In this document: piece by piece, positions 1 to 64,000 of the stretch
Position numbering within the stretch: position 1 is the stretch's first letter
Layout of the letters: each line of letters opens with the position of its first letter
Assembly: GCA_041666325.1 (NCBI GenBank)
Contig: JBAYHC010000003.1
Span: 95,102-159,101 of the forward strand
DNA: 64,000 bases
Direction of reading: 5' to 3'
From: Patescibacteria group bacterium
Lineage (GTDB): Bacteria > Patescibacteriota > UBA1384 > XYA2-FULL-43-10 > 1-14-0-10-43-13
Notes under the pieces: generated by a model
What the model was told of the DNA's origin: nothing
Seen by the model: the letters and a program-made list of their open reading frames with translations, nothing else
The model's database searches: none
Program-made: the position numbers and the translations under genes

Positions 1-144
1 TGAAGTGAGCTTTCAACTTGTCAGCATCTTCGGCATCAAGAATGTCCTGTAAAACAAAAATGTCCAGTATGGACTGGCCTGCAAGAACGCTCTCGGATAA
101 ACCCTTGAGAGTTTGAGAATTTTTGTATTTTACGTCAGGCATAA
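1..144 (-). CDS. hypothetical protein, N-terminal part (gene continues off the window at the left edge)
   Basis: Reverse complement from 144 gives MPDVKYKNSQTLKGLSESVLAGQS... and is open to the window edge. It sits at the end of the minus-strand pilus-like gene string. Confidence 0.3.
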
Positions 145-189
145 TGTGGGAGAATTGACTATTTATACATGGGCAGCAAGCAAACCGTT

Positions 190-450
190 TTACTCGGTTG
201 GATCAAAGGGATTGCTGCGCCCCATTTTGTCTATAGGAGTCGCGAGCGGGATGTTAGCGTTATTTTCAAGATCGCCAATCAATAGCGACGACTCACTTTT
301 TAAGCTACGTATCTCAACCGGTTTGAGATTCTCGGGAACAACAAATGTATTCTGTATTCCCCTGGTCCCAGACCAAAGCCAGAAAAAGAGAACAACTGTT
401 GTTGCCAAAATCGCCAAACTGCCCACAAGATTTAACAATCGATAATTCAT
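190..450 (-). CDS. small membrane protein, possibly a pilus-assembly (PilP-like) component
   Basis: 86 aa with one N-terminal TM helix (LVGSLAILATTVVLFFWLW). It lies directly downstream of the PilO-like and PilN-like genes on the same strand. Confidence 0.4.
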   Translation of the reverse strand: MNYRLLNLVGSLAILATTVVLFFWLWSGTRGIQNTFVVPENLKPVEIRSLKSESSLLIGDLENNANIPLATPIDKMGRSNPFDPTE

Positions 451-475
451 ATATCTCCTAACTGGCTTTCCGACA

Positions 476-1042
476 CTACTCTAAAGGTACGGCCGGAAGC
501 TGTGTTGATGACCCCTGACCAGACAACGAACTACTAGTGCGCTTGTAGGCATCCACCTCAAGCGAAAGAGTTAAATCATCGTCATTCGAGGAAACACTAA
601 ATGTCTTGATATTCATGTAGCGAATATCATTTTCTATTGATGAGATAAACTTACTTAATTTTTCGAAGTCACCCTTAATGTTAAAAACTATGCCGATAGT
701 ACTGCCAGCAGAAGTATCATCAGAGATTTGCAAACTTGGCAGCGATGCTTCGTTCTTGATTGCCAATGCTTCTAGCTCCGTAATAAGGTTAGGCATATCT
801 GTGTCTGCTGGTACAGAGAGCAATAGCTTGTCGACAGTGTCGCCAAGCTCCTCAAGGTCAGCTTGTGCCCCTTTAAGAGAATCGAGCTTATCTCTGGAGG
901 ATTCAATCTCGCTTGTTAACGCTAGCATTTGGGACTTATCGGTCTTGTACTGCGGAACAAGCACTTTCCATGAAAAGATAAAACAGCCCGCGATCAGCAG
1001 TAAGGCGAAAGCAAAGTATTCTGTTTTGAGATTACGATTCAT
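476..1042 (-). CDS. type IV pilus assembly protein PilO-like
   Basis: 188 aa with an N-terminal TM helix followed by a coiled-coil and a C-terminal domain. This size and topology are typical of PilO, and it is operonic with the PilN-like gene. Confidence 0.5.
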   Translation of the reverse strand: MNRNLKTEYFAFALLLIAGCFIFSWKVLVPQYKTDKSQMLALTSEIESSRDKLDSLKGAQADLEELGDTVDKLLLSVPADTDMPNLITELEALAIKNEASLPSLQISDDTSAGSTIGIVFNIKGDFEKLSKFISSIENDIRYMNIKTFSVSSNDDDLTLSLEVDAYKRTSSSLSGQGSSTQLPAVPLE

Positions 1043-1051
1043 TGATTATCC

Positions 1052-1798
1052 TCAAAAATTACTTACACTGTCAGAGGACAGGCTATCCGTATCCACAGAT
1101 TGGCTGGAATCATCAAGAATTGACGATGAATCTATGACTGTACTACCTGCAGTGTCTTCAATAATTTCTTCAGCAGCGCTGCTGCCAGTCTCGGCTGCCA
1201 ATCCCTTGGTGGTATCGACGCTAGCAGATATCACAAAAGATGCCTTGGGGTTAGTCTCATCCGCATCATCAGCCACACCAAAGGACTGAAGTTTGACACC
1301 AGAAAGAACTTGCCATGATTGCAGCGCCATCATCAGCTCAGCGATAGAGCGGTATGATTTAGTTGACCCTGTTATCGTAATATTGTTATCAGAATTGAAG
1401 GAAAGATTGCTAACCTGAACGTCGTTAGTAATGTATTTGAAAAATTCAGGCAAAAATTCATTTACTGCATATCGCTTTGACGCCGCGTCCTTTAGCATGG
1501 TTACGGCGTCCTTAAAGTCTGCCGCACGCTTCTCAACCTGGCTGTAGGTTGGACTAGTAATCTCTTGAATAATTGTATCCTTCTCGTCCTGTTTGCTGAT
1601 GACCGCACTAGCCAAGTTTCGATTAGTCCACCAAAACATAAATGTAACAACAACAGAAATAACAACCGCAAAAACGATAATTATTGTACTGTAATCAAAG
1701 CTCTCCTTGTCGGAGAACTTGATAATTTCCCCCATCTCCGGTGGCTTGGCAGCGGACTTGCCCGCTGTTTTTTTAGAAAAAACCCCCGCCAATTGCAT
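1052..1798 (-). CDS. type IV pilus assembly protein PilN-like
   Basis: 248 aa with a short cytoplasmic N-terminus, a single TM helix (IIIVFAVVISVVVTFMFWW) and a periplasmic domain. It sits immediately upstream of the PilO-like gene. Confidence 0.45.
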   Translation of the reverse strand: MQLAGVFSKKTAGKSAAKPPEMGEIIKFSDKESFDYSTIIIVFAVVISVVVTFMFWWTNRNLASAVISKQDEKDTIIQEITSPTYSQVEKRAADFKDAVTMLKDAASKRYAVNEFLPEFFKYITNDVQVSNLSFNSDNNITITGSTKSYRSIAELMMALQSWQVLSGVKLQSFGVADDADETNPKASFVISASVDTTKGLAAETGSSAAEEIIEDTAGSTVIDSSSILDDSSQSVDTDSLSSDSVSNF

Positions 1799-1955
1799 TT
1801 ACGACCCTCCTAGAACTTGATGCTATCTACTCTATTTTAAAAGCTTATTTACCGTTGGTCAATAGCCACCGGGTATAAAGTTGATAGTAGATAGCGGAAG
1901 ATACAAGGGGGGTTATATTTTTATCCCCCACCCTCTACTTTCTACTATCTGCTTT

Positions 1956-3152
1956 CTACTCTTCCGCTTGGGGCATGTTGAGATAACGAAAACCAGAAGG
2001 CCAATCCTGGCCCAAGCTGTAATCATAATAAAAGGCGCTATTACTAGCAGAGCTAATGTTAAAATTCTTTGCCACAAAAGCACCGCTAAAAATTGTATTG
2101 TTGCGCTGAACCGTGAAGGTATCCCGAGAGAAGATGGCTGCTTGAATCTTGTTGTTGCCAGCAAAGGTAATATTGCCCGTAACGATGATGCCAAGCCGGC
2201 TGTTGCGATCGCCATGTTCGATAGACACGCCATCACCAATAGTCATGTTACCCTTAACAATTATGGTTCCCTTGCCGTAATACAAATGGTCATGATTTGT
2301 AAGGTTTAGGTCGCCATCGACAACCCAAACCTTGCCTTCTGGATAAGCACTGGCCTCACTTGGGGTAGTGCTCGTATAAATTCCCGCGCCTTTATTAATA
2401 TCAGTTCCAGAGGGAACACCAGCATTTTGCAAATACCAATTATACAAATTAATTGCGTTCATATTCTGCAAACTGTGGGTAGCATCATTGATCACCACAC
2501 CCTCGCTAGCGAGAACATCAATCTTTTCTTTGTATTGCTTGTAAACTTCGGTCTCAGTTGCACCATCACCCTTAAGCCAAGTCGATTGAGCTTGCGGATT
2601 GAGTGTATAATTTCCCAGTTTCCAAGCGGAATCAGCCTTTGGTAAGCCATTGGTTTGAGATTGGGCAAGATTTTTGCCCCAATACTTGAAACTATCAGCC
2701 AAACCATCTCTTGAATAAATATCGCCCAAAGCAAGGCTTTTAGGATACACCGTAGCCGCGACCTCAATCATTGCTTTATTGCTCTGCTCAGGATCAGAAA
2801 ACAAAGTTCTGCTAGTCATTAGCTGAATGCCATTTGCAATACTAGGAAATGTTTCGAGGATAAAACAGGCCGTAGTGACACTCAATCCACAAGATGATAT
2901 CGAACGAGCAAAGCCTAATTTAAACGTTGGGGGAGTGAGAACGTTAATGTCATCTGAGGAATAATTAACAACCGCCTCGTTACCATTGAAGCTACCGTAG
3001 TATGTATCCTTACCATCAACAATAACGCTTGCCTGGCCAGCCATGACATCTGGTAACTTACCCGAAGAGGCAAAAGTAGGTGTGGGCAAAACAGAAAGCA
3101 ACAAAGCCAGTGAGGTTAAGATGAGTCTCATTAATTCCTCGTTACAGTACAA
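1956..3152 (-). CDS. secreted protein with beta-helix-like repeats (possible pilus-associated or adhesin-like)
   Basis: 398 aa with a signal peptide (LTSLALLLSVLPTPTFASS). The C-terminus carries repeated G-N-I/M-T-I-G/F-A-G-N turns typical of parallel beta-helix proteins. Its 5' end overlaps the 3' end of the glycine-rich gene, suggesting translational coupling. Confidence 0.5.
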   Translation of the reverse strand: MYCNEELMRLILTSLALLLSVLPTPTFASSGKLPDVMAGQASVIVDGKDTYYGSFNGNEAVVNYSSDDINVLTPPTFKLGFARSISSCGLSVTTACFILETFPSIANGIQLMTSRTLFSDPEQSNKAMIEVAATVYPKSLALGDIYSRDGLADSFKYWGKNLAQSQTNGLPKADSAWKLGNYTLNPQAQSTWLKGDGATETEVYKQYKEKIDVLASEGVVINDATHSLQNMNAINLYNWYLQNAGVPSGTDINKGAGIYTSTTPSEASAYPEGKVWVVDGDLNLTNHDHLYYGKGTIIVKGNMTIGDGVSIEHGDRNSRLGIIVTGNITFAGNNKIQAAIFSRDTFTVQRNNTIFSGAFVAKNFNISSASNSAFYYDYSLGQDWPSGFRYLNMPQAEE

Positions 3153-5509
3153 TTATAAGACAGCTTTATCGAATTAAGACTGGGATCAAGAAGGCGAAAT
3201 TTCCAATAAACATGGTTGGTTTCATTTGTCTGACGAATAATTCTCAGCTTGGCAGCATCGTTTGGAACGGAATTATTAATTGTACCTATTTGACAAGAGG
3301 CACCAGAAATAAGTGGATTTGTCGCCAAAATATAGTCCCGAACCTCGGTATCTATCCCGGCTACCAAATTAGAGACGGTTAGCTCGACGGTAATGACATC
3401 ATTCGCCTGGAGTGAATACGGGTTGAAGCCAAGGCCTGTCCCCGGCCTATCGTATGGCACTAAAACTTTACTTATAGTCACAGCTGGCTGGCTTAACTTT
3501 TTGATTATTATCCGACCCCCGCCTCCTCCTCCACCAGTATTTTCACCACCGGCAGCGCCATTCGCCTCAATACCAACTGGAGTATGTATGTCAGAAAGAA
3601 TGTAACCATATTGACCACCAGATAGTCCGTTCGAAGTGGCGACTGCATTGGCTTTGTTTGACGGCATTTGGTATTGGCTTGCCTCAAGCCAAATCATGCC
3701 GCCCGATCCGCCGCCAGACCACCCGGGCATATCATCACAGTCCGTTGCAGCACCGAGCCAGCTATCGTGGCAATCCCGTCCATTCACTCTGCCACCACCA
3801 GTACCATTTGCCTGAATCACAGACCCGTCATTCAAGACTATCCTCGCGGCCCGAAAATGGATTCTTCCCCCTCCAGCGCCACCAGAGGTTCTACCGTCAG
3901 CGCCTCCATCACGTCCCACAACCCAAACTCCACCACCACCGGACCCGAAGTGGAATTGATTCGCATCATATGTTGAGTAGCTTGTTGTCGCAGGATAAAT
4001 CTTACCGTTTGTACATGTTGTTGACCCATCGGCGCAACCGTTGGACCCACCGACCCCGCCAAAACCACCGCCACCGGAAATCTGATCCCTAGCAGCTGCA
4101 TATTTTCCTACGCCCCCTCCCGGACCGCAGCCACCATTTCCATTTATGCCACCCGGTCCACCGGAAGCATTGGCAGTAACCTTGCCATTGCTCTCAAGTA
4201 TAAGGTCTGTATCTAGCTCAATATTGATGCCCTGGTTGCCGCTACCGTTATTCCATGACGAACAATCCGTCAAAGCAGAATTAGTCCACTGATAAAGCTC
4301 ACCGTTGTTTCGAATGGTTAAGCTCTTGTATCTGACGGGAGTAGTTCCGTTGGCAACCCAGACGCGCTTGTTGTCAATAATCACATCTTTGCCCACACAC
4401 GAAGGCGGGATCCAGTCATTAGTACTGCTGCTTGTTATGGTACAGAGCTGAGTTACGCTATTAAACTCCAAGCGGATTCTGCCACCGCCACCGCCACCGC
4501 CACGAGCATTGTTATCAACCGTGTTGCCACCCTTGGCCTGAATATTGCTACCATAATTTCTTTCTGTCGAGATTCCGCCATAAGATACTGTGGCCGATTC
4601 CCCATCATTCCCCCCATCTCCACCGCTTGCATTAGGCGATAATCCAGCATTGATTTCTGTTATCAGGGCACTTGCAGTAAGCCAAACAGTTCCGCCTGCG
4701 CCACCACCACCGCTTGCCCGATAATCAGCTGTGCCATCACCACCATTGGCGGTAATTGATGAGGTAGAGTCAATAGCGATTGTACCAGCAGTAACGCGGA
4801 TAATTCCACCGCCAGCTCCACCCCAACCAATACGATTGTTGTTGCGACGACGGGCTGTTCCCCCGCCGGAACCGTGCTGAAACGGAGCGTCAGCAAGTCC
4901 ATACTCGCCGCCGCCTGGATTGCTCCCATCTCCACCTTCACCACCATAACCGCCGCCGCCGCCGGAGGTACCCGACTCGTAGATGCTATACCCCTGCCCA
5001 CCGCCTGGGCCCCAACCATCACACGCCGTCTCGCGATTATGCGCTGCTTCCGCACAGTCTATTTCACCGCCAGGGAAACCCTTGGCATCCGCATTAATCT
5101 TTGCATTATTTTCGAGCTTTAAATCTTGAGTAACCGTAATTTCGATCTTTTTTCCAGAGCCAGACGCTGTTATATTGCCATCATAATTGGTGTCTGTTCT
5201 GCGAACTAGTGGATCATGAACAAGCTTTCCGTTGTTCTTGATTGTTAGGTTCCTAAATGTATGAGGACCCGTAATCGTAACGATGACTCCATCAATAATA
5301 ACATCGTCATTTGAGTAATCGGTAGTGGTACCCATGGTCCTGTTGCCGGCAGGAGTGGTTGAGTCAAAGGTCGTCGCCTTTGTTTGTGTTGGGTTCTTGA
5401 CTACCAGTATTTGAGACAAAAATACTACAACCAAAGCCGAGGCCAAAACCGTCAACAGACGTATCTTGAACCTGAGATCTAGTGCTCGCGAAATTGAGTG
5501 CTTTGACAT
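3131..5509 (-). CDS. large glycine-rich cell-surface protein with beta-helix repeats and a DUF11-like C-terminal domain
   Basis: 792 aa starting at MSKHSIS, preceded by a GAGGGG RBS. It has an N-terminal TM/signal segment and many ITA(N/S)G...GGxGG repeats. The C-terminus resembles a conserved-repeat (DUF11) domain. Antisense frames are open only because of Gly-codon periodicity. Confidence 0.6.
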   Translation of the reverse strand: MSKHSISRALDLRFKIRLLTVLASALVVVFLSQILVVKNPTQTKATTFDSTTPAGNRTMGTTTDYSNDDVIIDGVIVTITGPHTFRNLTIKNNGKLVHDPLVRRTDTNYDGNITASGSGKKIEITVTQDLKLENNAKINADAKGFPGGEIDCAEAAHNRETACDGWGPGGGQGYSIYESGTSGGGGGYGGEGGDGSNPGGGEYGLADAPFQHGSGGGTARRRNNNRIGWGGAGGGIIRVTAGTIAIDSTSSITANGGDGTADYRASGGGGAGGTVWLTASALITEINAGLSPNASGGDGGNDGESATVSYGGISTERNYGSNIQAKGGNTVDNNARGGGGGGGRIRLEFNSVTQLCTITSSSTNDWIPPSCVGKDVIIDNKRVWVANGTTPVRYKSLTIRNNGELYQWTNSALTDCSSWNNGSGNQGINIELDTDLILESNGKVTANASGGPGGINGNGGCGPGGGVGKYAAARDQISGGGGFGGVGGSNGCADGSTTCTNGKIYPATTSYSTYDANQFHFGSGGGGVWVVGRDGGADGRTSGGAGGGRIHFRAARIVLNDGSVIQANGTGGGRVNGRDCHDSWLGAATDCDDMPGWSGGGSGGMIWLEASQYQMPSNKANAVATSNGLSGGQYGYILSDIHTPVGIEANGAAGGENTGGGGGGGRIIIKKLSQPAVTISKVLVPYDRPGTGLGFNPYSLQANDVITVELTVSNLVAGIDTEVRDYILATNPLISGASCQIGTINNSVPNDAAKLRIIRQTNETNHVYWKFRLLDPSLNSIKLSYNCTVTRN

Positions 5510-5596
5510 AAACCCCTCGTCTTTATGCAAAAAAATTGTGGACGATTTTCCTATCTACTATGTTATCCAATTTGTGTCCAATCGGTCAACTGCCTA

Positions 5597-6874
5597 TTAA
5601 TGGATAATGTCATAGCGCGGCCTGCCAAAGGGAATTCGGTCAGGAGCGCTATCGCGGCCATAAAACATAGAAGCCGGATAAGCCACACCCGGACCGAACT
5701 TATTGTCTATTTCATCAAGAACATGAGAAATCTGGCGAGATTTATGAATTTCTGAAAAGAGAGAAATCTGTTCGCCCCTCATTCGAACCAATCCGAAGGC
5801 TGACACGGAAACAAAAATTGGCTGACGCTCCCTAAACCCTAACTGATCCGGGCTATCGAAGTCATTCCACAAACATTTCCTAAGCAAAAATTCAACATGC
5901 TGACGAAAACTATTGTTGTCGCAAAAAGGATCCACCCTTTTGCTCTGATGAAAATTATTATGATCCGTGAAACCGATAGCGACTGATACACCGCTGGCCC
6001 AACAGCCACATTGCCTCAATCGATACCCCGCCTTGTAGATAAGCTTGTCCAAAACTGATAATGCCCCTTGTTTTGTCCTAAGATCAGGAGAAAGGACATG
6101 AGAGTGACCAATTGTTTTACCCTTGGCCTCAAACCTATCGACCTCATATCCCCTAAGCCGAAAATACCAAAGACGGCCTGGGTGATTGAGGATCTGGCGC
6201 AACTCAGACAAGGTCATATGATATAGGGAAAGAGGTGTAAAAACTCCCTTCGCCTTCAAAAATTTTTCCATGCGCCAATTTATCCCGGGCAGGTCAATCA
6301 GTTGCAGACAAGAGTAAAAAGATTCTAGTTCATCAAGCTCCAGAACTGTCATCCCGTCGGGTTTTTTGCTCTCACCTGCCACCTTGGACAAAAAATAGTT
6401 CGGACCAATACCGATTGAGCAACGAAGATAGTCCCCGACATCTTTCGCCATCTTTGCCTTAATACTTAGCGCTAACACGGCAGAAGACTTCTTGTTCTGC
6501 TCCCTTGGCGTCAAGCGCAGCAAAAATTCATCAATGCTCAACGGTTGGTAAAAGGGCGTGAAACTTTCAACAACCTTTTTTATCTCTTTGTGATAGATCA
6601 TGTAGAGAGCGGGGCGCGACTCTAAAATAGCAACTTTGGGATAAATACTCTTGGCCTCCCCGACTTTAGTACCAGTTTTTATGCCCAGAGCCTTTGCCTC
6701 AGAGGAGGCCGCGATAATGCAACCGCTGTTACCGGTATAGGGAGCAACACCAACCGGCTTCCCTCTTAGCTCTGGTCGGACCTGCTGCTCAACAGAGGCA
6801 AAGAAGGAGTTCATATCGAGAAAGAGAGTTCCATAATCCTTTGGAGGATTATGGAACAAGTTAATAAAGTTCAT
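5597..6874 (-). CDS. dinB: DNA polymerase IV (Y-family translesion polymerase)
   Basis: N-terminal FLDMNSFFASVEQ motif followed by the GKPVGV...SYEAKALGIKTG palm region, which is diagnostic of the DinB/UmuC family. Length is 425 aa. Confidence 0.85.
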   Translation of the reverse strand: MNFINLFHNPPKDYGTLFLDMNSFFASVEQQVRPELRGKPVGVAPYTGNSGCIIAASSEAKALGIKTGTKVGEAKSIYPKVAILESRPALYMIYHKEIKKVVESFTPFYQPLSIDEFLLRLTPREQNKKSSAVLALSIKAKMAKDVGDYLRCSIGIGPNYFLSKVAGESKKPDGMTVLELDELESFYSCLQLIDLPGINWRMEKFLKAKGVFTPLSLYHMTLSELRQILNHPGRLWYFRLRGYEVDRFEAKGKTIGHSHVLSPDLRTKQGALSVLDKLIYKAGYRLRQCGCWASGVSVAIGFTDHNNFHQSKRVDPFCDNNSFRQHVEFLLRKCLWNDFDSPDQLGFRERQPIFVSVSAFGLVRMRGEQISLFSEIHKSRQISHVLDEIDNKFGPGVAYPASMFYGRDSAPDRIPFGRPRYDIIH

Positions 6875-6887
6875 AAGGTTTATAAAG

Positions 6888-7238
6888 TTAATTCTTGATC
6901 GCTTTAATCAGGGCCGATAAAATTCGACAAATATCAATAGTCTCCCGATGAAATTCATCAAACAAATTCTTGTCGATGTAATTTAATTCAAGTGCCAAAT
7001 ACAACATTGACCTAACTTCAGCACAGGACCCCTTAGCAATATAAAGAAATTTGCCAAACTCTTTGTTGCCCTTTCGCTCAAAACCCTCAGCAATATTATT
7101 CATACTCGACACCGAGGCGCGCCTTATCTGGTCTCTAAACGAAAAGTCTCGCCAACTATTACTTATTGAGTAAATATTAATGGCTAGCTCTTTTGACTTT
7201 TGCCAAGCAATAATATCTTCAAACTTTTCGATCTTCAT
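6888..7238 (-). CDS. four-helix-bundle protein (TIGR02436 / 23S rRNA-IVS protein family)
   Basis: 116 aa containing ...WQKSKELAINIY...IRRASVSSMNNIAEGFERKGNKEFGKFLYIAKGSCAEVRSMLYLA..., which is the signature of the four-helix-bundle family (the same fold family as DGR Avd). Confidence 0.8.
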   Translation of the reverse strand: MKIEKFEDIIAWQKSKELAINIYSISNSWRDFSFRDQIRRASVSSMNNIAEGFERKGNKEFGKFLYIAKGSCAEVRSMLYLALELNYIDKNLFDEFHRETIDICRILSALIKAIKN

Positions 7239-7445
7239 GTTCCCCCCTGCTTAGTACTTTATGAACCTTACGAACTTTATAAACTTAATGGTATCATCAT
7301 TCCGAACAAAAACCAAACAAGTTATCAACAGAATGTTTTTTCCAAAACGGGTAGAGCTTTTCAACAATAAAGATTTTCTTTGGCCATTAAACTCTTCTAA
7401 ACTTCTTTCTCATTGTTACTATGGATATAGGGGGAGAGGAGGATT

Positions 7446-8264
7446 ATGAATAAAGTAAACACAAGAAAATTATTTTCTTTTGCTGGGTTCGGGCAGAAAG
7501 CAAAAGGCTTGGTGGCTGGGTTTATAATGCTATCGTCAGCAGGACAATTCAATCCTGCCGCGTTGGCTGGATATACTAATGCTGCATACAACAGCTACAA
7601 GCCACGATACGATTACTACCAGCCAGACACTAATAGATATGATAGCAACCCGACCGTTTTCCAATCAGAGCAGTACTATGGCGGCGACCCACGCAACTAT
7701 GTGGCGCAAGGTCAACGCTATGGTGCATATCTAACACCAGAACAAGCAGCGCTGCGCTTCCATGATCGTAACTTTGATTTTCGTTTTGATAATACAAACA
7801 AGGACATGGTTACACCGCTAACTCTCCAGCCGATAGGATACAATCCTTATGATTATTATCAGTACAGCAGATCGGCCCGCTGGCGCTATGGTCAGCCCGC
7901 CCACAAGATGGTTGTTTATCAAAACATGTATCCCAATGTAGATGTTGCATACCAGGGAGACCAACGGCGATTTGGATATGACTTCTGGGTTCGTCCCGGC
8001 GGCAATCCTAACAATGTAGTGCTAGCATTTAATAATGTCGGACAGGTCAATGTGGCACCAAACGGAGAACTTGTGCTGGTGATAGACGGCAGGCAACTTC
8101 GCTGCGCCAGACCAAGCGTTTACCAAAATTACAACGGGGCCAGGCAAACAGTCCCTGTCAACTACCGGGCTTACCCCGACAATCGTGTTGGATTTGATTT
8201 CGGACAATACGACCCTAATCAGAATCTCTACATGGACCCAATTTACTTCGACCCCATCTATTAA
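7446..8264 (+). CDS. secreted Tyr/Asn/Asp-rich protein (hypothetical)
   Basis: GGAGGA RBS at 7434-7439. Signal peptide, then 272 aa with strongly biased composition (Y/N/D/Q/P/R) and a C-terminal beta-rich block. Confidence 0.6.
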   Translation: MNKVNTRKLFSFAGFGQKAKGLVAGFIMLSSAGQFNPAALAGYTNAAYNSYKPRYDYYQPDTNRYDSNPTVFQSEQYYGGDPRNYVAQGQRYGAYLTPEQAALRFHDRNFDFRFDNTNKDMVTPLTLQPIGYNPYDYYQYSRSARWRYGQPAHKMVVYQNMYPNVDVAYQGDQRRFGYDFWVRPGGNPNNVVLAFNNVGQVNVAPNGELVLVIDGRQLRCARPSVYQNYNGARQTVPVNYRAYPDNRVGFDFGQYDPNQNLYMDPIYFDPIY

Positions 8265-8378
8265 ATGAAATAAAAAACTGACACCAGGTTAGTGCCAGCA
8301 TGGAAAGAATCAAACAAATAGATAGATCAGCGAGAAACAGTAAGCAGGCTACCTGCTCAGGGTCTTGCCAACAAACAA

Positions 8379-8960
8379 TTATCGGCAGGAGTTGATGTAG
8401 GTAGCCAGAGAAAGCAGGTCCAAGTGTAGCCCCACTTCGCGAGCCTCACACTCGAGTGAGCGACACCGATAGAAGAGTTCACCCAATGTCGACAGGGCAA
8501 AGTACACCTGCTCATTCGACAATGTTGCTTCATCATTCACGGCATTTGTCATGATCCCGACAGAACGACGATAGTGAAAGACACGGGTATTCATACCGCG
8601 AAGCTCAACGTCTAGCCGACCCAACATTTCAACCGCTCGTATGCGTGGCTTATCGAAAAGAGGCCAAAGTTGAGTTTTATCAGTAACACCAGCTCCCATC
8701 TCCCTCCACCAAGCAGCGGTAAATGCCATAACCTCACGGCCATCGCCTGACACTTTTACCGATTGAGGCAATCTCAAATCCGAAACCATGCTCTCGGCCG
8801 TCTTCTGCCGTTCCAATAATGCTTTATGGTTATCGCAACAGTGAAACGTATCAAATCCTGCCCTTCTCCCACAACCGGCCTCAAACAAACGCGCAAGCCA
8901 ACAAGTGGCTGTGTGATAGTTGTAAAGGATACCGATTTTGTCCTTCCGACCTTGTTCCAT
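8379..8960 (-). CDS. hypothetical protein (Cys/His-rich N-terminus)
   Basis: 193-aa ORF with noticeably higher GC than its neighbours; no recognisable motif. It is divergent from the GspE-like gene. Confidence 0.45.
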   Translation of the reverse strand: MEQGRKDKIGILYNYHTATCWLARLFEAGCGRRAGFDTFHCCDNHKALLERQKTAESMVSDLRLPQSVKVSGDGREVMAFTAAWWREMGAGVTDKTQLWPLFDKPRIRAVEMLGRLDVELRGMNTRVFHYRRSVGIMTNAVNDEATLSNEQVYFALSTLGELFYRCRSLECEAREVGLHLDLLSLATYINSCR

Positions 8961-9120
8961 CGCACATTCCTCCCTTTGCCTAAGATAGGCAAGACGCGGT
9001 TATAATAGCCCAAATATCCCAAATGATCAATACAATTTGTTGACATCTAAATGAAACAATGGTACAAACGATCAGATGCTATGCGCGAGATCTAGCACAG
9101 CATCTGCAGGGAGGAACCCA

Positions 9121-10410
9121 ATGGATATGGACGGATCTTCGTCTCAACAGAACTCTGTTATCGATGTTGATCCTCGGCGCTTTGGTTTTAATACGGAGAA
9201 AAACCCGGCGCTCGAGATACTCCGCCACACCATCCAAATTGCAATTGATATGCGAGCGTCGGATATTCACCTTGAACCTATGGGCGAAGGTATGCGCATT
9301 CGACTTCGCGTAGACGGGCGACTCCAAGAGTTCAGGCAGCTAAGTGCCCTGGAAGAGCCTCCGGTTGTCAATGTTTGGAAAATAGCCTGCAATATGAAGA
9401 TCGAAGAACACAGGCGCCCGATGGATGGACGTTTCAGCGTCATCCGAGAAGGTAAGAATTATGATCTTCGAGTAAACGTTTCCCCCGTACAGGCCAGCAC
9501 AGGAATCAACCGAATGGGTATTACTGCGCGCATTCTACCCAAAGAGGCCGTCATGATCGACCTCGAGCAACTTGGGTTCAGCGCTTCTGTTCGAAAAAGC
9601 ATTGAAAGAGTTATCGGCCACAGTCATGGTATGCTGCTGGTAACAGGTCCTACCGGCTCGGGTAAATCGACCACGCTCAGCTGTGTCCTTGCTATGCTCA
9701 ACAGCCCAGCCAAAAAGATCATCTCGATCGAAGATCCTGTAGAGATCATGGTTCCAGGAGTTGAGCAAATGCAGGTGAACAATGCCGCGAAGGTTGACTT
9801 TAACTTTGCGACTGCACTGAGAGCAATGCTTCGCAGAGACCCAGACATCATCATGGTCGGTGAAATTCGCGACCTGGAAACAGCAGAGATGACACTGCGC
9901 GCTGCGCTTACTGGCCACCTTGTTCTTTCTACCTTGCACACTAACGATGCCACCTCAACGGTCTTGCGCCTGATTGACATGGGGATAGAGCCTTTCCTAG
10001 TTGCCGACATCCTTGTCGGCGCCTTGGCACAACGGCTTGTGCGACGTATTTGCACCCAATGCAAAGAAGCGGTTGAGATAAATGCCAGCCAGCTAATTCC
10101 ACTTGGACGAAGGCCTTCATCGCCAGAGGAGAGAATCAAGGTTGGCAAAGGGCGTGGCTGTGACGCTTGCCGCAACACTGGCTACAAAGGGCGCGTCGCC
10201 CTTGCAGAGATCATGATGGTTACACCATCGATTGTCAGGCTGATCACTCAGGGCGCCGGCCAAGCAGACATTCAAGCCGCCGCCATCAACAACGGAATGC
10301 GCCCGCTCTTACTCGACGGGCTTGATAAGGTCCTTGCAGGACTGACAACGATCGAAGAGGTTATGGAGGTTGCCACTACTCTCGAACCAGACGAAGAAAC
10401 AGAAGAGTAG
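9121..10410 (+). CDS. type II/IV secretion system ATPase (GspE/PilB family)
   Basis: Walker A LLVTGPTGSGKSTTL, Asp box, Walker B DPDIIMVGEIRD, His box LVLSTLHTNDA, and a C-terminal CxxC...CxxC zinc motif. AGGGAGG RBS lies before the ATG at 9121. Confidence 0.85.
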   Translation: MDMDGSSSQQNSVIDVDPRRFGFNTEKNPALEILRHTIQIAIDMRASDIHLEPMGEGMRIRLRVDGRLQEFRQLSALEEPPVVNVWKIACNMKIEEHRRPMDGRFSVIREGKNYDLRVNVSPVQASTGINRMGITARILPKEAVMIDLEQLGFSASVRKSIERVIGHSHGMLLVTGPTGSGKSTTLSCVLAMLNSPAKKIISIEDPVEIMVPGVEQMQVNNAAKVDFNFATALRAMLRRDPDIIMVGEIRDLETAEMTLRAALTGHLVLSTLHTNDATSTVLRLIDMGIEPFLVADILVGALAQRLVRRICTQCKEAVEINASQLIPLGRRPSSPEERIKVGKGRGCDACRNTGYKGRVALAEIMMVTPSIVRLITQGAGQADIQAAAINNGMRPLLLDGLDKVLAGLTTIEEVMEVATTLEPDEETEE

Positions 10411-10435
10411 TAGCGCCTTGATTTGATTAGTTCGC

Positions 10436-10470
10436 CTGGCCTACCCCATTGGGGTAGGCTCGTTTTTATT
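10436..10470 (+). terminator. rho-independent terminator after the GspE-like gene
   Basis: CCTACCCCATTGGGGTAGG hairpin followed by CTCGTTTTTATT. Confidence 0.6.
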
Positions 10471-10658
10471 AACACGCGAAAATACCATGCCTCGATTAAC
10501 TAGCAATCCTCCACGGTATTAAGATTGCCACAATGCTCACCACCATAGTAAATACAGACTGTGCGATTCAAAACAGAGCGCCAAGAGTGTTGTATTGGCA
10601 AGCCATAAATAATAAAATCAAATTGTTTATCAAGATAATCGCGACACAGGGAGGATAG

Positions 10659-11144
10659 ATGACAACGGCCAGCAAACCCGAATGGGCAAGAAAACTTGAT
10701 AATTTGGGCGAACGATTTAACTCCAGTCCGAAGAACAAACGCAAGAACAGAACCATCGAATATATAGTCGCTATTGTCATTAATATTGTACTGATCGCAA
10801 TTTGGGGTCGATTGCCACAATGGCTACCCTTCATCACCGACTCTTTTGCGGCCGTCTTGCCGCTTTTCTATATTTCGTTCGCAGCCACGATTGCCGCCAA
10901 CATGCTCTTTCTTGTCTATGACGAAGTCCTTTTCAAGGCAACCATAAAGGCGGCCCTGAATATTCTCAGCATCGTAGTACTAATCACTCTCGATTATGTC
11001 TTCCCCTTCGATTTCTCCGCCTACCCGGGATCCGAATGGGAAATAGTTGCGAGAATTGTGCTCGTGGTTAGCATAATTGGAACCGTAATTGGCACCGTAG
11101 TGGAGTCTCTGCAAATTCTTTTTGGCCCAGAAAAATCGTCTTGA
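10659..11144 (+). CDS. integral membrane protein (hypothetical)
   Basis: GGGAGGA RBS; 161 aa with 4-5 predicted TM helices. Confidence 0.5.
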   Translation: MTTASKPEWARKLDNLGERFNSSPKNKRKNRTIEYIVAIVINIVLIAIWGRLPQWLPFITDSFAAVLPLFYISFAATIAANMLFLVYDEVLFKATIKAALNILSIVVLITLDYVFPFDFSAYPGSEWEIVARIVLVVSIIGTVIGTVVESLQILFGPEKSS

Positions 11145-11174
11145 TCGTCTTGTGACAAGTAACAGAGGAGAAGA

Positions 11175-11345
11175 ATGAAAAACACTGCCCCCAATAGTGC
11201 AGTCTATGGCCTTGGCTTTATCGGAGCGCTTGTTTATTACATCAGTACGGCTACATCATTCGGCATGGGTGTCTTGGGAGTCTTGAAGGCAATCGTCTGG
11301 CCGGCAATACTGGTTTATCAAGCCCTCGAGCTCTTGGCCAAATAA
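11175..11345 (+). CDS. small membrane peptide (56 aa, hypothetical)
   Basis: AGAGGAG RBS 7 nt upstream. Encodes MKNTAPNSAVYGLGFIGALVYY...VLKAIVWPAILVYQALELLAK with two TM-like segments. It is below the ORF-track length cutoff. Confidence 0.3.
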   Translation: MKNTAPNSAVYGLGFIGALVYYISTATSFGMGVLGVLKAIVWPAILVYQALELLAK

Positions 11346-11415
11346 GAGAAAAGGTTCCTCATTAAAAAAGGGGCTATGGGCCCCGTCAATGATAATTGAT
11401 CCGGTAAATACTATA

Positions 11416-11850
11416 CTAGCCTTTTCCGGCGGCCAGCTTGTGACTAAGTGCACCCTTCTCGGGAAAAGTAAACTTGTGTAATTTGTCGTAAGTAAGAGTG
11501 ACGAGTTCCACCTCATTAATCCCAATGCCCTGCTCGTAAAACAATTTCCACTTAATGGGCAAGTTCGCTCGATTAAGGAAATCGATAGGATAGCCAGCCA
11601 CATCATAAAGCAACACATTCTCGCCAAAATCACGATCGATTCTGATGGTAGCGCCCTCCTCAAACCTCCAAATAACCATACTGTCAGTAACAGAACGGCA
11701 TGTTTGCTCTGTAGCTGATGTAAGCAAAGACCTATCAGTCGCCAAAAAACTAAAGATGGTGTTGCCGCCCTTAAGTGCAGCTTCACGCCGCGATAATGGC
11801 CTTGACCACATAGCCCTAACCTTAGCCAGGGCCCACACTAACCACCCCAT
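11416..11850 (-). CDS. hypothetical protein
   Basis: 144 aa, starting at MGWLVW, which is preceded by a GGAAGGGAG RBS. No recognisable domain. Confidence 0.45.
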   Translation of the reverse strand: MGWLVWALAKVRAMWSRPLSRREAALKGGNTIFSFLATDRSLLTSATEQTCRSVTDSMVIWRFEEGATIRIDRDFGENVLLYDVAGYPIDFLNRANLPIKWKLFYEQGIGINEVELVTLTYDKLHKFTFPEKGALSHKLAAGKG

Positions 11851-12049
11851 TCGCGCTACTCCCTTCCGTTTGGTACAGCACAACAATACTCAAAGAGAAC
11901 AGAATAATCAACTAACAAATATCATTATAGAAATTTACGCAATTATTGATGTTCCCCAAATAGTTCCGGATGCATGCGACACATGCACGCGCTTGAACTG
12001 GTAAACCGTTGGGGCTAATATCATAAGTATAAAATAATACCTCACAAAA

Positions 12050-12613
12050 ATGGAAACAAAGAATATTTTTCTATATGGCTCTCCTGGATCAGGCAAGACA
12101 ACCATCTCGGAAGCACTTCAAAAGCTTCTTCAGTGGGACTACCTGGAACTTGATAAGGTTAGACACTCTGCCCAAACCGGCAAGAGCCAAAAGTCTAACC
12201 CCTTTCTTTTCTATTACACAACTACCGCCTGGCAAGCATTTGGCGAGCTTACAAACGAGAGTGCTATTAAGGGTCTGCTGGAAATCAGAAAGGCGCTACA
12301 ACCATTCGTTCTGAACGAGATCAAGCACCACGACAGCCCAATAATTGCCGAAGCTGCATTTCTCGATCCGAACGTTCTACTGAGCAAGGGCAGTATTGTT
12401 TTGGTGGCCTGCCCCGACACAACCAAACATCATAACCAATTCTTTGTCCATCGCCCAAGATGCGCAGAATCTGAGACACAATTCAAAGCAGCCTGCTTCA
12501 TCGATCAATTCCTTCTTGGTGAAGCCAAGAGTCTTGGTGCAGTGATATACGATAATTCAGCCCAACCATTAGAGGAGCCGGAAATAATTCTTCAAAAGAT
12601 TGGCATGGCATGA
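12050..12613 (+). CDS. P-loop NTPase / nucleotide-kinase-like protein
   Basis: Walker A LYGSPGSGKTTISEAL at the N-terminus; 187 aa. Its stop overlaps the next gene's start (ATGA). Confidence 0.6.
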   Translation: METKNIFLYGSPGSGKTTISEALQKLLQWDYLELDKVRHSAQTGKSQKSNPFLFYYTTTAWQAFGELTNESAIKGLLEIRKALQPFVLNEIKHHDSPIIAEAAFLDPNVLLSKGSIVLVACPDTTKHHNQFFVHRPRCAESETQFKAACFIDQFLLGEAKSLGAVIYDNSAQPLEEPEIILQKIGMA

Positions 12614-12993
12614 AATCGATCGACGAACAACTTATTGCTCCGTGTGGTATGGATTGCGGTGTATGCAAAGCACATTTGCGAGAGAAAAATCCTTGCCATG
12701 GATGCAATTTTGCGGATGACAGCAAACCAAAAACTCGCGTCAATTGTAAAATTAAGAACTGCCAAGAACGCAGGGGCAAGTTTTGTTTTGAATGCAGCAA
12801 GTTCCCTTGCGAGCTATTAAGTCATCTGGATAAGCGTTACCGGGAAAAGTACGGCATGGGTCAGATCGAAAACCTTGAATGTATTCGCCGTGAAGGCATG
12901 TGCGCCTTCCTTGAGAGCGAACGCAAGAAGTACGAGAGCGAAAAAGGCATCTATTGCGTCCATGATAAGAAATACTATTCGCAGCCAGATTGA
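12610..12993 (+). CDS. cysteine-rich DUF3795-like zinc-binding protein
   Basis: CGMDCGVCKAH...CHGCNF...CKIKNC...CFECSKFPC pattern. Translationally coupled to the upstream P-loop gene. Confidence 0.6.
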   Translation: MKSIDEQLIAPCGMDCGVCKAHLREKNPCHGCNFADDSKPKTRVNCKIKNCQERRGKFCFECSKFPCELLSHLDKRYREKYGMGQIENLECIRREGMCAFLESERKKYESEKGIYCVHDKKYYSQPD

Positions 12994-13065
12994 TCTGTTC
13001 TCTTTCAGCTATCTCAATTAGTACGCCATAGCTTGTTATTTGGAATGTTTAAAGTGGAGCATGGA

Positions 13066-13836
13066 ATGGATATAGACACGACATTAAAGGTTGTTCGACA
13101 TAAGATTGCCCAACTGCCAAAAAAGATGATGAGCAATGAAGAGCAGGCATTTGTGCAGCGATACATGGGCAATAACCGAAGATTTCTTGGGGCCAAAACC
13201 GGTGATCTGGTCAAAATTTCCAGAGAAGTAGTCAAAGACCAGAACAACCTGGAAATTGATGAATTGGTTGCCCTGATTAGCACGCTATTTGCCGCAGATA
13301 ATTTCGAGGAATATGTTATTGGCGGCAAAATTATTACCTTTCTGAAACCAGATACTCGAGCAAAGATCTCTTTTGATCAGCTAGAGACGTGGCTCTCCGG
13401 GGCCAAAGGGTGGGTTGAGGTTGATGTTATCTGCCAATCATCCTACACCGGCCAAGAGGTGTTAGATCGTTGGGACGAGTGGCAAAAAATGATTAAAAAA
13501 TTTAGAGAGAGCGACATCATCTCTCTCCGCCGGGCAAGTCTAGTGTTACAAAACCTTTCTATTCGAAAAATTAATGACAAAAGATTGCGCCAGCTTGCCT
13601 TTGCCACCATTGAAGAACTAAAGAGTGAAAAAGATGTTCTCATCACCAAGGCAATCTCCTGGCTTCTGCGAAGTCTCTCTGATCTGGACAAGAAGGAGGT
13701 CAAAGACTACCTATTGAAGAACGAATTGACTCTTCCGCGCATCGCCTTCCGCGAAACGATGAAAAAGATCGAGACTGGCAATAAGAACGGCAATACAAAA
13801 AAACGCCGCGGCTCCAAAGAGCCGCGGACGCGGTAA
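13066..13836 (+). CDS. DNA alkylation repair enzyme (AlkD-like HEAT-repeat glycosylase family)
   Basis: Blocks YMGNNRRFLGAKTGDLVKISREV, W..VDVICQS, ISLRRASLVLQ and KAISWLLRSLS match the DNA_alkylation (AlkD/AlkC) repeat pattern. Start chosen at the in-frame ATG after a GTGGAG RBS. The last ~12 codons run through a terminator hairpin that serves the convergent gene. Confidence 0.6.
   Translation: MDIDTTLKVVRHKIAQLPKKMMSNEEQAFVQRYMGNNRRFLGAKTGDLVKISREVVKDQNNLEIDELVALISTLFAADNFEEYVIGGKIITFLKPDTRAKISFDQLETWLSGAKGWVEVDVICQSSYTGQEVLDRWDEWQKMIKKFRESDIISLRRASLVLQNLSIRKINDKRLRQLAFATIEELKSEKDVLITKAISWLLRSLSDLDKKEVKDYLLKNELTLPRIAFRETMKKIETGNKNGNTKKRRGSKEPRTR
13796..13828 (-). terminator. rho-independent terminator (minus strand) for gene 13845..14447
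   Basis: Minus-strand sense reads CCGCGGCTCTTTGGAGCCGCGG followed by CGTTTTTTT. Confidence 0.55.
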
Positions 13837-13844
13837 GTCCTATC

Positions 13845-14447
13845 TTAATCAAGAAAGAATATCTGGGCAGGACGCTCGTCCTGGCCAAACCTGGGCCCAA
13901 CCTGCCACCATGGGCGAAGATCATCGACTCTCTCGTCCGAACCGACCCCGGGAGCAGTCGGCGTAATGTAAAGCTCTACCGGGCCAGAAGTGTTAGAGGG
14001 TCCATCAACTATCACAAAGAAAACCATCTTATCAGGGGTCCAGCGCGTCCGGACAACAGTTTCAAAGCGAAGGTTCCCGATTGACACCTGAACAACCTGC
14101 CCAACCCTGGGAATAATGGCATGCCAACCGCTAAAACGCGAATTATCACCCGTGAGCAGAAAGAGAGAAACAAGCCGATCTCCTCTGCTGACAGGGGCAA
14201 ACTGCCAAAAAGGTCTGCGATCGTTAGCCTGATCAACCATTCCAATTCGCGATGCACCAGGGGTGATGTAAAACTCATGCAACCCCCCAGTGACAGAAGG
14301 TCCCTCAACAATGACTGAAAAGGTTTTCAGATCCCTTGTTGCTCGAGATCGAACCGTCGTTTCAAAGATCCGTCCCCAAGCATGCACCTGAACAACCTCT
14401 CCCACACTAGGGATACAGGCTGGCCAGTCACTGAATCTTTTAGCCAT
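13845..14447 (-). CDS. hypothetical protein built from two tandem ~95-aa repeats
   Basis: AGGAGAGGAGG RBS. The two halves align as W..IP.VG.VVQV...FET.VR.R......F.VIV.GPS.T.G..E.YITP.A.G......D.RP.WQ..P. GC-rich. Confidence 0.55.
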   Translation of the reverse strand: MAKRFSDWPACIPSVGEVVQVHAWGRIFETTVRSRATRDLKTFSVIVEGPSVTGGLHEFYITPGASRIGMVDQANDRRPFWQFAPVSRGDRLVSLFLLTGDNSRFSGWHAIIPRVGQVVQVSIGNLRFETVVRTRWTPDKMVFFVIVDGPSNTSGPVELYITPTAPGVGSDERVDDLRPWWQVGPRFGQDERPAQIFFLD

Positions 14448-14584
14448 ATGGCCTCCTCTCCTGTGTCCAGCTGTTGTACCATACTATAATTAGCTTTGTT
14501 TGTCAATAATATTCCCCTTTCTACCACCAGACTCTCTGCAACATGATATAATCGAGGGCCCATTTTCGTTTGAAAGGAAACAAG

Positions 14585-15073
14585 ATGACAAACAAAAAAA
14601 TTCTAATCGATTGGCTTAATGACGCTTACAGAATGGAACAAACAGTTGTTAAAATTCTTGAGGGATATGAGATTGACGCTGAAGATTATCCTGAGATAGT
14701 CATCATCATCCGAGACCAAATAAAGCAAACCAGAAAACAATCGATTGTAGTTCGATCCGAGATAGAAAGGCTCGGCGGACAGATAGTTGAGTCAGAATCA
14801 ATGGAGCTGATAGATCTGACTTCCCCATTTCAATACACGGCCGGCAACATCGACCGAGACAGGGTGGTCAAGAATGCAATGACCCAACACGCCTTCGAGC
14901 ATTTTAATCATGCCGCCTATACTGCCCTGATCAAAGCGGCTGAATTTTATAATGAGCCGCAAACCATCACGATCTGCCACAAAATAATGGCCGAGGACAA
15001 GGAGATGGCTCAGACAATTCAATCGAAACTATCCGGATTGGTAGAAAGGTTCCTGGGAAAACAAGCTAATTAA
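14585..15073 (+). CDS. ferritin-like (DUF892, YciE/YciF family) protein
   Basis: LIDWLNDAYRMEQTVVKILEG..., then four-helix ferritin-like spacing with conserved E/H positions. AAGGAA RBS before MTNKK. Confidence 0.55.
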   Translation: MTNKKILIDWLNDAYRMEQTVVKILEGYEIDAEDYPEIVIIIRDQIKQTRKQSIVVRSEIERLGGQIVESESMELIDLTSPFQYTAGNIDRDRVVKNAMTQHAFEHFNHAAYTALIKAAEFYNEPQTITICHKIMAEDKEMAQTIQSKLSGLVERFLGKQAN

Positions 15074-15168
15074 ATATAATTTACTGACTATGCCGTTAAA
15101 CAAAATGAGATTACCGTTAAGTAATCTCATTTTGAATACAGTTTTAAGGCTGTTAGCAAGTCTGGATA

Positions 15169-15483
15169 CTAGTATCTTCTATCTCTTGAGTATCCGCCGC
15201 CGCCTGATCCCTCGCTGCGCTCTTTAGGCTTAGCAACATTGACGACAATCTTGCGACCATCAACCTCTTTGCCATCGAGCTCAGCAACGGCTTTCTGAGC
15301 CATCTCTTCTGTCTCGACTGTGACAAAACCGAATCCTCTTGGTCTCTGGGTCTCTCTGTCGAGGATAAGTGCTGCGTCAACCACTACAACTCCCTCAATT
15401 GCCTCGAACAATGATCTCAGTTGGTCCTGATCAATGCCGAAAGACAAGTTGCCAACGAACAATTTGTTCTTTTCGCTTTCCAT
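15169..15483 (-). CDS. glycine-rich RNA-binding protein (RRM domain)
   Basis: RNP-2 motif LFVGNLSF and RNP-1 motif RGFGFVTV, with a C-terminal GSGGGGYSRDRRY tail. GGAG RBS before MESEKNK. Confidence 0.8.
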   Translation of the reverse strand: MESEKNKLFVGNLSFGIDQDQLRSLFEAIEGVVVVDAALILDRETQRPRGFGFVTVETEEMAQKAVAELDGKEVDGRKIVVNVAKPKERSEGSGGGGYSRDRRY

Positions 15484-15845
15484 TCTTTCTCCTTCTAACA
15501 ATCTTATTTTAGATAAGATTCTAATTAACATAAATATATTTTATACGCACCCGGAAGAATTGAGCACCAATGCTGTTCTTTGAGTCAAAACGTTGGCGTC
15601 ATCTATCGACGTAAAGCATTAATCGATAGTTCTGTCCGCAGATTTAGGCTGCAACAGCTACAACATTTTTTATCTAACCGATTCATAATACTCTTAATTG
15701 TTATAAATAGATAGTCGTGAGCGATAATTTGAGGTAAAAATGCAACACAGCATCAATTTCGGCTATCTTGCGCCAAAAAATCACAACCTATTGACCGAGA
15801 TAATTTAGCAAAATATGACACGAAATGAGATCAGAACATACACTA

Positions 15846-16583
15846 CTAACCCATATAGTAAGAATTCCAACCATTTATTATGTCATCGAAGCCTTTTTTA
15901 CGAAAAATATCTTTCACTTTATTAAAAACTTCTTTTTGGACTTCTACGTCGCCCATACAAACAACTGCTCTTAGTTTACCGATAAATTCTTCACTACCCC
16001 AGACCAGATTGACCAGTGGATAATTCTTAAGCTCCCATTCTAAATACTTATTGTAGGGCTTCACCCTGCCCTCAAGGGCAAAGAGCGCCACTAGCAAGAG
16101 AGGAACAGATTCGGCTGCATCAAGCAGTGAGGCAATTGCATTGTTATCCCTACAGTTTTTCATCGAGCGATGAAAGCTATTTATATATGCATCCAAATTT
16201 CCCGACACAACTTCTTTTATCTTCTCCTCTGGTAATTTTCCTTTTTCCTCAATCAGTTTTTGGATCTCGCCCGCTTTGTCGATCTGAGCTTTTAGGTGGG
16301 TAAAATTATATCTATCCCATTCAAACCCGCTACCCCAATTGGCGTAATCCCTAAACTCGGCCAGCGACAGAACCTTAATATAGACATCACTTGTATCGGT
16401 AAAACCGCTATATTTTTCCCGATACTCTATCTCGCGACCATCATTTACTACAATGATGACATCGTAATCGGAGTGCTCCGTTGAGAAACCCTTGCCACGG
16501 CCAGCCACTAAGATGAATCCGATGATATTGGGATCACTCTCTGCTTCCGCCTGAACGCTCTCAAACATGAGATCTTTGTCCAT
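15846..16583 (-). CDS. nucleotidyltransferase-fold protein (ANT(6)/AadK-like, putative)
   Basis: N-terminal IIGFILVAGRGKGFSTEHSDYDVIIVV resembles the minimal nucleotidyltransferase motif of aminoglycoside 6-adenylyltransferases. 245 aa. Confidence 0.5.
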   Translation of the reverse strand: MDKDLMFESVQAEAESDPNIIGFILVAGRGKGFSTEHSDYDVIIVVNDGREIEYREKYSGFTDTSDVYIKVLSLAEFRDYANWGSGFEWDRYNFTHLKAQIDKAGEIQKLIEEKGKLPEEKIKEVVSGNLDAYINSFHRSMKNCRDNNAIASLLDAAESVPLLLVALFALEGRVKPYNKYLEWELKNYPLVNLVWGSEEFIGKLRAVVCMGDVEVQKEVFNKVKDIFRKKGFDDIINGWNSYYMG

Positions 16584-16739
16584 AATTCTCTACTCCAGTT
16601 AGTTCTTTTCTTTATCAGATCTATTCGAATATATCACAAACCGTATATTGCTTTGATTTTTACACTTCTAAACATAAAATATCCAGTATCACACTGGACA
16701 TTTTATGGCATGGACCAAATGAATCGTCCCGATAGTTTG

Positions 16740-16813
16740 TGGCAGGGGTACGAGGAATCGAACCCCGATCGACGGTTTTGGAGACCGTTGTTTTACCGTT
16801 AAACTATACCCCT
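16740..16813 (-). tRNA. tRNA-Trp (anticodon CCA)
   Basis: Minus-strand sense AGGGGTATAGTTTAACGGTAAAACAACGGTCTCCAAAACCGTCGATCGGGGTTCGATTCCTCGTACCCCTGCCA. It has a 7-bp acceptor stem, a CUCCAAA anticodon loop and an encoded CCA, and is very close to E. coli tRNA-Trp. Confidence 0.9.
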
Positions 16814-16943
16814 AAAAAGTGTGAAAGGCCTGCCCGCAGTCGCTTCGCTCCAGGCGATGCAGGCGGGCGAAAGCATGAGAGTACTAAGCTGGCAGAATAC
16901 AGATCTAATAAAAGATCTGTCTCGGCTAACAGTGCTTTCACAC

Positions 16944-17111
16944 TTACTTTGTCTCTTTGTGTACAGTCTTCTTGCGATCGTGTGGGCAGTATTTTTCGAA
17001 CTCCAAACGAGCAATAACGCCCATTCCCTTGAGGCGCTTCTCTGTGTGGTAATTCCTGCTTTTGCAAACTGTGCATTCGAGTGTAACTAATTTTCTTGCT
17101 TCTTTGGCCAT
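16944..17111 (-). CDS. rpmG: 50S ribosomal protein L33
   Basis: MAKEARKLVTLECTVCKSRNYHTEKRLKGM...RLEFEKYCPHDRKKTVHKETK, 55 aa, with the C4 zinc-ribbon typical of L33. The rpmG / tRNA-Trp linkage is also typical. Confidence 0.85.
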   Translation of the reverse strand: MAKEARKLVTLECTVCKSRNYHTEKRLKGMGVIARLEFEKYCPHDRKKTVHKETK

Positions 17112-17221
17112 TTTGTCCTTAATTTGTCGTCCCGAAACCCGAAGATAGCCCCGGGCTCTTGATTCAGGATCTATTCTAATGACTGGATTCCAGATCAAGT
17201 CTGGAATGACAATATATATTA

Positions 17222-17296
17222 TGGAGCCATCTATCGGATTTGAACCGATAACCTACTGTTTACAAAACAGTTGCTCTACCGTTGAGCTAAGATGGC
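17222..17296 (-). tRNA. tRNA-Thr (anticodon TGT)
   Basis: GCCATCTTAGCTCAACGGTAGAGCAACTGTTTTGTAAACAGTAGGTTATCGGTTCAAATCCGATAGATGGCTCCA; acceptor GCCATCT/AGATGGC, anticodon loop UUUGUAA. Confidence 0.9.
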
Positions 17297-17560
17297 CTAC
17301 CCTATCAAGCCATCAATCAACCCTTGCTTTTTCTCTGACCGCCAACCCTTAATCTGCATTTCCCGCTTGCGAGCCTCCGATTTGCCTGGGAAGACGCCGG
17401 AAATGTAAACGATTTCCATTGGGCCCTAATCGATCACAAATTTTGCGCCTTTGCCACTATTGTGCAAGGATAATCTTCTGATCGGATCAGGCGAGATTCC
17501 AGTGTAATACCGCTTTGTCTTGATCGATTGAGCGATGTAGACTTTCCACTCCTCCGTGTT

Positions 17561-17680
17561 GGCCCTTCGACTTCACTCCGTTTCGCTCAGGGTCACTCGA
17601 CTTACGCAACTTAATACTATTGCCAAGACAAGTGGTTTACCGCGAGCGAGGCATTAACTTGTTAATGACGAGTCGAGTGG
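17561..17680 (-). repeat. structured tRNA 3'-trailer element, copy A (downstream of tRNA-Tyr)
   Basis: RNA sense: ...CCA-CUCGACUCG...GCUCGCUCGCGGUAAACCAC...AGUCGAGUGACCCUGAGCGAAACGGAGUGAAGUCGAAGGGCC. A 10-bp stem pairs CCACUCGACU (including the tRNA CCA) with AGUCGAGUGG about 100 nt downstream. A homologous copy follows tRNA-Thr(GGT). Confidence 0.5.
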
Positions 17681-17763
17681 TGCTGGGAGTAGGACTCGAA
17701 CCTACGAAGGCGTGAGCCGTCTGATTTACAGTCAGATGCGTTTGACCACTTCGCTATCCCAGC
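17678..17763 (-). tRNA. tRNA-Tyr (anticodon GTA)
   Basis: GCTGGGATAGCGAAGTGGTCAAACGCATCTGACTGTAAATCAGACGGCTCACGCCTTCGTAGGTTCGAGTCCTACTCCCAGCACCA; long variable arm, anticodon loop CUGUAAA, encoded CCA. Confidence 0.9.
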
Positions 17764-17772
17764 ATAATATTA

Positions 17773-17897
17773 AAGGCCCTTCGATTTCGCTTCGCTCCAC
17801 TCAGGGTCATTCGACTCTCGTGCTCAGCTAAACTATGTTTGCAAGAATGGTTCACCATGAGCGAGCCGTTGAGCGTTAGTGATGGCGAGTCGAATGG
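17773..17897 (-). repeat. structured tRNA 3'-trailer element, copy B (downstream of tRNA-Thr-GGT)
   Basis: Homologous to copy A, sharing the blocks GGCCCTTCGA, CAGGGTCA(C/T)TCGACT, TGGTT(T/C)ACC, GAGCGAG and GAGTCGA(G/A)TGG. The stem CCAUUCGACU/AGUCGAAUGG has a compensatory change at the position where A has C:G. Confidence 0.5.
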
Positions 17898-17970
17898 AGC
17901 CGTTGACGGGAATCAAACCCGTGACCTCACCCTTACCAAGGGTGTGCTCTGTCAACTGAGCTACAACGGC
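17895..17970 (-). tRNA. tRNA-Thr (anticodon GGT)
   Basis: GCCGTTGTAGCTCAGTTGACAGAGCACACCCTTGGTAAGGGTGAGGTCACGGGTTTGATTCCCGTCAACGGCTCCA; acceptor GCCGTTG/CAACGGC, anticodon loop UUGGUAA. Confidence 0.9.
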
Positions 17971-18118
17971 AGCTAGTATTTGAGAATAAACGTCCGAAAC
18001 CCATGATATTTTATCGGTAAAGCTTCTCTGCAGAATTTTATCAACAGGCTGCGCGAAACCCTTAATCAACGTCTGTCATTGTATCATATTGTACAAAACA
18101 AAGCAATGTGTACGTAAG

Positions 18119-18173
18119 CTCATATCGAATCAAAAAAGCCCCACACTTAGGGCCTTTTTTGACTCGATATGAG
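18119..18173. terminator. palindromic, probably bidirectional, intrinsic terminator
   Basis: CTCATATCGA ATCAAAAAAGCCCCACACTTAGGGCCTTTTTTGAC TCGATATGAG. The GC hairpin is flanked by A-run and T-run and enclosed in a 10-bp outer inverted repeat. It lies just downstream of minus gene 18182..18412. Confidence 0.6.
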
Positions 18174-18181
18174 CAGAATCG

Positions 18182-18412
18182 CTAGGCAGCACTCACTGCC
18201 TGTCTTGCGTCCTCTTCATCAACCTGAGCTTGAATTGCACCCAGGTCCTCAGATGCCTTATCGATAGCATCAAAGGCATCGCCTGCTGCTTGTTCAACTT
18301 TTTGCTTAATCTCAACAACCACACTCTTTAATTCGGTTGTCTCTGCTTCCAAGCTTTCAATGACAGCCGTGAGTGTTCGAATGTCTTCATCTAATTGATT
18401 TAAATCTGCCAT
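18182..18412 (-). CDS. small acidic coiled-coil protein (hypothetical)
   Basis: 76 aa, all alpha/coiled-coil (MADLNQLDEDIRTLTAVIESLEAETTELK...). Probably operonic with 18434..19120. Confidence 0.5.
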   Translation of the reverse strand: MADLNQLDEDIRTLTAVIESLEAETTELKSVVVEIKQKVEQAAGDAFDAIDKASEDLGAIQAQVDEEDARQAVSAA

Positions 18413-18433
18413 ATGCCTCCTCTTAATCGTAAA

Positions 18434-19120
18434 TTAGACCTGTTTCATCGCTTCCATGCTGCTCAACTGACCACGCATAGTTGCGATTGCCTGTTCTCTT
18501 AGTGCCACTCTTTGCTGCATAACCTCAAGCATCTTAGTGTCTGAAGCTAGCTTTGTCTCTTCCTTGGTAATCTGTTCCAACATTTCGTGAATTTTTTTGC
18601 CTATTGCACCATCATTAAATCTTCGAATCAGACCGGTTCGAACTTCCCGGCCGGTATCGCAAGCACGATTGAAACGCTCGGTTCCCCAATCAACGGCATC
18701 GTCTTTAACTTCGACAGCTCTATTATAGCCATCAACCAATGTTCTACCAGCTTCCTGTGCTACAGCGACAGTTGTCTCTTTAACTAGCTTCACGTCTTCT
18801 ACTGCCTGTTCTTTTAGATCCAGGCCGATTTCCTTGCCAAGAGCCACAGTTTCTGCTGCTAAATTTTTTGCTGCCTGGTCTGCACCGAGCACGCCATCGA
18901 TTGCTTTTCCTCCGGCATCAACAGTTAAGCCACCAAGAAATCGTAAACCTTTTCCGACCTTTCTTGCCGCACCAGAAAACCTATTGCTAAGCCAACCTTT
19001 TGCCTGTTCGTACTGCTGGCCCACAATTTCTTTAGCTCCCTCAACCTGCCGCCCCAGAGCTTCCTTTCGCTCTCTTCCAACTTCGCTTGCAGCCCTTCGA
19101 TCTACAGATATCTCAGCCAT
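18434..19120 (-). CDS. hypothetical coiled-coil protein
   Basis: 228 aa, Ala/Glu/Lys-rich, helical; no catalytic motif. Confidence 0.5.
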   Translation of the reverse strand: MAEISVDRRAASEVGRERKEALGRQVEGAKEIVGQQYEQAKGWLSNRFSGAARKVGKGLRFLGGLTVDAGGKAIDGVLGADQAAKNLAAETVALGKEIGLDLKEQAVEDVKLVKETTVAVAQEAGRTLVDGYNRAVEVKDDAVDWGTERFNRACDTGREVRTGLIRRFNDGAIGKKIHEMLEQITKEETKLASDTKMLEVMQQRVALREQAIATMRGQLSSMEAMKQV

Positions 19121-19308
19121 CGATCCTCCTAGATTAATATCTTTCTCATGTAATAAATTATGGCCTAATTATTGTAGCAATAATTTATTTTGTCAATGTG
19201 GATAACTCAAATTGTCCTAATCAGCTTCAAGCGGTCCACGAAATGGTTATTCAGATTTTGTTGGTAATCCAAAAGAAGATTAAAAATACATGTCTAATCC
19301 ATCGCCTG

Positions 19309-20037
19309 TTATCTGGTTCGAAAAGCCTGAGCATGAGTACGCTGCTTTTCTTCGGCCTGCATTGCCAGATCACGGTAATCTTTGTTGTCAATATCGAGGA
19401 CTGTTGCCCGCTTCAACGCTTTTGCTGCCTTTGCAAATTGTCTCACCTCCATGAAAGCGCGACCTAGCGCCGCATGCCAAGCAGATTGGCTTCGATCAAG
19501 AATAACTGCTTTCTGCAAATGCTCTATTGCTTGAGTAAAATCTTCGCTACGAAGCTCAATTTCACCCAAGCCAAAGTATGCTTCGCCCAATTCATCGTTA
19601 CTCTTGATTGCCGTCTTGTATGCCTCTTTGGCATCCTCAAAATGGCCTCGCAGAGACGCGACTCTACCGATAACAACATAAGCCTGAGCACTGCGCTTAT
19701 CTTTTTTTAATGCCTCCAAGGCCAAATCTTCAGCCGCCCGTAGGTCGTCTGAATCAAGGGCCTGGTCAGCCTCAAATAAAATTCTCGCAAGCTCAGGATC
19801 AAGCTCCATAAATCTTTTTTGAGCCTCATTGATGTCGCGGGGCGGAACAATATTATCCTGACCCTTGACGATCTCTTCCTGAATTTTTTCCAGTTCCTTT
19901 TCCCGTTTCTTGGCAAATCTACCCCAAAAAGAGACTGCCGGTTTGTCAGCAACCACTTCTGTGCCTGTTCGGGGGAAGTTACGCAACATCAAGAACAAGG
20001 CAAAGGCCAAACAAATTATGATCAGAATTTCTAGCAA
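19309..20037 (-). CDS. TPR-repeat protein with N-terminal membrane anchor
   Basis: N-terminal TM (MLEILIIICLAFALFLML) followed by several 34-aa TPR-like repeats (AYFGLGEIELRSEDFTQAIEHLQKAVILD etc.). Confidence 0.7.
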   Translation of the reverse strand: MLEILIIICLAFALFLMLRNFPRTGTEVVADKPAVSFWGRFAKKREKELEKIQEEIVKGQDNIVPPRDINEAQKRFMELDPELARILFEADQALDSDDLRAAEDLALEALKKDKRSAQAYVVIGRVASLRGHFEDAKEAYKTAIKSNDELGEAYFGLGEIELRSEDFTQAIEHLQKAVILDRSQSAWHAALGRAFMEVRQFAKAAKALKRATVLDIDNKDYRDLAMQAEEKQRTHAQAFRTR

Positions 20038-20088
20038 GTTTACTCCAAGCCCACTTCTGGTGATTTAAAACATATCAAGCACTTAATT

Positions 20089-20787
20089 TTACCACACTTT
20101 TTCCAATGAAAGAACCAGGTCCTCTAACGCAAGACGTGCATTGGCGTTACCATCAATTGCTCGACGGCACTGGTGCAGCAAGATCATTGCTTCGGCGTAT
20201 TTTGCTTCTTTTTTTTCAAGCAACTGCTGACGCAGATAACTTTCGATCGATTCTAGCAAAGCTTTTGTCTTGCCATCTTTTGTCATATCACCAATTGTTT
20301 TAGAGGCTAGCGCAAAGCCACCTTTTATCCACTCGATTGATATTGATTCTACAGACTCATTGTCTGCACCGGAATCAATGCGCGAGACTCTGCAACGCGA
20401 AATAATAGTGGGCAAAACTGCAGAGTTAGCAGAAAATAGAATGAAAGTCGCCCCTCGTGGCGGTTCTTCCAAAGTTTTTAGAAGAATATTGGCCGATGAA
20501 TCATTTAGCTTTTCACAGTCGTGTATGACTGCCAGTCTCCCGCCTCCCTGTGGGGACAGATTGATCTCATGGATAAGTCTGCGGACGTCTTCAACTTTTA
20601 TCTCTCCACTCTTGCCGGTATCAGAAGATGGCGCAACAACAGAAATATCCTCTGATAGTATTCCCTTACTTTCAGTAAAGTAGCCAACCAGCTTTTCGTT
20701 TTCCTGGTCCTTCCCGCCTATAAACAAATAGGCATGAGACCAGGAATTTTGCTTGGCATCATTCTCTAGAACCTCTTCTGCTTTCAT
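20089..20787 (-). CDS. holB: DNA polymerase III delta-prime subunit
   Basis: Hallmark motif NILLKTLEEPP plus HAYLFIGG and SRCRV blocks. Start placed at the internal MKAEEV. Confidence 0.75.
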   Translation of the reverse strand: MKAEEVLENDAKQNSWSHAYLFIGGKDQENEKLVGYFTESKGILSEDISVVAPSSDTGKSGEIKVEDVRRLIHEINLSPQGGGRLAVIHDCEKLNDSSANILLKTLEEPPRGATFILFSANSAVLPTIISRCRVSRIDSGADNESVESISIEWIKGGFALASKTIGDMTKDGKTKALLESIESYLRQQLLEKKEAKYAEAMILLHQCRRAIDGNANARLALEDLVLSLEKVW

Positions 20788-20924
20788 CACCCACACTCTA
20801 GCAAACACACCCGAAATTGACAAGAGAAAAACAGGCGGGTAAATTAATAATGAATACGATCGAAAATTGTATAATCCAGACACTAAAGCCCGGGATCTAG
20901 CTTTTACTAACAGAAAGAAGTCAA

Positions 20925-21257
20925 ATGGAAGGTGACACCTCCAAACTTGAAGATAAGGTTCTATTGTGCAAAGATTGCGGCAAAAGATTTCTTTGGACGG
21001 CCGGAGAGCAAAAGTTCTTCATCGACAAGGGGCTCCAAAACATTCCAAAACGCTGTAAGATCTGCACCGCAAACTACAAAGAGAAACTGAGAGAAAAACA
21101 TCCGATCTGGGAGATTAAATGTAAGGTCTGCGGCAAAAAGGCCGAGGCACCATTTGAGCCAAAGGGGAGCGATATTTTGTGCGAGAGTTGCTTCAATCTT
21201 GAAATAGAAAAGAGAGACAAGGCAATTGAGGCCATAGGAGAAAGAGTTCCTGAGTAG
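20925..21257 (+). CDS. zinc-ribbon domain protein (zf-trcl-like, probable)
   Basis: Two CxxC pairs, twice (CKDCGKRFLWTAGEQKFF...KRCKIC and CKVCGKKA...CESC). The pattern matches the probable zinc-ribbon family seen in small-genome bacteria. Confidence 0.55.
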   Translation: MEGDTSKLEDKVLLCKDCGKRFLWTAGEQKFFIDKGLQNIPKRCKICTANYKEKLREKHPIWEIKCKVCGKKAEAPFEPKGSDILCESCFNLEIEKRDKAIEAIGERVPE

Positions 21258-21313
21258 GAACCGGATGATTAGCCAACCGACAAAAAACGCGTTTGAGTTC
21301 TAAGATAGCGCGT

Positions 21314-21508
21314 CTATTCGCTTTTTTCTGTTTGTGCTACCTTTTCGAGATTCTGGTACTTTTTGAGAGTACGAAGACATTGAGTGCACACAAGAATACC
21401 GCCAACTTTTTGGAGGTTAGGTTTGAATTTTCGCTTGGTATGATTTTGAGCGTGAGAAACGAGACTCCCTGTATGGGCTCTCTTTCTGCAAATTAAGCAC
21501 TGGGCCAT
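21314..21508 (-). CDS. rpmB: 50S ribosomal protein L28
   Basis: MAQCLICRKRAHTGSLVSHAQNHTKRKFKPNLQKV...VCTQCLRT matches the L28 signature (C.V.GK...GN.VSHAN..TKR.F.PNLQ). Confidence 0.8.
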   Translation of the reverse strand: MAQCLICRKRAHTGSLVSHAQNHTKRKFKPNLQKVGGILVCTQCLRTLKKYQNLEKVAQTEKSE

Positions 21509-21745
21509 AGTCAAGTCCTTTGTGTCTATGGTAAACTGTTACTGTCTGAATATAGCACGAAAGTGACTTTAAATCAAGACCAAAAAGCACGAAGGGTCTC
21601 AATGAAAAATCACGCTCTTGCAGCCTCGCTTAAAACTTAGCACTTTCCGGCCTTGGCTCGAGCTTTGGCCAGTCTCGGCTTGTCTAAGCCAAAAGGGCCG
21701 AGACAGGTCATGCTTCCTTAACTTTCACACTTTTGAGAATTTATT

Positions 21746-22399
21746 ATGTTTCTACTCAACCTACTTCAAAATCCAATCTTTTTCGTTGTTTTCCTAGTCG
21801 CCTTAGTGGTTGCGATTACTGTTCATGAGTATGCCCACGCCTTAGTGGCTAATAGACTCGGTGACAGCACACCCAAATATATGGGGAGAGTTACGCTTAA
21901 CCCACTTGCCCACTTGGATCCGCTTGGAACCCTGTTTCTGTTTATTGCCGGATTCGGCTGGGGCAAACCCGTGCCAATCAATCCCCGCAACTTTCGAAAA
22001 AGAGAGGATGAGATCAAGGTTGCGCTCGCCGGCATCATCGCCAACATCCTAATGGCCATCATAATCGGCATTCCAATACGGATAGCCATCTTGCAGGGAA
22101 TACCGATCGAGAGTTCTACCTTCCTCTCAGTCCTGAACTTCGCAGTTGAGATCAATATTGTGCTTGCAGCATTCAATCTATTGCCGATTTACCCACTCGA
22201 CGGATCACACCTCATCGAATACCTCTTGCACGATTCCCCCGCCATCCAGTACTACCGCGAAATCGGCCCCTATCTACTCTTCATAATGGTATTCCTGGGC
22301 AGAACTAGCGGGCTCTCGGTTATCTCGATTATCCTCGAGCCGCTAATGAGAGTATTATCATTTATCGCCAAGGGCACCTTCTCTCTCTATAGTTTCTGA
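21746..22399 (+). CDS. site-2 protease family zinc metalloprotease (M50)
   Basis: HEYAHALVANRLGD (HExxH) and the LLPIYPLDGSHL motif; multi-TM, 217 aa. Confidence 0.8.
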   Translation: MFLLNLLQNPIFFVVFLVALVVAITVHEYAHALVANRLGDSTPKYMGRVTLNPLAHLDPLGTLFLFIAGFGWGKPVPINPRNFRKREDEIKVALAGIIANILMAIIIGIPIRIAILQGIPIESSTFLSVLNFAVEINIVLAAFNLLPIYPLDGSHLIEYLLHDSPAIQYYREIGPYLLFIMVFLGRTSGLSVISIILEPLMRVLSFIAKGTFSLYSF

Positions 22400-22695
22400 T
22401 ACCACAGGCTTGAGTCCAGGTCCACTCTATCACCCGCAAAAATAACTCCCTCCGTCAGGAGTTTTTTTGTTTGAGATTCTGCCCCGCCGAAGGCGTATTG
22501 GGCAGATACTCTACCCAGACTATTCACCACTCGATGGCAAGGAATTGAGCTGGGGTCAGGGTTCTTGTGTAAAATATTTCCGATCGCCCTGGCGCTTTTC
22601 ATACCGCACAATTTTGCGACCTGGCCATAGGTGGCAACTTTGCCCGGAGGAATTAGCGACACGCAGCGATAAACTTTTTCAGTCATGACAGACAT
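22387..22695 (-). CDS. methylated-DNA-[protein]-cysteine S-methyltransferase family protein (MGMT DNA-binding domain)
   Basis: Conserved active-site PCHRVV plus the ATYGQVA and GNILH helix-turn-helix blocks; 102 aa, i.e. C-terminal domain only. Confidence 0.8.
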   Translation of the reverse strand: MSVMTEKVYRCVSLIPPGKVATYGQVAKLCGMKSARAIGNILHKNPDPSSIPCHRVVNSLGRVSAQYAFGGAESQTKKLLTEGVIFAGDRVDLDSSLWYQKL

Positions 22696-22703
22696 CGGAT
22701 AAA

Positions 22704-22976
22704 TTAAAGCTTGCTTGCTTCCTCGATAGTCGGAGGTCTATTTGGCCCAACGGCCTTATTGTTATTGTCTTTCTTCTGCTCGGATTCAATTGGCTGTTGA
22801 TCGGCTTGCTTTTCATCTTTGGAAGCGTCAGAAGATTGGTCGGCGCTGCTCTCCATGGAGGCTTGGCCCGAGGAACTTTTTTCAAAAAGCCCCTGTTGCG
22901 CAGCCAAAGCAACCCCAGCCGCTGTTAGGAGCAGGATGATAATTATAATTAACAAAATTTTTTTAGACATGTTCAC
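22704..22976 (-). CDS. small secreted low-complexity protein (hypothetical)
   Basis: Signal/TM segment KKILLIIIIILLLTAAGVALA followed by an S/Q/D/K-rich tail. Confidence 0.4.
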   Translation of the reverse strand: MNMSKKILLIIIIILLLTAAGVALAAQQGLFEKSSSGQASMESSADQSSDASKDEKQADQQPIESEQKKDNNNKAVGPNRPPTIEEASKL

Positions 22977-23124
22977 CCCAAGAGCTATTAACTAATGTTT
23001 CTGAGACACAAACAAGCGCAACTCAATTTAGGGAACACAGGTGGACCCAGAATTACTTATACCACAGAATACTACTTCGCACAATAAAAAAAGACGGCTT
23101 GAATTCCAAGCCGCCGGAAATTCT

Positions 23125-23355
23125 CTACCAAGCCCCATGGAAACGAGGCCTCGTTTGGCTGATAATTGCTCTGGCCACATTGGCCGGGAGAAAACGACCA
23201 ATCGGTCGAAAACGCCAATCCAAGTAACGATAAAGTTGACCGCTCTCGTCGATCGCTTTGGTTGGATTACCGTTGGCTGCCGAATAGAGTGTTGTACAAT
23301 CACCCACAACCACAACCTCTGAAACAAGGCCGTCACCGCAAAGAAGCCTTGCCAT
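23125..23355 (-). CDS. hypothetical protein (downstream member of a translationally coupled pair)
   Basis: Its ATG overlaps the stop of the upstream ORF (ATGA). GC-rich, no motif. Confidence 0.35.
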   Translation of the reverse strand: MARLLCGDGLVSEVVVVGDCTTLYSAANGNPTKAIDESGQLYRYLDWRFRPIGRFLPANVARAIISQTRPRFHGAW

Positions 23356-23597
23356 CAGTTGGACTCAGAAAGAAAATCGATAACTGTCAATGTTGCAGCG
23401 CCAATTCCTAAAGACGAGTAAACTCGGCGCAAAGACGGTCGAAGACGCTCATTGCTATTCCAAATATGACGCAAGGTAAGCATTCCATTCGAACCGTCGA
23501 TGGAGTCTTCAGCTCGCCTCACCATCTCAGCCAACCCTGGGCCAAGAGTAGTCCAAGCATCTTCAAGTGTCATTTCGGGACAAAGTATATCTGTCAT
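23355..23597 (-). CDS. hypothetical protein (upstream member of the coupled pair)
   Basis: 80-aa ORF in a GC-rich segment; stop/start overlap with 23125..23355. Confidence 0.35.
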   Translation of the reverse strand: MTDILCPEMTLEDAWTTLGPGLAEMVRRAEDSIDGSNGMLTLRHIWNSNERLRPSLRRVYSSLGIGAATLTVIDFLSESN

Positions 23598-23650
23598 TCT
23601 TCTTTCCTCCCTCTTCGTTCACGTTGCCGAACCCTGACCTGAACCAGAAT

Positions 23651-23750
23651 CCGGCCAGTAAACAAAAAACCGCGGACATCCGCGGTAATTCTCACTCTTA
23701 TATCTAACCAAAAATTACCGCGGTGCCTCGGTGGTAAAATAATAAAACCA
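23651..23750 (-). repeat. ~90-bp intergenic repeat, copy 1, carrying a CCGCGG-hairpin terminator (serves pheA)
   Basis: Minus-strand sense AATTACCGCGGATGTCCGCGGTTTTTTGTTT is an intrinsic terminator. About 80% identical to the copy at 24841..24935. Confidence 0.55.
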
Positions 23751-23908
23751 ATAGTTTACTGAAGTTTGGTAATCTTTAGTCATATTGCTCTTGTGCAGAT
23801 TTTAGCATTAAGTAATTTTTTCGTCAAGAGAGCGAGCCCGAACCGCCGCACAGGTAGTTCGGGCACGAATCTCTTGAATTATCATGTTGATAATTTCGAT
23901 GGTCTCTG

Positions 23909-24775
23909 TCAATTGGCCGGGTATGAACCCAGAATATGAAAACAACTCGACTGCATGCGCATTCCAGAGATTGACCAACTAACCTTCGGCAAACTCTGGT
24001 GTCCATCCAGAACGGCAACGAAGTAATACGAACTGTTTCCACCCTCATTGATGTCAATCTGGAAACTGCTTTGCATGCTGATGTTAACTCCAGAAAGGGC
24101 TGGCGGCCCCAAAACCCGCCAGAGCGAACCAGGCACCTGCGGTGGGCACTCGAAGATCACTAGCGTCTTATACTCCACGCCTTCTTCAGGATAAAGATTG
24201 TTGTGCTCACGTGAGAAAAGCAAAAACCTGGTTCGATTGCCTTCTGTGTCATGAATGTTTGGCAACAATACCTTGAGACTATAAATCTCAGCCGCAGCCT
24301 CTGACGCAATTGCCGCGACCGTTTGATCGCCCATGGCAGCCACTATGCTTGCACCTTCTGCCGTACTGGAGGCAGAATCAAATCCAAGTTTCATTGGACC
24401 CAGATTACGCCGGCACTGCCGCCATGCCTCGAAGTGCGTTTTGACGGTTGAAATATGGTCGATTTCTGCCTCAGGCAAAGCCAGCAATTGATGTCGAATT
24501 GGCAGAAAAACGGACTTGCAGGCGTAAACCGGACGGTTGCCTTGCCAGACCTCACGGAGAGCGCCAATCGTTTCGCCAACCGGACCTGTCGTGTTCTCGA
24601 TTGGTGCAATGCCCCAACGGGCACGGCCACTGGCAACGGCTTCAATGACAGACGCATTGCCCCCACTGCATGCAAGACCTCTCGCTTCAACTTCTTTTGA
24701 ACCAAAAAGCTTAAGAGCTGCCTGGTGACCATTTGTTCCAGCCGGACCAAGATAGGCAATATCACCACTAGTCAT
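23909..24775 (-). CDS. pheA: prephenate dehydratase
   Basis: IAYLGPAGTNGHQAA N-terminus, conserved TRF motif (TRFLLF) and C-terminal ACT domain. AGAGGAG RBS before MTSGDIAYLGP. Confidence 0.8.
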   Translation of the reverse strand: MTSGDIAYLGPAGTNGHQAALKLFGSKEVEARGLACSGGNASVIEAVASGRARWGIAPIENTTGPVGETIGALREVWQGNRPVYACKSVFLPIRHQLLALPEAEIDHISTVKTHFEAWRQCRRNLGPMKLGFDSASSTAEGASIVAAMGDQTVAAIASEAAAEIYSLKVLLPNIHDTEGNRTRFLLFSREHNNLYPEEGVEYKTLVIFECPPQVPGSLWRVLGPPALSGVNISMQSSFQIDINEGGNSSYYFVAVLDGHQSLPKVSWSISGMRMQSSCFHILGSYPAN

Positions 24776-24840
24776 TCGCTTCTCCTCTCTGCACAGTACT
24801 CCATCATTTATTGCAGCCAATAAACAATGGAAGCTGAGCA

Positions 24841-24935
24841 AACAAAAAACCGCGGCTACCCGCGGTTAATTTCGTCTTGTTAGGTCGTTATGACTTTATC
24901 AAAAAATTACCGCGGGAACTCGGTGTAAAAAAATT
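24841..24935 (-). repeat. ~90-bp intergenic repeat, copy 2, carrying a CCGCGG-hairpin terminator (serves the EamA gene)
   Basis: Minus-strand sense AATTAACCGCGGGTAGCCGCGGTTTTTTGTT. Homologous to copy 1, including a second imperfect ACCGCGG..CTCGGTG hairpin. Confidence 0.55.
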
Positions 24936-25037
24936 AAAGCAAAACCACACACACGAAACATTTGCATAATTTTTTGATAAACAATCTTTCATTGATAATC
25001 ACTTTAGCGCACGAAGCATATCTTGTCAACACTGGGA

Positions 25038-25460
25038 CTACTTCAATGACATCAGCACCGCTCCAGCCGCAACCAAGGCAGCGCCAATCCCCGACTTCCA
25101 TGTCAGGTGTTCACCCAAGAACAAGACGGCAAGCACCAAAACAAAGACAACACTGAGACGGTCAATCGAAGCTACAGATGATGCTGGGCCGTGCTTGAGA
25201 GCGAAAAAATAGAAAAGCCAAGATGCGGCACCGGCTATGCCGGAGAAAAAAATAAAAGCAAAGGCGCGGCTGTTGATGGTATGAATCATGTCGGCCTTGC
25301 CCAAAGAAAGGGACAGTGCCAATAAGGAAATTGCCATGACTATTGCTCTTGCCGTAGTGGCGAGGGTTGAGTCGATATTGGCAATACCAACTTTGCCGAG
25401 TATCGCTACAAGCGCCGCGAAGAAAGCGGATAAGATTGCATATATTATCCAAATTTCCAT
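25038..25460 (-). CDS. EamA-like (DMT superfamily) small transporter
   Basis: 140 aa with 4 TM helices and the single EamA domain pattern (ILSAFFAALVAILGKVG..., ...FLGEHLTWKSGIGAALVAAGAVLM). Confidence 0.7.
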   Translation of the reverse strand: MEIWIIYAILSAFFAALVAILGKVGIANIDSTLATTARAIVMAISLLALSLSLGKADMIHTINSRAFAFIFFSGIAGAASWLFYFFALKHGPASSVASIDRLSVVFVLVLAVLFLGEHLTWKSGIGAALVAAGAVLMSLK

Positions 25461-25469
25461 ATCGCACCT

Positions 25470-25949
25470 CTAGGCTCTGCCCTTTTCGACAGCCCTGTCT
25501 AAGCGCATAAAGCCAGCTGCCAAGACGACAATCAAGCCGATTGTCGCAACGGCCAAATTGGTCACACCAGACTGAGTTGCCGCCGACGAAACAATTTTCT
25601 CTGTGCCATAAAGCGCGATAATTCCACCCAACAGAAGTCCGTTGCCGACTTCTTCAATGCTTTTGACAATGATCAAACCAGCGATTGCGGACAGGAGGGC
25701 AAAAATTACGACGATCATAAATGAGTTCTTGTAATAACGATCCGATCTATCATTATACTGTTGCAAGTCCTCATTGTACTTATCTAAGGAGGATTGCTGT
25801 TCGGCCGTTAATTCGCTCGCACTATCCTGAATTCCCAATGGATATGTCGGGTAATTTCCCGGGGCCTTGTAAACGTAGCTTACGCAGGCGCTAATAAAAT
25901 ATGCCGCCAAAAAGCTAAGCAAAACAGTGTAGAGCAAACGCGTGATCAT
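25470..25949 (-). CDS. membrane protein (hypothetical)
   Basis: 159 aa, 3-4 TM helices, no motif. Confidence 0.5.
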   Translation of the reverse strand: MITRLLYTVLLSFLAAYFISACVSYVYKAPGNYPTYPLGIQDSASELTAEQQSSLDKYNEDLQQYNDRSDRYYKNSFMIVVIFALLSAIAGLIIVKSIEEVGNGLLLGGIIALYGTEKIVSSAATQSGVTNLAVATIGLIVVLAAGFMRLDRAVEKGRA

Positions 25950-26089
25950 ACATCCTCCTTATAGATCAAATAGTTAGTGAATCGGTTTTCTCTATTATTC
26001 TTAATTGCTCCAATAAAATCAAGGGCTGCATTTACCGATAAAATGATATTTCGCAGCCCTTGATACTCTCGCCCTCTTGAATTGTTCAA

Positions 26090-27148
26090 CTATACGGCCA
26101 GAACTATTTCCTCCCATGGCAATCCGGCCTTGCCGAAGTGACCATAAGCTGCCGTTTGCTGGAAGATGGGCTGACGCAAATTTAACTTTTCAATAATTTT
26201 GCCTGGACGAAAATCAAAGTGCTTTTTGACCTCCTCTGCCAGACTCTCGCCCTTTTCATTGATGGCTTCGATCATCAGGGGTTCGGCCCGACCGATAGCA
26301 TAAGCCACGGAAACAAGACACTCTTTGGCCAGTCCGGCAGCCACAAGATTCTTGGCAACGAAACGCGCCATATAAGCAGCAGAGCGATCAACTTTGGTCG
26401 CGTCTTTGCCTGAGAAAGCCCCTCCGCCATGCGGTGCCAATCCACCGTATGTGTCAACCATGATCTTTCGACCTGTTAATCCTGTGTCAGCATAGAATCC
26501 GCCCTGAACAAATCGTCCGGTTGGGTTGACCAAAATCTCAACACCCTCCAAATCCTTGATAACCGGCTTGATCAGGTGCTCGACAATCTTCTCCCTGATC
26601 TCTTCCTGGGAAACGTCCTCGTCATGCTGAGTACTGACGAGCACCGAGGCAATCTTACCATCTTGCATCGTTACCTGGGTTTTGCCATCCGGACGAAGCC
26701 ACTTCATCTCCGGATGAGTTCGGCGCAAGTTCTCAAGCTCGGAAGCAAGCTTCTGAGCATACATAACCGCATCAGGCAGATAAGCATCATTGTCATTACA
26801 GGCATAACCATACATAATACCCTGATCTCCCGCTCCGCCCGTGTCCACGCCCTGAGCAATGTCAGGGGATTGTTGAACTACCTTGGTGATGATCTCCAGG
26901 TCATCGTTGTGACCGATCTCCTTGTAAACCTTTCTTGCGATCTTGGCGAAGTCAACTTTGGCATCGGATGTCAGCTCACCACCAATTACCAGCAATCCGT
27001 GCCCGCCGAACGTCTCGATTGCTACGCGGCTTCGCGGATCCTGGCGCAAACACTCGTCCAGAATTGCGTCGGAAATCTGGTCGCAAATCTTATCGGGATG
27101 ACCCGAAGTCACACTCTCCGCTGTCACAATCTTCGACTTGTGGAACAT
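26090..27148 (-). CDS. metK: S-adenosylmethionine synthetase
   Basis: GHPDKICDQISDAILD, GGGAFSGKDATKVDRSAAY and DTYGG signatures; 352 aa. Confidence 0.95.
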   Translation of the reverse strand: MFHKSKIVTAESVTSGHPDKICDQISDAILDECLRQDPRSRVAIETFGGHGLLVIGGELTSDAKVDFAKIARKVYKEIGHNDDLEIITKVVQQSPDIAQGVDTGGAGDQGIMYGYACNDNDAYLPDAVMYAQKLASELENLRRTHPEMKWLRPDGKTQVTMQDGKIASVLVSTQHDEDVSQEEIREKIVEHLIKPVIKDLEGVEILVNPTGRFVQGGFYADTGLTGRKIMVDTYGGLAPHGGGAFSGKDATKVDRSAAYMARFVAKNLVAAGLAKECLVSVAYAIGRAEPLMIEAINEKGESLAEEVKKHFDFRPGKIIEKLNLRQPIFQQTAAYGHFGKAGLPWEEIVLAV

Positions 27149-27231
27149 GTTTCTCCTTCCTATTAATAAAAAATTTTAATTAGTCGGCTAATCCGTTCTC
27201 AGCCTGGTATATTGCCCAGCCGTGCCGATAA

Positions 27232-27255
27232 CAAAAAACTCTCCACAAAGGAGAG
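27232..27255 (-). terminator. attenuator terminator of the metK leader
   Basis: Minus-strand sense GCUCUCCUUUGUGGAGAGUUUUUUG, lying between the riboswitch aptamer and the metK start. Confidence 0.6.
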
Positions 27256-27259
27256 CATA

Positions 27260-27402
27260 CTTATGCGGCATCTTTCCTTTGCGACCCCCGATTTGTCGGG
27301 GTAAAGGCTAGAGTTGGCACCCACACTTCTCGTCTCGCCAGAGGCGGAACAGACAGGGTTGTCGGCAGTTAATAGCGGGCTAGTTCCCGCCCCGCATAGC
27401 CC
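27260..27402 (-). promoter_or_regulatory. SAM-I (S-box) riboswitch aptamer upstream of metK (putative)
   Basis: Minus-strand sense contains, in order, CUAUGCGG (P1 5'), GGCGGGAAC...AGCCC (kink-turn/P2), GCCGACAACC (~GCAACC), GGGUGCCAACUCUAGCC (~GGUGCCAAUUCCAGCAG), the P4 hairpin CCCCGACAAAUCGGGG and AAAGAUGCCGCAUAAG (P1 3'). The order matches RF00162. Confidence 0.5.
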
Positions 27403-27744
27403 ATTCGGGCGACGTGGGGTCACTGCTCTCTTGATACTATTTTGTTGTCTAAACCATCATAGCGGCCTTAGCCCGCATGATCAATCCCCTTGCTGTGGAT
27501 AACGAGGATTGAGCTCAAGTTACACGCCCGTGAATCCGGAAACTACTTTAGTCCCCAATTGTCATTCTGATCCGCCAGCTGGCCATGTACCGTTCTGGTG
27601 CGTGGCTGGCGGAGAAAAATCCAGATCACAAAGTGATCGAAACTATTTGTGCGCTGCGCTAGATTCTTCACTTCACTTGTTCAGAATGACAGAAGAAAAA
27701 TGAACAAAGCACAAATTGAATTAGTTTTAAGATTCACACGCTAT

Positions 27745-27773
27745 TTGACATTTTTACATAAATATGATATAAT
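27745..27773 (+). promoter_or_regulatory. perfect-consensus sigma70 promoter (TTGACA-N17-TATAAT)
   Basis: TTGACA at 27745-27750, a 17-nt spacer, and TATAAT at 27768-27773. It precedes the GC-rich gene at 27898. Confidence 0.6.
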
Positions 27774-27897
27774 GCACGCATGTTCGGAGTAGTCAGGGGC
27801 GTCCATGACGCGCTCTGGCATCCCGCCCATGGCGGGAACGTGAGCCTGGGGAGGCTGTCCAAAACATACCCACCCCCGATCCGTATCGGGGCGGAGA

Positions 27898-28707
27898 ATG
27901 GAAATGTCAAGAGTCGCAAACGTCGGAACAATCGAGTGGACAACTGGTGTTATCTTCGAGAAGGACAGGCTGAAGTCGCACATCGCCGCCCTCGCGGCTA
28001 CTTGCAGCGACAACGTGCCAGAAGTGATGGCAAGGTATCGCGATGAAGCGATTCGGGAATTGAGCCAAGACCTGCTGCCGCTCCGCATCTTCGTCCGCCT
28101 TGACCAGCCAGTCCCGGATGATCAGTTCCCCGGGATTTGGACGGAAGATGACGGCTCGCGTCTCTGGGTCGCCAACGGACAAAGCCCTCACGATGGGCAG
28201 CAAGTCCATCCCTTCTTGTACATCCTGCGTGGGCTTGCGCGCTGGAGCGGCCACGCAGTACAGATCAGCCTGTCCCAGTTCGGCCATGCGGCCTACGTCA
28301 CGTTCATCTCGAACGAAGACATCAGGCAACCGTCCGCCTACCTCAACGCCCTGGCCAGCAAGATGGCACGCTGGGCCGCCGAGGGTCGGTGGGAGATCCT
28401 CAACGACTACACTCGCCAGAAGGTCGAGGCCATACTCGCTGACCTGGAAACGGCCGCCGGCACCATCCGTACCTTCCTCGCCATGGTCAAGTTCCTGCAG
28501 TCCCACGGCGTTAGGCCAAGTGGAGAGGCAATGAACATCCGACGGATATTGGCACTCCGGTCACCGGGTGGGTCCGCCGGACCCAGCAGCGACATCTGGG
28601 ATATTGCCAACATTTTCCAGCAGGAACAGCAGAATCTCGCCCAGGTCGTGCCGCCCGAGTTGAGGCGCGAAATGGATGCGCTGCAGAAGCGCGGCTGGCA
28701 GGAGTAG
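27898..28707 (+). CDS. hypothetical protein (269 aa, GC-rich, no recognisable domain)
   Basis: GGAG RBS (GGAGAATGGAAATG). About 60% GC, well above the flanking DNA. Bounded by the consensus promoter and a strong terminator. Confidence 0.6.
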   Translation: MEMSRVANVGTIEWTTGVIFEKDRLKSHIAALAATCSDNVPEVMARYRDEAIRELSQDLLPLRIFVRLDQPVPDDQFPGIWTEDDGSRLWVANGQSPHDGQQVHPFLYILRGLARWSGHAVQISLSQFGHAAYVTFISNEDIRQPSAYLNALASKMARWAAEGRWEILNDYTRQKVEAILADLETAAGTIRTFLAMVKFLQSHGVRPSGEAMNIRRILALRSPGGSAGPSSDIWDIANIFQQEQQNLAQVVPPELRREMDALQKRGWQE

Positions 28708-28737
28708 CGCCCCTGCCGCCACCACGTTCGACACACT

Positions 28738-28772
28738 CGCCCTGGGACCTCACGGTCCCGGGGCGGTTTTTT
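28738..28772 (+). terminator. rho-independent terminator of the 269-aa gene
   Basis: CCCTGGGACC-TCAC-GGTCCCGGGG (10-bp stem with one G-U pair) followed by CGGTTTTTTATTT. Confidence 0.7.
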
Positions 28773-28801
28773 ATTTAGAGACAAATGTTTTTTGGCACGA
28801 C

Positions 28802-28836
28802 CAAAAAAATAGGCTGCCCTTAGGAGAGCAGCCAGC
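28802..28836 (-). terminator. rho-independent terminator of the SPFH gene (minus strand)
   Basis: Minus-strand sense GGCTGCTCTCCTAAGGGCAGCC followed by TATTTTTTTGG. Confidence 0.55.
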
Positions 28837-28870
28837 CAAATGGTTAGACTTCGCTTCGTTCTGGAACATC

Positions 28871-29704
28871 TCACTTCCGGGGAATGGTGTAGTTGGTCCC
28901 ACCACCGCCGTCGTTGATGATGACGGTCACGTCCTTACCCGTCAGATCCTTGACCGTTTCCCATTTCTTGTACTCGAGGTAGCCCGGATTGGCGCGGATG
29001 GCGCGGCCCACCTTCTCTATCGCCACGACTTCAGCGTCGGCGGAGGCTTTCCTATTCTCGGCCGCCCAGAGGGACTCGTCCACCTTGACGTTGGAGAGCT
29101 GTCCCCCGATCAGCTTGAGTGGCACCTTGTTGCGTTCGAAGGTGCTGATGATCATGGCCGCGACTTCTTTGTTGATGCGGTTGTAGTTGCCCATGACCTC
29201 ATCGTAGTCACGGTATTTGGCGAAGATCTCCCTCGCCTTGCCCCGGATGGTCATCTGGGCAAACTGGTCATACACCGCCTGGAGAGTGATCGTACTGACG
29301 CGATCTTTCCCCGGCAGTGGCACAGGGGTGACCTGAGCGAAGATGCTGTCGCGCATCTTCTTGTCGTCAGGCAGCATCACCTGAATGTAGATGTCAACGG
29401 CCAAGGGCACGCGACTCTTGGTGATGATCCTATGATCCTCGGACTTCTTGGGATCAGATGACTTGGCGAACTCCTCCTTGACGGTGTAGCTCGTCGCCTC
29501 GCAGGTCACCAAGCGATTGCAACTTCCGTCAGTACTAGTCGCGCCGATCTCAGCCTGACCCGCCTCGCGGATACCGCCGTCCCACCCAGAAGGCGACAAC
29601 ACGCGACCGATATAGCCGGGCGGAATGTCCTCGACATGTCCGCAGCCAGCGAATCCCATAGCGGCCATGGCCGCAAGAACCAGAGCGAATAGCTTCCTTC
29701 TCAT
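28871..29704 (-). CDS. SPFH/band-7 domain lipoprotein (putative)
   Basis: Lipoprotein signal (LAAMAAMGFAGC). The core resembles SPFH: ...ITLQAVYDQFAQMTIRGKAREIF...EVMGNYNRINKEV...KLIGGQLSNVKVDESLWAAENRKASADAEVVAIEK. GC-rich. Confidence 0.55.
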   Translation of the reverse strand: MRRKLFALVLAAMAAMGFAGCGHVEDIPPGYIGRVLSPSGWDGGIREAGQAEIGATSTDGSCNRLVTCEATSYTVKEEFAKSSDPKKSEDHRIITKSRVPLAVDIYIQVMLPDDKKMRDSIFAQVTPVPLPGKDRVSTITLQAVYDQFAQMTIRGKAREIFAKYRDYDEVMGNYNRINKEVAAMIISTFERNKVPLKLIGGQLSNVKVDESLWAAENRKASADAEVVAIEKVGRAIRANPGYLEYKKWETVKDLTGKDVTVIINDGGGGTNYTIPRK

Positions 29705-29715
29705 TGTGTCACCTC

Positions 29716-30015
29716 TCAGTGCTTCGGCTCGGTCTTGGAATCGTTCCTCAAGATATCTGCTCTCTCGTTGGCGACGCTGCGGTCGATGACCGATTGCGGA
29801 GCCTTGTTCACGACTGCCGTCTTCACGGCATAGCCGCCGAATCCAAGGACCGCAAAGATGATCAACGTAAGGCAGACGGCTGTCGCCACCCCCCGCTCTT
29901 CGTCGGTCAGGCCACTGTTCTTGCTGCGCAAGCTTAAGCCGACCAGCACGACAACGGCGACGAACACCACAAGCCCGAAAAATGGCATCGTCAGTTGCCT
30001 GTAGATGTCTTCCAT
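29716..30015 (-). CDS. small 2-TM membrane protein (possible NfeD-like partner of the SPFH protein)
   Basis: GGAGGGAGG RBS before MEDIYRQ. Two TM helices; immediately upstream of, and co-directional with, the SPFH gene. Confidence 0.45.
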   Translation of the reverse strand: MEDIYRQLTMPFFGLVVFVAVVVLVGLSLRSKNSGLTDEERGVATAVCLTLIIFAVLGFGGYAVKTAVVNKAPQSVIDRSVANERADILRNDSKTEPKH

Positions 30016-30193
30016 GTTTCCTCCCTCCAGAGCGAAGTCAGCACCATTTTGGCATAGACACGAGTACGTTATCACAAATTGGTCATAACGTCAATAACCA
30101 CCCGCAGCGTCGTCATTGCGAGTGTTCTTGTGATGAGAGCGAATGAAAGCACTCAAGGCGGTTTTTGTATTTTCCCCTTCCGATTTCTCCCTT

Positions 30194-31630
30194 CTACCCT
30201 CTACTTTCTCCCTCGTTCTTGTAGTACTCAATCCCCTCTTCAACCGTGGAAAATTTGCCCTCGAGCTGGGCTTCGAATAGTTCGTCCAGCACTTGCCCGA
30301 AGCCCGGACCGGGCTCAAGTCCGAGTTCAATGAGATGACGCCCCATAACGAGTGGCTTGGGCTTCGTGTCTTCGAGCGAAAGCTGCTTGGCTCGTTCAAG
30401 CAATGCCTCACCCTCAGGAAAACCATGCCATGGTATGGCCCGACCGCGCCGGTCCACCTCTGACGACCAGACCAACTCCTCAATTGTGGCCGGAGCAAGC
30501 CGCAGGGCCAACCGCCGAATGGCGGCATCACTAAGATCTTTATTAAAAGCCGGATACATATGTTCGCCAGCAAGCAGGAGAACATGCTTGATCATCTCAT
30601 CAGGCAGAGAGAGAGAACGCATGAACTTCTCTGCCGGCTGGATGCCGGCCTTGGCATGACCATAAGATGTCACCTTTTCATCTTCAACCACCGTAGTTAC
30701 CGGTTTGCCCATATCGTGTGTCAGCGCAAAAAACATGAAAATCAATGACCTTTTCTCGTCAAAGTTTTTCTGTCGAATCAGCTTCGCTGCTTCATCGACG
30801 ACCATGAGCGTATGAGTCCAGACATCACCCTCCGGATGCCATCGAACCGACTGCGGAGTACCGACAAGCTCCAGGAGTTCGGGATGGAGTTTGTTGATAA
30901 TTCCCAGGTCCAGCGCAAGACTCAACCCCTTGCTCGGTTTTTCCGATTTCAGCAGCAGCTTCTTCCATTCGTCACCAATCCGTTCGGGAGACAGTTCCGA
31001 AAGCTCCAATCCTCGGCACAAATCGGCTGTCTTTGCCTCAATGCGCAAATTAAATCTTCCAACAAACTGCATCGCCCGAAGAGCTCGAAGCGGGTCATCG
31101 CCGAAGGTTTCTGGATCAGTTGCCTGCAAAACACCCTCCTCTAAATCATCAATCCCGCCATGGGCATCGATAATTTCGCCCGTCAACAGATCAAGAGCCA
31201 GGGCATTGATCGTAAAATCACGGCGCTTGGATGCTTCACTGAAGGATAAATCTGGCTCGCCGGTAATAGCAAACCCGCGATGGCCCTTGCCGATTTTAGA
31301 TTCACGGCGAGGCAAGGCAATATCGAGATCACCAAACTTGATAACGCTAAATTGCGCCCCGACAACATTGACGGGCCCCAACGGCTCGAGCAATTCCCGT
31401 ATCTTGTCGTACGCTAGCCCATAAACCTCAAGATCAATGTCCTTGGGCTCAACCGAGTAGCCAAGATCTTTGAGCAGAAGATCTCTGACATAACCACCCA
31501 CAATTAATGTCCGCCCCCCGCTCTCCGCGACTAGCTTCACCACTGCCAAAGCCATCTTGACTTGATTTTTGGTCTGAGGATCAACCGCTTGTTCAATTAA
31601 TTTATCAAAATTGATTGTATTGTTTTCCAT
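30194..31630 (-). CDS. cca: CCA-adding tRNA nucleotidyltransferase with HD domain
   Basis: Pol-beta head (LIVGGYVRDLLL...DIDLEV), RRDFTINALA motif and a C-terminal HD domain (LTHDMGK...H). 478 aa. Confidence 0.85.
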   Translation of the reverse strand: MENNTINFDKLIEQAVDPQTKNQVKMALAVVKLVAESGGRTLIVGGYVRDLLLKDLGYSVEPKDIDLEVYGLAYDKIRELLEPLGPVNVVGAQFSVIKFGDLDIALPRRESKIGKGHRGFAITGEPDLSFSEASKRRDFTINALALDLLTGEIIDAHGGIDDLEEGVLQATDPETFGDDPLRALRAMQFVGRFNLRIEAKTADLCRGLELSELSPERIGDEWKKLLLKSEKPSKGLSLALDLGIINKLHPELLELVGTPQSVRWHPEGDVWTHTLMVVDEAAKLIRQKNFDEKRSLIFMFFALTHDMGKPVTTVVEDEKVTSYGHAKAGIQPAEKFMRSLSLPDEMIKHVLLLAGEHMYPAFNKDLSDAAIRRLALRLAPATIEELVWSSEVDRRGRAIPWHGFPEGEALLERAKQLSLEDTKPKPLVMGRHLIELGLEPGPGFGQVLDELFEAQLEGKFSTVEEGIEYYKNEGESRG

Positions 31631-32101
31631 TTATTCATCACTCCCTGATTGATGTTTCCTTCCATTGCGAGAATACAGCCCGACCAACTCCGCCTCTGCC
31701 ATGACACGATCACTCATGGCGTCTGTAATATCATGCAGAGATGAGTCTGGCCGAAGCTCAAGAACTTTATCCACAGCATAGAGGGTAAAAACATAACGAT
31801 GCTCCCCTGTCGGAGGACATGGCCCGCCATAACCAGGTTCATTGAAGCCATTGATTCCCTCGATTGCGCTCTCGGGCACATCACCTTCGGGGATTGACTC
31901 TGTTCCAGGGTCGATATTCCAAACAACCCAATGCAAGAACTCTCCGCCTGGAGCGTCGGGATCGCTTACGACTAAGATTAAGCTTTCTGCGTCTTCTGGA
32001 ACGTCCTCTATCTCCAGCGGTGGACTAATATTTTCTCCAGCGCATGTATACTTGGCTGGCATCAGACCAAAGTGTTCAAATTCAGGACTTGATAATTCCA
32101 T
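31631..32101 (-). CDS. YbhB/YbcL family Raf-kinase-inhibitor-like protein (PEBP)
   Basis: DPDAPGGEFLHWVVWNI and GPCPPTGEHRYVFTLYAVD signatures. Confidence 0.8.
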   Translation of the reverse strand: MELSSPEFEHFGLMPAKYTCAGENISPPLEIEDVPEDAESLILVVSDPDAPGGEFLHWVVWNIDPGTESIPEGDVPESAIEGINGFNEPGYGGPCPPTGEHRYVFTLYAVDKVLELRPDSSLHDITDAMSDRVMAEAELVGLYSRNGRKHQSGSDE

Positions 32102-32245
32102 AATGCCTCACTTTCTGTTTCTACTAAGCCCATTAGTATACCCCATGCATTTAATAATGCAAAGGCAGATTGCCAAAGAGTAGAACACCTATGCGCCTAG
32201 CACTTTTTCCCCCAAAATGCCTCACCCCTATTCTGATCTTTCAGC

Positions 32246-32869
32246 CTAATATCGTCGAGTGAAAAACTGGAGAACCAGATACAGTACAATCGCACCAGCA
32301 ATAATGGCTCCAACATATTGTACGATCAAGGCTAAGAAAAGAAAAAGCATCGGAATTGACATTATCATCAAAAATATCAGGGCGATCCGTGGCTGAACAG
32401 AAAGCAAAGCGATGCCAAAAGCAGAGATCAGGCCAGCCACAGCGACTATGGCAATATAGGGAACACCGCCAGTAAAGCTTCTGTTGAGACAAAAACCAAG
32501 ATCAAGATACCTGCAACCGACAATCAGCCCGGAAATTATCAGGTAAGTTACAGCTGTGATGGCAGCAATATATCGGCATGTGCCACTCCAGCAAATTGCT
32601 AATTCGTGCCTATATTTCCCGATAGAGTGCCGCATTTTGCTTTGGCTTTCGACGCTGCCCGTGCTTATCCCTCTCTCTGCCAGCCTCTCCTCCACCTTCT
32701 CGCGAATTACCTCCTTCACATCTCTGGAGACGGCGTCCTTGACATCGCGTTCTATTTCTTGATCAAGCTCTTTGTCTATCTCTGTCTCAATCTCTTCAAC
32801 CAGCTCCTTCTCGTGCTGCTCAATGTCTTCTTCGACTCTCTTCTCAATGTTTTTGTTCTCTTCTTTCAT
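32246..32869 (-). CDS. membrane protein with acidic coiled-coil N-terminus (hypothetical)
   Basis: E/K-rich N-terminal ~90 aa followed by 3 TM helices. Confidence 0.5.
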   Translation of the reverse strand: MKEENKNIEKRVEEDIEQHEKELVEEIETEIDKELDQEIERDVKDAVSRDVKEVIREKVEERLAERGISTGSVESQSKMRHSIGKYRHELAICWSGTCRYIAAITAVTYLIISGLIVGCRYLDLGFCLNRSFTGGVPYIAIVAVAGLISAFGIALLSVQPRIALIFLMIMSIPMLFLFLALIVQYVGAIIAGAIVLYLVLQFFTRRY

Positions 32870-32970
32870 GGCAAAGTTTCGACTTAAAAACTGTTCGGCT
32901 GTTCATCATACCACAAGAAAGATTGACTTTTGACCATAATTAGATATCTAATATCTACAGGAGGGTCGAG

Positions 32971-33345
32971 ATGAAAGACCGGAAGAAACGCTATATTTTC
33001 ACTGTGTACTATCCTGGCGTGGAATCACTCTTTAGTACTTGCGCCATCGTAGCATCTACTGTCTGGGAAGCAATCTCCATTCTGAAACCAGACCTCGGCG
33101 AAGCAAAAATAGCTCCCGAGGGACCACATTACCTCAACATTGGCGATGTGCCGATATCAACTCCTGAAGACCTCCGACGTTTACCGCGCGTCTTCGCCGA
33201 CATTCACACCGAGTACATTTTGCTCGATGGAGATAGGCTGCCACCAGCTGCCCTTGAGCATGTTCTGGGTGACGATCACGGCAACTTCTATGTGCCAGTA
33301 ATGATGGCCGAACTATTGATTCAAAACGGTCACCACATTCTCTGA
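32971..33345 (+). CDS. hypothetical protein
   Basis: 124-aa ORF with a GGAGGG RBS; no motif. Confidence 0.4.
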   Translation: MKDRKKRYIFTVYYPGVESLFSTCAIVASTVWEAISILKPDLGEAKIAPEGPHYLNIGDVPISTPEDLRRLPRVFADIHTEYILLDGDRLPPAALEHVLGDDHGNFYVPVMMAELLIQNGHHIL

Positions 33346-33388
33346 CGCTCGACTTTTCCCACCGTCCTGCCACTTTGGCAGGCGTTTT

Positions 33389-34879
33389 TCATTGAGATAC
33401 AAGAGACCTAAGCTCGTCCAGTGCTTTTTGGATTGAGTCGATCTTTGACCTGATATCGCTGTTCTTGTCTGTAGGTGCGGTTGTATCAGCGGGCAGAGCA
33501 GGGGTGCCAGCCAGAAGTGCCTGCAATTGGGCTTCATTGTCAACACCGACAACCTTATTGGTTTTAGCATTGAGAAGTACGGTCTTGGCAATACCAGCAG
33601 AGTCATTGGGAATAATCGAGAGGAGCCAATTGAGATCTCCAGCCACCTTAACCGGCCGCGGCTCAGACAAACTAAACCCGCTCCAGTCATAAGTTGGAAA
33701 CTCTCTCTTGATATAATCAGCGGCAGCAATCGGCCCGGTCAATTGGGAATTCTGATCGAATTCAACAATCTCACGCTTGCCGGTAGTTGCGTCAAAAACA
33801 AAAACCTTGAAGATGCCGTATGATCGGCCGTACGGCTCAGCGACAATAACCTGTTTAAACCCCTCTGCCGTTGCTGAATGTATCACACTCTCATCGGATG
33901 GAAGGCTGACTATCTCGGTCTGATTGCGATGCAAGAACCACTTGTTCAATATTCCCCCGTTGTAGGCATAGGAATCAGCATAGTACAGAGCTAACTCCTT
34001 GGGATAAATACGATTACCCTTCAAGTACGAAATTGACTCCGCCTCTGCGGGGGTATAATCGTTGATCGTACCATCAGCACTGACAACCATAACTCCGCCC
34101 CACTCCGGGATTCTGAATGGAAAGCCCTTGTAGGTCATATACGGCACGACAGTAACCCACTCGCCGGAATCATTGCGAAGATATGTCGGCTCGCTGCTAT
34201 AAGTGGCAAAATACCTCTTGAGCGGCAAACGGAAATAAATGTTATCGAAAACACCAACGCCCTCGGAATATTTGAACTTTTGATCATAGATGTTTACTTT
34301 TCGTTCAAGGGTATCAACCTGAACAGTCACAAAACCATTCATCTTGTTGACCAAATAAAGCAATCCCCCATCAGGCAATCTGGGAGAAACTCGCACCAAA
34401 CGTCCCTGATCCAAGACTATCTGTGAATCCCCCAAATGCTCTTGGGGATTTTGAAATGAATCTTCGGCATATCGCGTCGCAACCGGCTTCGGCGTGAGAC
34501 GAATTGGGCTGAATTCAGGTAGTTCTGCTCTCTTGATGTAATCGATTTTCTTGGCAGCCAAGGTGTAGCGAATTTCGTTCTGCAAAAAGAGACCGATAAA
34601 AACAACGGCAAGAACACCAAGATAAGCAACGATCCATCTTGTTGAAATCTTGTTACTGCTCTTCAGGCTATAGCTAGCAGGGGCAAGCTTTACAACCTGG
34701 AAAGGACCTATGCGTTTGATAAGAGAATAGACACCAAAGGCTAATAACAACACGAAAATCAGGGAAAGTGGACTAATAACAAGAGTCATGACTAGGCCGT
34801 GCCACCAAGGTCGCAAAAACCATGCCAACGCGAGAACTAATGTGAGCCACACGATTCGTCCCAATTTGATTCTACTCAT
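33389..34879 (-). CDS. multi-pass membrane protein with a large extracytoplasmic domain (hypothetical)
   Basis: 496 aa with 3 N-terminal TM helices and a ~350-aa beta-rich domain. Confidence 0.55.
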   Translation of the reverse strand: MSRIKLGRIVWLTLVLALAWFLRPWWHGLVMTLVISPLSLIFVLLLAFGVYSLIKRIGPFQVVKLAPASYSLKSSNKISTRWIVAYLGVLAVVFIGLFLQNEIRYTLAAKKIDYIKRAELPEFSPIRLTPKPVATRYAEDSFQNPQEHLGDSQIVLDQGRLVRVSPRLPDGGLLYLVNKMNGFVTVQVDTLERKVNIYDQKFKYSEGVGVFDNIYFRLPLKRYFATYSSEPTYLRNDSGEWVTVVPYMTYKGFPFRIPEWGGVMVVSADGTINDYTPAEAESISYLKGNRIYPKELALYYADSYAYNGGILNKWFLHRNQTEIVSLPSDESVIHSATAEGFKQVIVAEPYGRSYGIFKVFVFDATTGKREIVEFDQNSQLTGPIAAADYIKREFPTYDWSGFSLSEPRPVKVAGDLNWLLSIIPNDSAGIAKTVLLNAKTNKVVGVDNEAQLQALLAGTPALPADTTAPTDKNSDIRSKIDSIQKALDELRSLVSQ

Positions 34880-34889
34880 CTAGACCCTT

Positions 34890-35351
34890 TCACTTAATAT
34901 CGCTTTGCCATAATATTGCTATCACCTCTCTCTTACCATCGAATTTCCAGTCATGGAAAACAGGACACTTCTTCTCTGAGCTATTACTTATTGCCCTGCG
35001 GTTTCCGATATAAAACCCTATATGTTTATGCTCTTCACCATCAAATTGTAGTCTTTCCCAAACAATAACACTCCCAACCTTAGGCCGCTTGATCTCTTTC
35101 CAGCCCGAAGCAACTAAATCTTTGACTGTTCTATCAACAGTGAGATGAATTCGTTCGATCAAACCAAACATGGTCAGAATTCCTGAGACAAAGTAAGCGC
35201 ATGCCGCGTCACCGTTGCTTGCAGCGTCGAATATTTCGCCGTCTCTCGTGGCGTAGAAATTACGAAAAATCTTGCTACCTTTACTATTCTTGATAGAAGC
35301 TATGTATGATTTTTTAATCAGTTTTTTAATTTTAGGAGTTTGTTCCATCAC
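34890..35351 (-). CDS. putative papain-like (C39-like) cysteine peptidase domain protein
   Basis: Candidate Cys (NGDAACAYFVSGIL) and His (HIGFYIG) motifs spaced as in the papain fold; 153 aa. Weak call. Confidence 0.35.
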   Translation of the reverse strand: MMEQTPKIKKLIKKSYIASIKNSKGSKIFRNFYATRDGEIFDAASNGDAACAYFVSGILTMFGLIERIHLTVDRTVKDLVASGWKEIKRPKVGSVIVWERLQFDGEEHKHIGFYIGNRRAISNSSEKKCPVFHDWKFDGKREVIAILWQSDIK

Positions 35352-35359
35352 TGTCGTTG

Positions 35360-36652
35360 CTAAAGATTTATCAAGCCGACAAAAACACCACCATTGAAAT
35401 CAAATTTTTGGATAGTTCCATCTTTAACATTAATCAGGTAGACCTTATTTTCCTTGCTCTTGGCCTCTTCTGGTTTGTAGTATCGTTCTTTGGCAACAAC
35501 CAAATAATCGCCCTCTTGACCGTAAGAATAGAGATAATCAAACTCACCCGTAACTGAACCCTCCAGCTGAACCTTCACCAAACTCTTGTCTCTCACCTCG
35601 TACAGAAATTTATTGGTCGCCAGAAAAGCCTTGCCGTTTGTAGAGTAAATGACGTCAACGATATCTTCCTTGCCTCGATCTATGCTCGAAAATTCACCCA
35701 ACAGCTCGTTTTGTTTCTTGGCATCATCGTAAACAAAGACTTTGGTTGGAAGTGTCTCGCCAACGCCAGAGCCATAATTACCGACATGGCCAGCCACAAC
35801 AAGCCTGTTATCATCGATGAAATCAGCTGCAAGAAATTCAAAATTATCATCATCTATTCTAGGTGCGCCACTGACTCTGTCCCAATCAACATCTGCAAAC
35901 TTGCTAATGTCGCCGCTTGGCGTTAGAGCAAAGCTGTTGCCCGTCGCAATACCGGCTGATGTTGACCTGACCAGTCGCATGCCGCTCTTTGACCACTTGG
36001 TAGACCCACACCAGAGGGCTTCAACGCTTGCCCTCGCTCCCTTTTCAAGATTGAAATACCTATCCTCACAGAACTCCCAACCCGTGAAACCATATGTAAT
36101 ATAACGGTCGTGAGGCGAAAAAAACTTGATTCTATCGAATGAGGTACTGCTTACCTTGTCACCTGTTTTATTCATAACCTGCTGATCGATAACAGTATTT
36201 GACAACTGCTCGATAGTGGAATGATAAAGATAGCTCGTACCATTTAGCTCTGAGATCCAGGCGATTTCTTTGCCACTATTTGATATCTTGGCGTCCTGAA
36301 ACAATCCATCTCCCTGCGTTACAAAGTAGTTGTTCTCTGCCCTGCTATTGAGATTGACTTTTACGATACGATTAGTCGTCTTATCAAGATAGAGCATACT
36401 CTTCTCTTTGCCCTCTTCGGCGTCCAATACGTATGTATCGTCATTGGCCACAGCCCCACTTGATTCCTCGCTATCCGGATCCGAAACGGCCTCCGCAACA
36501 AGCGATCCATCGCTCGAAGCGACAAGACCTTCAGCATTCTTGCTCTGGATATACAAGCCTAGAAAATATGTGGCACTGCCAAAGATAACCATAACGAGAA
36601 CTATCAGACCAAAACTTTTCCAAACAAGCGTATTTTTCATATTAGTACTCAC
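35360..36652 (-). CDS. secreted/anchored beta-propeller-like protein (hypothetical)
   Basis: N-terminal TM/signal segment followed by 400 aa of beta-rich sequence. Follows the previous two genes in the same orientation. Confidence 0.5.
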   Translation of the reverse strand: MSTNMKNTLVWKSFGLIVLVMVIFGSATYFLGLYIQSKNAEGLVASSDGSLVAEAVSDPDSEESSGAVANDDTYVLDAEEGKEKSMLYLDKTTNRIVKVNLNSRAENNYFVTQGDGLFQDAKISNSGKEIAWISELNGTSYLYHSTIEQLSNTVIDQQVMNKTGDKVSSTSFDRIKFFSPHDRYITYGFTGWEFCEDRYFNLEKGARASVEALWCGSTKWSKSGMRLVRSTSAGIATGNSFALTPSGDISKFADVDWDRVSGAPRIDDDNFEFLAADFIDDNRLVVAGHVGNYGSGVGETLPTKVFVYDDAKKQNELLGEFSSIDRGKEDIVDVIYSTNGKAFLATNKFLYEVRDKSLVKVQLEGSVTGEFDYLYSYGQEGDYLVVAKERYYKPEEAKSKENKVYLINVKDGTIQKFDFNGGVFVGLINL

Positions 36653-36890
36653 TAATTTATCAAGCTATAGTATACCACAAAAGCCGAGTAGGCTGTACAG
36701 CAGTAAGGTAGCAGAAAAATAACGATTACTAAAAAATGTCCTGACCACAAAATGGCTCTAGCGGTTTCCCGAGGGTGTTGCGCCTCCAATCATCGGCCAC
36801 CTTGTCTTGGGCTCATTTAGCTCTACCTCACGACTAACGTGACCGATCTCAAGCCCCCTTGCCAACGGTGGCAAATGCCACCGCTTTTTT

Positions 36891-37496
36891 TTATTTGGCT
36901 TTGCGAAGAATTATCTCGAACCAATCCTGTCCCCTTAGATTGTTATGGTCGACTAGAATAACCTCATAATTATCACCCGCCAACCTTGCCACATCCCCTG
37001 GTGTGTAATAATAGTACGTTCGCACGCCAAAATTATCAGTTCTCGTGAATTCATGATATGGCCCGAGTTTTAATGAGATCAGAAAAATTCCACCAGGAGT
37101 CAGCGCCGAATGTGCCCGCACTAGAATATCTTCAAAATGTTCTTCGTCCATATGGATAAGAGAGGCAAAGGCGAAGATTATATCGATATCTTCGGGGAGA
37201 TCGCAATTCTCGATGTCCGCAACTTCGAATGAAGCCTCGGGTATTCTCTCCTTCGCAATTGCAATCAGCTCTGATGATAAATCAACTCCAAGATACTCGT
37301 CTGTTAGTTTGATAATTTCGGCCGCGTCGCGTCCCGTCCCGCAACCAATCTCAAGAACAGAAGGGCTGTCTTTTTTTACCAGAGCAAAGGCTTTCTTGAT
37401 ATCTTCAATTCGCGCACCCGCCTGATCAAATTTGTTAGCAAATGCCCGGGCGTTTTGGTCATAAGTCGCAATTGTTTGAGCCTTTTTATCCATTCC
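36891..37496 (-). CDS. class I SAM-dependent methyltransferase
   Basis: Motif I VLEIGCGTGRDA and post-I DLS; start placed at MDKKAQT. Overlaps the upstream rdgB by 11 nt. Confidence 0.75.
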   Translation of the reverse strand, partial: GMDKKAQTIATYDQNARAFANKFDQAGARIEDIKKAFALVKKDSPSVLEIGCGTGRDAAEIIKLTDEYLGVDLSSELIAIAKERIPEASFEVADIENCDLPEDIDIIFAFASLIHMDEEHFEDILVRAHSALTPGGIFLISLKLGPYHEFTRTDNFGVRTYYYYTPGDVARLAGDNYEVILVDHNNLRGQDWFEIILRKAK

Positions 37497-38031
37497 GTTT
37501 ACTCTCCAAATACTCGTTGAGCTTGCCAAAAGCAATTTTGCGCATAGATAAAGAGTTCTTTTCCACGCGCTCCATTTCGCCGAATGTCTTGTCGTGACCC
37601 TCCGGCACAAAAATAGGTCCCCAGCCAAAATCCAAATCACCCCGCGGCTTCACAATCGTGCCGCTTAGCGTTCCTTCGAAATAGTTTATCTCACCATCCA
37701 TGTCAATGTGCCCAACCATGACCCGAGTAATAGCCTGGTTGTCGCCCAGCTTCTCTGCCATGTTGGCCAGACCGTCGTTGCCGATAGTCTTTACAAACCA
37801 TTTAATAAAGGGTCCGGGCAAACCACCAAGACAATCCAAGCAGAGGGATGTGTCCTCAACCACAAACTCACCTGAGTGGTGCTTCCTGGCCTCCTTCAGC
37901 TTTTCCTCAATAATCTTCCTCGGATCAGTCTCCTGGATTTCCGGCAAATCAAGATCAAGCTGCTCAAGATCGGGAATCATCGCTTTAGCCTCGCTAAACT
38001 TATTAGCGTTGCCGGTAATAAAATAAATCAT
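37486..38031 (-). CDS. rdgB: non-canonical purine NTP pyrophosphatase (RdgB/HAM1 family)
   Basis: MIYFITGNANKFSEAK N-terminus, with EDTSL...GGLPGPF and FGWGPIF blocks. Confidence 0.8.
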   Translation of the reverse strand: MIYFITGNANKFSEAKAMIPDLEQLDLDLPEIQETDPRKIIEEKLKEARKHHSGEFVVEDTSLCLDCLGGLPGPFIKWFVKTIGNDGLANMAEKLGDNQAITRVMVGHIDMDGEINYFEGTLSGTIVKPRGDLDFGWGPIFVPEGHDKTFGEMERVEKNSLSMRKIAFGKLNEYLESKRNG

Positions 38032-38124
38032 TTTTCTCCTTGAATAATTAAGATAATCATATTGGTAACAAGTAAAACTTACAAGAACCAGAAAAGCCCG
38101 GCGGGGTTCCGCGCGGGCCATGCT

Positions 38125-39117
38125 TCACCTAAGGTGATTGAGCGGCAAGCCGTCGATCCAGCTGCCAATGAAATGGGCAAGGATAACAATTACCAAAGCG
38201 AGCGTAAGCTTCTGGCCGACCTCCTTGACCCAGGGTTTCCATGTCGCAAGAGCCAGCATGGTTTGAATCAAAGCTATGGTCAAAAATCCGACAAACAAAT
38301 TGACCACGATTGCCGACCTGAGCGGCATGAACAAGACCGGAAGCAACATGACTATAGCCATAAGAGCCTTGCCGGCAAATGTACCCAACGCATATCGCAC
38401 GGATTGACGCTTACTTGCGCCTTCGGCGATTTTGCTGAAATACATGCTGCCGCCATCGGCCAGCGAATCTGCGAAGGCGGCGGCGGCCATTGCCTTGATA
38501 ACAAACTCCTTGCCAGTGCCACCAGACGCGACGCCAATAAGCACGCCGGCAATAGTCATGACTCCGCCACAAACACCAAACATCGCTTCGCCAATCAGAC
38601 CATGCACCCTGATAACACTCTGGCGCCAGGCCGGAATCTTCAGCTCAAGCACCATATCAAGGTAGCTCTTCTTGATGGCCTGCTCCTCGGCAAAACCAAG
38701 TAAAGCCAGGATTCGAAAGAGTTCTTCCTCAGAGTCAACTTCGCTCACCTCAACAAAGCTACCCAATCGCTCGACGCAATCGATGGAGATGACAGCGCCT
38801 TGAAATCGGTACATCTGACTAGCGTTGCGTACTTGAGCCACAACACCATGCCGACGCTTCATCTGCTCTGCTTGGGCAGTAGTGATTGGCTGTTCCTCAA
38901 GAATGTCCTTGACCCGCCCCACTACACCAACATCGCTACCCTTGACTGCGTAAGTGCGACGATCACCCTCTTCACGAATGCGATGGCTGTTGCCATCATC
39001 GATTGCAAGGTAAGAGTCAACGCTAAAGGTATCAGCAAGATGAGTAGCGCCAAGGCCAAAAAGGACTTTGGGATCAATCGTACCAGAAACCTTAATCTGA
39101 TATTCCCGCCGAGGCAT
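38125..39117 (-). CDS. CYTH-domain / VIT1(CCC1)-family membrane domain fusion protein
   Basis: N-terminal EYQIKV...CYTH (triphosphate tunnel) signature. The C-terminal ~150 aa have 4-5 TM helices resembling the VIT family. AGAGGAGG RBS. Confidence 0.55.
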   Translation of the reverse strand: MPRREYQIKVSGTIDPKVLFGLGATHLADTFSVDSYLAIDDGNSHRIREEGDRRTYAVKGSDVGVVGRVKDILEEQPITTAQAEQMKRRHGVVAQVRNASQMYRFQGAVISIDCVERLGSFVEVSEVDSEEELFRILALLGFAEEQAIKKSYLDMVLELKIPAWRQSVIRVHGLIGEAMFGVCGGVMTIAGVLIGVASGGTGKEFVIKAMAAAAFADSLADGGSMYFSKIAEGASKRQSVRYALGTFAGKALMAIVMLLPVLFMPLRSAIVVNLFVGFLTIALIQTMLALATWKPWVKEVGQKLTLALVIVILAHFIGSWIDGLPLNHLR

Positions 39118-39393
39118 CTCGCCCTCCTCTCTGGTACAAGCCTCTGTCAGAAAAAAAGAGGCACCGCCTCCGAGATAATACAATAACATATTTTGTCTGT
39201 TTTGACTAGACCATATCTAGGGGATCTTCTTGCCAGTTACCGCTCACTTTAGTATGTAAGATTTTATAATTATCAAACACTGATTTCTCGGCCAATGATT
39301 CCTTTGCGACAATTGCGTGGTGCATGCCTGGCCCTTGTTTTAATATAAACGCTTACTTACAATATATTATATAAGAAATAATAAAGGAGACCA

Positions 39394-40023
39394 ATGAATT
39401 ATTTGCCAGAGTTTGTGACAGTTGTGCTGATCCATCTCCTAGCAGTGATGAGCCCTGGCCCTGATTTTGCCATGATCAGTCGCAACAGCCTGGTCTATTC
39501 GCGCAAAATAGGCATCTACTCAGCCCTCGGCCTAGCGCTTGGTATCATGATCCATGTTACCTACTCCCTTGTCGGTATTGGCTTCATAATTTCTCAATCA
39601 ATCATTCTTTTCTCGACCATCAAACTACTAGGCGCGGCCTATCTAATCTGGATCGGCTACAAATCTCTTAAGGCTAAACCGGTCCAGCAGAGCGCTGAAC
39701 GAAATTCTCAGAGCAAAGTCATCAGCAGAAGCAATGCTATTCGCATGGGCTTGCTTACTAATGCGCTAAACCCAAAAGTAACCCTCTTCTTCTTGGCACT
39801 ATTTACGCAGGTTATCAATCCGGCCACACCGCTCGTGCTCAGAATCGCCTATGGCCTCGAGACATCCCTGATGACATTCCTCTGGTTCTCGTTTGTTGCC
39901 ACCGTTCTTTCCCATCGTAAAATAAAAGAACGCTTCCAGGCCGTTCAACATAAAGCCGAAAAAGTCTTTGGGGCATTATTATTTGCCCTTGGTCTCAAAA
40001 TCGCCCTCTCTAAATCGCGATAG
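39394..40023 (+). CDS. LysE/RhtB family amino-acid exporter
   Basis: The N-terminus FVTVVLIHLLAVMSPGPDFAMISRNS is the classic LysE motif; 6 TM helices. Confidence 0.8.
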   Translation: MNYLPEFVTVVLIHLLAVMSPGPDFAMISRNSLVYSRKIGIYSALGLALGIMIHVTYSLVGIGFIISQSIILFSTIKLLGAAYLIWIGYKSLKAKPVQQSAERNSQSKVISRSNAIRMGLLTNALNPKVTLFFLALFTQVINPATPLVLRIAYGLETSLMTFLWFSFVATVLSHRKIKERFQAVQHKAEKVFGALLFALGLKIALSKSR

Positions 40024-40085
40024 ACTCACCAGATCAGTTGATATCCTAAAGATAATTCTGATAATATTGGCTCGGGAGGACAAGA

Positions 40086-40228
40086 TGACGGTAGGAATGC
40101 GGCTTCTTATCGCTGGATTACTCTATGTTGCCATCTGCATAGCTAGTTCAAAGTCTTATCCAGGCCGGACAGAAACGCCCCTTCTCTTCTTTCCTAACAG
40201 TGCAAAGATTATTACGCACAGCCGTTGA
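40086..40228 (+). CDS. small membrane peptide (47 aa, hypothetical)
   Basis: GGGAGGA RBS. Encodes MTVGMRLLIAGLLYVAICIASS... and is followed by a terminator. Confidence 0.25.
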
Positions 40229-40249
40229 TTGTTCTCTCTTGCACGGCCG

Positions 40250-40277
40250 ACGCAGACACTTGTCTGCGTTTTTTTGT
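40250..40277 (+). terminator. rho-independent terminator
   Basis: ACGCAGACA-CTT-GTCTGCGT followed by TTTTTTTG. Confidence 0.6.
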
Positions 40278-40318
40278 AACAAAAAGGAGAGCAATGACAC
40301 TCTCCACAAGAAAACCAA

Positions 40319-41182
40319 TCAACCAGTGACCGGCGAAAAATCCGGCTCGAGTCCATAGTCATTCCATGCGCCCAAGACACCAAGGGCTATCTCGTCTGGA
40401 CTGTGGAAATCAGAACCAGCTGTTTCAATCAACCCCAGTTTTTGAGCCTGTGCATGAAGATTTAGGGTCAATCCCTCGCTGTGTGAAGTATAGAAAACCT
40501 CAACGCCGTCAATGCCCAGACTCTTCATATGACGCAACTCTACGCCACAATTCCAATCAAAGTTGCGGTATGTCCAGCCGGGGTGAGCCAGTATAGCCAG
40601 ACCAGATGCACCATGGATCAATTCAATCGCCTCCGACAGCGAGAGCTTTTCCCTGATCACATAAGCAGGCTTGCCCTCATTGAGATAAGCGTCAATGAAT
40701 TGACCGGTGTTCGCGATCCCCTCTCGCCGCAACCTCTCTGCGTTCTCCGACCTGCCAAGTATAGCCTTAGCAATATGAGGCTTGCCAGGAGATTGACGTC
40801 TCCGTGAGCAAATCTTCGGCGTATCTACGACAAAGCCAAGATCTTGCAAAATACCGAGAATGGTCCCAAAACGCTTAATCCTGGATTGGCGCACCTGCTC
40901 AAGTCTATCTCTCAGTGCGCTATTGTCAGGATCAATACGGTAGCCGAGGATATGGTAATCGTCCAGGCACCCCATCGTAGCCGAAATCTCGACAGCTGAG
41001 ATAACACGAATACCCATTGTCTGGCCAAGCAAAAGGGATGGCCGAACCTGCTCCAACGTGTCATGGTCAGATATGGCCAAAGTCGTGACGCCAGACTCAT
41101 GCGCCCTCGCCATCAAATCAGGAACAGACAACGCACCGTCGGAACAGTCTGAATGCGTATGAAGATCAACCGTGTGCAGCAT
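40319..41182 (-). CDS. PHP-domain metal-dependent phosphoesterase (TrpH/YciV-like)
   Basis: VDLHTHSDCSDG...ISDHDT N-terminal PHP motifs; 287 aa. Confidence 0.8.
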   Translation of the reverse strand: MLHTVDLHTHSDCSDGALSVPDLMARAHESGVTTLAISDHDTLEQVRPSLLLGQTMGIRVISAVEISATMGCLDDYHILGYRIDPDNSALRDRLEQVRQSRIKRFGTILGILQDLGFVVDTPKICSRRRQSPGKPHIAKAILGRSENAERLRREGIANTGQFIDAYLNEGKPAYVIREKLSLSEAIELIHGASGLAILAHPGWTYRNFDWNCGVELRHMKSLGIDGVEVFYTSHSEGLTLNLHAQAQKLGLIETAGSDFHSPDEIALGVLGAWNDYGLEPDFSPVTG

Positions 41183-41314
41183 ACAGCTTTCCTCCCTCTC
41201 TTTGTTGCGCGGTTATTAAATTAGAGCATATTTTTGGCCTGTTATCAAGAGGGCTATCTTGACATCGGTCAGGAAGGGAATATAATGTCTTTTCAGAGCA
41301 AGAGGAGGTACAAG

Positions 41315-41770
41315 ATGCCACGGCCATCATGGAAAGCCCTGACTGAGCTTGCATCCGAAGCGATGTTCAGCGCTCTCGAGCAGGAATATGGGATTGCCCA
41401 ACAGATCGCCGAACAAGTTGACGGTTACTGCATCGACTGGATTGATCGTTTGCCAAAAAGAAGCCCGAATGTCAATTTGGCGCTCGATGCCTTGATGAAT
41501 TTGGGCTGTTATTTCTGGCCGCAGTGGCCTGAGGGCATTCACAGAGTAGTGATGGAGTACGGCGGCATCGCAGTAGCCGCAAACTTTATCTTCAACAATA
41601 TCCCCCACTGGTCGATTAAGGGCTATCCAACCGATAAGCCAGATAAGCTTGTCTACTTGGTTGCGGAACGCACGGTCATTGCCAGCCTGGACAGCGCAAT
41701 CTTTTGGTCACAAATCCCAATGGTATCCGGCGTTCAGCTAACTAATTGGGAGATGGCCAATCTTCACTAA
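41315..41770 (+). CDS. hypothetical protein
   Basis: Strong AGAGGAGG RBS before MPRPSWK; 151 aa; no motif. Confidence 0.5.
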   Translation: MPRPSWKALTELASEAMFSALEQEYGIAQQIAEQVDGYCIDWIDRLPKRSPNVNLALDALMNLGCYFWPQWPEGIHRVVMEYGGIAVAANFIFNNIPHWSIKGYPTDKPDKLVYLVAERTVIASLDSAIFWSQIPMVSGVQLTNWEMANLH

Positions 41771-41774
41771 CCGA

Positions 41775-41801
41775 CGCCCCAGTCCTTTGGGGCGCTTTTT
41801 T
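41775..41801 (+). terminator. rho-independent terminator
   Basis: CGCCCC-AGTCCTTT-GGGGCG followed by CTTTTTT. Confidence 0.6.
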
Positions 41802-42015
41802 AGAGCCTGTTTAATAACTGCTCCTGAAGGCAGAAGCGAGCAGATTTCGAGCCCCACCGAGAGTCTCCAAGACTGCCATTTGGGCGGGCCCCTCTGTGGG
41901 GCGAAAAACAGGAATTGAGAGGAGAGCTAGCCAAAGCTAACTTAACGAACAATTCGTGTTTTGCAGCCGGAATATGCCGGTTATGGCTATCGGATGTAGT
42001 TATTAAACAGGCTCT
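41802..42015. mobile_element. MITE-like element with 20-bp terminal inverted repeats (putative)
   Basis: Left arm AGAGCCTGTTTAATAACTGC (41802-41821); right arm GTAGTTATTAAACAGGCTCT (41996-42015); 19 of 20 complementary. The 173-bp non-coding core contains internal hairpins. The element fills the whole gap between two convergent genes. Confidence 0.45.
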
Positions 42016-42019
42016 TAAA

Positions 42020-42643
42020 TTAAGATTTACCAAGAGTACCAAAAAATGCCGGCGAAAGATCTTCGGCATCCGATAAATTAACGGAACATAGTTGGAACAC
42101 CTCGTCCAAGATGGCAAAAGTTGACCTGAGTGCCGCAAGAACAGTGTCAGACACATCGTACGCGATCTCTATCCGATACAGCCAGCGAGGATCCTTCCTC
42201 CAATTCCAAGTCGTAAGTCCGCGGATGTTATCAACGCTACCGTCCATCTGGCTTATTATCTCGATTAGAACATGCTCAAAAACATGAGCGACCTCAGTAT
42301 CAAGTAGCTCATCGGCAAAAGAATTACCCAAACCATTATCGCATTTATGGAATCGTAGTTCCGGCATCTTCGATAAAATCGCTTCACGAAACCCCGGCAT
42401 CTGCGAAGTTTTAATCGAATCAGGTGAAACAAGAAGAGCAATAAAAGACTTTCCTTGTTGAAAGTCGATAGCACTTATATGCAAATAGACTCCTTTGTGA
42501 TCGAGGATATCACAAAGCGTTTTTTTCTTCCAAGAAGAGACAAACTGATAGATGTTGATAATTAGTACGACTAACTCTTTTTTGCTACGAATTAGGGGTC
42601 GAGCAAACGCTGAGGTCTCTGCCTGACCGAAGGTTTCGAGCAT
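42020..42643 (-). CDS. hypothetical protein
   Basis: 207 aa, no motif; adjacent to lon. Confidence 0.5.
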   Translation of the reverse strand: MLETFGQAETSAFARPLIRSKKELVVLIINIYQFVSSWKKKTLCDILDHKGVYLHISAIDFQQGKSFIALLVSPDSIKTSQMPGFREAILSKMPELRFHKCDNGLGNSFADELLDTEVAHVFEHVLIEIISQMDGSVDNIRGLTTWNWRKDPRWLYRIEIAYDVSDTVLAALRSTFAILDEVFQLCSVNLSDAEDLSPAFFGTLGKS

Positions 42644-42656
42644 GACGGAACCAATG

Positions 42657-44954
42657 TCACTTCAAGGCAACATCAATCGCCTCATCAGCGTTTTCAATTA
42701 ACATAAAGTCAATCTTCAGCCTGGCCTCTTCTGGCACATCAACAAGATCTTTTTCATTTGCCTTCGGCATAACGACTTTTTCTACTCCGGCACGATATGA
42801 TGCTATAATTTTTTCCTTTATACCTCCTACCGGCAGAACCTTTCCTCTCAACGTTATCTCGCCTGTGAAGGCGATCTCTTTTCTAACTTTTCGCCCCGAG
42901 AGAGTCGAAGCTAGAGCAACAGCAATCGCCACTCCGGCAGAAGACCCATCTTTGGGCACCGAACCGGCCGGAACATGAATGTGCACATCAGAATCTTGAT
43001 AAAATTTTGGATCAAAAGCCAATTTCTTGCTTTGAGACCGAACATAAGTTAGGGCAGCTTTGGCAGACTCCTTCATTATATCCCCAAGCTGGCCAGTAAG
43101 TGTTAGCGCTCTCCTGCCCGGTATCACTGATGACTCTATAAATATTATCTCTCCCCCAACCGGCGTCCAAGCCAAACCAGTTGCTACACCAATCTCGTCC
43201 TTAATCTGCCTGACTGTCACCTCAAATACCTCAGGGCCCAGGTATCTGGCTAGATCTTGTACAGAGATAACTAAGGCAGTGTTGCCGCTCTCCTCTTTTT
43301 CCACAATAGACCGAGCGACCTGGCGAGCGACTTGGGAAATTTTGCGCTCAAGATCGCGGACACCTGCCTCCCGAGTATAGCGAGAAGCTATTCTTTCTAT
43401 GGCTTCATCAGTCAGCAAAAAACCGGTATTTTCCAATCCGGTATCTTTGATTACTCTCGGAAGCAGATACTTTTTAGCGATCTGAAACTTCTCCTCATTC
43501 GTATAGCCAGAAAACTCGATCAGCTCCATCCGGTCTAGCAATGGCGCCGGTATCGTATCGGCAATGTTAGCCGTTGTAATAAAAAACACATCAGAAAGAT
43601 CAAACGGAACATCGAGATAATGATCAGTAAAACTATTGTTCTGTGCGGGATCAAGCACCTCCAGAAGAGCAGAAGCAGGATCACCACGGTAGTCAGCCCC
43701 GACCTTATCAATCTCATCGAGCATAAAAACCGGGTTTTTGGTTCCAGCGCGACGTATGCCCTCGATTATGCGCCCAGGCATAGCACCGACATAAGTTCGG
43801 CGATGACCCCGTATCTCACTCTCGTCTCGTATACCGCCGAGCGACATGCGAGCAAAGCTCCTGCCCAAGGCCCGTGCTATCGATTGACCAACCGAAGTTT
43901 TGCCCGTTCCTGGAGGACCAATGAAACAGAGAATGCTACCGTGGGCATGATTTCCAGTTAGCTTCTGGACAGCCAAGTACTCCAAAATTCTCTGCTTTAC
44001 TTTGTCCAAACCGTAATGATCATGATCAAGAACTTGCTCAGCCTTGTGTATGTCAATTTTGCTTTCGCTCTTCTTGCTCCAAGGTAGATCCGAGAGTAAC
44101 TCAAGGTATGTAGAAATATACGGAGCCTCGGGACTCACTGCTGGCATCCGCCGCAACCGCTCAAGTTCCTTAAGTGCCTGATCCAGAACATCTTGTGACA
44201 TACCGGCATGTTTCAGCTTATCCTCCAATTCGGCATATTCACCCAAACCCTCGGTATCACCTAGCTCCCGTTCAATCGCCTTCAATCTCTCGCGCAAGAT
44301 AAATTCTCTCTGAGCCTTGTTGACCTCATCGCTGACTTTCTTCTGAATCGTCTCCTCTGTTTGAGCAATATTTATCTCTTTAGCCAATTTTTCATTAAGA
44401 AAATCCAATCTCTGCTGAAGGTCTAGTGTTTCAAGAAGGTGAATTTTGTCCTCAAACTCCATCTTCATCGCCGAAGAAATAATGTCACTCATCTTCTCAG
44501 GTGGCAAGCTCTGATCCTGCAACACACTCGCTGTCTCAGCCGAAAGGGTCCCCTCAATCTTCACCAAGCGGTTAAATTGGTGAAAAACGCTCCTGGCCAA
44601 AGCCTCAAGCATTGTACTCTGCGACTGTTTCTCCGGAATTAACTCTAATACCTCAGCCTTCTGGATTATTCCCTCTTTATAAAGGCGAGATATTTTTACC
44701 CGTCGTATCCCCTCAAGTGAGGCTCCCATGATCTGAGGATTGACTGCCCAATACTGGAGTATCCGGCAAATCACACCAATGTCGCTACTGCGATCGCCCC
44801 TGCTAAAATTAAGCACCACCTGGCGATCACTGTTGGCAGCGGTATTGAATGTATCGACAATATCTTGACCCTCGAGGATCATGGGGACGACCGTAGAGGG
44901 AAAAATTACTGTCCCACTCAAAGTAATGGCAGGGTAGATATTTCTATGGAGCAT
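42657..44954 (-). CDS. lon: ATP-dependent Lon protease
   Basis: Lon N domain, AAA+ module (GPPGTGKTS Walker A, DEIDK Walker B) and the S16 catalytic PKDGPSAG-type motif (VPKDGSSAGVAIAVAL). Confidence 0.95.
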   Translation of the reverse strand: MLHRNIYPAITLSGTVIFPSTVVPMILEGQDIVDTFNTAANSDRQVVLNFSRGDRSSDIGVICRILQYWAVNPQIMGASLEGIRRVKISRLYKEGIIQKAEVLELIPEKQSQSTMLEALARSVFHQFNRLVKIEGTLSAETASVLQDQSLPPEKMSDIISSAMKMEFEDKIHLLETLDLQQRLDFLNEKLAKEINIAQTEETIQKKVSDEVNKAQREFILRERLKAIERELGDTEGLGEYAELEDKLKHAGMSQDVLDQALKELERLRRMPAVSPEAPYISTYLELLSDLPWSKKSESKIDIHKAEQVLDHDHYGLDKVKQRILEYLAVQKLTGNHAHGSILCFIGPPGTGKTSVGQSIARALGRSFARMSLGGIRDESEIRGHRRTYVGAMPGRIIEGIRRAGTKNPVFMLDEIDKVGADYRGDPASALLEVLDPAQNNSFTDHYLDVPFDLSDVFFITTANIADTIPAPLLDRMELIEFSGYTNEEKFQIAKKYLLPRVIKDTGLENTGFLLTDEAIERIASRYTREAGVRDLERKISQVARQVARSIVEKEESGNTALVISVQDLARYLGPEVFEVTVRQIKDEIGVATGLAWTPVGGEIIFIESSVIPGRRALTLTGQLGDIMKESAKAALTYVRSQSKKLAFDPKFYQDSDVHIHVPAGSVPKDGSSAGVAIAVALASTLSGRKVRKEIAFTGEITLRGKVLPVGGIKEKIIASYRAGVEKVVMPKANEKDLVDVPEEARLKIDFMLIENADEAIDVALK

Positions 44955-45047
44955 AGTCTCCTATCTGTCGAGGGTCAGTATCTGATAAAGCGATGGTCAG
45001 GCAACCCCTGGCCTCGCATCGGGTAATTCGATTGTCTTAATGGTGCA

Positions 45048-45187
45048 TATCACTTTCTTTTATTGCGCCGCCCCTCCTGCTCTTGGCGCTTGCCTTCCTC
45101 GATCCATTGCCTCACTTTCTCTCCGCCCTTTCGGCCAGCTTCTTTTACCGACATATTTCTCTCATCGTCTCCCTTTTTTCGAACCAT
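45048..45187 (-). CDS. KGG-repeat stress-induced small protein (45 aa), paralog 2
   Basis: GGAAGGAG RBS. Encodes MVRKKGDDERNMSVKEAGRKGGEKVRQ...; shares MSVKEAGRKGGE with the upstream paralog. A ~40-bp DNA direct repeat (45117 / 45318) underlies the duplication. Confidence 0.5.
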
Positions 45188-45188
45188 G

Positions 45189-45380
45189 TTATCTCCTTCC
45201 GCTCTCGGCGCGTTTCCCGGCTTCAATCAGCTCTTTCACCCTCTGGCCGCCCTTTGCGCCGCCCTTCCGACCGATCTCTTCATAGAAATCTCGACCGTGG
45301 GTCTTACTCGTTCGCTCTCCGCCCTTTCGGCCAGCTTCTTTTACCGACATTTCACCAGACATATTGTTTTCTCTTTTCAT
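45189..45380 (-). CDS. KGG-repeat stress-induced small protein (YciG/GsiB-like), paralog 1
   Basis: AAGGAG RBS. Encodes MKRENNMSGEMSVKEAGRKGGERTSK...GRKGGAKGG...; KGG motifs are typical of general-stress proteins. Confidence 0.6.
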   Translation of the reverse strand: MKRENNMSGEMSVKEAGRKGGERTSKTHGRDFYEEIGRKGGAKGGQRVKELIEAGKRAESGRR

Positions 45381-45493
45381 CTTTCTCCTTCATTTTAACT
45401 CCCCCTACCATTGTAAATGACTTCTCATATAGGGCTAGTTTTTGTTATAAAAATTGACCACTCCCCTTCATGCGTTTATCCGTTAAGGAAATA

Positions 45494-46996
45494 TCATCTC
45501 CGAGCGAACAGAATAGCGTTTGGCATGTTTCTACCTGGCCCGAGCTTGTACTCATCATCATAAATCAATGCAGTCGTCCCTCCTCCGTCTAGAGCCATTG
45601 CATTATCAACACCAAGAGAGGTCATGATCGCAGCCATATCGACAACCGTTACATCTGACCCAACTACCGCATACAGTGTCTCGCCCCGAAGACCTAGTGC
45701 TCCCCATTTTATTTTGTGGTTCCTCTGCTTCTCGTCCAAAGCGTCAACATTCAAAATATTCTGACCGTTCTCAACCAGCGCCGGTTTAGAATTAATCCCT
45801 GCATAAATCGGAAACCCCGAAGTTTTGAAATCGGTCCACCTTGTAAAATATCGAGGGTGACCGCCAGAATCGAAAGCAAGGAAATGATCATTCTCCCCCA
45901 GGCCGTTATTCTCATTGATCATTTTACCCAAGCGCGAATTGTAAACCTTCCAGAAAAAATAATTGATACTACTTTGGCATGAATCGTAGTCGGGCGGACA
46001 AAAATATGCACCGGTCAGACCAGCAAAGGCACCGTTTTCCCGAGCGAATTCACTCAACGCTTTTGCTGAACAATTATTGGCACACTCACTATTTTCGGCA
46101 GTGTCTGTAATCACCCGGATGCTGCCGCTAGCAAGATCAAATGTCATCATGTCCACACCAAACTCGCCGCGTGAAGTCCGAAGAGTCCCAGACCCATAAG
46201 AAGAATGTTCTCGTTGTTGTGTTCGTTGCTGGGCGGGCCTGGCAGTTGGGACATTATATGAAATGTCTAAGACCTTCTCCTTCCCGGCACTAATCTCCAC
46301 CTTTCTCTGAAATAGAATACTGCCAGACGATGAACCAATGATAGCCTTGTACTCACCGCCTTTGATGTTAACTGAATAATTGCCCTCATGATCGATATTA
46401 GTGTCCGCGACTTTTTCGTCGCCATTATAAATTTCAATTTTTCCCTCAACAACCGCTTTTGAGTTTATGGCAACGTGCCCCCTGATCGTTCCTCGCTGCC
46501 TGGCTTCTTCCTCCGCTGCTTCCCTGCGCCTCTCTTCCTCCTCTCTGGCAAGCCGCTCCGCCTCCTCTTTTGCTTTGATGCGGTTAAGTAAATCCGAATC
46601 TATCAGTGCAACGACAGCATTGGCCTCCGCATACTCTCCATTAATTATATGCGTCCTGACTTGTGCTTTCTGTTGTTCGAGATCTTCTACCGCAATCCCC
46701 CTGTCCTTGCCGCGCTTTATTGCGCCTGAGATATTCGCATATCTCCGGACAGAAAGGGAAGATCGCATCTCCGAAATTGTTATCTCTTCGTTTGATGGAC
46801 CATTCTGTTCTGCTTTGATAACTTCAACAAATGCAAACGGCAGAGAGACAAGCACTAGCAAGACCAGAAATATGGAAAGCATGTACCCTGGCCTCCTCCT
46901 TAATATCCTGTATCTAACCAATCTCATCATGGCTCCAACCAACTTAGCGAATAGCAACTGATTATATCGTCTTTGGTTTTGGCTAACGGAGAACAT
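45494..46996 (-). CDS. membrane-anchored phosphodiester glycosidase family protein (DUF2233/NAGPA-like)
   Basis: N-terminal TM, central coiled-coil and beta domain, and a C-terminal ...ALDGGGTTALIYDD... signature of the phosphodiester glycosidase family. Confidence 0.55.
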   Translation of the reverse strand: MFSVSQNQRRYNQLLFAKLVGAMMRLVRYRILRRRPGYMLSIFLVLLVLVSLPFAFVEVIKAEQNGPSNEEITISEMRSSLSVRRYANISGAIKRGKDRGIAVEDLEQQKAQVRTHIINGEYAEANAVVALIDSDLLNRIKAKEEAERLAREEEERRREAAEEEARQRGTIRGHVAINSKAVVEGKIEIYNGDEKVADTNIDHEGNYSVNIKGGEYKAIIGSSSGSILFQRKVEISAGKEKVLDISYNVPTARPAQQRTQQREHSSYGSGTLRTSRGEFGVDMMTFDLASGSIRVITDTAENSECANNCSAKALSEFARENGAFAGLTGAYFCPPDYDSCQSSINYFFWKVYNSRLGKMINENNGLGENDHFLAFDSGGHPRYFTRWTDFKTSGFPIYAGINSKPALVENGQNILNVDALDEKQRNHKIKWGALGLRGETLYAVVGSDVTVVDMAAIMTSLGVDNAMALDGGGTTALIYDDEYKLGPGRNMPNAILFARR

Positions 46997-47119
46997 TTCG
47001 CCTTTAGGGGGATAGAAATATATTAAAGGCCAGAATTATCACTCTGAAAGATATTTGTTAAAACAAAAAAGCCCCGGTGGTTCAGGCCGGGGCCCAGTCT
47101 TATGACTTAGAAACATTTC

Positions 47120-47920
47120 TTACATCGGCTTCGCAATGAACATGGTGTAGTACTGACCATGCACGCCTATTCCAACCTCCTGACCAAATGAGGCAAGAAT
47201 ATTAGCACGATGTCCAGCACTATTCATCCACGCTCTAACCAGCCCATCATCACTACCGAAATCACCCATCGCCAGATTGGCGCCAGCATTGGAATATTTG
47301 TAGCCAACACTGTTGAGGAACGACCAGTCTGTCGTTCCGTCTGGAGCGGTATGAGCAAAGTAGTTTTTCTCAGCCATATGCCTAGATTTGGCGCTTGCGG
47401 CCTGATTTAGACCCGTGTTTCCACGAACTTCAGACAGTCCGTTAGTGCGCCTCTCCGCATTGATAAGGCTGATTATATGGTCAACCTGATTGTTTGAGGA
47501 CACAGGAACAGAAGTCGGGACTGATGGCACGACAACAGCTGGAGCGGGAGTATCAACCGGCGCAGCAGGCGCAGCAGCTACTGGCGCAGGTGCCGGGGTT
47601 TCAAACCGCACCACAGGCTTCGACTGAACAGGCTTCACTGTTGCTTTCGAAGCAGGAATGACATACCGATAACGAACCTTCACCGCCTTGCCGTTACGGT
47701 AAACTATTTTCGTCCTCCAATACACCTGATTTGCCAGTACTCTTTTCGCAGATTTCTTCTTCGTTTTCTTAGCAGCAACCACGCTCTTCTTGGTGGACTT
47801 CTTAGAACTGCCGACACTTTTCGTTTGTGCACTTGCACTTTGTGTTGACAATGCAACGATCAAGAAAAGAAGCAGGACATATGAAAAAAGCTTTTTCCAC
47901 AAAGGGAAATTTCCTTTCAT
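47120..47920 (-). CDS. CAP/SCP-domain secreted protein (YkwD-like)
   Basis: Signal peptide, a K/S/A-rich spacer, and a C-terminal CAP domain (HIISLINAERRTNGL...HRANIL...YYTMFIAK). Confidence 0.75.
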   Translation of the reverse strand: MKGNFPLWKKLFSYVLLLFLIVALSTQSASAQTKSVGSSKKSTKKSVVAAKKTKKKSAKRVLANQVYWRTKIVYRNGKAVKVRYRYVIPASKATVKPVQSKPVVRFETPAPAPVAAAPAAPVDTPAPAVVVPSVPTSVPVSSNNQVDHIISLINAERRTNGLSEVRGNTGLNQAASAKSRHMAEKNYFAHTAPDGTTDWSFLNSVGYKYSNAGANLAMGDFGSDDGLVRAWMNSAGHRANILASFGQEVGIGVHGQYYTMFIAKPM

Positions 47921-48279
47921 ACTTTCTCCTTTAAAAAAATATACCTATCTCTTGTTCTTGCCGGCTTGACACACTTTGAGATGGTCATGTGTGATTATAA
48001 CACTCAATTGGAGCAATCAAGCGTTTTGCCCATCCTTCCCCCACTCTTTCAGTTGCAGATTATGTCTTTAGTAAATATCATCTCTAATAGACCATTATCA
48101 GCCTATGAATGCGACTAAAATCAATCTAGAAATGGCAAAATAATTATTTCTTCGCTCTGGTAAAAGCACCTAAAAAAACAAATATTTTTTCTTGTCCGTG
48201 CAATTCTTGCAACAACACACTGGGACCGCAATTCCAAGGACAATCTATTGACTCTTAGAGTCTGAGTGGTACTATCTAG

Positions 48280-48500
48280 TTACGCTTGGCTAGATAAAAC
48301 CGACACGTAGTGCCTGGGATACCAAGGGAAGGCCTGCTGGAGAGCCAAAAGCAGGCGGGTAATCCCTCTGGGTCCAAGGAGTGTCGGGCCTGCCTGAATT
48401 CGGGCGGGTAAAACAAAAAGGAGATTCGCCGCTCTGCACAGGGTGGCATGACGCCAGGTAGTCAAGCGGTTTCGCGGCGGGGGGACGTTGCCCCCGCCTT
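48280..48500 (+). ncRNA. GC-rich structured non-coding region upstream of the reverse transcriptase (candidate RT-associated ncRNA)
   Basis: No ORF of 60 aa or more. Nested hairpins: CCGACAC...GTGTCGG enclosing GGGAAGGCCUGC-(13 nt)-GCAGGCGGGUAAUCCC. Internal ~50-nt diverged direct repeats. Ends in the terminator hairpin GGCGGGGG-GACGTTG-CCCCCGCC plus T-run at 48466-48496, 30 nt before the RT ATG. Confidence 0.35.
48466..48496 (+). terminator. intrinsic terminator between the structured RNA and the RT start
   Basis: 8-bp GC stem GGCGGGGG/CCCCCGCC with a 7-nt loop, followed by TTCTTTTGTG. Confidence 0.55.
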
Positions 48501-48528
48501 CTTTTGTGAAAAGAGGGGGTGAGCGAAA

Positions 48529-49839
48529 ATGAACGGTTTGTCGCGGCGTCTCTTCTGGGGAGCGCGAGAACTTGAAGAACTATTGTGGATGTTTGACTTC
48601 AAGCTATTTCTTAAGCGACACAAGATTACTCTCGAGCGGAATATCGCCGGTATCCTCAAAGACGGTGTCGAGAACCACTACACCATCAGGCCCAAACCGA
48701 AGAAAAGCGGCGGATACCGCCTAACCTGGGAACCGGACCGGACGCTTTGGGCCTATCAGAAAATGATCTTGGAGATCATTTTGTATCGAGTCGCGCCATC
48801 ACCGGTTGCTCATGGCGGAGTACCCGGAAGAAGCATCTCGACGTGTTTGGATTCGATGCTTGACGCCAAATCAGTTTTTCATGTTGATTTGAAAAACGCC
48901 TTTGAGTCTGTCAGCTTCAGTCAAACTCTCGGACTTAGGACCGATCTTCGGTATGAGCCGCGCTCTGCCTGGGTCAGGGGCTTCGATGTTCGCGTTCCCG
49001 TGATGGAGGCGATCATCGCCCTGTGCGAGATAAAACGCATGACTGCGCACGGATGGTATGAGAACGCATTTTTACCGCAAGGCGCACCAACATCACAGCA
49101 CCTCTTTACGCTTGCACTCTATCCAGTGCATCGGCGGCTCGCCAGACTGACCAGGAACAGAACCGTTCAGTATGGAGATGATTTCTTCCTTCTGTCTCCT
49201 GAGCCATCGATCCCACCCAAGGTGCGGCGCGCCTTCGTTCGCACAATCGAACGTCACGGCCGACTTGAGATCAACTCAAGCAAAACCTACTATCTTACAG
49301 ACACCGGCACAGAGAACAATCCAGTGAGAGGACTTGGAGCAAATATCATTCGCGGCACAGCTCGTCTCCGTCCTCGCCATTTGCATCAACTGCGCATGGA
49401 CATGTACTGTGCAATCCAGGCCGGTGATGAAGCAAAAATTGCCGGCACCAGAGGTTTTGTTAGCCAGATCTATCGCGGTCAACCATGGCCGTCGCAGCTT
49501 GCCCTTATCAAGCCCGACGACTGGGACGACAGGGAACTGGGTGCGGCAAGACACTCAAAGCTGTCTCTGAGTGTCAACATCGGTGACATATTCAACTATC
49601 AGATTGTCTCGAAAACACCGCCCCCGGATATTTGCAAACAAATTTATCCACTCGATATCGAACGCCGAAAGAGAACTTTCGAAACAGACGGGGTTGCCCT
49701 AACTGCCGCAGACCAGGATTTTCTGGGACGATTGTCGGAAGGAGATGTTGAGCCAGAAGAACCTGAATTTGATTCTTTTGCCCCGCCTCTTTTTGACGCT
49801 TGGGGCGAACACATCGTTGGCGAGAACGGCTACTACTAG
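48529..49839 (+). CDS. reverse transcriptase, retron-type (stand-alone RT with ~150-aa C-terminal extension)
   Basis: Motif 1-2 YTIRPKPKKSGGYRLTWEP; motif A HVDLKNAFESV; motif B LPQGAPTSQHLF; motif C VQYGDDFFL; thumb xVRGLxxNI. No maturase/X or endonuclease domain. GAGGGGG RBS. Confidence 0.85.
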   Translation: MNGLSRRLFWGARELEELLWMFDFKLFLKRHKITLERNIAGILKDGVENHYTIRPKPKKSGGYRLTWEPDRTLWAYQKMILEIILYRVAPSPVAHGGVPGRSISTCLDSMLDAKSVFHVDLKNAFESVSFSQTLGLRTDLRYEPRSAWVRGFDVRVPVMEAIIALCEIKRMTAHGWYENAFLPQGAPTSQHLFTLALYPVHRRLARLTRNRTVQYGDDFFLLSPEPSIPPKVRRAFVRTIERHGRLEINSSKTYYLTDTGTENNPVRGLGANIIRGTARLRPRHLHQLRMDMYCAIQAGDEAKIAGTRGFVSQIYRGQPWPSQLALIKPDDWDDRELGAARHSKLSLSVNIGDIFNYQIVSKTPPPDICKQIYPLDIERRKRTFETDGVALTAADQDFLGRLSEGDVEPEEPEFDSFAPPLFDAWGEHIVGENGYY

Positions 49840-49959
49840 TCGACTCGCCATTTTTTTGCTCACAAGATCCCGGGCACGAAAATTTCCACACTAGCAAGGC
49901 ACGACATTACTTGTTAGAATAAACAATGATATTCTCTCATTGCTTTATAAGACAAGGAA

Positions 49960-51558
49960 TTGAACATGGAACCAGAGGTAAATCTCTCATTATCAGACAG
50001 AACATTTAGATTTCTTGAGCAATATTCGGCTTATGCCAATGCCCCCAGACGGGACATTCGCGGTGTCAGCGACAAGACTTTTCAATCTGCCCTGATCTAC
50101 GAAAAATTCAGAACGGCGCTCGAGTACCAAGAAGAGCATCTGATTTTTAAAAATGCTATTTCTCGCATTGTTAGACGAAAGTATGTGCTAGCGCCCTCCA
50201 TTTCTGCAACGAACTTATTCAATGACTTAGTCAGTGAACTCTCTTGGTCTAATTACCTCAACCCCGAAACGCTCCAAACAGAAGAACGCCACCGCATTAT
50301 CGCCATCCTTGAGCGCTACCTGATACTACTCCAAGAAATGAAGTCTGCACGGGCCAATAAGATGGAAGTACAAAAAATCGTCATCGAGTGGCTCGCCTGC
50401 GAAATCAATGAGGTTTTTACCCCTCTCCACGAAAACGATCTGCTCATCGACTATGCTTACGAGGCACTCAAAGACAATCTAAAGACTGAGGGCACAGCGA
50501 TATCACCAGAGGAAAACGAACTTCAGCTCAAAATTGCAATCCATACCCTGGTACTGAAACCCGATATTGCGTTGCTCCAATACTGGACAATCAAACGCCT
50601 TTATTCAAATTGGCAAACAATGACTGTGGAGGAAACAAAGAGTTTTGCACGCAGCTTTGACCCGTATTTTAACAAAGTCGAACAAGCAATCAACCACCCC
50701 CTGAAAACAAGATATTACCAGTACATCAAGCGTAACATCGCACCATTTATTCTCTTGCGCAGCCTTTTCATTGCAAAATCGCCCACTGCCACCCAATTCA
50801 AGGCTAATCCCTCCTCCCTCCGCAGCTCTCTCATGTCAGTCTACGACTCTCTCATCGAGGAGGGCCGCAAGAAGGTCTGGCGCGGAACCATCCGGGCTCT
50901 CATCTTCATCTGCATGACGAAACTCTCTCTGGCATTGATTATAGAAGCCCCAATCGATCGATACCTGGCCGGTGAAGTTGATTATCTATCGCTTACAATC
51001 AACCTGACCCTACCAATCCTACTCATGCTTTTCTCCGGCACCTTCGTCAAATCGCCCCCAGCAAAAAACAGACTTGTCGTATCCGAGGCAATCTCGAACC
51101 TAATGATAAAAGACAAGATCAGCGACAAACCATTCCATCTAACCAAGTCTCGCGAAAGCTCGTCAGAAAATGCATTTAACACTGTCTACTCTTTGTTTAC
51201 GGTCGTCATACTGGTTGGAGTAATTTGGTTTCTGCGCTATCTTCATTTTAACCTGGTGAGCATTGTATTGTTTTTCCTCTTTGTCTCAGCAGTATCCTTC
51301 TTCTCATTCCGCATCCGCAACATTGCACTGGAGCTAGCCATGAAACGATCCCGCGACGACGCACTAACCTCCACGCTAGAATTCATCTTTTTGCCCTTTA
51401 TCAGAATCGGAAAAGCCATCTCCGAAAGGCTTGCCAGAGCTAATCCGTTCATCCTTGCTCTCGACTTTTTGATTGAGGCCCCGCTTAAATCTATCATAAA
51501 AATTATGAACTCGTGGTGGCGTTTCCTCAGTTCAAAAAAAGAAGAGCTCGAGGTCTAA
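49960..51558 (+). CDS. membrane protein, 532 aa (soluble N-terminal ~300 aa plus 4 C-terminal TM helices); candidate RT-system partner
   Basis: No recognisable domain. AT-rich compared with the RT. TM helices at roughly 300-330, 345-365, 400-425 and 430-450. Confidence 0.55.
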   Translation: MNMEPEVNLSLSDRTFRFLEQYSAYANAPRRDIRGVSDKTFQSALIYEKFRTALEYQEEHLIFKNAISRIVRRKYVLAPSISATNLFNDLVSELSWSNYLNPETLQTEERHRIIAILERYLILLQEMKSARANKMEVQKIVIEWLACEINEVFTPLHENDLLIDYAYEALKDNLKTEGTAISPEENELQLKIAIHTLVLKPDIALLQYWTIKRLYSNWQTMTVEETKSFARSFDPYFNKVEQAINHPLKTRYYQYIKRNIAPFILLRSLFIAKSPTATQFKANPSSLRSSLMSVYDSLIEEGRKKVWRGTIRALIFICMTKLSLALIIEAPIDRYLAGEVDYLSLTINLTLPILLMLFSGTFVKSPPAKNRLVVSEAISNLMIKDKISDKPFHLTKSRESSSENAFNTVYSLFTVVILVGVIWFLRYLHFNLVSIVLFFLFVSAVSFFSFRIRNIALELAMKRSRDDALTSTLEFIFLPFIRIGKAISERLARANPFILALDFLIEAPLKSIIKIMNSWWRFLSSKKEELEV

Positions 51559-51572
51559 CTTTCAGGTAGCCC

Positions 51573-51869
51573 TTATCTCAGCTTTTGCAGTTCAGCAAAG
51601 CCCCTTCTTTGATTTTCAATCGCAAGTCTAATACACTCCTTTGGATCATAGCCCAAGTTGCCGGAACAACGAATAGAGCTAAAAATGATATTGCCTAGTT
51701 CTTTTTGCAGTTCGGCATCAGTGTGAACACTACCATCCTTCGAGGCATTTCGCTCCCACCGGCAGATATCACCAAAAATTTTCCCAAGCCGAACGATGAT
51801 CTGCGGCAGCGTCATCTTCTCGTCTTCCCAAATCTCTCGCCCGGTTTTTAATAGTTTTCCTATGGTCAT
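51573..51869 (-). CDS. MazG-like nucleotide pyrophosphohydrolase domain protein
   Basis: 98 aa, MTIGKLLKTGREIWEDEKMTLPQIIVRLGKIFGDICRWERN..., an all-alpha EExx(E/D) MazG-type fold. GGAGG RBS. Confidence 0.55.
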   Translation of the reverse strand: MTIGKLLKTGREIWEDEKMTLPQIIVRLGKIFGDICRWERNASKDGSVHTDAELQKELGNIIFSSIRCSGNLGYDPKECIRLAIENQRRGFAELQKLR

Positions 51870-51953
51870 TTTTCCTCCTGAAACTACACTTATTTGTTGA
51901 CATAAAACAATAAGATTGTTACAACTAACTGCCAGAGTCCGAAAGGGGGACAA

Positions 51954-52487
51954 ATGAATTCAGACAAAGGCAGGGATCTTCTGGTACAGGCCCGCCAATC
52001 ATTCTTGCGAGGACAGATTACACCAGAATCGGCGAACAGAATCATCGACGATTTAATTCTGGTCAACGCCCATTCTCCGCAGAAAGAAATCGTGTTGTGG
52101 CTCGATTCTATCGGCGGCGACAGTGAATCAGCCTTCAAGATTTGCAACACGATAAAAGCCATATCATCGCCAGTGACCGCCAAGGTTATTGGCCAAGCTA
52201 ACTCGTCTGCTTTTCTTGTTCTGCAGTATTGCAATAAACGAGAAGCCGGGCAACTTGCCACTCTTATGCTTCACACTATTTCTCGGAAAAATGTTGAACT
52301 TAAGGATATTCGCGAGAGAGGGCTGAGGGCGCTCGAAGAAACAGAGCGACTACAAGAAATTTATGAACAAATTATCTCCGCAAGATCCGGTCAAGCGAAG
52401 GAAGAAGTTGCTCGCTTATGTATGGAAGGCAGGATAATGTCTGCCACCGAAGCTCTCTCGCTTGGCTTCTTGGATGAGATCTACTAA
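51954..52487 (+). CDS. ClpP-family (S14) serine peptidase-like protein
   Basis: IVLWLDSIGGDSESAFKICNTIKAISSPVTAKVIGQANSSAFLVLQYC matches the ClpP core (I.L.INSPGG...G.A.S.G..L). 177 aa, shorter than canonical ClpP. GGGGGA RBS. Confidence 0.55.
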   Translation: MNSDKGRDLLVQARQSFLRGQITPESANRIIDDLILVNAHSPQKEIVLWLDSIGGDSESAFKICNTIKAISSPVTAKVIGQANSSAFLVLQYCNKREAGQLATLMLHTISRKNVELKDIRERGLRALEETERLQEIYEQIISARSGQAKEEVARLCMEGRIMSATEALSLGFLDEIY

Positions 52488-52519
52488 TTGTCCGATACGG
52501 CCGCCCTGGCCGTATTTTC

Positions 52520-54289
52520 CTACCAACTTCCACCGCCCCCACCCCCAAATCCTCCACCCGAACCACCACCAGAAAAACCACTTCCTCCACTCGCTGCCGA
52601 AGATGGTGCAGCAGCAAACGCACCCTTGGCCGAGGCCGAAAAATCGTTCATACTATTTGTGAAAATAATCGGATTGAATGCTCTCATGCTCGGGTCAGAG
52701 TACCATTGAGGCGGTTGCTTATAAATGTCCTCAAACTGCTTTGCCCAAGCCTTCTCGACACCCAAAGCCATGGCAAATGGAAGCAACTTTTCAAAACGTT
52801 CGGGATTTTTCTCAGGTGCGTTATGAAATTTGATTCTATCCTTCTCTGCTACCTCAAGATAACTCTTCAAGCCCAAGATGTATTCTTTTGCCTCAACGCC
52901 CTTGGCTGTCTTTGCCGGCATGAAGTAACCGATAATTCCTATAGCCAAAGCGGAGATAGCAAAGCTGGCCAGATACAATGTCCCGAGATCAATCAAAATT
53001 ATTCCCAAAAGTAAGACAAAGAAAGCGATACCCAGATAAATCCACCTCGTGGTTTGCGGGCTCCGGGAAAAATACCCTTTGTCGACAGTGCTTTTGTAGG
53101 CCGCGCTAACAATTGCCTGCCAATCCTTGTGAAACTTATATTTTAGATCGGAGAGCAAGACACTCTCTTTGCCGCCCTCAAACAAACTATCAAAAAACTT
53201 TTTCTCGACGCTACTCTTCAGATCACTGCCATCTTTTAGTTTGAGAAACTTGTAGTCAGTCGACTTCAATAGCTTGCCGTCTTTCTCAACTCGAGAAATC
53301 TTAACATAACCGGCAACGGCAAGTCCGATGAGAACGGCAGAAATATCCTTTGAGTCCGCTCTCTCATCCACAAGAATGCCGATCTCTGCTGGCGTTAGCC
53401 CTGGCGGAGCGTCGTATTGAGGTACGATTGTGTCTCGTCCCTTCGCATCCCGTCCAAATTTTCTCCAACGATAGAGCATAAAAAGTGAGACAATAATCGG
53501 CAAAGCCAAGACTACATTATCCTTCGTTGTCTCACCCGCTTTTTGCCAAAATGACGGCTCGGCAACGACGTGCTTGGGAAATCCTGCCACCACAGTGAAC
53601 GCCTGTCCTGGCGCTAATTCCCCGTTAGAAAAATCGATATGGTCAGTCATCTGGTCGTCGCTATACCCGACCATCCAACCGCCGCATTTATCTGTGCTAC
53701 CGAATTCCCCCTTGAAACAAGTCGCGCTGATACTGCTCTTGTTAATTTTCTTGGGCAGAATGATGCTGGCCTCAGCTTTTTCAATTGTTACATCCCACTT
53801 ATCCCCCACAACATTCCAGTAAATCTCATCTTGGTCATCAGAGTAATTAACGGCTCGATTAACGGTGTACTCGACCGTGTAAACCTGACGACCACTGAAA
53901 ACTCTACTCTCGTCGCCGATCATTATCTTGCGATAAGACCCATCATTAGAAACTTGAAATGGCAGCGCATCACCGTTCTGATTGCTCACCCGGATATCGC
54001 TAATCCTCAAGTTGTAGCTTCCACCCCTTGCCTTGTATCTATACGGCAGAGTTCGATAGATTCCATGCCTCCTGTTTTCGGCAAAATCGTAGTCGATCCG
54101 CTCCTTAACTCGAAGCGACGAATCAGCACTGAGCACGATGTCCGATCTAATACTCCTAACCTTCTCCTGAAAATAATACGGTACATCTTCGGCGCGAGCA
54201 CCTCGTGGAGCCAGTAGAACAAGAAAAAATACCCCACAAACAAGGACTGCCAAGATCCTAATCGCATTAGCACGAAACGTTGCATGCAT
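52520..54289 (-). CDS. DUF2207 domain membrane protein with Gly-rich C-terminus
   Basis: Signal/TM, a DUF2207-like extracellular domain (DVPYYFQEKVRSI...LRVKERIDYDF), 2 TM helices and a C-terminal GGSGFSGGGSGGGFGGGGGGSW tail. Confidence 0.7.
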   Translation of the reverse strand: MHATFRANAIRILAVLVCGVFFLVLLAPRGARAEDVPYYFQEKVRSIRSDIVLSADSSLRVKERIDYDFAENRRHGIYRTLPYRYKARGGSYNLRISDIRVSNQNGDALPFQVSNDGSYRKIMIGDESRVFSGRQVYTVEYTVNRAVNYSDDQDEIYWNVVGDKWDVTIEKAEASIILPKKINKSSISATCFKGEFGSTDKCGGWMVGYSDDQMTDHIDFSNGELAPGQAFTVVAGFPKHVVAEPSFWQKAGETTKDNVVLALPIIVSLFMLYRWRKFGRDAKGRDTIVPQYDAPPGLTPAEIGILVDERADSKDISAVLIGLAVAGYVKISRVEKDGKLLKSTDYKFLKLKDGSDLKSSVEKKFFDSLFEGGKESVLLSDLKYKFHKDWQAIVSAAYKSTVDKGYFSRSPQTTRWIYLGIAFFVLLLGIILIDLGTLYLASFAISALAIGIIGYFMPAKTAKGVEAKEYILGLKSYLEVAEKDRIKFHNAPEKNPERFEKLLPFAMALGVEKAWAKQFEDIYKQPPQWYSDPSMRAFNPIIFTNSMNDFSASAKGAFAAAPSSAASGGSGFSGGGSGGGFGGGGGGSW

Positions 54290-54366
54290 ATTACAGTCCC
54301 GTCGTAATTATTACAAAATACTAAGTAAAACGACATGAATCCAGGGCACAAAGAGGGTGCGCCCCT

Positions 54367-55113
54367 CTACTTCAGTAAAGAGATTATGTCTTTCCTCGAA
54401 AATGGCGGCAGAAAATTTAATTCTACTTTATCAGAAATTACTTGCTCTTTGAATTGTTCGTAACTTCTTATGTGCAAAGCCGGATCCTTGTGTTCGATCC
54501 ATCGAGTCCCGCCCGGGGCAATAGTCAGAACATCTATCGGCCCACCGATTGTCTGCCAGCGTTCACCCCGCCCGGCGTAATCCTTGATTATATTTTTTGC
54601 CAACGCGATAGCCTGAGACAAGGGCAATCTACCAAAATCAGTTGGCAAAATAGTTCTTTTGTCTGGCTTATCACTTGAGATCAACCCATGTCCCAAGCAA
54701 AAAGAAGGATCAGGCTGTCTCACGCTAAACGAGCAGAGAAACGGAGCCTCATCTCGGTATCCAGTAACCATAAAAACAAATTCGTCCAAGTGTTCCAGTG
54801 TTTCAGAGAGACGGTGGCTGAAACGCTCTTCCACCATTCTGGTCAAGACATCCTCCGGATCCATGGCCACCCCCGGATGATCATAACCCTCGATGAAGTC
54901 CTCTATAATTGCGGAGGTAAACTGACTGTTTGCTAGGCCGACACCAGTGGTCGCAATACCAATGGGATGATTTTTGAAAGAAAAAACCTTAAACGAACGA
55001 TCAAAATAAGCAATGGGACGTTGAGTCTTGTCGCCGGTTGCAAAAAAATAACCTCGGCTATCAGCAGCCAGGACTATCCCCTCCTCCGTCGCAATTCCAA
55101 CCATAAATGACAT
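54367..55113 (-). CDS. proteasome-type Ntn-hydrolase family protein (Anbu/HslV-like, putative)
   Basis: The N-terminus MSFMVGIATEEGIVLAADSRG resembles the proteasome beta/HslV start (TT.VGI...G.VLAAD.R); 248 aa. The position after Met is Ser rather than Thr. Confidence 0.45.
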   Translation of the reverse strand: MSFMVGIATEEGIVLAADSRGYFFATGDKTQRPIAYFDRSFKVFSFKNHPIGIATTGVGLANSQFTSAIIEDFIEGYDHPGVAMDPEDVLTRMVEERFSHRLSETLEHLDEFVFMVTGYRDEAPFLCSFSVRQPDPSFCLGHGLISSDKPDKRTILPTDFGRLPLSQAIALAKNIIKDYAGRGERWQTIGGPIDVLTIAPGGTRWIEHKDPALHIRSYEQFKEQVISDKVELNFLPPFSRKDIISLLK

Positions 55114-55264
55114 AGCACATCATATTAGGCCGTAGTTAAGATATTTTCAACATCCTCCCATGATTCAGTTCTACCAACTCTTCTTCGGTAAGTTATCTCT
55201 CCAGGAGGAAGAATAACCAAACCAACACCTCGCACAACAACAATCACGGAAATTTGACGATGAG

Positions 55265-55876
55265 TCACGAACAAATAAAAGCCCTGAGTTGCTTGTTATA
55301 AATCTTAGAATTTGGGCAAATTTTTTCGAGTTCGGCCCAGAAACGTTTTGAATGGTTAAACTCTCTCAGATGTGCCAGTTCGTGGCAGATGACATAATCT
55401 CGGAGTTCATTCGGCAATAGAAATATTTTCGCATTGAGCGAAATGGTGCGGCGGCGAGTACAGCTTCCCCAATTACTCTTCTTGCGCCGAACCTGAACTC
55501 CGTCGAAGGAAAAGTTGTATCTATCTGCTAGCTCGACAGTTATTTTGACAAGAAAGTTTTTGACGTAAATAGCTACAGCATCCCCGGTTAGCCGAATGTC
55601 GCCAATAACAAGTGATTGAGGGAAAACCAGATGCTCTCTTTTGTTCTCCAGCGCTCTTTGCCAATGTTTCTCGATCCACGCCTTGTGCGTATTCAATAGA
55701 TCGATAGCCGCCTGATCCTTTTGTCTTGCTCGATAAGGAACAACAATATAAATCCCCTTTTCGGAGCAGATTCGCACCCAGCTCCGGCGAGCTCGACGGC
55801 TTTCGTAAACATTACAGCTTACATCTTCGCCCAAATAGGGCAGAGGAATAGTTTTTAACAGGGTTAGAGTTGGCAT
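55265..55876 (-). CDS. YgjP-like metal-dependent hydrolase (DUF45 / WLM-like)
   Basis: HELAHLREFNHSKRFW zinc-binding motif near the C-terminus; 203 aa. Confidence 0.75.
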   Translation of the reverse strand: MPTLTLLKTIPLPYLGEDVSCNVYESRRARRSWVRICSEKGIYIVVPYRARQKDQAAIDLLNTHKAWIEKHWQRALENKREHLVFPQSLVIGDIRLTGDAVAIYVKNFLVKITVELADRYNFSFDGVQVRRKKSNWGSCTRRRTISLNAKIFLLPNELRDYVICHELAHLREFNHSKRFWAELEKICPNSKIYNKQLRAFICS

Positions 55877-55910
55877 AAAAAAATAGGCTCTTAAAAATTA
55901 TTTCCCAAGC

Positions 55911-56480
55911 TTATTTAAAAAGAAGAGATTTCACGTGTTCCCATTTTATCACCACGGTCAATATGAGAACAATGTTAATCAAGGTAAATACGACAAGGTT
56001 TTCAAACCATTTGCCTGTCACAATGCGGAAACCCTGGAATGGCTTTGGTGGAAAACCGACCATTTTTGAATAAGGGAAAAACAACGGCACGCCCTCAACG
56101 GTAACCATGTCAGCCGTTATGTGACTTAGGTAGGCCGCCATTATTGCCCCAAATGTAATAAACCGATCGATGCCCCAGTAATCTGGAAATGCACCAAGCA
56201 AAAAGTACAGACAGACGGAAAACAGAAAAGCACCGAGCAGAGAGTGAGAAAAATTTCGATGCTCGATAAATGGATCAGCTACGCGCCCGATCACCTTGCC
56301 AAGAGGAACTGACTGCCAAATCATGGCAGTACCTTGATCAAGATCAGGCAAAAGCGCAGCTAGATGAGATCCAACCAAAACTGCACCCAAAGTCGCAGAC
56401 TGATATTCGGGTTTACTTACAGTAAGCAAATATCCAAGCCCCGTTGTTATACCCAAAATTTGGTGAGTTTTTCCTGCCAT
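55911..56480 (-). CDS. membrane-bound metal-dependent hydrolase (YdjM/DUF457 family)
   Basis: N-terminus MAGKTHQILGITTGLGYLL plus several TM helices and conserved His, typical of the family. Confidence 0.6.
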   Translation of the reverse strand: MAGKTHQILGITTGLGYLLTVSKPEYQSATLGAVLVGSHLAALLPDLDQGTAMIWQSVPLGKVIGRVADPFIEHRNFSHSLLGAFLFSVCLYFLLGAFPDYWGIDRFITFGAIMAAYLSHITADMVTVEGVPLFFPYSKMVGFPPKPFQGFRIVTGKWFENLVVFTLINIVLILTVVIKWEHVKSLLFK

Positions 56481-56547
56481 ACTTCATACTAGCACTTAGG
56501 CAGCTCTCAAAATATTGTTTAGAAAAGTAAGCCACATGTCCCTGTCA

Positions 56548-57936
56548 CTAGCTATTACTCTTTTCTGGCAGCAAGACACCGATTCTTCTGGCCAGCATTG
56601 GCACGAGCGGCATCTCAACCAAGAGCGAAATGAATATTATCCAAACTCCGACAGCAAGCGCATAACTGGAGCTTACGATTTCATAGTTGGAAACGATGAT
56701 AAGTAGGATTGCCGCAACAACCCCTGCCTCGCGAGTCAAACTTAGGAAAAATGTTTCACGCCATGAAAGCTTTCCGCTCGACACCCATGGCATGAGCGAT
56801 ATAAGTGTTACTGCCGGCCGAACAAAGAATAAAAATATTGCCGCAGACAATATTCCTATTGGTGCGAGATAGATCAAGGTATTCACAGGAACAATCAGGC
56901 CGAGAACAACAAACACAAATGGCTTAACAAGATGATCGAGTAGTTTGTCGTAGAACTTGTATGATTCTCGGAGATTACCGAAAAGATCAAGAAGTAAGCC
57001 GGCAATAAATACAGCCAAAAAGCCAGCCCCACCGGCAATATTAGCGATGACATAAATCAATATCGGCGCAGAAAGAAGCAAGGCCGGGTCCTCAGGCTCC
57101 TTCTCCTTAAGATCAGAGCAGTAAAGCCTCTTCAGAGCCAGATAGCCCAGAAACCCAACCGCCAATCCGACAACAACCTGAACAATAAAGGTAATCAGTG
57201 CTCTGTCGCCCAACAGAGGAACAAAGTAGGCAAAAACAGAATTCCTGTCAGCAATACACACCGGAACAGCGACGAGCAACAGCACTCGAGCCACAAGGCT
57301 ACCACTCACATCAGTCAAGGCGCTATCGGAGGTTGCAATTTGGCGTAATGCTTTTTTCTTAAAATGAAGTTGATTTAGAACAGGAGAGATAGTGGCAGGA
57401 TCAGTCGAGGCCAATATTGCTGAAATTATAACCAGTGAGGTCAGAAAGCTCGTTTCAGATATACCAAAATAGGAGGCGATGACATATAGAATCAGCGAGA
57501 AAGCGACAGTTGAAACCAAAACGCCGGCCAAAGAAAGTGAGGCAACCGGAAAAAAGAGATGCCGGATCTTTTTGAATGGGGTCTCTAGGCCATTGGTAAA
57601 TAAAATTATCGCAACAGCAATCTCTGCAGTCAGCTTAAACATTGAAAAATTTTGCCACAACGTGCCAATCAAAGGCTGTAGCACAAAACCGAATATGAGA
57701 GCCCAAACACAAACCGGGACAATTGTCTTGGATGATAGCCGGCCCACTGCATAGCAAAAGAAAATCGCCCCGCCCAGAACTAACAACTGTACGTCAAACT
57801 TGTTTAGACGGGTTGCGAATCCATCTTTATAGTTAACACCAGCGTAAAAAACCAGGAACAAAAAAAGAAACAACGCAACATAGGGTGCGAACGCTCGTAA
57901 TAGAGAACCTCTCATCATCCCTCCGCCGTATGACAA
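56548..57936 (-). CDS. cation:proton antiporter (CPA1/NhaP-like)
   Basis: 462 aa, 11-12 TM helices, Gly/Pro-rich helices typical of Na+/H+ exchangers. Confidence 0.6.
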   Translation of the reverse strand: MSYGGGMMRGSLLRAFAPYVALFLFLFLVFYAGVNYKDGFATRLNKFDVQLLVLGGAIFFCYAVGRLSSKTIVPVCVWALIFGFVLQPLIGTLWQNFSMFKLTAEIAVAIILFTNGLETPFKKIRHLFFPVASLSLAGVLVSTVAFSLILYVIASYFGISETSFLTSLVIISAILASTDPATISPVLNQLHFKKKALRQIATSDSALTDVSGSLVARVLLLVAVPVCIADRNSVFAYFVPLLGDRALITFIVQVVVGLAVGFLGYLALKRLYCSDLKEKEPEDPALLLSAPILIYVIANIAGGAGFLAVFIAGLLLDLFGNLRESYKFYDKLLDHLVKPFVFVVLGLIVPVNTLIYLAPIGILSAAIFLFFVRPAVTLISLMPWVSSGKLSWRETFFLSLTREAGVVAAILLIIVSNYEIVSSSYALAVGVWIIFISLLVEMPLVPMLARRIGVLLPEKSNS

Positions 57937-57985
57937 AATATCAGTTATTCAAAACCAGAATAACACCTTCTTGCGCCATCTTCAA

Positions 57986-59200
57986 TCAATCTTGTTTGAC
58001 CCGGTTTCGGAGATACCTCTTGATATCCTCCGGAAAAACAAGCCCGACTACCCTCTTCTCCTCACACACTGGGACGGCTATGACATCATTCTGATAGAAC
58101 ACTGAGACGACGTCCTCTGCTGTTTCCTTAGCCATTACACAAAGTTCCTTGTTTATTCGCTTCGCTCTGCTCGTCACTTTCGTTTTACTCCACTCCTCCT
58201 GCGGCACCCCATTCAATGCCGCCGAATTAATATAGCCCATAATTCCATCCCTATTGCCAATCGGATATCTATGTTTATGAGACAGCTCTTCTCTCTCTGA
58301 TAGATCACGAAGAGTGGCACCTGGTTGCAAAGCCCTATCTTCTCCAGACATAACGCTTTCTATCGACGCGTCACGCAATAGCGCGTGAACAACTGACTGG
58401 GCCAAACTTGATGAAGCTGCGCTCCACAGGAAAAGCCCAATCATTGCGAGCCATATTCCGCCAAAAAGATTCCCGCCAAAAGACTGCAATACTCCAAATA
58501 TTATCATCGCTCCGGCAATAAGTTTTCCGATAGATGAGGCATATCGGGTTGCTCTAATCATGTCTCCACTTCTCCACCACAACAAACTTCGAAGAATTCT
58601 CCCGCCATCCAGAGGAAAGCCAGGCAAAAGATTGAAACCAGCTAGCAAGAGATTAATAAAACCAATCGACTGAATCAGCATGGCAATTAAATTAGTATTG
58701 TTTGCCAGCAAAATCAAATCACCGGCGCCAAACAAAGCGCCCGCAATAGCAATGCTCGCAAGAGGGCCGGCTACCGCCATTTTGAATTCAGTCAGTGGCG
58801 ACGAGGGTTCCTTGGTTAGGTTGGAGGCGCCACCAAAGAGAAAAAGTGTGATTTTCTTAACAGGCAAATTATTCGATCTGGCAGATAGAGTATGGCTCAG
58901 CTCGTGCAATATTACCGAACCAAAAAACATCACTGACGCCAGGACTCCGAGCACCCCGTATACAAACAGCGATCTGCCTGGCTGCAAAATCGGCAGCAAA
59001 TTCGTTGCAAATGAAAAACTAACCAGCAGAAAGATCCAAAACCACGAATAATCGAGTGCTATTTCAACTCCACTTATTTTTCCAATGCTAATTTCACGAT
59101 TCATGTTATTATTCCTTCCCTCGGCGGAGCTTAGACTGGAGTGTCGCAAGATTTGCGAGACAATGCTCCGTCCTTCCAAAAGTACAACAAAAAGCGACAA
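57986..59200 (-). CDS. M50 site-2 protease family metalloprotease with tandem CBS domains
   Basis: HELSHTLSAR (HExxH), LLPGFPLDGGRIL, and a C-terminal CBS pair. Confidence 0.8.
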   Translation of the reverse strand: MSLFVVLLEGRSIVSQILRHSSLSSAEGRNNNMNREISIGKISGVEIALDYSWFWIFLLVSFSFATNLLPILQPGRSLFVYGVLGVLASVMFFGSVILHELSHTLSARSNNLPVKKITLFLFGGASNLTKEPSSPLTEFKMAVAGPLASIAIAGALFGAGDLILLANNTNLIAMLIQSIGFINLLLAGFNLLPGFPLDGGRILRSLLWWRSGDMIRATRYASSIGKLIAGAMIIFGVLQSFGGNLFGGIWLAMIGLFLWSAASSSLAQSVVHALLRDASIESVMSGEDRALQPGATLRDLSEREELSHKHRYPIGNRDGIMGYINSAALNGVPQEEWSKTKVTSRAKRINKELCVMAKETAEDVVSVFYQNDVIAVPVCEEKRVVGLVFPEDIKRYLRNRVKQD

Positions 59201-59234
59201 ACCAAAATGTCGCTTTATTCTGCCGTCACCAGAA

Positions 59235-59720
59235 CTATCTCAGCACAAATATAATGAACAACACAAGAAAGAGAAGTGAGAGAGCAAGATTTATCACCAT
59301 TCCAGCCACAGATCCGATGACACCACCTGTCGCCGCCTTAGCAGCCTGACCACGACTGCGTTTTTGCGCAGTTTCAGAAAGATAAATTCCGACAAAAAGT
59401 CCGACCAGCCCACCGAATGGCGGGAAGAGCACGAGTCCGATAATCAATCCAATAAAGCCATAATAGAGAGCGCTCTTTGAGGCGCCGCCAAACCTTGCTC
59501 CCAGAATGCCGGAGAAATAATCGACAGCCATCGAAGCGGCAGCGATAATGCCAAGCACAAACAAATCAGAGGTAGTTAGATACCAAAATTTCTCGATAAG
59601 CGCAGCAATAAGAGCAACAACAAACATGTAGGGGATACCAGGAAGTACCGGTACCAAAATTCCCACTATGCCCGGCAGCATTAAGACAGAGGAAATAATT
59701 ACAATAAGTGTGTGCGACAT
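59235..59720 (-). CDS. DUF456 family membrane protein
   Basis: 161 aa, 4 TM helices, GxxxG-rich (LVPVLPGIPYMFVVALIAAL...). Confidence 0.55.
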   Translation of the reverse strand: MSHTLIVIISSVLMLPGIVGILVPVLPGIPYMFVVALIAALIEKFWYLTTSDLFVLGIIAAASMAVDYFSGILGARFGGASKSALYYGFIGLIIGLVLFPPFGGLVGLFVGIYLSETAQKRSRGQAAKAATGGVIGSVAGMVINLALSLLFLVLFIIFVLR

Positions 59721-59726
59721 AGTCTC

Positions 59727-60056
59727 TTAATTATTTTCATCAAGATAATCCGCTAGACGCAGGGACAACTTCGTCAGATCTCCCGAAACCAGATAGAATT
59801 CCTGAACGGCACCATGAGACCTGGCCAAACATCTCAAGCTAACGCTTGTTTGGCCTTGCAGCGTAATTCTCAAATGGTCATTATGCCGGCACAGCTTGAT
59901 CTCACCGGGATTAACAGCGGATATCTCCGGCCATCCCTCAATCTTTCTCAAAAAGGCATCAAGCTCAGGGAGAATCTGATGTTTCTTCTTAATCTTTGAA
60001 TTTCCGCGATACCTCATCATCAACTTCATTACAGGCCAAAACGATCGAAAATTCAA
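59727..60056 (-). CDS. hypothetical protein
   Basis: 109-aa ORF abutting the DUF456 gene; no motif. Confidence 0.4.
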   Translation of the reverse strand: MNFRSFWPVMKLMMRYRGNSKIKKKHQILPELDAFLRKIEGWPEISAVNPGEIKLCRHNDHLRITLQGQTSVSLRCLARSHGAVQEFYLVSGDLTKLSLRLADYLDENN

Positions 60057-60082
60057 GGCTTATTGAATCTTTATCGAGACGG

Positions 60083-60523
60083 CTACTCAGCCAAGCCATC
60101 GTCCTTTGCGTACTTGCCATAGTCGTCACGATCACCAAATTTACCCTTTTTGGGCAGCAACTTCACCATGAGCTTGAATTTGCGTAACGCACCGTTCTGA
60201 TCCTCGATCTCCTCCTGCTTGCTCTCCTCCCAAACCTGGACAAGCTCAGCGGACAAAATCTCTTTGAGGGTGGTTATCTCCTCCAAATTTTCTTTGATTT
60301 CTGTCACCAACTTTTCGTTTGGGCCTCGCCCCAGGATCGCGTCCTTGATCTGTTTCTTCTTTACATTTGACGCTCTTGTCTCCTCTACTGCCTGCACATA
60401 AACCGGATCACTCTCGAGTTCAGACTTAAGCATTTCACGGGAAGCCCTATTCTGCTGCTCCAGCTGATCAATCTGTGTCAATCTCTTTTGTATCGTCAGT
60501 AAATCCATGTTCTCCTCCAACAA
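60083..60523 (-). CDS. hypothetical acidic coiled-coil protein
   Basis: 146 aa, E/K-rich. Confidence 0.45.
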   Translation of the reverse strand: MLEENMDLLTIQKRLTQIDQLEQQNRASREMLKSELESDPVYVQAVEETRASNVKKKQIKDAILGRGPNEKLVTEIKENLEEITTLKEILSAELVQVWEESKQEEIEDQNGALRKFKLMVKLLPKKGKFGDRDDYGKYAKDDGLAE

Positions 60524-60550
60524 ATGTACCTTAAGTTATATAGCGAGCAC

Positions 60551-60919
60551 CTATCCGTCGATAGTTCTATCGTCGTCATCACCAAAGCTCAGCCCCATCA
60601 GTGCTGATTCATACTGACTTCTGAAGCCAGTCAAATCTTCAAGCGAGAGCTGACCCTCTCTAAATCTAATAGCCATTCGCCGCGCCTTCTGTGATAAGGG
60701 CTCCATGTTTTCGGCTGAAATTCTATCATTGAGACCTTCCAGACTTGTAACCAAGTCGTTAAGTGCCGTTTGAACATTTTGCGATACTTCCTGATCAGCT
60801 TGGCCTCGAACGACCAATTCGAAACCTTCAAAGGCTCGATTGAATGAGTCCATCACATGTTGTTCGGCGATAGAGTCTCCCGCGCCTTCCGGCGCACTGG
60901 ATCCTTGAAATTCGACCAT
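60551..60919 (-). CDS. hypothetical acidic protein
   Basis: 122 aa; operonic with the gene above. Confidence 0.45.
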   Translation of the reverse strand: MVEFQGSSAPEGAGDSIAEQHVMDSFNRAFEGFELVVRGQADQEVSQNVQTALNDLVTSLEGLNDRISAENMEPLSQKARRMAIRFREGQLSLEDLTGFRSQYESALMGLSFGDDDDRTIDG

Positions 60920-61057
60920 AAGTCCTCTCTTCCTTTGTTAGCCCGCAACAATGAAAATTAGTTACGGAAAGTAAATCTTTGTAATTGTAGCAACTTTTGT
61001 TTTTTTAAAAAAGGCCCGGACTCAAGTCCGGGTTGCAGTAGAAAAAACGAAATGTTC

Positions 61058-61249
61058 TCAAAGTACCTTTTTGGCCTCGCCAACCATGACGAGTCCTGAC
61101 AACTCAAACGGATCTTCAAGTTTGCCCTCATGATAAGGGACAGAAACAAAGTCTCGACCTGGCGGCACAACCCGTTCAGCCTCAACCGAAGCAAAAGACA
61201 CGGTATAAGACGCAAGAGACAACAATACCACATGAAACAGTGTGCGCAT
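61058..61249 (-). CDS. small secreted protein (hypothetical)
   Basis: 63 aa with a signal peptide (LFHVVLLSLASYTVSFASVEA). Confidence 0.35.
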   Translation of the reverse strand: MRTLFHVVLLSLASYTVSFASVEAERVVPPGRDFVSVPYHEGKLEDPFELSGLVMVGEAKKVL

Positions 61250-61409
61250 GTCTCCACCTCCTTAAAAGATTAATAGCAGAAAGACAAATAACTGTAAAGC
61301 AACATACCAAAAAGACCCGGGAGATGACCGGATCTTTTTGGTGAAAGTTGTTAGATATTTTCTACTCTGCCCAAACAGCAAGCTTCGACGCCGTGCCACA
61401 AAACAATAG

Positions 61410-62387
61410 TCATTTGCTCGTAGTGACAACCTTGCTCCGCAGCTTAGGATCCAAGGAAACAGAGTGTTTAGAAAGATAGTTGAACACCCCCCGTGCCGCA
61501 ATTGCACCTTCAGAACAGGCTGTTACAACTTGCCTAAATTGATCGGAAGCATTAGTTATGTCACCGGCAGCAAACATGCCTGGTATATTTGTTGACTGAT
61601 CGCTTCCAACTTTTATATAGCCGGCATCGTCTGTCGATAATCCAAGCGGCTTGATCAGCTCATTGCCAGGCTCAACTCCAATCTCTACAAAAACGCCATC
61701 TACGTCCAGCCGATCACGCCCCTGATAGCTTGGATCGACCTCAATGGAGTGAACAAATTTATCGCCGAAAATTTCCTTTACCTCTGTGTTGTAGATTATC
61801 TCGATATTATCTCTCTGTGTCGCCAGATCTGCCCAGACGGGCTCACCGCGAAGCTTTTCTTTTCTATAAATGAGATAGACTTTTTTGGCGATATCGCTCA
61901 GATAGACGGCGGAGCTGATAGCAGAATCGCCGCCTCCAACAACGGCAACTGTCTTGTCATAAAACAGGGCACCATCACAAGTGGCGCAATACGCCACTCC
62001 CCGACGAGAAAAATCCTTCTCACCAGGAACGTTCAGCTTCCGATGACGAAGCCCCATCGACAACAAGACTGCTCTGGCCCAGAATGTGCCGTTTCTTTGC
62101 GTGGTCACCTTATATCCGTTGTCGAATGAACTTATTTCTACAACACGGTCCAGAATCTCCGCTGCGCCTGCGCTCTTGGCATGCCGTTGCATTTTTGCTG
62201 CCAACTCCAGACCTGTGATCTCGTCTTCGGTCGGATAGTTGCAAACCTTATGCGACTCGCCGATGAGTCCGCCCGCAGACTCGCCGATAAGAAGATTTTT
62301 CACCTTATAACGGCTGGCATAAATACTGGCCGTATAACCCGCCGGACCAGTACCGACAATTATCAGATCATACTCATTCTCCGGCAT
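61410..62387 (-). CDS. trxB: thioredoxin-disulfide reductase
   Basis: FAD motif DLIIVGTGPAGYTASIYA, redox-active CATCDG, and the NADPH GGGDSA motif. Confidence 0.9.
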   Translation of the reverse strand: MPENEYDLIIVGTGPAGYTASIYASRYKVKNLLIGESAGGLIGESHKVCNYPTEDEITGLELAAKMQRHAKSAGAAEILDRVVEISSFDNGYKVTTQRNGTFWARAVLLSMGLRHRKLNVPGEKDFSRRGVAYCATCDGALFYDKTVAVVGGGDSAISSAVYLSDIAKKVYLIYRKEKLRGEPVWADLATQRDNIEIIYNTEVKEIFGDKFVHSIEVDPSYQGRDRLDVDGVFVEIGVEPGNELIKPLGLSTDDAGYIKVGSDQSTNIPGMFAAGDITNASDQFRQVVTACSEGAIAARGVFNYLSKHSVSLDPKLRSKVVTTSK

Positions 62388-62455
62388 TTGATATCCCTTA
62401 AATAATTGTAGTGAGAAACATTATCGCAACAAAACTCGACCAGAGTGCCTCTGCC

Positions 62456-62716
62456 CTATTTGATATTCAAGAGCCGGTCAATGGCCTCTTGGTCAAAGCC
62501 AACCACAACTTCATTACCGATCCAAAGCTGCGGCACACCCATTTCGCCGGACTTATCAACCATTTGCATGGCAGCAGCGCGATTAACTGAAACGTCGACC
62601 TCTTCAAAGCTAACTCCATTTTCGTGCAAATACTCCTTCGCCCTCACGCACCAAGGACAAGTTGGCGTTGAAAATACAGTAACCTTCTTGTCACCCTCTC
62701 TTTTTTCTTCGGCCAT
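62456..62716 (-). CDS. glutaredoxin-like protein (NrdH/YruB type)
   Basis: VTVFSTPTCPWCVRAKEYL with the CPWC active site; 86 aa. Confidence 0.8.
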   Translation of the reverse strand: MAEEKREGDKKVTVFSTPTCPWCVRAKEYLHENGVSFEEVDVSVNRAAAMQMVDKSGEMGVPQLWIGNEVVVGFDQEAIDRLLNIK

Positions 62717-62727
62717 ATGGCTCCTTT

Positions 62728-63012
62728 CTATAGCAGGTCGACTGCCTTTAATATCACTCTAACTTTTTCTAATGAATTCGTGGCAATTCGATACTGCTTG
62801 CTCTTCCCGCACTTAACTTCCTCAATAAAGCCTATCCCACGCAAATATCGAATATGGTAAGATAACAAATTTTTAGGCACCGAAAGAGTTTCAAGCAAGG
62901 TGCAGCCACAAACATCCTCACCGCACTGAAACAAACTTTTCAATATCAAAAGACGGTTTTTCTGAAAAACTCGCATCAATTCTCGATTGTTTTCTCTAAA
63001 TATGTCTGGCAT
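62728..63012 (-). CDS. ArsR-family transcriptional regulator
   Basis: Winged-HTH pattern (LRVFQKNRLLILKSLFQCGEDVCGCTLLETLSVPKNLLSYHIRYLRGIGFIE). Confidence 0.7.
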   Translation of the reverse strand: MPDIFRENNRELMRVFQKNRLLILKSLFQCGEDVCGCTLLETLSVPKNLLSYHIRYLRGIGFIEEVKCGKSKQYRIATNSLEKVRVILKAVDLL

Positions 63013-63137
63013 TATAGTTCAATCCTTGTTGAACTATAACTCAACGTTTGCCTTGAAGTCAAGTATCTAGATCAGCAAAATATCGTATCGCGGCAAGCGA
63101 CTGCACGAACCTAGCAATTTGGGCCGATCACACAGCC

Positions 63138-63917
63138 CTAACGACGCGAGATATCTAGACTCGAAGCGCCAATATTGAACTCAAAATCAATTTTTCTGAG
63201 AGCGGTAGCATAGTCGTCCGTTTCATAAGTATCAGAATCAATTTGCTTGAATCCTTCAAAGTTTTTCGACGATAGACCGGAGTCAATCTCGATCCTGGCT
63301 CCAACATTTTCCGGAACCTCAATATTGATTGAACTTGCTCCGGCCTTGATGGTGACCCTGGCACGGTCAACCTCTTCGCCCATAACCAAATTTAAACTGG
63401 ACGCGCCAGTATTGATATTGATTTCTTCTGCTTTTACACCAGAAAGATCAATGCGCATATCCATCGCACCTGTGTCGAGTGTCAGCATCATCGGAACGAC
63501 CGAGTTGAGACTAAGGTCCAACTCATTAAATTGGCGGCCAAACGGACGGGTAGTTCCCTCGCCGACAAGCTTAACCCGCTGCACATCGCTGGTGATGGTA
63601 TTTTGCGTATCAAGTCGGAGAAATTGCGATGCAAAATTTCCACTCACAAGATCACTTGATCCACCATCAATATTTAGTTTTCCGGCACCCATTTTAACAT
63701 CAATCTCTGCCCTACTGATACCAGGACTCTTGCCTATTGAAATTGCCTGCTCAGTGCGACTTGTGTTCGTGACACGGTCGTCGGGAATACCTGTTTTGCC
63801 AGTAATTACAGCCGAGACCAATACCGCAACCACAATCAAGGTCGCCAGAGCACCGATAATGACAGCAACCGTGCTCCTTCCAGAGAGCATAGAGAGACCA
63901 ATAAAAATAATTATCAA
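63138..63917 (-). CDS. membrane-anchored DUF4097/LiaG-like repeat (toast-rack) protein
   Basis: N-terminal TM, then repeated ..G.G.L.I....G.S.. beta-strand units (GAGKLNIDGGSSDL, GASSLNLVMG, GASSINIEV, GASSLDIS). Confidence 0.5.
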   Translation of the reverse strand: MIIIFIGLSMLSGRSTVAVIIGALATLIVVAVLVSAVITGKTGIPDDRVTNTSRTEQAISIGKSPGISRAEIDVKMGAGKLNIDGGSSDLVSGNFASQFLRLDTQNTITSDVQRVKLVGEGTTRPFGRQFNELDLSLNSVVPMMLTLDTGAMDMRIDLSGVKAEEININTGASSLNLVMGEEVDRARVTIKAGASSINIEVPENVGARIEIDSGLSSKNFEGFKQIDSDTYETDDYATALRKIDFEFNIGASSLDISRR

Positions 63918-64000
63918 GGGCCAAAGCCTTGACCAGTCGAGGTCGAAGTCTATAACCCCAAAATTGCGCAGCAGATAAAGCGCGCCAATGGCAATTATAA

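Follow-up and report, generated by a model that had tools for sequence, protein, structure and literature searches.

What are the two structured trailers that follow the genes for tRNA-Thr(GGT) and tRNA-Tyr in a compact minus-strand stable-RNA operon of a Patescibacteria genome, and why does each begin inside the CCA end of its tRNA? In the order of transcription, the operon within the window (the whole 64-kb stretch of DNA that was analysed) comprises tRNA-Thr(GGT), element copy B, tRNA-Tyr, element copy A, a decayed GIY-YIG gene, tRNA-Thr(TGT), rpmG and tRNA-Trp (Table 1). Copy B starts within the CCA of tRNA-Thr(GGT) and ends 12 nt before tRNA-Tyr, within whose CCA copy A starts in turn; CCA is encoded by all four tRNA genes of the operon, and the element lies behind two of the four. 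The initial annotation had described the trailers as paralogues, and this is borne out by a column identity of 82% in the alignment and by the scores that both copies reach (Table 1) against a covariance model, R1, trained on 33 genome copies from other genomes. The boxes that they were said to share, GCUCGCUC and GGU(A/G)AACCA, and the CCCU/AGGG hairpin are likewise present in both. The long-range helix that starts at the CCA end, here called P1, stands as well, but not its claimed length of 10 nt: it comprises 9 bp (CAYUCGACU / AGUCGARUG), as the distal strands are AGUCGAGUGA and AGUCGAAUGA and do not end in ...GG, and the base after the distal strand is an A instead of a G, so that the first C of CCA is left unpaired. 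The single difference between the two copies in this helix is indeed compensated (U-A in B, C-G in A), and since the orthologue of copy A in L180, a locus from a groundwater metagenome-assembled genome that is syntenic with the window, has U-A, it is copy A that was altered on both strands.

Table 1. Features of the tRNA operon in the window, in the order of transcription (positions of the window)
Feature	Position	Strand	Evidence
tRNA-Thr(GGT), CCA encoded	17895..17970	-	ARAGORN; Rfam tRNA 67.7 bits
Element copy B, 123 nt, solo copy	17775..17897	-	covariance model 91.0 bits
Copy B, helix P1 5' strand CAUUCGACU, first base = C75 of tRNA	17888..17896	-	sequence; family covariation
Copy B, conserved box CUCGCUCA, then small hairpin P3 (AUGG-UGAA-CCAU)	17847..17865	-	alignments
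Copy B, helix P1 3' strand AGUCGAAUG	17808..17816	-	sequence; family covariation
Copy B, hairpin P4 (CCCU-GAG...UCGA-AGGG) = repeat unit U, tandem G.A pairs	17777..17806	-	
tRNA-Tyr(GTA), CCA encoded	17678..17763	-	ARAGORN; Rfam tRNA
Element copy A, 120 nt, putative leader of decayed GIY-YIG gene	17561..17680	-	covariance model 88.3 bits
Copy A, helix P1 5' strand CACUCGACU	17671..17679	-	sequence
Copy A, variable hairpin P2 (CAUUAAC-AA-GUUAAUG)	17652..17667	-	
Copy A, box CUCGCUCG, then hairpin P3 (GCGG-UAAA-CCAC)	17632..17650	-	alignment
Copy A, helix P1 3' strand AGUCGAGUG	17594..17602	-	
Copy A, hairpin P4 (CCCU-GAGCGAAACGGAGUGAAGUCGA-AGGG)	17563..17592	-	
GIY-YIG (UPF0213-type) pseudogene	17297..17557	-	local HMM; Pfam PF01541 E=6e-15; alignment to L180 gene
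tRNA-Thr(TGT), CCA encoded, without element in window genome	17222..17296	-	ARAGORN
rpmG	16944-17111	-	
tRNA-Trp	16740-16813	-	

As far as sequence comparison can tell, copies A and B are members of an element family that spans the CPR/Patescibacteria and is apparently undescribed. The family was collected from data that are all metagenomic, by two scans whose patterns each hold part of the sequence fixed: a genome scan with words from the 3' hairpin, restricted to one genome per species, gave 58 loci, about 39 of which are CPR loci with the full element (Peribacteria/Peregrinibacteria, Saccharibacteria, Parcubacteria and other Patescibacteria), and a scan of metagenomes, for which words of the element's 5' half were used, gave at least 120 loci. 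Rather than two copies, at least 149 were found in 178 public loci, nearly all of them from Patescibacteria; within the window itself, the covariance model matched nothing beyond A and B. Among these 149 copies, 92 adjoin a tRNA recognised by ARAGORN, representing at least 17 amino-acid types, and many of the others, at least nine by confirmed loci, adjoin a tmRNA, which disposes of the idea that the feature is peculiar to this particular tRNA operon. The element measures 75-150 nt, starts at tRNA position 74-75 or at the 3' end of the tmRNA, always shares the orientation of the tRNA or tmRNA gene upstream, and often ends 0-12 nt ahead of the next tRNA. Some of the copies without a tRNA adjoin 3' fragments of tRNAs, and a minority lies behind no recognisable stable-RNA gene. 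In the collected loci, which were selected for containing the element, 86 of 188 tRNAs bear a copy behind them.

Rfam 15, applied to the window, returned only tRNAs at the gathering score and nothing over the elements at E<=10, and there was no match at E<=1 to the element in four other loci with strong copies. The search that had been proposed for the trailers thus ended with no known family (hammerhead, twister, pistol, hatchet, HDV-like, T-box, RNase P, RtT) matching them. No description of the element was found in open-access text searches either.

The family layout, P1, the CUCGCUCA box, P3, P1' and P4 in this order from the tRNA 3' end, is satisfied by both A and B. Tracing it through the family, tRNA position 74 is followed by the P1 5' strand (CAUUCGACUCG), the variable hairpin P2, the CUCGCUCA box, P3 (AUGG-UAAA-CCAU or longer), a variable linker, the P1 3' strand (CGAGUCGAAUG), 0-1 nt, and P4, the latter consisting of a 4-6 bp stem, tandem G.A pairs formed by the invariant GAG...UCGA, and a top that varies. 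An alignment derived from the model is biased toward the structure of the model; in the set for which the search had left P1 free, however, this helix is 93% paired and both bases have changed in 5 of its 11 pairs, and none of 500 shuffles performed as well. The P4 stem, taken from the set for which the search had left P4 free, is closed by its proper 3' partner in 57 of the 73 copies among the matches listed, whereas permuted partners close a mean of 22.9 and a maximum of 32 of the 73, and it occurs in at least 15 different complementary forms, including CCCU/AGGG, CUCU/AGAG, CAGU/ACUG, UUCU/AGAA, UCUC/GAGA and CUCC/GGAG. The covariation of P1 and P4 is far beyond chance and affects many positions, not just the one at which A and B differ. 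P2 has no conserved sequence and is absent in about a fifth of the copies, and it folds far better than shuffled sequence (mean z = -2.9). Between copy A and its L180 orthologue, compensatory changes are found in P1, in P2 (A-U/G-C) and in P4 (C-G in A, U-A in L180).

Underlying this layout is a repeat unit, U, which consists of a 4-nt stem, GAG(CGAG), a loop, (CGAG)UCGA and a second 4-nt stem, with tandem G.A pairs. The 5' half of the element, CCAU-UCGACUCG-P2-CUCGCUC-AUGG, is the exact reverse complement of such a P4-type unit, and the whole reads as an inverted doublet of one hairpin unit with one extra 3' arm, built in the order of a reverse-complement U, the small hairpin, the variable linker, the extra U 3' arm and a forward U. 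The inverted repeat of U explains the conserved boxes; as the 5' half reverse-complements the unit, each DNA strand bears one G.A-type hairpin. It also explains why RNAalifold and minimum-free-energy folding favour a long hairpin between the units, in which the CUCGCUCA box pairs with UGAGCGAG of P4 (copy A, -41.0 versus -31.2 kcal/mol for the fold with P1 and P4; copy B, -36.3 versus -33.9). However, the two units differ from copy to copy in their outer stems without regard to each other, so that each U unit appears to fold alone, and A.C mismatches appear in the CUCGCUCA/UGAGCGAG pairing; we have therefore set it aside as a pseudoknot or switch, while it may occur as a transient fold.

The initial annotation had stressed that the helix sequesters the CCA end, yet some tRNA genes lack CCA and keep the helix through double compensation. 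In the canonical lineage, the junction CCAU is accompanied by the AUGG box and by AAUG in the P1 3' strand, and in copy A of the window, L106 and L142 the junction CCAC is accompanied by GCGG or GUGG and by GAGUG. In the Levybacteria/Curtissbacteria loci L190-L194, where the tRNA gene is CCA-less and ends at the discriminator base, the junction has become CUCU, the box AGAG and the P1 3' strand AAGA; in the Moranbacteria locus L188, which also has a CCA-less tRNA gene, they read CACU, AGUG and AAGU, respectively. Both partners track the junction in every one of these lineages, some of which may share ancestry, so that the junction segment has two mutually exclusive pairings that are both maintained. 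Both partners likewise follow a C-to-U change inside the 5' arm in L013, L020 and L046. On these comparisons, pairing of the CCA is incidental and not the selected feature; a helix that contains it would follow from the inverted-repeat design. Recognition of CCA in the manner of a T-box or of RNase P was rejected, given that the AUGG box, complementary to CCAU, acts in cis and becomes AGAG or AGUG where CCA is not encoded, and that neither a T-box nor an RNase P model matches. A role as a guide to the attached tRNA was rejected too, the duplex energies of the variable parts being no better with the own tRNA than with others (p=0.72).

How the element came to lie behind these tRNAs can be addressed by comparison with L180. 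There, Thr(GGT) and Tyr are only 1 nt apart and copy B is absent, appearing as a clean 130-nt indel with the flanks ...GGCTCC and ATGCTGGG between tRNAs that are ~96% identical; copy B has no target-site duplication. Conversely, a compact 76-nt copy follows tRNA-Thr(TGT) in L180 only, the window being without it. The L180 orthologue of copy A (2382-2499) precedes an intact 95-aa GIY-YIG gene that starts with ATG. It is for the non-coding element that presence and absence differ between the two loci, the comparison for the nuclease gene being one of intact versus decayed. The best-supported reading, drawn from these alignments, would have copy B as a solo copy that arrived once the L180 lineage had branched off, and copy A as the leader of a dying nuclease gene. 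In other loci, near-identical copies lie behind different tRNAs within one contig (L104, L106), and duplicated 3' fragments of tRNAs or tmRNAs follow the cassette or surround short inserts (L028, L130, L131, L139, L195 and L197), which is the footprint expected of insertion into those genes. The element would accordingly be mobile, as far as a few presence/absence comparisons and the duplicated tRNA ends allow one to judge.

The only recurrent neighbour gene that we found encodes a GIY-YIG protein. The decayed example directly after copy A, which had escaped the initial annotation, has ACG at 17557-17555 in place of the ATG start of L180 and an in-frame TAG at 17428-17426 in place of CAA, and its stop codon abuts tRNA-Thr(TGT). 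It has 94 homologues, the closest of which measure 84-95 aa and come nearly all from Patescibacteria. Across the element-linked proteins, PF01541, a GIY-YIG domain of the homing superfamily of nucleases, is matched with E-values from 6e-15 to 9e-20, and the UPF0213 structures 1zg2 and 1ywl match these proteins; for UPF0213, structures have been solved and a function is unassigned to date. At 84-95 aa, the proteins represent a bare catalytic domain without a DNA-binding domain.

In the collected loci, the GIY-YIG ORFs begin 3-45 nt past P4. Both orientations of U lie within 260 nt upstream of 24 of 33 non-redundant small GIY-YIG genes, and a U unit lies downstream of only 6-7 of the 33. Look-ups that started from the protein agree with this: in 7/7 cases a tRNA of the same strand lies 75-130 nt upstream of the gene, with the element between the two in 5/7 and other structured spacers in 2/7. 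Where a small GIY-YIG gene is present, the element is thus usually its upstream neighbour. The reverse does not apply, as about 80% of the copies are without an adjacent nuclease gene and still keep their structure. In about half of the cassettes, the P4 3' strand would provide the only Shine-Dalgarno-like sequence (GAAGG/GAGGA), 3-8 nt before the start codon. An IS-like unit in which hairpins flank the nuclease gene was rejected: hairpin units occur upstream only, and the cassette is not IS-like since its nuclease genes lack hairpins on both sides.

Taken together, we favour, with a probability of roughly 0.65, the reading that the family of A and B represents selfish, nuclease-associated insertion elements at the 3' flank of tRNA and tmRNA genes. 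It comes and goes between close relatives, is sited at tRNA and tmRNA genes and is linked to a GIY-YIG gene, and for these reasons looks selfish and not like a normal tRNA-operon spacer. The element would form the non-coding part of a selfish cassette, and this cassette would settle at the 3' flanks of stable-RNA genes: the nuclease would cut tRNA and tmRNA genes at or near their 3' ends, and repair would copy the cassette. Solo copies without an ORF, such as B, would be remnants left after decay of the nuclease gene, or would have spread in trans. Within the operon, the element would be co-transcribed with the tRNA, and its fold would separate the tRNA from the downstream message. Counted against selfishness were the kept structure of nuclease-less copies, which could mean a host function, the mere 84-95 aa of bare catalytic domain, and the lacking target-site duplication at B.

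Whichever its way of spreading, selection may act on the structure of the element in the form of RNA or of single-stranded DNA. The RNA could insulate the tRNA, offer sites for processing, regulate translation or be a ribozyme; the DNA could be recognised by the nuclease, much as in REPIN or IS200 elements. G.A and G.U pairs on the sense strand favour the transcribed strand (G.U pairs 48 versus A.C pairs 24 on the tRNA strand, p=0.006, with the purine-purine mismatches located on the sense strand), whereas the inverted doublet and the covariation of the junction with two partners point to a mechanism that works on DNA or in a guide-like way. UNCG loops, whose enrichment would have indicated selection on the RNA, are not enriched (3 of 27 tetraloops).

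The doublet and the two-partner covariation bear on a purely DNA-level repeat of the REPIN or IS200/IS605 kind, in which single-stranded DNA hairpins would be recognised, the 4-nt box would pick the insertion site, and the RNA fold would be a by-product. The exact reverse complementarity of the 5' half to U, the junction tetranucleotide that covaries with two internal boxes in four lineages (with the doubly matched C-to-U changes of three further loci) and the precise insertion without target duplication are what such a repeat would show. The apical loops, furthermore, are mostly C-GNA-G, which is a very stable DNA mini-hairpin, and single U-type (P4-type) hairpins are found behind rpmG in L180 as well as in Acidobacteriota, Omnitrophota and other phyla. 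Nevertheless, no Y1/HUH transposase or RAYT was noticed among the genes of the loci, and the associated protein is a GIY-YIG protein, a type that is not known to transpose DNA; the hairpins lie only upstream of the gene, and the transcribed strand is the one richer in G.U than in A.C pairs. We therefore regard such a repeat as unlikely.

The strand bias in G.U pairs and in purine-purine mismatches would also suit a host function. In that case, the element would be a tRNA-maturation element, either a signal for 3'-end processing or protection or a stable spacer RNA released from the transcript, and GIY-YIG genes would do no more than exploit these same, highly transcribed sites. The invariable tRNA orientation, the start at position 74-75, the end often 0-12 nt before the next tRNA and the covarying helices kept in solo copies are in line with this. 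However, only two of the four CCA-encoding tRNAs of the window operon carry the element, in a close relative a single nt separates Thr from Tyr and the element is absent, some copies lie behind no stable-RNA gene at all, and one and the same element serves CCA-encoding and CCA-less tRNA genes alike. The patchy spread within one operon and among close relatives renders a pure host processing signal improbable, and the selfish insertion element remains the reading that we prefer.

A bolder version of the selfish insertion, and an equally improbable one in our estimation, would make the hairpin module, as RNA or single-stranded DNA, the specificity partner of the minimal 84-aa GIY-YIG nuclease, guided by pairing of the 4-nt box with the junction and perhaps by the attached tRNA; possibly, the module would also be a junction ribozyme. 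A new self-cleaving ribozyme on its own account, cutting the junction between tRNA and element to free both the tRNA and the nuclease message, would fit the location at the border of a stable RNA and a selfish gene, the multi-helix fold with the invariant boxes CUCGCUCA and GAG...UCGA and the two mutually exclusive junction pairings, but it is very improbable, as no Rfam ribozyme family matches even at E<=10, the helix order is, by eye, unlike that of HDV, hammerhead, twister, pistol and hatchet, and the inverted repeat of U already accounts for the invariant boxes. Readings of P4/P1 as a K-turn, a hammerhead core or an HDV-like fold were dropped by eye, since the required bulge or strand order is missing.

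Several other origins were considered and rejected. A phage origin finds no support in a viral contig collection, which gave zero matches to either word pattern, nor in PHROGs or PADLOC, neither of which has a match to the GIY-YIG proteins. That the element itself encodes protein was dismissed for want of long ORFs across it on either strand, and a group I or group II intron because the tRNAs are intact and no intron model matches. A and B are not degenerate tRNA duplicates either, as they have no tRNA or tRNA-like match and no residual cloverleaf.

The ultra-small CPR/Patescibacteria, whose genomes are tiny, account for a large part of bacterial diversity, and behind many of their tRNA and tmRNA genes lies an element that is abundant yet unannotated. 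A model of this family would purge many spurious “hypothetical proteins” and improve the annotation of tRNA operons in metagenome-assembled genomes. Beyond annotation, a structured repeat tied to UPF0213 GIY-YIG proteins suggests a selfish system aimed at stable-RNA genes, in which a junction box with two exclusive partners would offer a handle on how a nuclease without a DNA-binding domain finds its site; should the pairing indeed guide the nuclease, the family would represent nucleic-acid-guided homing or transposition of a new kind. In a survey of CPR rRNA genes, all GIY-YIG genes were found to sit in non-intron insertions (PMC11270868), and the tRNA and tmRNA cassettes would complement these.

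Among known systems, R2 retrotransposons reside in 28S rRNA genes and carry a 5' HDV-like ribozyme that cuts at the junction. The resemblance would lie in a selfish element co-transcribed with a stable RNA, with structured RNA at the junction that is able to pair with the upstream host sequence; however, our element has no reverse transcriptase and its fold is not HDV-like. Closer in location are the RtT RNA of E. coli (RF00391) and the sRNAs from tRNA 3' external transcribed spacers, which share a transcript with the tRNA until tRNA processing sets them free, and which, like the element, involve repeats directly downstream of tRNA genes. RtT repeats, however, include a duplicate of the tRNA 3' end and are not linked to any nuclease gene, and the element differs from them in its taxonomic range and shares neither sequence nor a model match with them.

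IS200/IS605 elements resemble ours in lying directly 3' of a short sequence without target duplication, and their guide pairing is mirrored by the 4-nt box that complements the junction and co-varies with it, to judge from four lineages; the gene, in contrast, is a GIY-YIG gene and not TnpA/TnpB, and hairpins are found on one side only. REP/REPIN sequences are likewise short imperfect palindromes in many copies, with inverted doublets and covarying stems, linked to a single small nuclease-type gene. In their case the protein is a RAYT (Y1/HUH) instead of a GIY-YIG protein, and they are neither tied to tRNA and tmRNA 3' ends in one orientation nor furnished with the extra arm copy by which the doublet forms the long-range helix P1.

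A further comparison is that with homing-endonuclease cassettes in stable-RNA genes, of which T4 SegB, a free-standing homing endonuclease in a phage tRNA cluster (PMC2330249), and the non-intron insertions with GIY-YIG genes in CPR rRNA genes (PMC11270868) are examples. Unlike a group I intron with its endonuclease, the element leaves the tRNA uninterrupted and matches no group I or group II model; unlike the known GIY-YIG homing enzymes, the linked protein consists of the catalytic domain only; and unlike cassettes with one conserved site, the element occupies the 3' end (74-75) of many tRNAs and of tmRNA. Nonetheless, as in such cassettes, a GIY-YIG gene lies amid highly transcribed stable-RNA genes beside a structured non-coding part, some copies have the ORF while others lack it, the nuclease gene decays, as it has in the window, and presence or absence differs between relatives.

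Directly after element copy A, which follows tRNA-Tyr, the window carries a small nuclease gene of the UPF0213 type that has decayed: its start codon is replaced by ACG, an in-frame TAG interrupts the reading frame at 17428-17426 (-), and tRNA-Thr(TGT) immediately adjoins its stop codon. Further hairpins occur within the same tRNA operon. One of them lies 3' of tRNA-Thr(TGT); the sequence that comes next, AUCCUGAAUCAAGAGCCC, may be a degenerate hairpin of the P4 type, P4 being the 3' hairpin of the element. At this site, the syntenic groundwater locus L180 instead contains the element in a compact form of 76 nt. The core of the hairpin behind rpmG (GAGCGAAGCGA) loosely resembles P4, and in L180 a clear P4-type hairpin (AUCCCGAGCGAG...GAGUCGAGGGAU) lies 3' of rpmG. 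Upstream of the operon, the long perfect hairpin with its U-run probably terminates transcription of the gene before it; a search of this hairpin against Rfam returned spurious microRNA matches only.

Positions of the features discussed
Feature	Position	Strand	Context
Long perfect hairpin, then U-run	window 18118-18174	-	upstream of tRNA operon
Weak promoter-like site	window 18112-18083	-	between this hairpin and tRNA-Thr(GGT)
Decayed UPF0213-type GIY-YIG gene	window 17297-17557	-	between element A and tRNA-Thr(TGT)
Hairpin GUCAUUCCAGACUUGAUCUGGAAUCCAGUCAUU, unlike the element	window about 17140-17221	-	3' of tRNA-Thr(TGT)
GC-rich hairpin GCCCGCCUGCAUCGCCUGGAGCGAAGCGACUGCGGGCAGGC	window about 16840-16905	-	3' of rpmG
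tRNA-Val / GIY-YIG / tRNA-Val fragment / element array	L028 about 5970-6360	-	
Direct-repeat-flanked inserts	L139 about 2960-3040; L195 1175-1341; L197 1087-1228		
Bare hairpin unit outside CPR, examples	L007, L016, L035, L040, L048, L054		

Duplicated or disrupted tRNA pieces were found at several of the collected public loci. Three of them (L139, L195, and L197) hold inserts of 63-127 nt bordered by directly repeated copies of the 3'-terminal 16-20 nt of a tRNA gene, an arrangement that looks like the footprint of insertion into tRNA 3' ends. In L028, the GIY-YIG gene begins 13 nt after a complete tRNA-Val. Behind it, the 3' portion of this tRNA-Val recurs in disrupted form, with a 14-nt hairpin within its anticodon loop, and then the element follows. 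L180 bears a partial duplicate of the 5' part of tRNA-Thr(GGT) with a 50-nt insert (2150-2225), just upstream of the intact gene. Furthermore, in the lineage of L197, the spacer between tRNA and GIY-YIG gene (L197 1305-1500) is occupied by trailers of another family, which contain repeats of UUUACUUCGAACGNAGUGAGAAGA, and thus the layout of tRNA, structured spacer, and GIY-YIG gene is broader than one element family.

Copies of the element that lack an upstream tRNA (L020, L037, L091, L119, and L133) have in common a conserved stretch, ..GGUUCCA..UUCG..UCCACCA, in the 35 nt upstream of the element; in antisense, this stretch reads as a short open reading frame (MVDxVxxxWNxL...). The genome scan with the 3' hairpin pattern (L001-L058) also gave non-CPR matches, which place the bare hairpin unit (UGACCCUGAGCGAG...CGAGUCGAAGGGCC) in Myxococcota, Acidobacteriota, Planctomycetota, Omnitrophota, and Syntrophaceae; in L040, it forms a tandem array. 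This unit, which corresponds to the spurious 'PFDKLRV'/'VRPEPVEG' peptides among predicted proteins, may represent a far more widespread repeat.

Follow-up and report, generated by a model that had tools for sequence, protein, structure and literature searches.

A GC-rich island of two convergent gene units with a structured leader RNA in a Patescibacteria chromosome

The stretch of DNA analysed here (64 kb; hereafter, the window) belongs to the chromosome of a member of the Patescibacteria (CPR). It contains a GC-rich block of ~2.3 kb (~27745-30190), flanked by the housekeeping genes metK and cca, both of which were confirmed by Pfam. The block is built of two autonomous convergent units, not of a single operon: unit 1 on the forward strand and unit 2 on the reverse strand. 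A preliminary description had presented it as a three-gene island expressed from a perfect promoter; that promoter serves the gene of a 267-aa protein alone, as the other two genes lie on the opposite strand. The convergent pair recognised there stands, with its own Shine-Dalgarno sequence and its own terminator. The features of the block are the following:

27745-27773, forward strand: sigma-70 promoter of cassette 1, TTGACA-17-TATAAT with a TG extended -10, 12/12 match to the consensus
27780-27903, forward strand: 5' leader RNA of ~125 nt, with variable 5' hairpins and a conserved core at 27839-27903
27842-27857, forward strand: hairpin P1, GAGCC/GGCTG, with the G-rich loop TGGGGA; 2/5 pairs change on both sides, 96% of cells paired
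27862-27873, forward strand: invariant single-stranded AAACATA and CCCAC; columns invariant in 5/5 sequences
27874-27891, forward strand: hairpin P2, CCCCGAT/ATCGGGG, with loop CCGT, directly upstream of the Shine-Dalgarno sequence; 4/7 pairs change on both sides, 100% of cells paired
27893-27896, forward strand: Shine-Dalgarno sequence GGAG within the conserved GGCGGAGA, 7 nt before ATG 27904, seen in sequence and alignment
27904-28707, forward strand: 267-aa cytoplasmic soluble protein, annotated as hypothetical (WCT32_04240), with an N-domain (aa 1-160) and a C-domain (aa 161-260)
28737-28776, forward strand: intrinsic terminator of cassette 1, 13-bp stem with 10 GC pairs, T-run
28812-28833, reverse strand: intrinsic terminator of the 2-TM/SPFH operon, 9-bp stem, T-run
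28871-29704, reverse strand: divergent SPFH/Band-7 protein of 277 aa, a predicted lipoprotein with signal peptide and lipobox Cys21; Band_7 matches in the family, 19 homologues at 43-59% identity
29716-30018, reverse strand: 100-aa protein with two TM helices, conserved upstream partner of the SPFH lipoprotein
30019-30193, reverse strand: upstream region of the operon with a strong Shine-Dalgarno sequence, GGAGGGAGG; right edge of the GC-rich block, adjoining the cca stop

The GC content of 200-nt windows across ~27800-30000 is 0.56-0.63, versus ~0.46 for the whole 64-kb window. The three island ORFs (27904-30018) have GC3 values of 0.754, 0.770 and 0.772, which correspond to z = 5.3-5.7 against the 65 other ORFs in the window (mean 0.481, sd 0.051, maximum 0.62). 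Both the 200-nt profile and the GC3 values (z > 5) bear out the abrupt GC rise of the preliminary description. Its suggested comparison of codon usage and k-mers, made against the rest of the window, sets the island apart in GC3, RSCU and tetranucleotides, the island being the strongest outlier in tetranucleotide composition among the 2.3-kb windows of the stretch. The RSCU values of units 1 and 2 correlate with each other (r = 0.75), versus r = 0.09-0.14 for each unit against the host and an average of 0.31 for pairs of host genes. A single deviant codon dialect, foreign to the host, is common to all three island genes.

The promoter of unit 1, noted at the outset as matching the consensus at every position, does so with the addition of the extended -10, and it is the sole exact match to TTGACA-17-TATAAT in the 64 kb; matches with one mismatch or fewer number two, versus 0.36 expected. 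Promoters matching the consensus at 10-11 of the 12 positions (TTGACT-17-TATATT, TTGACA-17-TATAGT and TTGACA-18-TATATT) were found at the same relative position, 94-169 nt upstream of the gene, in the three homologous loci with complete upstream DNA (L017, L021 and L058). In addition, terminator-like hairpins follow the homologous genes in L020 and L021, as read by eye. The promoter and the leader travel with the N-domain gene. The perfect promoter had been counted as evidence of transfer; since near-consensus promoters recur with the homologues, it is to be seen as a property of the cassette and not as independent evidence. The structured leader (put at 120 nt) and the strong terminator of the same description were both recovered: the ATG lies 131 nt beyond the end of the -10 hexamer, which gives a leader of ~125 nt, and at 28737-28766 the 13-bp terminator stem was found with its T-run.

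The 267-aa ORF has a coding signature (GC1/2/3 of 0.62/0.44/0.75). ATG 27904 is its most likely start, because the GGAG at 27893-27896 sits 7 nt upstream and the homologues align from MPRIANVG, so that the length is most likely 267 aa and not the 269 aa given before. A search of 5.8e9 proteins returned the protein itself only, and an HMMER scan of 1.8 billion cluster representatives yielded ~15 distant relatives. By these alignments, the protein fuses two rare unnamed domains that occur elsewhere as separate small proteins. Its AF2 model has a pLDDT of 79.9, and Foldseek matched it to no known fold. Searches of Pfam, PHROGs, PADLOC and NCBIfam with this protein and all 16 family members produced no match below E = 0.009, and no credible match came from sequence-profile searches of the PDB, for which the full alignment and those of the N- and C-domains alone were used. 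The remote-homology and Foldseek search proposed in the preliminary description accordingly found no known family or fold, and the absence of a recognised motif holds; however, the protein is not a complete orphan, given its ~15 relatives and two rare domains. A protein-pattern scan of IMG/VR with the C-domain returned no matches, the N-domain alignment being too divergent for such a scan. Two candidate relatives were discarded: the N4-like major capsid proteins, resembling the N-domain in tblastn (E = 0.1), reach an hhalign probability of 0.5% with a match in mid-protein, and P0035 (2355 aa) is a LapA/cadherin-repeat adhesin whose match was treated as a repeat artefact.

A leader core is common to all five N-domain loci fetched (the window and the four homologues L017, L020, L021 and L058), in the order P1 with its G-rich loop, AAACAUA, (U)CCCAC, P2, GGCGGAGA and ATG; the P1 loop reads GCGGGGA in three of the homologues. 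In the alignment of these five sequences, which was fitted to the structure by hand, 29 of 77 columns are invariant, while the encoded proteins are only 25-34% identical. Across hosts, the leader is better conserved than the protein itself. The proposed structure pairs 98.6% of cells, versus ~50% with the partner slid, and 7 of its 16 pairs change on both sides, a covariation score reached in 0 of 500 shuffles. These compensatory changes, drawn from five sequences aligned by hand, show the leader to be a structured RNA with helices P1 and P2. A pseudoknot between the CCC and the P1 loop has a single compensatory change, A-U to U-A. MFE folds pair the C-run with the G's of the Shine-Dalgarno sequence in 5/5 leaders, a pairing that lies beyond the covariation test because the bases involved are invariant. 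A long-range helix, 5' AUGUU/AACAU, is predicted for the window copy only and was set aside as inconsistent across the homologues.

No Rfam 15 covariance model matched (E <= 10) over the leaders of the window, L020, L021 and L058. The leader model R1, run over 429 kb, found nothing further except pattern-selected noise. Pattern scans of IMG/VR (3 and 0 matches) and of JGI metagenome contigs (33) yielded no genuine further leader, their matches being rejected as noise without P1 and without an N-domain ORF.

The leader probably acts in the control of translation. We infer an on/off switch, in which the invariant C-run would pair either with the G's of the Shine-Dalgarno sequence (off) or, forming a pseudoknot, with the loop of P1 (on); candidate triggers would be a small ligand or the protein that the gene encodes. 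More tentatively, the promoter-leader-N-domain cassette may constitute an undescribed mobile unit, whose ~65-nt core could represent a new class of switch RNA opposing a pseudoknot to Shine-Dalgarno sequestration and sensing the encoded new-fold protein or a small molecule. If true, this would account for an RNA far better conserved than the protein during moves between distant hosts. It is rather unlikely that the leader instead acts constitutively to stabilise the 5' end or to enhance translation, or is a DNA site (for recombination or an operator) that travels with the cassette. The loops of P2 vary among the leaders, the thermodynamic z-scores are modest (-0.7 to -2.3) and there is no known ligand-type gene association, all of which would suit a role other than a switch, and the mobility of the cassette makes a DNA site conceivable. 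However, the register of the motif relative to the Shine-Dalgarno sequence and the ATG is constant, with those two 6-7 nt apart in 5/5 loci, and the motif lies 60-130 nt downstream of the promoter, which is odd for an operator; moreover, the covarying stems, together with 12 single-stranded bases and a P1 loop that are invariant, exceed the needs of a stabilising hairpin.

Regarding unit 2, no strong promoter was found in the region upstream of the operon (30019-30193). The small 2-TM protein of the preliminary description does have two TM helices, but its start is ATG 30018, giving 100 aa, and not GTG 30075. The SPFH/band-7 assignment of its partner, also made there, holds at the family level, while the window protein itself falls below the Pfam cut-off (Band_7, PF01145: 17.6 bits, E = 0.0043, against a cut-off of 23.6 bits); because 16 of the 18 aligned family members match Band_7 at E <= 0.01 (best E = 1.3e-11), its membership follows by transitivity. 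The N-terminus, MRRKLFALVLAAMAAMGFAGC, contains a predicted signal peptide and lipobox, whose Cys21 is invariant in 18/18 homologues (consensus LTGC), and the protein matches phrog_200 'lipoprotein' at E = 1.7e-13. The 2-TM partner is homologous to the genes upstream of SPFH in L006 and L002 and is found upstream in all SPFH loci except L013, where no partner match was obtained; no NfeD match was detected in it by Pfam at E <= 0.1. The pair recurs in Patescibacteria, in contexts that differ between L002 and L006, and a 642-kb phage (LR756502.1) carries a 42% identical SPFH copy with its 2-TM partner. Two genes beside SPFH pairs, a 267-aa gene in L006 and a DUF5671 gene in L002, were examined and are not homologues of the 267-aa protein of the window. 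Literature searches on SPFH proteins, whether of Patescibacteria or of phages, returned nothing pertinent. By these predictions, unit 2 would be a membrane-organising pair, consisting of a 2-TM protein and an extracytoplasmic SPFH/Band-7 lipoprotein.

The three proteins might form one functional system, such as a membrane-associated defence or stress module, which we regard as improbable. Their genes are adjacent, convergently arranged and, by their codon dialect, of common origin; SPFH proteins occur in some defence contexts, and there is a weak PADLOC match to PDC-M16B (E = 0.004). Nevertheless, a protein with an N- or a C-domain is encoded in none of the 11 other SPFH loci, and an SPFH or 2-TM protein in none of the eight other loci with an N- or C-domain gene. 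The phage copy of the 2-TM/SPFH pair likewise comes without such a protein, and each unit has a terminator of its own and a promoter or Shine-Dalgarno sequence of its own.

The block at ~27745-30190 is best read as two independent, convergent, self-contained moron-like units, probably horizontally acquired from one GC-rich donor or from very similar ones, with translation of the first most likely controlled by its leader. The acquisition proposed in the preliminary description is supported by the GC3 values (z > 5), by the shared non-host codon dialect and by relatives in varying, often compositionally foreign contexts. It is its composition, by itself, that points to an insertion of the island into the host, and the two units presumably arrived together. 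The nearest relatives, 59% identical for the SPFH protein and 31% for the 267-aa protein, single out no donor and give no date to a transfer that had been called 'recent'. Taken by itself, the island represents a commonplace case of horizontal transfer.

That the genes are native, with a high GC3 owed to selection (for instance for mRNA stability or, through codon usage, for high expression), is very improbable. The strong promoter implies high expression, and in other CPR loci, too, the GC3 of SPFH pairs tends to exceed the GC of the locus. However, the ORFs at 18434-20883, beside a tRNA cluster and downstream of the second-best promoter of the window, which are unannotated and which we take to be highly expressed genes of the ribosomal-protein type, have a GC3 of only 0.38-0.44, and the same deviant dialect marks all three island genes despite two strands and two transcription units. 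Furthermore, in other hosts the relatives of both units have a foreign composition, with deviations in both directions: the L058 copy of the cassette has a GC3 of 0.65 versus 0.36-0.41 in its host neighbours, and the C-domain copy of L015 is AT-rich in a GC-rich host (0.28 versus 0.56-0.66 in its neighbours).

An assembly chimera, in which the assembler joined in a GC-rich block from another organism and which the preliminary description held as its less likely option, is extremely improbable: composition does step abruptly at both edges and metagenome-assembled genomes are prone to such joins, but a separately assembled JGI contig (L001, 79.5 kb), possibly from the same sample as the MAG and so not fully independent, is collinear with the 687-kb MAG contig through both junctions (99.995% identity and a single indel over 20.8 kb), both edges are intergenic with intact host-side signals (the cca stop and the metK leader), and a 2.3-kb insert flanked by one genome on both sides would require two chimeric joins.

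No integrase or transposase was found in or beside the island, and Pfam detected no mobility domains in the three island proteins, cca or metK, other neighbours being judged from the precomputed Pfam labels of L001. The closest tRNA gene is ~10 kb away, and a search for flanking direct repeats or att sites gave none that was convincing, the best being a 19-mer at 79% identity. A 9-mer, CACAAATTG, was spotted by eye near both island edges and could be there by chance. The classical marks of a genomic island, that is, an integrase, insertion next to a tRNA gene and flanking repeats, are absent from the window and present only for the homologous cassette of L058, which is bordered by a large serine recombinase on one side and, on the other, by a tRNA gene with stacked partial tRNA repeats. 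As for the surroundings, the preliminary description placed the island beside cca and a metK riboswitch; the two genes are as stated, but the metK leader matches no SAM or other Rfam family at E <= 10, in searches of 3.1 kb and of 231 nt. SAM-I-like boxes are visible there by eye only.

To our knowledge, there is little documentation of single cassettes being transferred into the small, streamlined Patescibacteria genomes, and the island offers a clean example with intact expression signals. Unit 1 suggests a portable expression module (consensus promoter, leader, canonical Shine-Dalgarno sequence and terminator) that would work across very different hosts. Its leader is a candidate new cis-regulatory RNA and provides a testable handle of 130 nt on a protein family without known relatives or fold. 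The occurrence of the 2-TM/SPFH pair both in CPR bacteria and in a 642-kb phage hints that these bacteria and giant phages have exchanged a membrane function.

The phage 'morons' of Hendrix and colleagues are reportedly autonomous promoter-gene-terminator units of deviant base composition in lambdoid prophages. Unit 1 resembles them in its own near-consensus promoter, its own terminator, its single ORF and a composition unlike that of its flanks, and the L058 cassette, at the tRNA-proximal end of an integrated element and beside a recombinase, has a context resembling a mobile element. In contrast, the window has no prophage or mobile-element backbone, the host is a CPR bacterium, and a conserved structured leader is not a known feature of morons. 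This leader is comparable to the H-type pseudoknot riboswitches that sequester the Shine-Dalgarno sequence (preQ1-II, SAM-II/V, NAD+-II), being short, located in the 5' UTR and abutting the Shine-Dalgarno sequence, with invariant C-rich and A-rich single-stranded segments, a possible pseudoknot and an alternative Shine-Dalgarno pairing. It differs from them in lying outside Rfam (four leaders searched) and in having a pseudoknot based on one covariation. Unlike metabolite riboswitches, it precedes one gene family only, a distribution no less compatible with autoregulation than with metabolite sensing. Unit 2, with the gene of a small membrane protein followed by an SPFH gene of a family matching Band_7, recalls the NfeD-stomatin and QmcA-YbbJ operons and HflK/C. 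However, its partner gives no NfeD match and has only 100 aa and two TM helices, in contrast to those operons, and its SPFH protein, very divergent and also phage-borne, would be anchored by a lipobox Cys and not by a TM helix, in contrast to all of these systems. Finally, the SPFH lipoprotein matches hypothetical or lipoprotein genes of the phrog_200 phages (Aeromonas, Acidovorax and Pseudomonas pf16-like large phages) at 21-25% identity; this similarity is distant, whereas the close copy (42%) with a 2-TM partner is found only in the uncultured 642-kb phage.

The GC-rich block at ~27745–30190 is a genuine compositional island, as the preliminary description had held, and codon-usage and k-mer checks both recover it. 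GC content is 0.56–0.63 between ~27800 and 30000, compared with ~0.46 elsewhere, and the island is the top tetranucleotide outlier of the window. The signal lies almost wholly at third codon positions: the three ORFs have GC3 values of 0.754, 0.770, and 0.772, whereas the 65 other ORFs of the window average 0.481 (sd 0.051, maximum 0.62), which places the island ORFs at z = 5.3–5.7. All three follow the pattern GC1 > GC2 < GC3, and are thus real coding regions, including the one without named homologues. The island is flanked by housekeeping genes, with the following layout:

26090–27148, minus strand: metK, with all three S-AdoMet synthetase domains (Pfam)
27745–27773, plus strand: sigma-70 promoter TTGACA-17-TATAAT of unit 1, with a TG extended -10
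28737–28766, plus strand: strong terminator of unit 1
28833..28812, minus strand: unit 2's own terminator, after the 277-aa lipoprotein gene
30018, minus strand: ATG of the 100-aa two-transmembrane (2-TM) protein, preceded by GGAGGGAGG
30194–31630, minus strand: cca, with PolyA_pol head, RNA-binding, and HD domains (Pfam)

Most likely the island was acquired horizontally, which is ordinary in itself. Expression-linked codon bias would be another source of the GC3 jump, but the ORFs adjoining the tRNA cluster and the second-best promoter of the window, presumably highly expressed ribosomal-protein-type genes, have a low GC3 (0.38–0.44), which argues against it. An assembly chimera, the less likely option of the preliminary description, keeps a small probability: a second assembly (JGI contig Ga0376277_0001883, 79.5 kb) has cca, the 2-TM gene, the SPFH gene, the 269-aa ORF, and metK in the same order and is 99.995% identical to the window over 20.8 kb. 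This comparison is at the level of assemblies, and the contig and the MAG may come from one sample.

The three genes had been described as one island driven by a perfect promoter; they form instead two convergent units, and the promoter serves only the first. Unit 1, on the plus strand, comprises promoter, leader, ORF, and terminator, and unit 2, on the minus strand, the 2-TM protein, the 277-aa lipoprotein, and a terminator. The ORF of unit 1 is coding and unnamed, as first read, although its length is 267 rather than 269 residues: the start is placed at ATG 27904 because a GGAG stands 7 nt before it and homologues align from MSRVANVG.

A “Patescibacteria group bacterium” MAG (687-kb contig) encodes the identical 267-aa protein, annotated as hypothetical (WCT32_04240). 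A word-indexed search of 5.8 billion proteins matched it only to itself. HMMER, run exhaustively over 1.84 billion cluster representatives, yielded 17 proteins at E ≤ 1e-3; these comprise the query, one match set aside as a repeat artefact, and the family proper. The family, about 15 proteins, whose known relatives derive from Logan, ENA, and JGI samples, falls into three groups. The first (170–185 aa) matches residues 1–160, the N-domain, with the motif MPRIANVGxVDW ... HPLF ... P(S/T)RYLxALAxKMxRWA. The second (97–141 aa) matches residues 161–260, the C-domain, with YEREKIExTIxDLE ... GIE ... LRYPGxPAGPDSD. The third is P0021, the single other fusion of both domains. In addition, P0024 is a tandem double C-domain protein. 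The invariant residues (W, F, L, and P) look structural rather than catalytic. With a 16-sequence alignment AlphaFold reached a pLDDT of 79.9 (45.4 from the single sequence), predicting an α/β N-domain and a helical C-domain. Profiles and model found no match in Pfam, PHROGs, PADLOC, PDB, or BFVD, in agreement with the first impression that the protein has no recognisable motif.

The unit 1 promoter is an exact consensus, as previously noted, and occurs once in 64 kb. Near-consensus promoters (TTGACT-17-TATATT, TTGACA-17-TATAGT, and TTGACA-18-TATATT) lie 94–169 nt upstream of the ATG in the homologous cassettes of L017, L021, and L058, the three N-domain loci with complete upstream DNA. The “textbook promoter” thus belongs to a mobile cassette rather than to the island. 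The second-best sigma-70 match of the window (TTGACA-17-CAATAAT, 11/12; 19168–19196, minus strand) lies upstream of the genes adjoining the tRNA cluster, and its sequence suggests that native strong promoters of this organism use the canonical consensus.

The main new result is that the leader is conserved across N-domain cassettes. Five sequences were compared, from the window and the N-domain genes with fetched DNA (L017, L020, L021, and L058), in a hand-made alignment (A5). All share a core composed of hairpin P1 (GAGCU[GCGGGGA]AGCUC), AAACAUA, (U/A)CCCAC, hairpin P2, GGCGGAGA, 6–7 nt, and AUG, in which 29 of 77 columns are invariant, although the proteins are only 25–34% identical. Over P1, P2, and a pseudoknot between the P1 loop and UCCC, 98.6% of the cells pair in A5, against ~50% when the partner is slid by 1–3 columns. 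Both sides change in 7 of the 16 pairs (two in P1, four in P2, and one in the pseudoknot), and the observed score was reached by none of 500 shuffles. With a covariance model the five leaders score 44–65 bits, and no other genuine hit came up in 429 kb, which included the remainder of the window; C-domain-only genes are without the leader, and Rfam gave no match for the leaders of the window, L020, L021, and L058. The C-run that precedes P2 pairs in all MFE folds with the G's of the Shine-Dalgarno region, and it can pair with the P1 loop as well, a U→A change in L020 being offset by A→U in the loop. From these alternative pairings we propose the hypothesis, based on five sequences and one pseudoknot covariation, that the leader is a translational switch, which would be off with the C-run paired to the Shine-Dalgarno region and on with it paired to the P1 loop.

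In L058 (region 4304–4800), the N-domain cassette is preceded by a tRNA gene (4304–4374) with several partial copies of a tRNA 3′ end (GGTTCGATTCCGTGTAGG-like) after it, and is followed by a large serine recombinase; the repeats resemble integration scars stacked at a single tRNA site. GC3 is 0.65 in the cassette and 0.61 in the recombinase, compared with 0.36–0.41 in the tRNA-side host genes. The P0024 gene (L015 1451–2194; L016 2771–3514) has a GC3 of 0.28 amid 0.56–0.66. These deviations in L058 and L015 indicate that the families are repeatedly foreign to their hosts. The P0024 gene also adjoins, on the opposite strand, a gene for a 771-aa SMC/AAA_15/AAA_23-type ATPase. At the island in the window there is no integrase, adjoining tRNA, or convincing direct repeat.

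The lipoprotein of unit 2, whose lipobox Cys21 is invariant, has 19 homologues (43–59% identity), which come from metagenomes and from CPR MAGs with the labels Parcubacteria, Saccharibacteria, and Berkelbacteria. Its description as an SPFH/band-7 lipoprotein is sustained for the family, as 16 of 18 members match Pfam Band_7, but the window copy falls below the cut-off. A 2-TM homologue lies directly upstream of the SPFH gene in all fetched loci except L013, with varying neighbours (leuS and DUF5671 in L002, a holin-like gene in L006). The pair is also found, at 42% identity to the window copy, in the uncultured phage LR756502.1 (642 kb; L060 4614–5807), whose genome is AT-rich (GC3 0.23). Given this recurrence in differing contexts and in a phage, the pair is a conserved module that passes from genome to genome. 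If it behaves like other SPFH proteins, it probably serves as a scaffold on the external side of the cell membrane.

In a Berkelbacteria MAG (VFKW01000107.1; L014 520–3038) the lipoprotein gene is split by a ~1.5-kb insertion, whose 497-aa product we take to be a putative transposase, with a ~25-aa coding segment duplicated at both ends. The SPFH segments of L011 and L012, from one study, match with the same identity, coordinates, and E-value under different labels (Saccharibacteria and Gammaproteobacteria), which may reflect a binning inconsistency.

Synonymous codon usage correlates between the plus-strand gene and the minus-strand pair (r = 0.75), and each unit correlates with host genes at only 0.09–0.14, compared with an average of 0.31 for host gene pairs. 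At the other loci examined, N- or C-domain genes and SPFH pairs never occur together. Given the shared codon dialect, the adjacency of the units in the window is best read as shared arrival, not shared function.

The region between metK and the island contains further elements:

27256..27238, minus strand: terminator-like hairpin with U-run in the metK leader, ~90 nt before the metK ATG
27484..27456, minus strand: promoter-like site of the metK leader
27638..27624, minus strand: small terminator-like hairpin
within 27560–27691: exact 11-nt inverted pair TGTCATTCTGA/TCAGAATGACA
within 27560–27691: 16-nt inverted pair (81%)

The inverted repeats are nested and occupy the spacer that separates the metK leader from the island promoter. 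The leader itself (27230–27484, minus strand) had been called a metK riboswitch; SAM-I-like boxes are recognised in it by eye (GUAUCAAGAGAG, GACAACC, GGGUGCCAAC, and AAAGAUGC), together with extra inserted hairpins, but no Rfam SAM family matches even at E ≤ 10. This leader could be a divergent patescibacterial riboswitch of the SAM-I type.

Two parts are worth following, the leader RNA with its conserved core and the family of unnamed two-domain proteins, on a thin base of five leaders and about 15 proteins. Unit 2 is laid out like the NfeD–SPFH operons, although its partner is without an NfeD domain. The unit 1 leader, a member of no described family, is alike in its proposed working to leaders in which a pseudoknot sequesters the Shine-Dalgarno sequence. 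Although it does not lie inside a recognisable prophage in the window, unit 1 resembles a phage moron in that it carries a promoter and a terminator of its own and deviates in composition.

What the first reader, a model, noticed from the sequence alone, without database searches (positions are those of the whole stretch)
48238..52487. Retron-type reverse transcriptase locus with a structured upstream RNA, a large membrane protein, and MazG-like and ClpP-like neighbours
The gene at 48529..49839 carries every RT core motif: RT1-2 (IRPKPKKSGGYRL), A (VDLKNAF), B (LPQGAPTSQ) and C (YGDD). It lacks group II intron maturase or endonuclease domains and has a ~150-aa C-terminal extension of unknown function. 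Directly upstream is a ~220-nt GC-rich region with no ORF of 60 aa or more and dense secondary structure; this is where retrons and several defense-associated RT (DRT/UG) systems place their template ncRNA. A 532-aa multi-TM protein follows the RT. The locus is bracketed by a small MazG-like pyrophosphohydrolase and a short ClpP-like peptidase, gene types that recur in phage-defense islands. The combination (retron-like RT, ncRNA, membrane protein, no recognisable nuclease/ATPase/TIR effector) does not match a retron type I can name from memory. It is the strongest candidate here for an undescribed retroelement/defense module.
Basis: partly seen in the sequence, partly recalled or inferred. 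Interest (0 to 1): 0.8.

Follow-up and report, generated by a model that had tools for sequence, protein, structure and literature searches.

The report
Stand-alone retron-like element in Patescibacteria
This is a compact two-part genetic element, a reverse transcriptase gene preceded by its own folded non-coding RNA, that looks like a bacterial retron but has no toxin/effector gene and belongs to a small, undescribed family found so far only in ultra-small CPR bacteria; the neighbouring membrane, MazG-like and ClpP-like genes are not part of it.

Summary
The RT gene (48529..49839, +) and the structured upstream RNA are real. By sequence (PADLOC, PDB) and by predicted fold, the RT sits with retron RTs. 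It matches no defined retron type and lacks the retron NAxxH and VTG signatures. The upstream RNA (about 48283..48506) has its own sigma-70-like promoter. It has the retron hallmark: a terminal a1/a2 helix with two opposing G residues (G48293, G48458). It also has a conserved 8-9 bp hairpin, a variable 5' domain, a 42-58 nt 3' domain and a terminal hairpin. The same architecture lies directly upstream of related RTs (28-65% identity) in 10 other distinct loci. Both helices covary strongly there. Gene neighbours differ in every locus apart from L001, the closest relative, which shares the window's gene order. The 532-aa membrane protein is a widespread Patescibacteria gene that also occurs without an RT. 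Best reading: an effector-less, retron-type RT-ncRNA pair of CPR bacteria. msDNA synthesis is inferred, not shown. Most relatives carry YxDN instead of YxDD in motif C. I rate it a new variant of a known kind, of moderate-to-high interest.

The parts
48248..48275 (+). Sigma-70-like promoter of the ncRNA: -35 TTGACT (48248-48253), 16-nt spacer with TG extension, -10 TACTAT (48270-48275). Predicted start is a few nt before a1.
   Evidence: Consensus scan. The -35 region is conserved in L001. By my reading of the sequences, similar -35/-10 hexamers lie 5-8 nt upstream of a1 in most related loci. This is direct reading, not an experiment.
48283..48292 (+). a1: 5' arm of the closing helix (CGCUUGGCUA), pairs with a2.
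   Evidence: Pairs 10/10 with 48459-48468 in the MFE, mean pair probability 0.96, when the 5' end is set at the predicted start. The helix covaries across 10 distinct sequences and on a blind MAFFT alignment.
48293..48293 (+). G immediately 3' of a1: candidate branching (priming) G.
   Evidence: The pattern a1-UA|G is invariant in all 11 loci. It corresponds to one of the 'two opposing G residues' of retron msr/msd consensus structures (PMC7736814). Branching itself was not tested.
48294..48387 (+). Domain 1: long irregular stem-loop (outer stem 48300-48306 with 48381-48387). Highly variable in length across the family (32-178 nt). Tentatively part of msr.
   Evidence: Independent MFE folds of 11 loci. 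Lengths. 77% identity to L001, against 100% for a1, a2 and the hairpin.
48388..48409 (+). Conserved hairpin (8-9 bp, AAUU-type loop, conserved U.G wobble). Candidate RT-recognition element.
   Evidence: The only element recovered by blind MAFFT+RNAalifold. 6 of 8 pairs show double changes and 98.8% of cells are paired. The U.G wobble in 9/10 sequences fixes the functional strand as +.
48410..48457 (+). Domain 3: 48-49 nt region with an inner hairpin (48428-48447), directly 5' of the opposing G and a2. Candidate template (msd).
   Evidence: Its length is tightly constrained across the family (42-58 nt). It forms a hairpin in most folds. The template role is inferred from retron geometry only.
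48458..48468 (+). Opposing G (48458) and a2, the 3' arm of the closing helix (UAGUCAAGCG, 48459-48468).
   Evidence: The pattern G|UA-a2 is invariant in 11 loci. Covariation.
48476..48506 (+). Terminal GC-rich hairpin (48476-48498) followed here by a T-run. It is terminator-like in the window. A strong hairpin at this place is present in all related loci.
   Evidence: Terminator scan. Tail folds of 11 loci. The U-run is not conserved in all loci, so a structural or regulatory role is equally possible (inference).
48529..49839 (+). Retron-like reverse transcriptase, 436 aa. RT core and thumb are residues 1-~330 (YGDD at 215-218). An acidic, predicted-disordered tail covers ~330-436.
   Evidence: Pfam RVT_1. 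PADLOC retron RT profiles, best 1.1e-24. PDB Ec86 RT 5e-6. AlphaFold pLDDT >85 for most of residues 1-330 and <50 for 336-436. Foldseek top 16 hits are retron RTs.

Best explanation
The locus is a self-contained two-component retron-type element. A promoter drives a ~190-225-nt msr/msd-like ncRNA (48283..~48506), and a retron-like RT gene (48529..49839) follows on the same strand. It belongs to a small family in which all three named members come from CPR/Patescibacteria bacteria. The element always occurs alone among unrelated housekeeping genes, without a conserved effector gene.

Proposed mechanism (inferred by analogy with retrons). The transcript folds so that its 5' end (a1) pairs with a2, which brings G48293 opposite G48458. 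The RT binds the conserved hairpin (48388-48409), and perhaps the terminal hairpin. It primes on the 2'-OH of G48293 and copies domain 3 (48410-48457) into a short (~40-50 nt) branched msDNA. The output function is unknown. The most likely options are phage sensing with a partner encoded elsewhere, or a role for the clade-specific acidic C-terminal tail.

The membrane protein, the MazG-like gene and the ClpP-like gene are ordinary neighbours and not parts of the element.
For: RT class. All top PADLOC matches are retron RT profiles: RT_outgroup 1.1e-24, RT_other, RT_XIII and RT_II-A. The only NCBIfam matches are retron families. The best PDB sequence match is Ec86 RT. The predicted structure (pLDDT 76, core >85) has retron RTs (Eco7, Ec86, Eco2, Ec78, type I-A, Ec83, Eco8) as its 16 best Foldseek hits, ahead of DRT9, group II, G2L4, DGR and DRT2.

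ncRNA. The region is GC-rich, has no Rfam match, and has a promoter and a terminator-like hairpin. The same architecture lies directly upstream of RT relatives in 10 other distinct loci. The a1/a2 helix and the conserved hairpin give 98% paired cells, and 12 of 16 pairs have changes on both sides. Slid controls give 28-51% and 0 of 500 shuffles reach the observed values (on trimmed constructs). On a blind MAFFT alignment the figure is 90% paired, against 30-48% when slid. The opposing Gs are invariant in 11/11 loci, as in retron consensus structures (PMC7736814). With the 5' end set at the predicted start, a1/a2 is in the MFE in 10 of 11 loci. Between the window and L001, a1, a2 and the hairpin are 100% identical, while domains 1 and 3 are 73-77%.

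Stand-alone nature. Neighbours differ in every locus. The membrane protein is widespread and is found without an RT.

Host range. The named members are a Patescibacteria group bacterium, Ca. Berkelbacteria and Ca. Woykebacteria.
Against: No msDNA, transcript ends or RT activity have been observed. Priming at G48293 and the template assignment are inference.

The window RT lacks the retron NAxxH motif (it has TCLDSM) and has VRG instead of VTG. It is far below the cutoff of any typed retron model: NCBIfam retron_St85 scores 67.8 bits against a cutoff of 235.

The order of RNA elements is atypical. The long variable stem is 5' and the shorter stem is 3', the reverse of canonical msr/msd as described in PMC7736814.

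No effector is present, unlike nearly all classified retrons. Most relatives have YxDN in motif C, which questions whether DNA synthesis is the conserved activity of the family.

With 30 nt of upstream flank included, a1/a2 is lost from the window's MFE. The family is small and the ncRNA set holds only 10-11 distinct sequences.
Confidence: 0.65

Rival explanations
1. A two-component RT-ncRNA system that works like DRT2 or DRT9. The cDNA product itself (a concatemer, a homopolymer or another product) would be the effector, rather than a retron msDNA that holds a toxin in check.
For: Only two components are conserved and no effector gene is found. DRT9 and DRT2 RTs are among the structural matches, at ranks 17 and 43.
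Against: Retron RTs match clearly better than DRT RTs. The RNA has the retron a1/a2 helix with opposing Gs. The concatemer test fails: a stop-free frame across repeated copies of the core exists only in the window. It is absent from L001 and the nine other loci, and core lengths are not multiples of three. No conserved U-tract was seen.
Confidence: 0.12
2. A domesticated RNA-protein complex with a non-defence, possibly non-polymerising, cellular role in CPR bacteria. The RT-like protein would mainly bind the conserved RNA.
For: Most relatives have Asn in place of the second catalytic Asp of motif C, yet keep the RNA architecture. The element always lies among housekeeping genes, with no mobile-element or defence genes nearby. 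No flanking direct repeats were found.
Against: The window clade keeps the full YGDD/YFDD motif and the motif A Asp. The family is rare and patchy: 3 proteins at E<1e-30 among 1.84 billion representatives, and none found in 185,579 species-representative genomes with the patterns used. That does not fit a core cellular function. One copy looks decayed.
Confidence: 0.12
3. One reading: the RT, the ncRNA, the 532-aa membrane protein, the MazG-like gene and the ClpP-like gene together form one defence module.
For: The genes are adjacent in the window. The same order is seen in the closest relative, L001.
Against: The neighbours are absent from all other RT loci. The membrane protein has 108 homologous clusters and occurs without an RT. 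It is more conserved than the RT between the window and L001 (78% against 64-65% identity). None of the three has a PADLOC match. The MazG assignment is statistically weak.
Confidence: 0.03
4. The upstream region is an unrelated small RNA or simply the leader/attenuator of the RT mRNA, with no templating role.
For: There is a terminator-like hairpin between the RNA and the RT, and possible pairing of the U-run with the RBS.
Against: It travels with the RT into unrelated genomic contexts. It keeps a long-range closing helix with opposing Gs by compensatory change. It has no Rfam match. A pure leader would not need the retron-specific a1-G / G-a2 geometry.
Confidence: 0.04
5. A group II intron RT or a diversity-generating retroelement (DGRs are the commonest RT class in CPR).
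For: DGRs make up about 80% of RTs in CPR (PMC8632793). The window RT has an SQ ending in motif B (LPQGAPTSQ).
Against: There is no Rfam group II intron match. There is no maturase or endonuclease domain. No template/variable repeat copy of the upstream region exists anywhere in the 64-kb window. DGR and group II RTs rank below retron RTs structurally. Relatives have the retron-type QGAPTSP.
Confidence: 0.01

Closest known systems
Canonical retrons (for example Retron-Eco1/Ec86, type II-A; classification of Mestre et al. 2020, PMC7736814)
   Same: An RT of the retron/retron-like kind lies immediately downstream of, and on the same strand as, a structured ncRNA. The ends of that RNA pair (a1/a2) and present two opposing G residues. 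There are internal hairpins. The RT fold is closest to solved retron RTs.
   Different: There is no effector gene. NAxxH is absent and VTG is VRG in the window RT. The motif is YGDD rather than YADD. The size order of the RNA domains is reversed, with the long variable stem 5' and a 42-58 nt region 3'. There is an extra conserved terminal hairpin after a2. The host is CPR. The element scores far below every type-specific model.
Orphan retrons such as the Retron-Eco5 (Ec107) branch
   Same: The RT plus ncRNA occur without an associated effector gene. Mestre et al. note that such systems may use unknown trans effectors or have another function (PMC7736814).
   Different: The PADLOC RT_Ec107-like profile is only a weak match (2.8e-17, below several other retron profiles). 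The hosts and the RNA layout differ. Here the absence of an effector applies to the whole family rather than being a secondary loss in one branch.
Type XIII retron RTs (PADLOC RT_XIII) and PADLOC 'RT_outgroup' / 'RT_other'
   Same: These are the best-scoring profiles for the window RT and its relatives.
   Different: Scores are E=1e-24 to 1e-50, compared with 3e-118 for a probable true member (P0004). P0004 has two RT domains and no comparable upstream RNA.
DRT2 and DRT9 (UG-class defence RTs with an ncRNA and no separate effector)
   Same: The layout is the same two-component RT + ncRNA arrangement.
   Different: The RT lineage is different. The RNA has retron geometry. No conserved concatemer ORF was found.

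Membership tests
Retron | RT belongs to the retron/retron-like RT lineage | tested here: met
   All top PADLOC hits are retron RT profiles. The NCBIfam hits are retron families only. The best PDB sequence hit is Ec86 RT. The Foldseek top 16 are retron RTs. No formal phylogeny was made.
Retron | Assignable to one of the defined types I-XIII | tested here: not met
   The best PADLOC E-value is 1.1e-24, against ~1e-118 for a probable true type XIII member. NCBIfam retron_St85_RT scores 67.8 bits against a cutoff of 235.
Retron | Region X NAxxH motif between RT2 and RT3 | tested here: not met
   The window has S-T-C-L-D-S-M where relatives have TNAxPH. L002 keeps only the His. The Ec86 alignment agrees. 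The motif is present in most family relatives.
Retron | Region Y VTG triplet in RT7 | tested here: not met
   VRG in the window aligns to VTG of Ec86. Relatives have L-P-G or L-L-G. Only the G is conserved.
Retron | Catalytic YxDD (usually YADD) and motif A Asp | tested here: met
   YGDD at residues 215-218 and D120 in motif A. Most relatives instead have YxDN.
Retron | Contiguous ncRNA gene on the same strand with terminal inverted repeats a1/a2 that pair | tested here: met
   48283-48292 pairs with 48459-48468. In the a1/a2 helix, 6 of 8 pairs have changes on both sides across 10 sequences and 97.5% of cells are paired. On a blind alignment the figure is 88.5%.
Retron | Two opposing G residues at the inner end of a1/a2 (branching G) | tested here: met
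   a1-UA|G and G|UA-a2 are invariant in 11/11 loci. The feature is described in PMC7736814. The chemistry of branching was not tested.
Retron | msr with 1-3 short hairpins 5' and a long msd stem-loop 3' | tested here: inconclusive
   Three internal domains are present, but the long variable stem is 5' and the 3' domain is only 42-58 nt. Canonical layout as described in PMC7736814.
Retron | Production of msDNA (branched RNA-DNA) | not testable with these tools
   This needs cDNA or msDNA detection.
Retron | Associated effector gene or fused effector domain (tripartite system) | tested here: not met
   No neighbour is conserved across the related loci. The C-terminal tail has no Pfam or PADLOC match and is predicted disordered.
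Group II intron | Intron RNA domains flanking the RT; maturase (X) and/or endonuclease domain | tested here: not met
   There are no Rfam hits at E<=1 over 46000-54000 and none at gathering score in the window. Pfam finds only RVT_1.
Diversity-generating retroelement | Template repeat near the RT with a diverged variable-repeat copy in a target gene | tested here: not met
   blastn of 48101-48560 against the whole window finds only itself and short chance matches. The adenine-masked pattern search gave only self-matches.
DRT2-like RT-ncRNA system | Template whose concatenated cDNA gives a continuous ORF | tested here: not met
   A stop-free concatemer frame occurs only in the window and in none of the 10 other loci. 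Template boundaries are unknown, so the test is approximate.

The most novel reading that the evidence does not exclude
A CPR-restricted lineage of minimal retron-like ribonucleoproteins (a ~300-aa RT plus a ~200-nt RNA, with no effector). In it the retron RNA geometry is kept, but most members have replaced the second catalytic Asp (YxDN). This would imply a mode of action different from the known 'msDNA guards a toxin' logic. Examples would be a product-as-effector system, limited priming, or an RNA-only function. The window's YGDD clade with its added acidic tail would be a derived or ancestral active form.
Probability: 0.3. Interest if true: 0.8.

Novelty: new variant of a known kind. Interest (0 to 1): 0.6.

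Why it matters
Retrons are understood as tripartite toxin-antitoxin-like defence systems, and they are used as in-cell DNA factories for genome editing. This family keeps the retron RNA geometry but has no effector. It has a very small RT, an unusual RNA layout and, in most members, an altered catalytic motif. It lives in CPR bacteria, whose RT repertoire is described as about 80% DGRs.

If the element makes msDNA, it would be among the most compact retron-type units known, which makes it a candidate editing tool. It would also pose a clean question: what does a retron do without an effector?

If it does not make DNA, it would be a new use of an RT scaffold.

Either way, the comparative RNA model defined here gives precise mutations and constructs to test: a1/a2, G48293, the conserved hairpin and the 42-58-nt domain.

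Tried and rejected
(1) Rfam, by E-value on 46000-54000 and by gathering score on the whole window: no family matched the upstream RNA.

(2) DGR hypothesis: no variable-repeat copy in the window.

(3) Scan of metagenome contigs with the hairpin pattern GGGCCTGNNNGAATTCNNNCGGGTA: 17 hits, none with hairpin complementarity or a downstream RT, so all are chance.

(4) Genome-contig scan with RT peptide patterns: 174 candidates, none confirmed.

(5) Genome-contig scan with a family-wide hairpin + GTAG pattern: 12 hits, all chance. Both collections are now exhausted. The family is rare, or the patterns were too narrow.

(6) A profile search with the 16-sequence alignment in the word-indexed protein database returned only 4 proteins and added little.

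(7) DRT2-like concatemer ORF: rejected as chance.

(8) Blind MAFFT+RNAalifold on full-length RNAs recovered only the conserved hairpin. The variable domain 1 misaligns two or three rows. The a1/a2 helix was therefore tested on trimmed constructs with artificial AAA linkers and then on the blind alignment with a named structure.

(9) A simple descriptor scan (a1/a2 + opposing Gs + hairpin at the right distance) found the true site in every RT locus. It also gave about 20 one-mismatch background hits in 789 kb, so the descriptor alone is not specific.

(10) Flanking direct or inverted repeats around the element: only short chance matches and no target-site duplication.

(11) Viral contigs: two distant YADN RTs (28-29% identity). 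The one inspected (L046) lacks this RNA. L045 was not examined.

(12) Literature searches for retrons in CPR lineages, for YADN, and for effector-less retrons in metagenomes found no description of this family. The library does not cover all journals.

(13) No covariance model was built, because only sequences already held could have been searched.


Full report
1. What is in the sequence

The ORF 48529..49839 (+, 436 aa) is present. It is a reverse transcriptase: Pfam RVT_1, E=1.1e-16, with no other domain.

The source is a Patescibacteria MAG. The identical protein is annotated by NCBI as 'MAG: reverse transcriptase domain-containing protein [Patescibacteria group bacterium]' and sits on a 687-kb contig.

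The upstream region stands out in composition. The 224 nt at 48283-48506 are 60% GC, against 37% for the intergenic DNA just before them and 46.7% for the window. A sigma-70-like promoter (TTGACT, 16 nt, TACTAT; 48248-48275) precedes the region. A GC-rich hairpin with a T-run (48476-48498) follows it, then a purine-rich RBS and the RT start codon. The region folds better than shuffled controls (z=-3.9). It matches no Rfam family, even at E<=1.

2. What kind of RT

All of the best PADLOC matches are retron RT profiles: RT_outgroup 1.1e-24, RT_other, RT_XIII, RT_II-A, RT_III-A and so on. NCBIfam finds only retron families, all far below their cutoffs; retron_St85_RT scores 67.8 bits against a cutoff of 235. 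The only solved structures found by sequence are retron Ec86 RT entries (E about 5e-6).

An AlphaFold model built on a 16-sequence alignment is confident for residues 1-~330 and has pLDDT below 50 for 336-436. Its 16 best Foldseek matches in the PDB are retron RTs: Eco7, Ec86, Eco2, Ec78, type I-A, Ec83 and Eco8. DRT9, group II intron, G2L4, DGR and DRT2 RTs follow only after these.

So the RT is retron-like, but it is not a member of any typed retron group. Two textbook retron signatures are also missing from the window protein. The NAxxH motif is replaced by TCLDSM, and VTG is VRG. Both features are as defined in PMC7736814.

3. How rare it is, and its relatives

An exhaustive HMMER search of 1.84 billion representative proteins found only three with E<=1e-30. 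These are the protein itself, P0003 (47%), and P0004, a two-RT-domain protein that is a strong RT_XIII match. The word-indexed search added P0002 (64%).

A second tier of ~300-350-aa proteins (28-35% identity, P0005-P0037 and others) aligns end to end with residues 1-~330 of the window RT. They share a distinctive thumb region (GN...PLRLPGVNII, LRxxLYxAG...GIxGxxxQIYG). The window clade's extra ~105 C-terminal residues are acidic (23 D+E against 10 K+R) and predicted disordered.

Named members of the wider family are Ca. Berkelbacteria and Ca. Woykebacteria, both CPR.

4. The RNA travels with the RT

I fetched the contigs for nine relatives. In each of 10 distinct loci besides the window (L001, L002, L021, L022, L023, L025, L026, L027, L029, L030), the 250-450 nt upstream of the RT is non-coding and folds into the same plan.

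The plan has six parts:
- a closing helix of 8-12 bp whose 5' arm ends in UA followed by G, and whose 3' arm is preceded by G and starts with UA;
- a long stem-loop that varies widely in length (32-178 nt);
- a conserved 8-9-bp hairpin with an AAUU-type loop;
- a region of tightly constrained length (42-58 nt) that usually forms a hairpin;
- after the 3' arm, a strong terminal hairpin;
- the RBS and the RT.

The closing helix has a different sequence in almost every locus but stays complementary. Examples are CGCUUGGCUA/UAGUCAAGCG in the window, CUACGACUA/UAGUUGUAG in L021, GUCACGACUA/UAGUCGUGAC in L026 and GGGGGUAGUUA/UAACUACCUCC in L027.

I counted pairs on constructs trimmed to the two helices. 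These are real sequence joined by artificial AAA linkers. 98% of cells pair, and 12 of 16 pairs have changes on both sides. No shuffle of 500 reaches the observed values, and sliding the partners drops pairing to 28-51%. On an untouched MAFFT alignment of the full RNAs, where two or three rows are misaligned, the same two helices give 90% pairing against 30-48% when slid.

A U.G wobble conserved in 9 of 10 sequences shows that the RT strand is the functional one. With the 5' end placed where the promoters predict, a1/a2 is in the MFE in 10 of 11 loci, with probability 0.86-0.99. With 30 nt of extra upstream flank it is lost in four loci, including the window. Thermodynamics alone is therefore not decisive; the covariation is.

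Between the window and its closest relative, a1, a2 and the hairpin are 100% identical, while the two variable domains are 73-77% identical.

5. Comparison with retron RNAs

Retron msr/msd transcripts are defined by terminal inverted repeats that hybridise, by internal msr and msd hairpins, and by two opposing G residues at the inner end of the a1/a2 stem. One of these Gs is the branching G that primes reverse transcription (PMC7736814).

The a1/a2 helix and the opposing Gs are met here in all 11 loci. In the window the Gs are G48293 and G48458.

The layout differs from the canonical one. The long, variable stem is on the 5' side, where msr hairpins normally sit. The 3' domain, where the long msd stem normally sits, is short.

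My assignment is as follows: msr is domain 1 plus the conserved hairpin, msd is 48410-48457, and the product is a ~40-50-nt msDNA. This follows from retron geometry and is inference.

6. The neighbours are not part of it

Around the related RTs the flanking genes differ in every case:
- SAM synthetase, a sortase fragment and an M23 peptidase (L002);
- ComEC and GrpE (L021);
- an Rce1-like protease (L022);
- enolase and phosphoglycerate mutase (L023);
- glutamate dehydrogenase (L025);
- ribosomal proteins S9/L13/L17 (L026, L029);
- CysRS and RecR (L027);
- RbfA (L029);
- a methyltransferase (L031).

Only L001, the 64-65% relative, repeats the window's order: CAP-domain protein, RT, membrane protein. 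Its membrane protein is 78% identical, more conserved than the RT.

The 532-aa protein has 108 homologous clusters of about 530 aa; every named one is labelled Patescibacteria or simply 'bacterium'. The 55% homologue P0159 lies between rsmH and a response-regulator gene with no RT nearby.

The 'MazG-like' ORF has only marginal similarity to MazG. The ClpP-like gene is a genuine but divergent ClpP homologue in which the Asp of the triad is not aligned. None of the three has a PADLOC match.

The surrounding genes (Lon, a NAGPA-domain protein, a CAP-domain protein and DUF2207) are ordinary. No flanking repeats mark an insertion.

7. Alternatives tested

- Group II intron: no intron RNA and no maturase or endonuclease domain.
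- DGR: no variable repeat in the window.
- DRT2-like concatemer gene: the window's 186-nt core happens to be stop-free on the antisense strand. This is not so in L001 or in any other locus, so it is chance in GC-rich sequence.
- An unrelated sRNA or leader: hard to reconcile with the conserved retron geometry and with co-migration alongside the RT.

8. Most likely mechanism and its uncertainty

I propose a stand-alone retron-type RT-ncRNA pair.

Shown: the RT class, the pairing of the RNA with the RT family, the two covarying helices, the invariant opposing Gs, and the absence of a conserved neighbour.

Inferred: transcription from the mapped promoter, RT binding to the conserved hairpin, priming at G48293, copying of 48410-48457, and any biological output.

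Two observations caution against assuming the standard retron logic. There is no effector. And most relatives carry Y-x-D-N in motif C, a change that replaces one of the catalytic Asp residues. The window clade keeps YGDD/YFDD and adds an acidic tail with a conserved DSF-PPL-DAWG segment. One member of the clade (L002/L003) has an in-frame TAA in the RT and a weakened a1/a2, and may be decaying.

9. Novelty

Searches of the held literature found no description of retrons or retron-like RT-ncRNA pairs in CPR lineages. Reviews state that about 80% of CPR RTs are DGRs (PMC8632793). Orphan retrons are known, for example the Ec107 branch.

I rate this a new variant of a known kind. It has retron-type geometry and RT lineage, but it is an effector-less, CPR-restricted family with atypical RNA order, missing RT signatures and a widespread YxDN motif.

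Limits: the RNA set holds only 10-11 distinct sequences; there is no phylogeny against the reference retron set; the collection scans found no further members; and there are no experimental data.

Noticed in passing
Relatives P0005-P0037 and others (alignment A4); loci L021-L030: Most RTs of the wider family have Y-x-D-N instead of Y-x-D-D in motif C (second catalytic Asp changed to Asn), yet keep the same upstream RNA architecture. The window clade and P0010 keep DD. No paper in the held library mentions YADN in an RT.
   Followed up: partly
L002:2931-4256 (also L003): The RT of the 44-47% relative is interrupted by an in-frame TAA (L002:3795-3797). The downstream 152-aa ORF aligns to window RT residues 290-327. 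Its a1/a2 helix has a mismatch and is absent from the MFE. It may be a decaying copy or a split gene.
   Followed up: partly
P0004 (L028:5001-7160), P0018, P0021, P0039: These proteins carry two retron-type RT domains in tandem (719-1381 aa). P0004 matches RT_XIII at 3e-118 and has no comparable upstream RNA.
   Followed up: no
window 48280..48465 (-): The ncRNA core is exactly 186 nt and is stop-free in one antisense frame (a 61-aa mechanical ORF). A head-to-tail concatemer would be an endless ORF. This is not conserved in L001 or any other locus, so it is judged chance.
   Followed up: yes
window 51954..52487 (+): This short (177 aa), divergent ClpP homologue aligns at the Ser and His of the catalytic triad. 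The Asp position reads MEGR where ClpP has TERD. It scores far below NCBIfam ClpP cutoffs.
   Followed up: partly
window 49516..49836 (RT residues 330-436); L001 and L002 equivalents: The clade-specific acidic, predicted-disordered RT tail contains a short segment conserved between the window and L001 (DSFAPPLFDAWG / DSFSPPLYDAWG). This may be a protein-interaction motif.
   Followed up: no
L045 and L046 (IMG/VR contigs); L046:2902-3933: Two viral contigs encode distant (28-29% identity) retron-like RTs. The L046 RT carries YADN. L046 has only ~150 nt upstream with a terminator and lacks the CPR-type RNA. L045 was not examined.
   Followed up: partly
L026:724-2763 and L029:17-2705: In two unrelated loci the RT-ncRNA unit lies next to the rplQ-rplM-rpsI (L17-L13-S9) cluster. 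This may be coincidence or a preferred site.
   Followed up: no
window 45050..45380 (-): Two small tandem ORFs (58 and 63 aa) share a KEAGRKGGE motif, reminiscent of KGG-repeat stress proteins.
   Followed up: no
window 16740..17970 (-): A cluster of four tRNA genes (Trp-CCA, Thr-TGT, Tyr-GTA, Thr-GGT). These are the only Rfam gathering-score hits in the window.
   Followed up: no
window 48499..48519: The U-run after the terminal hairpin (CUUCUUUU) can pair with the RT ribosome-binding site (AAAGAGG) in the predicted fold of the tail. This suggests possible translational control of the RT.
   Followed up: no
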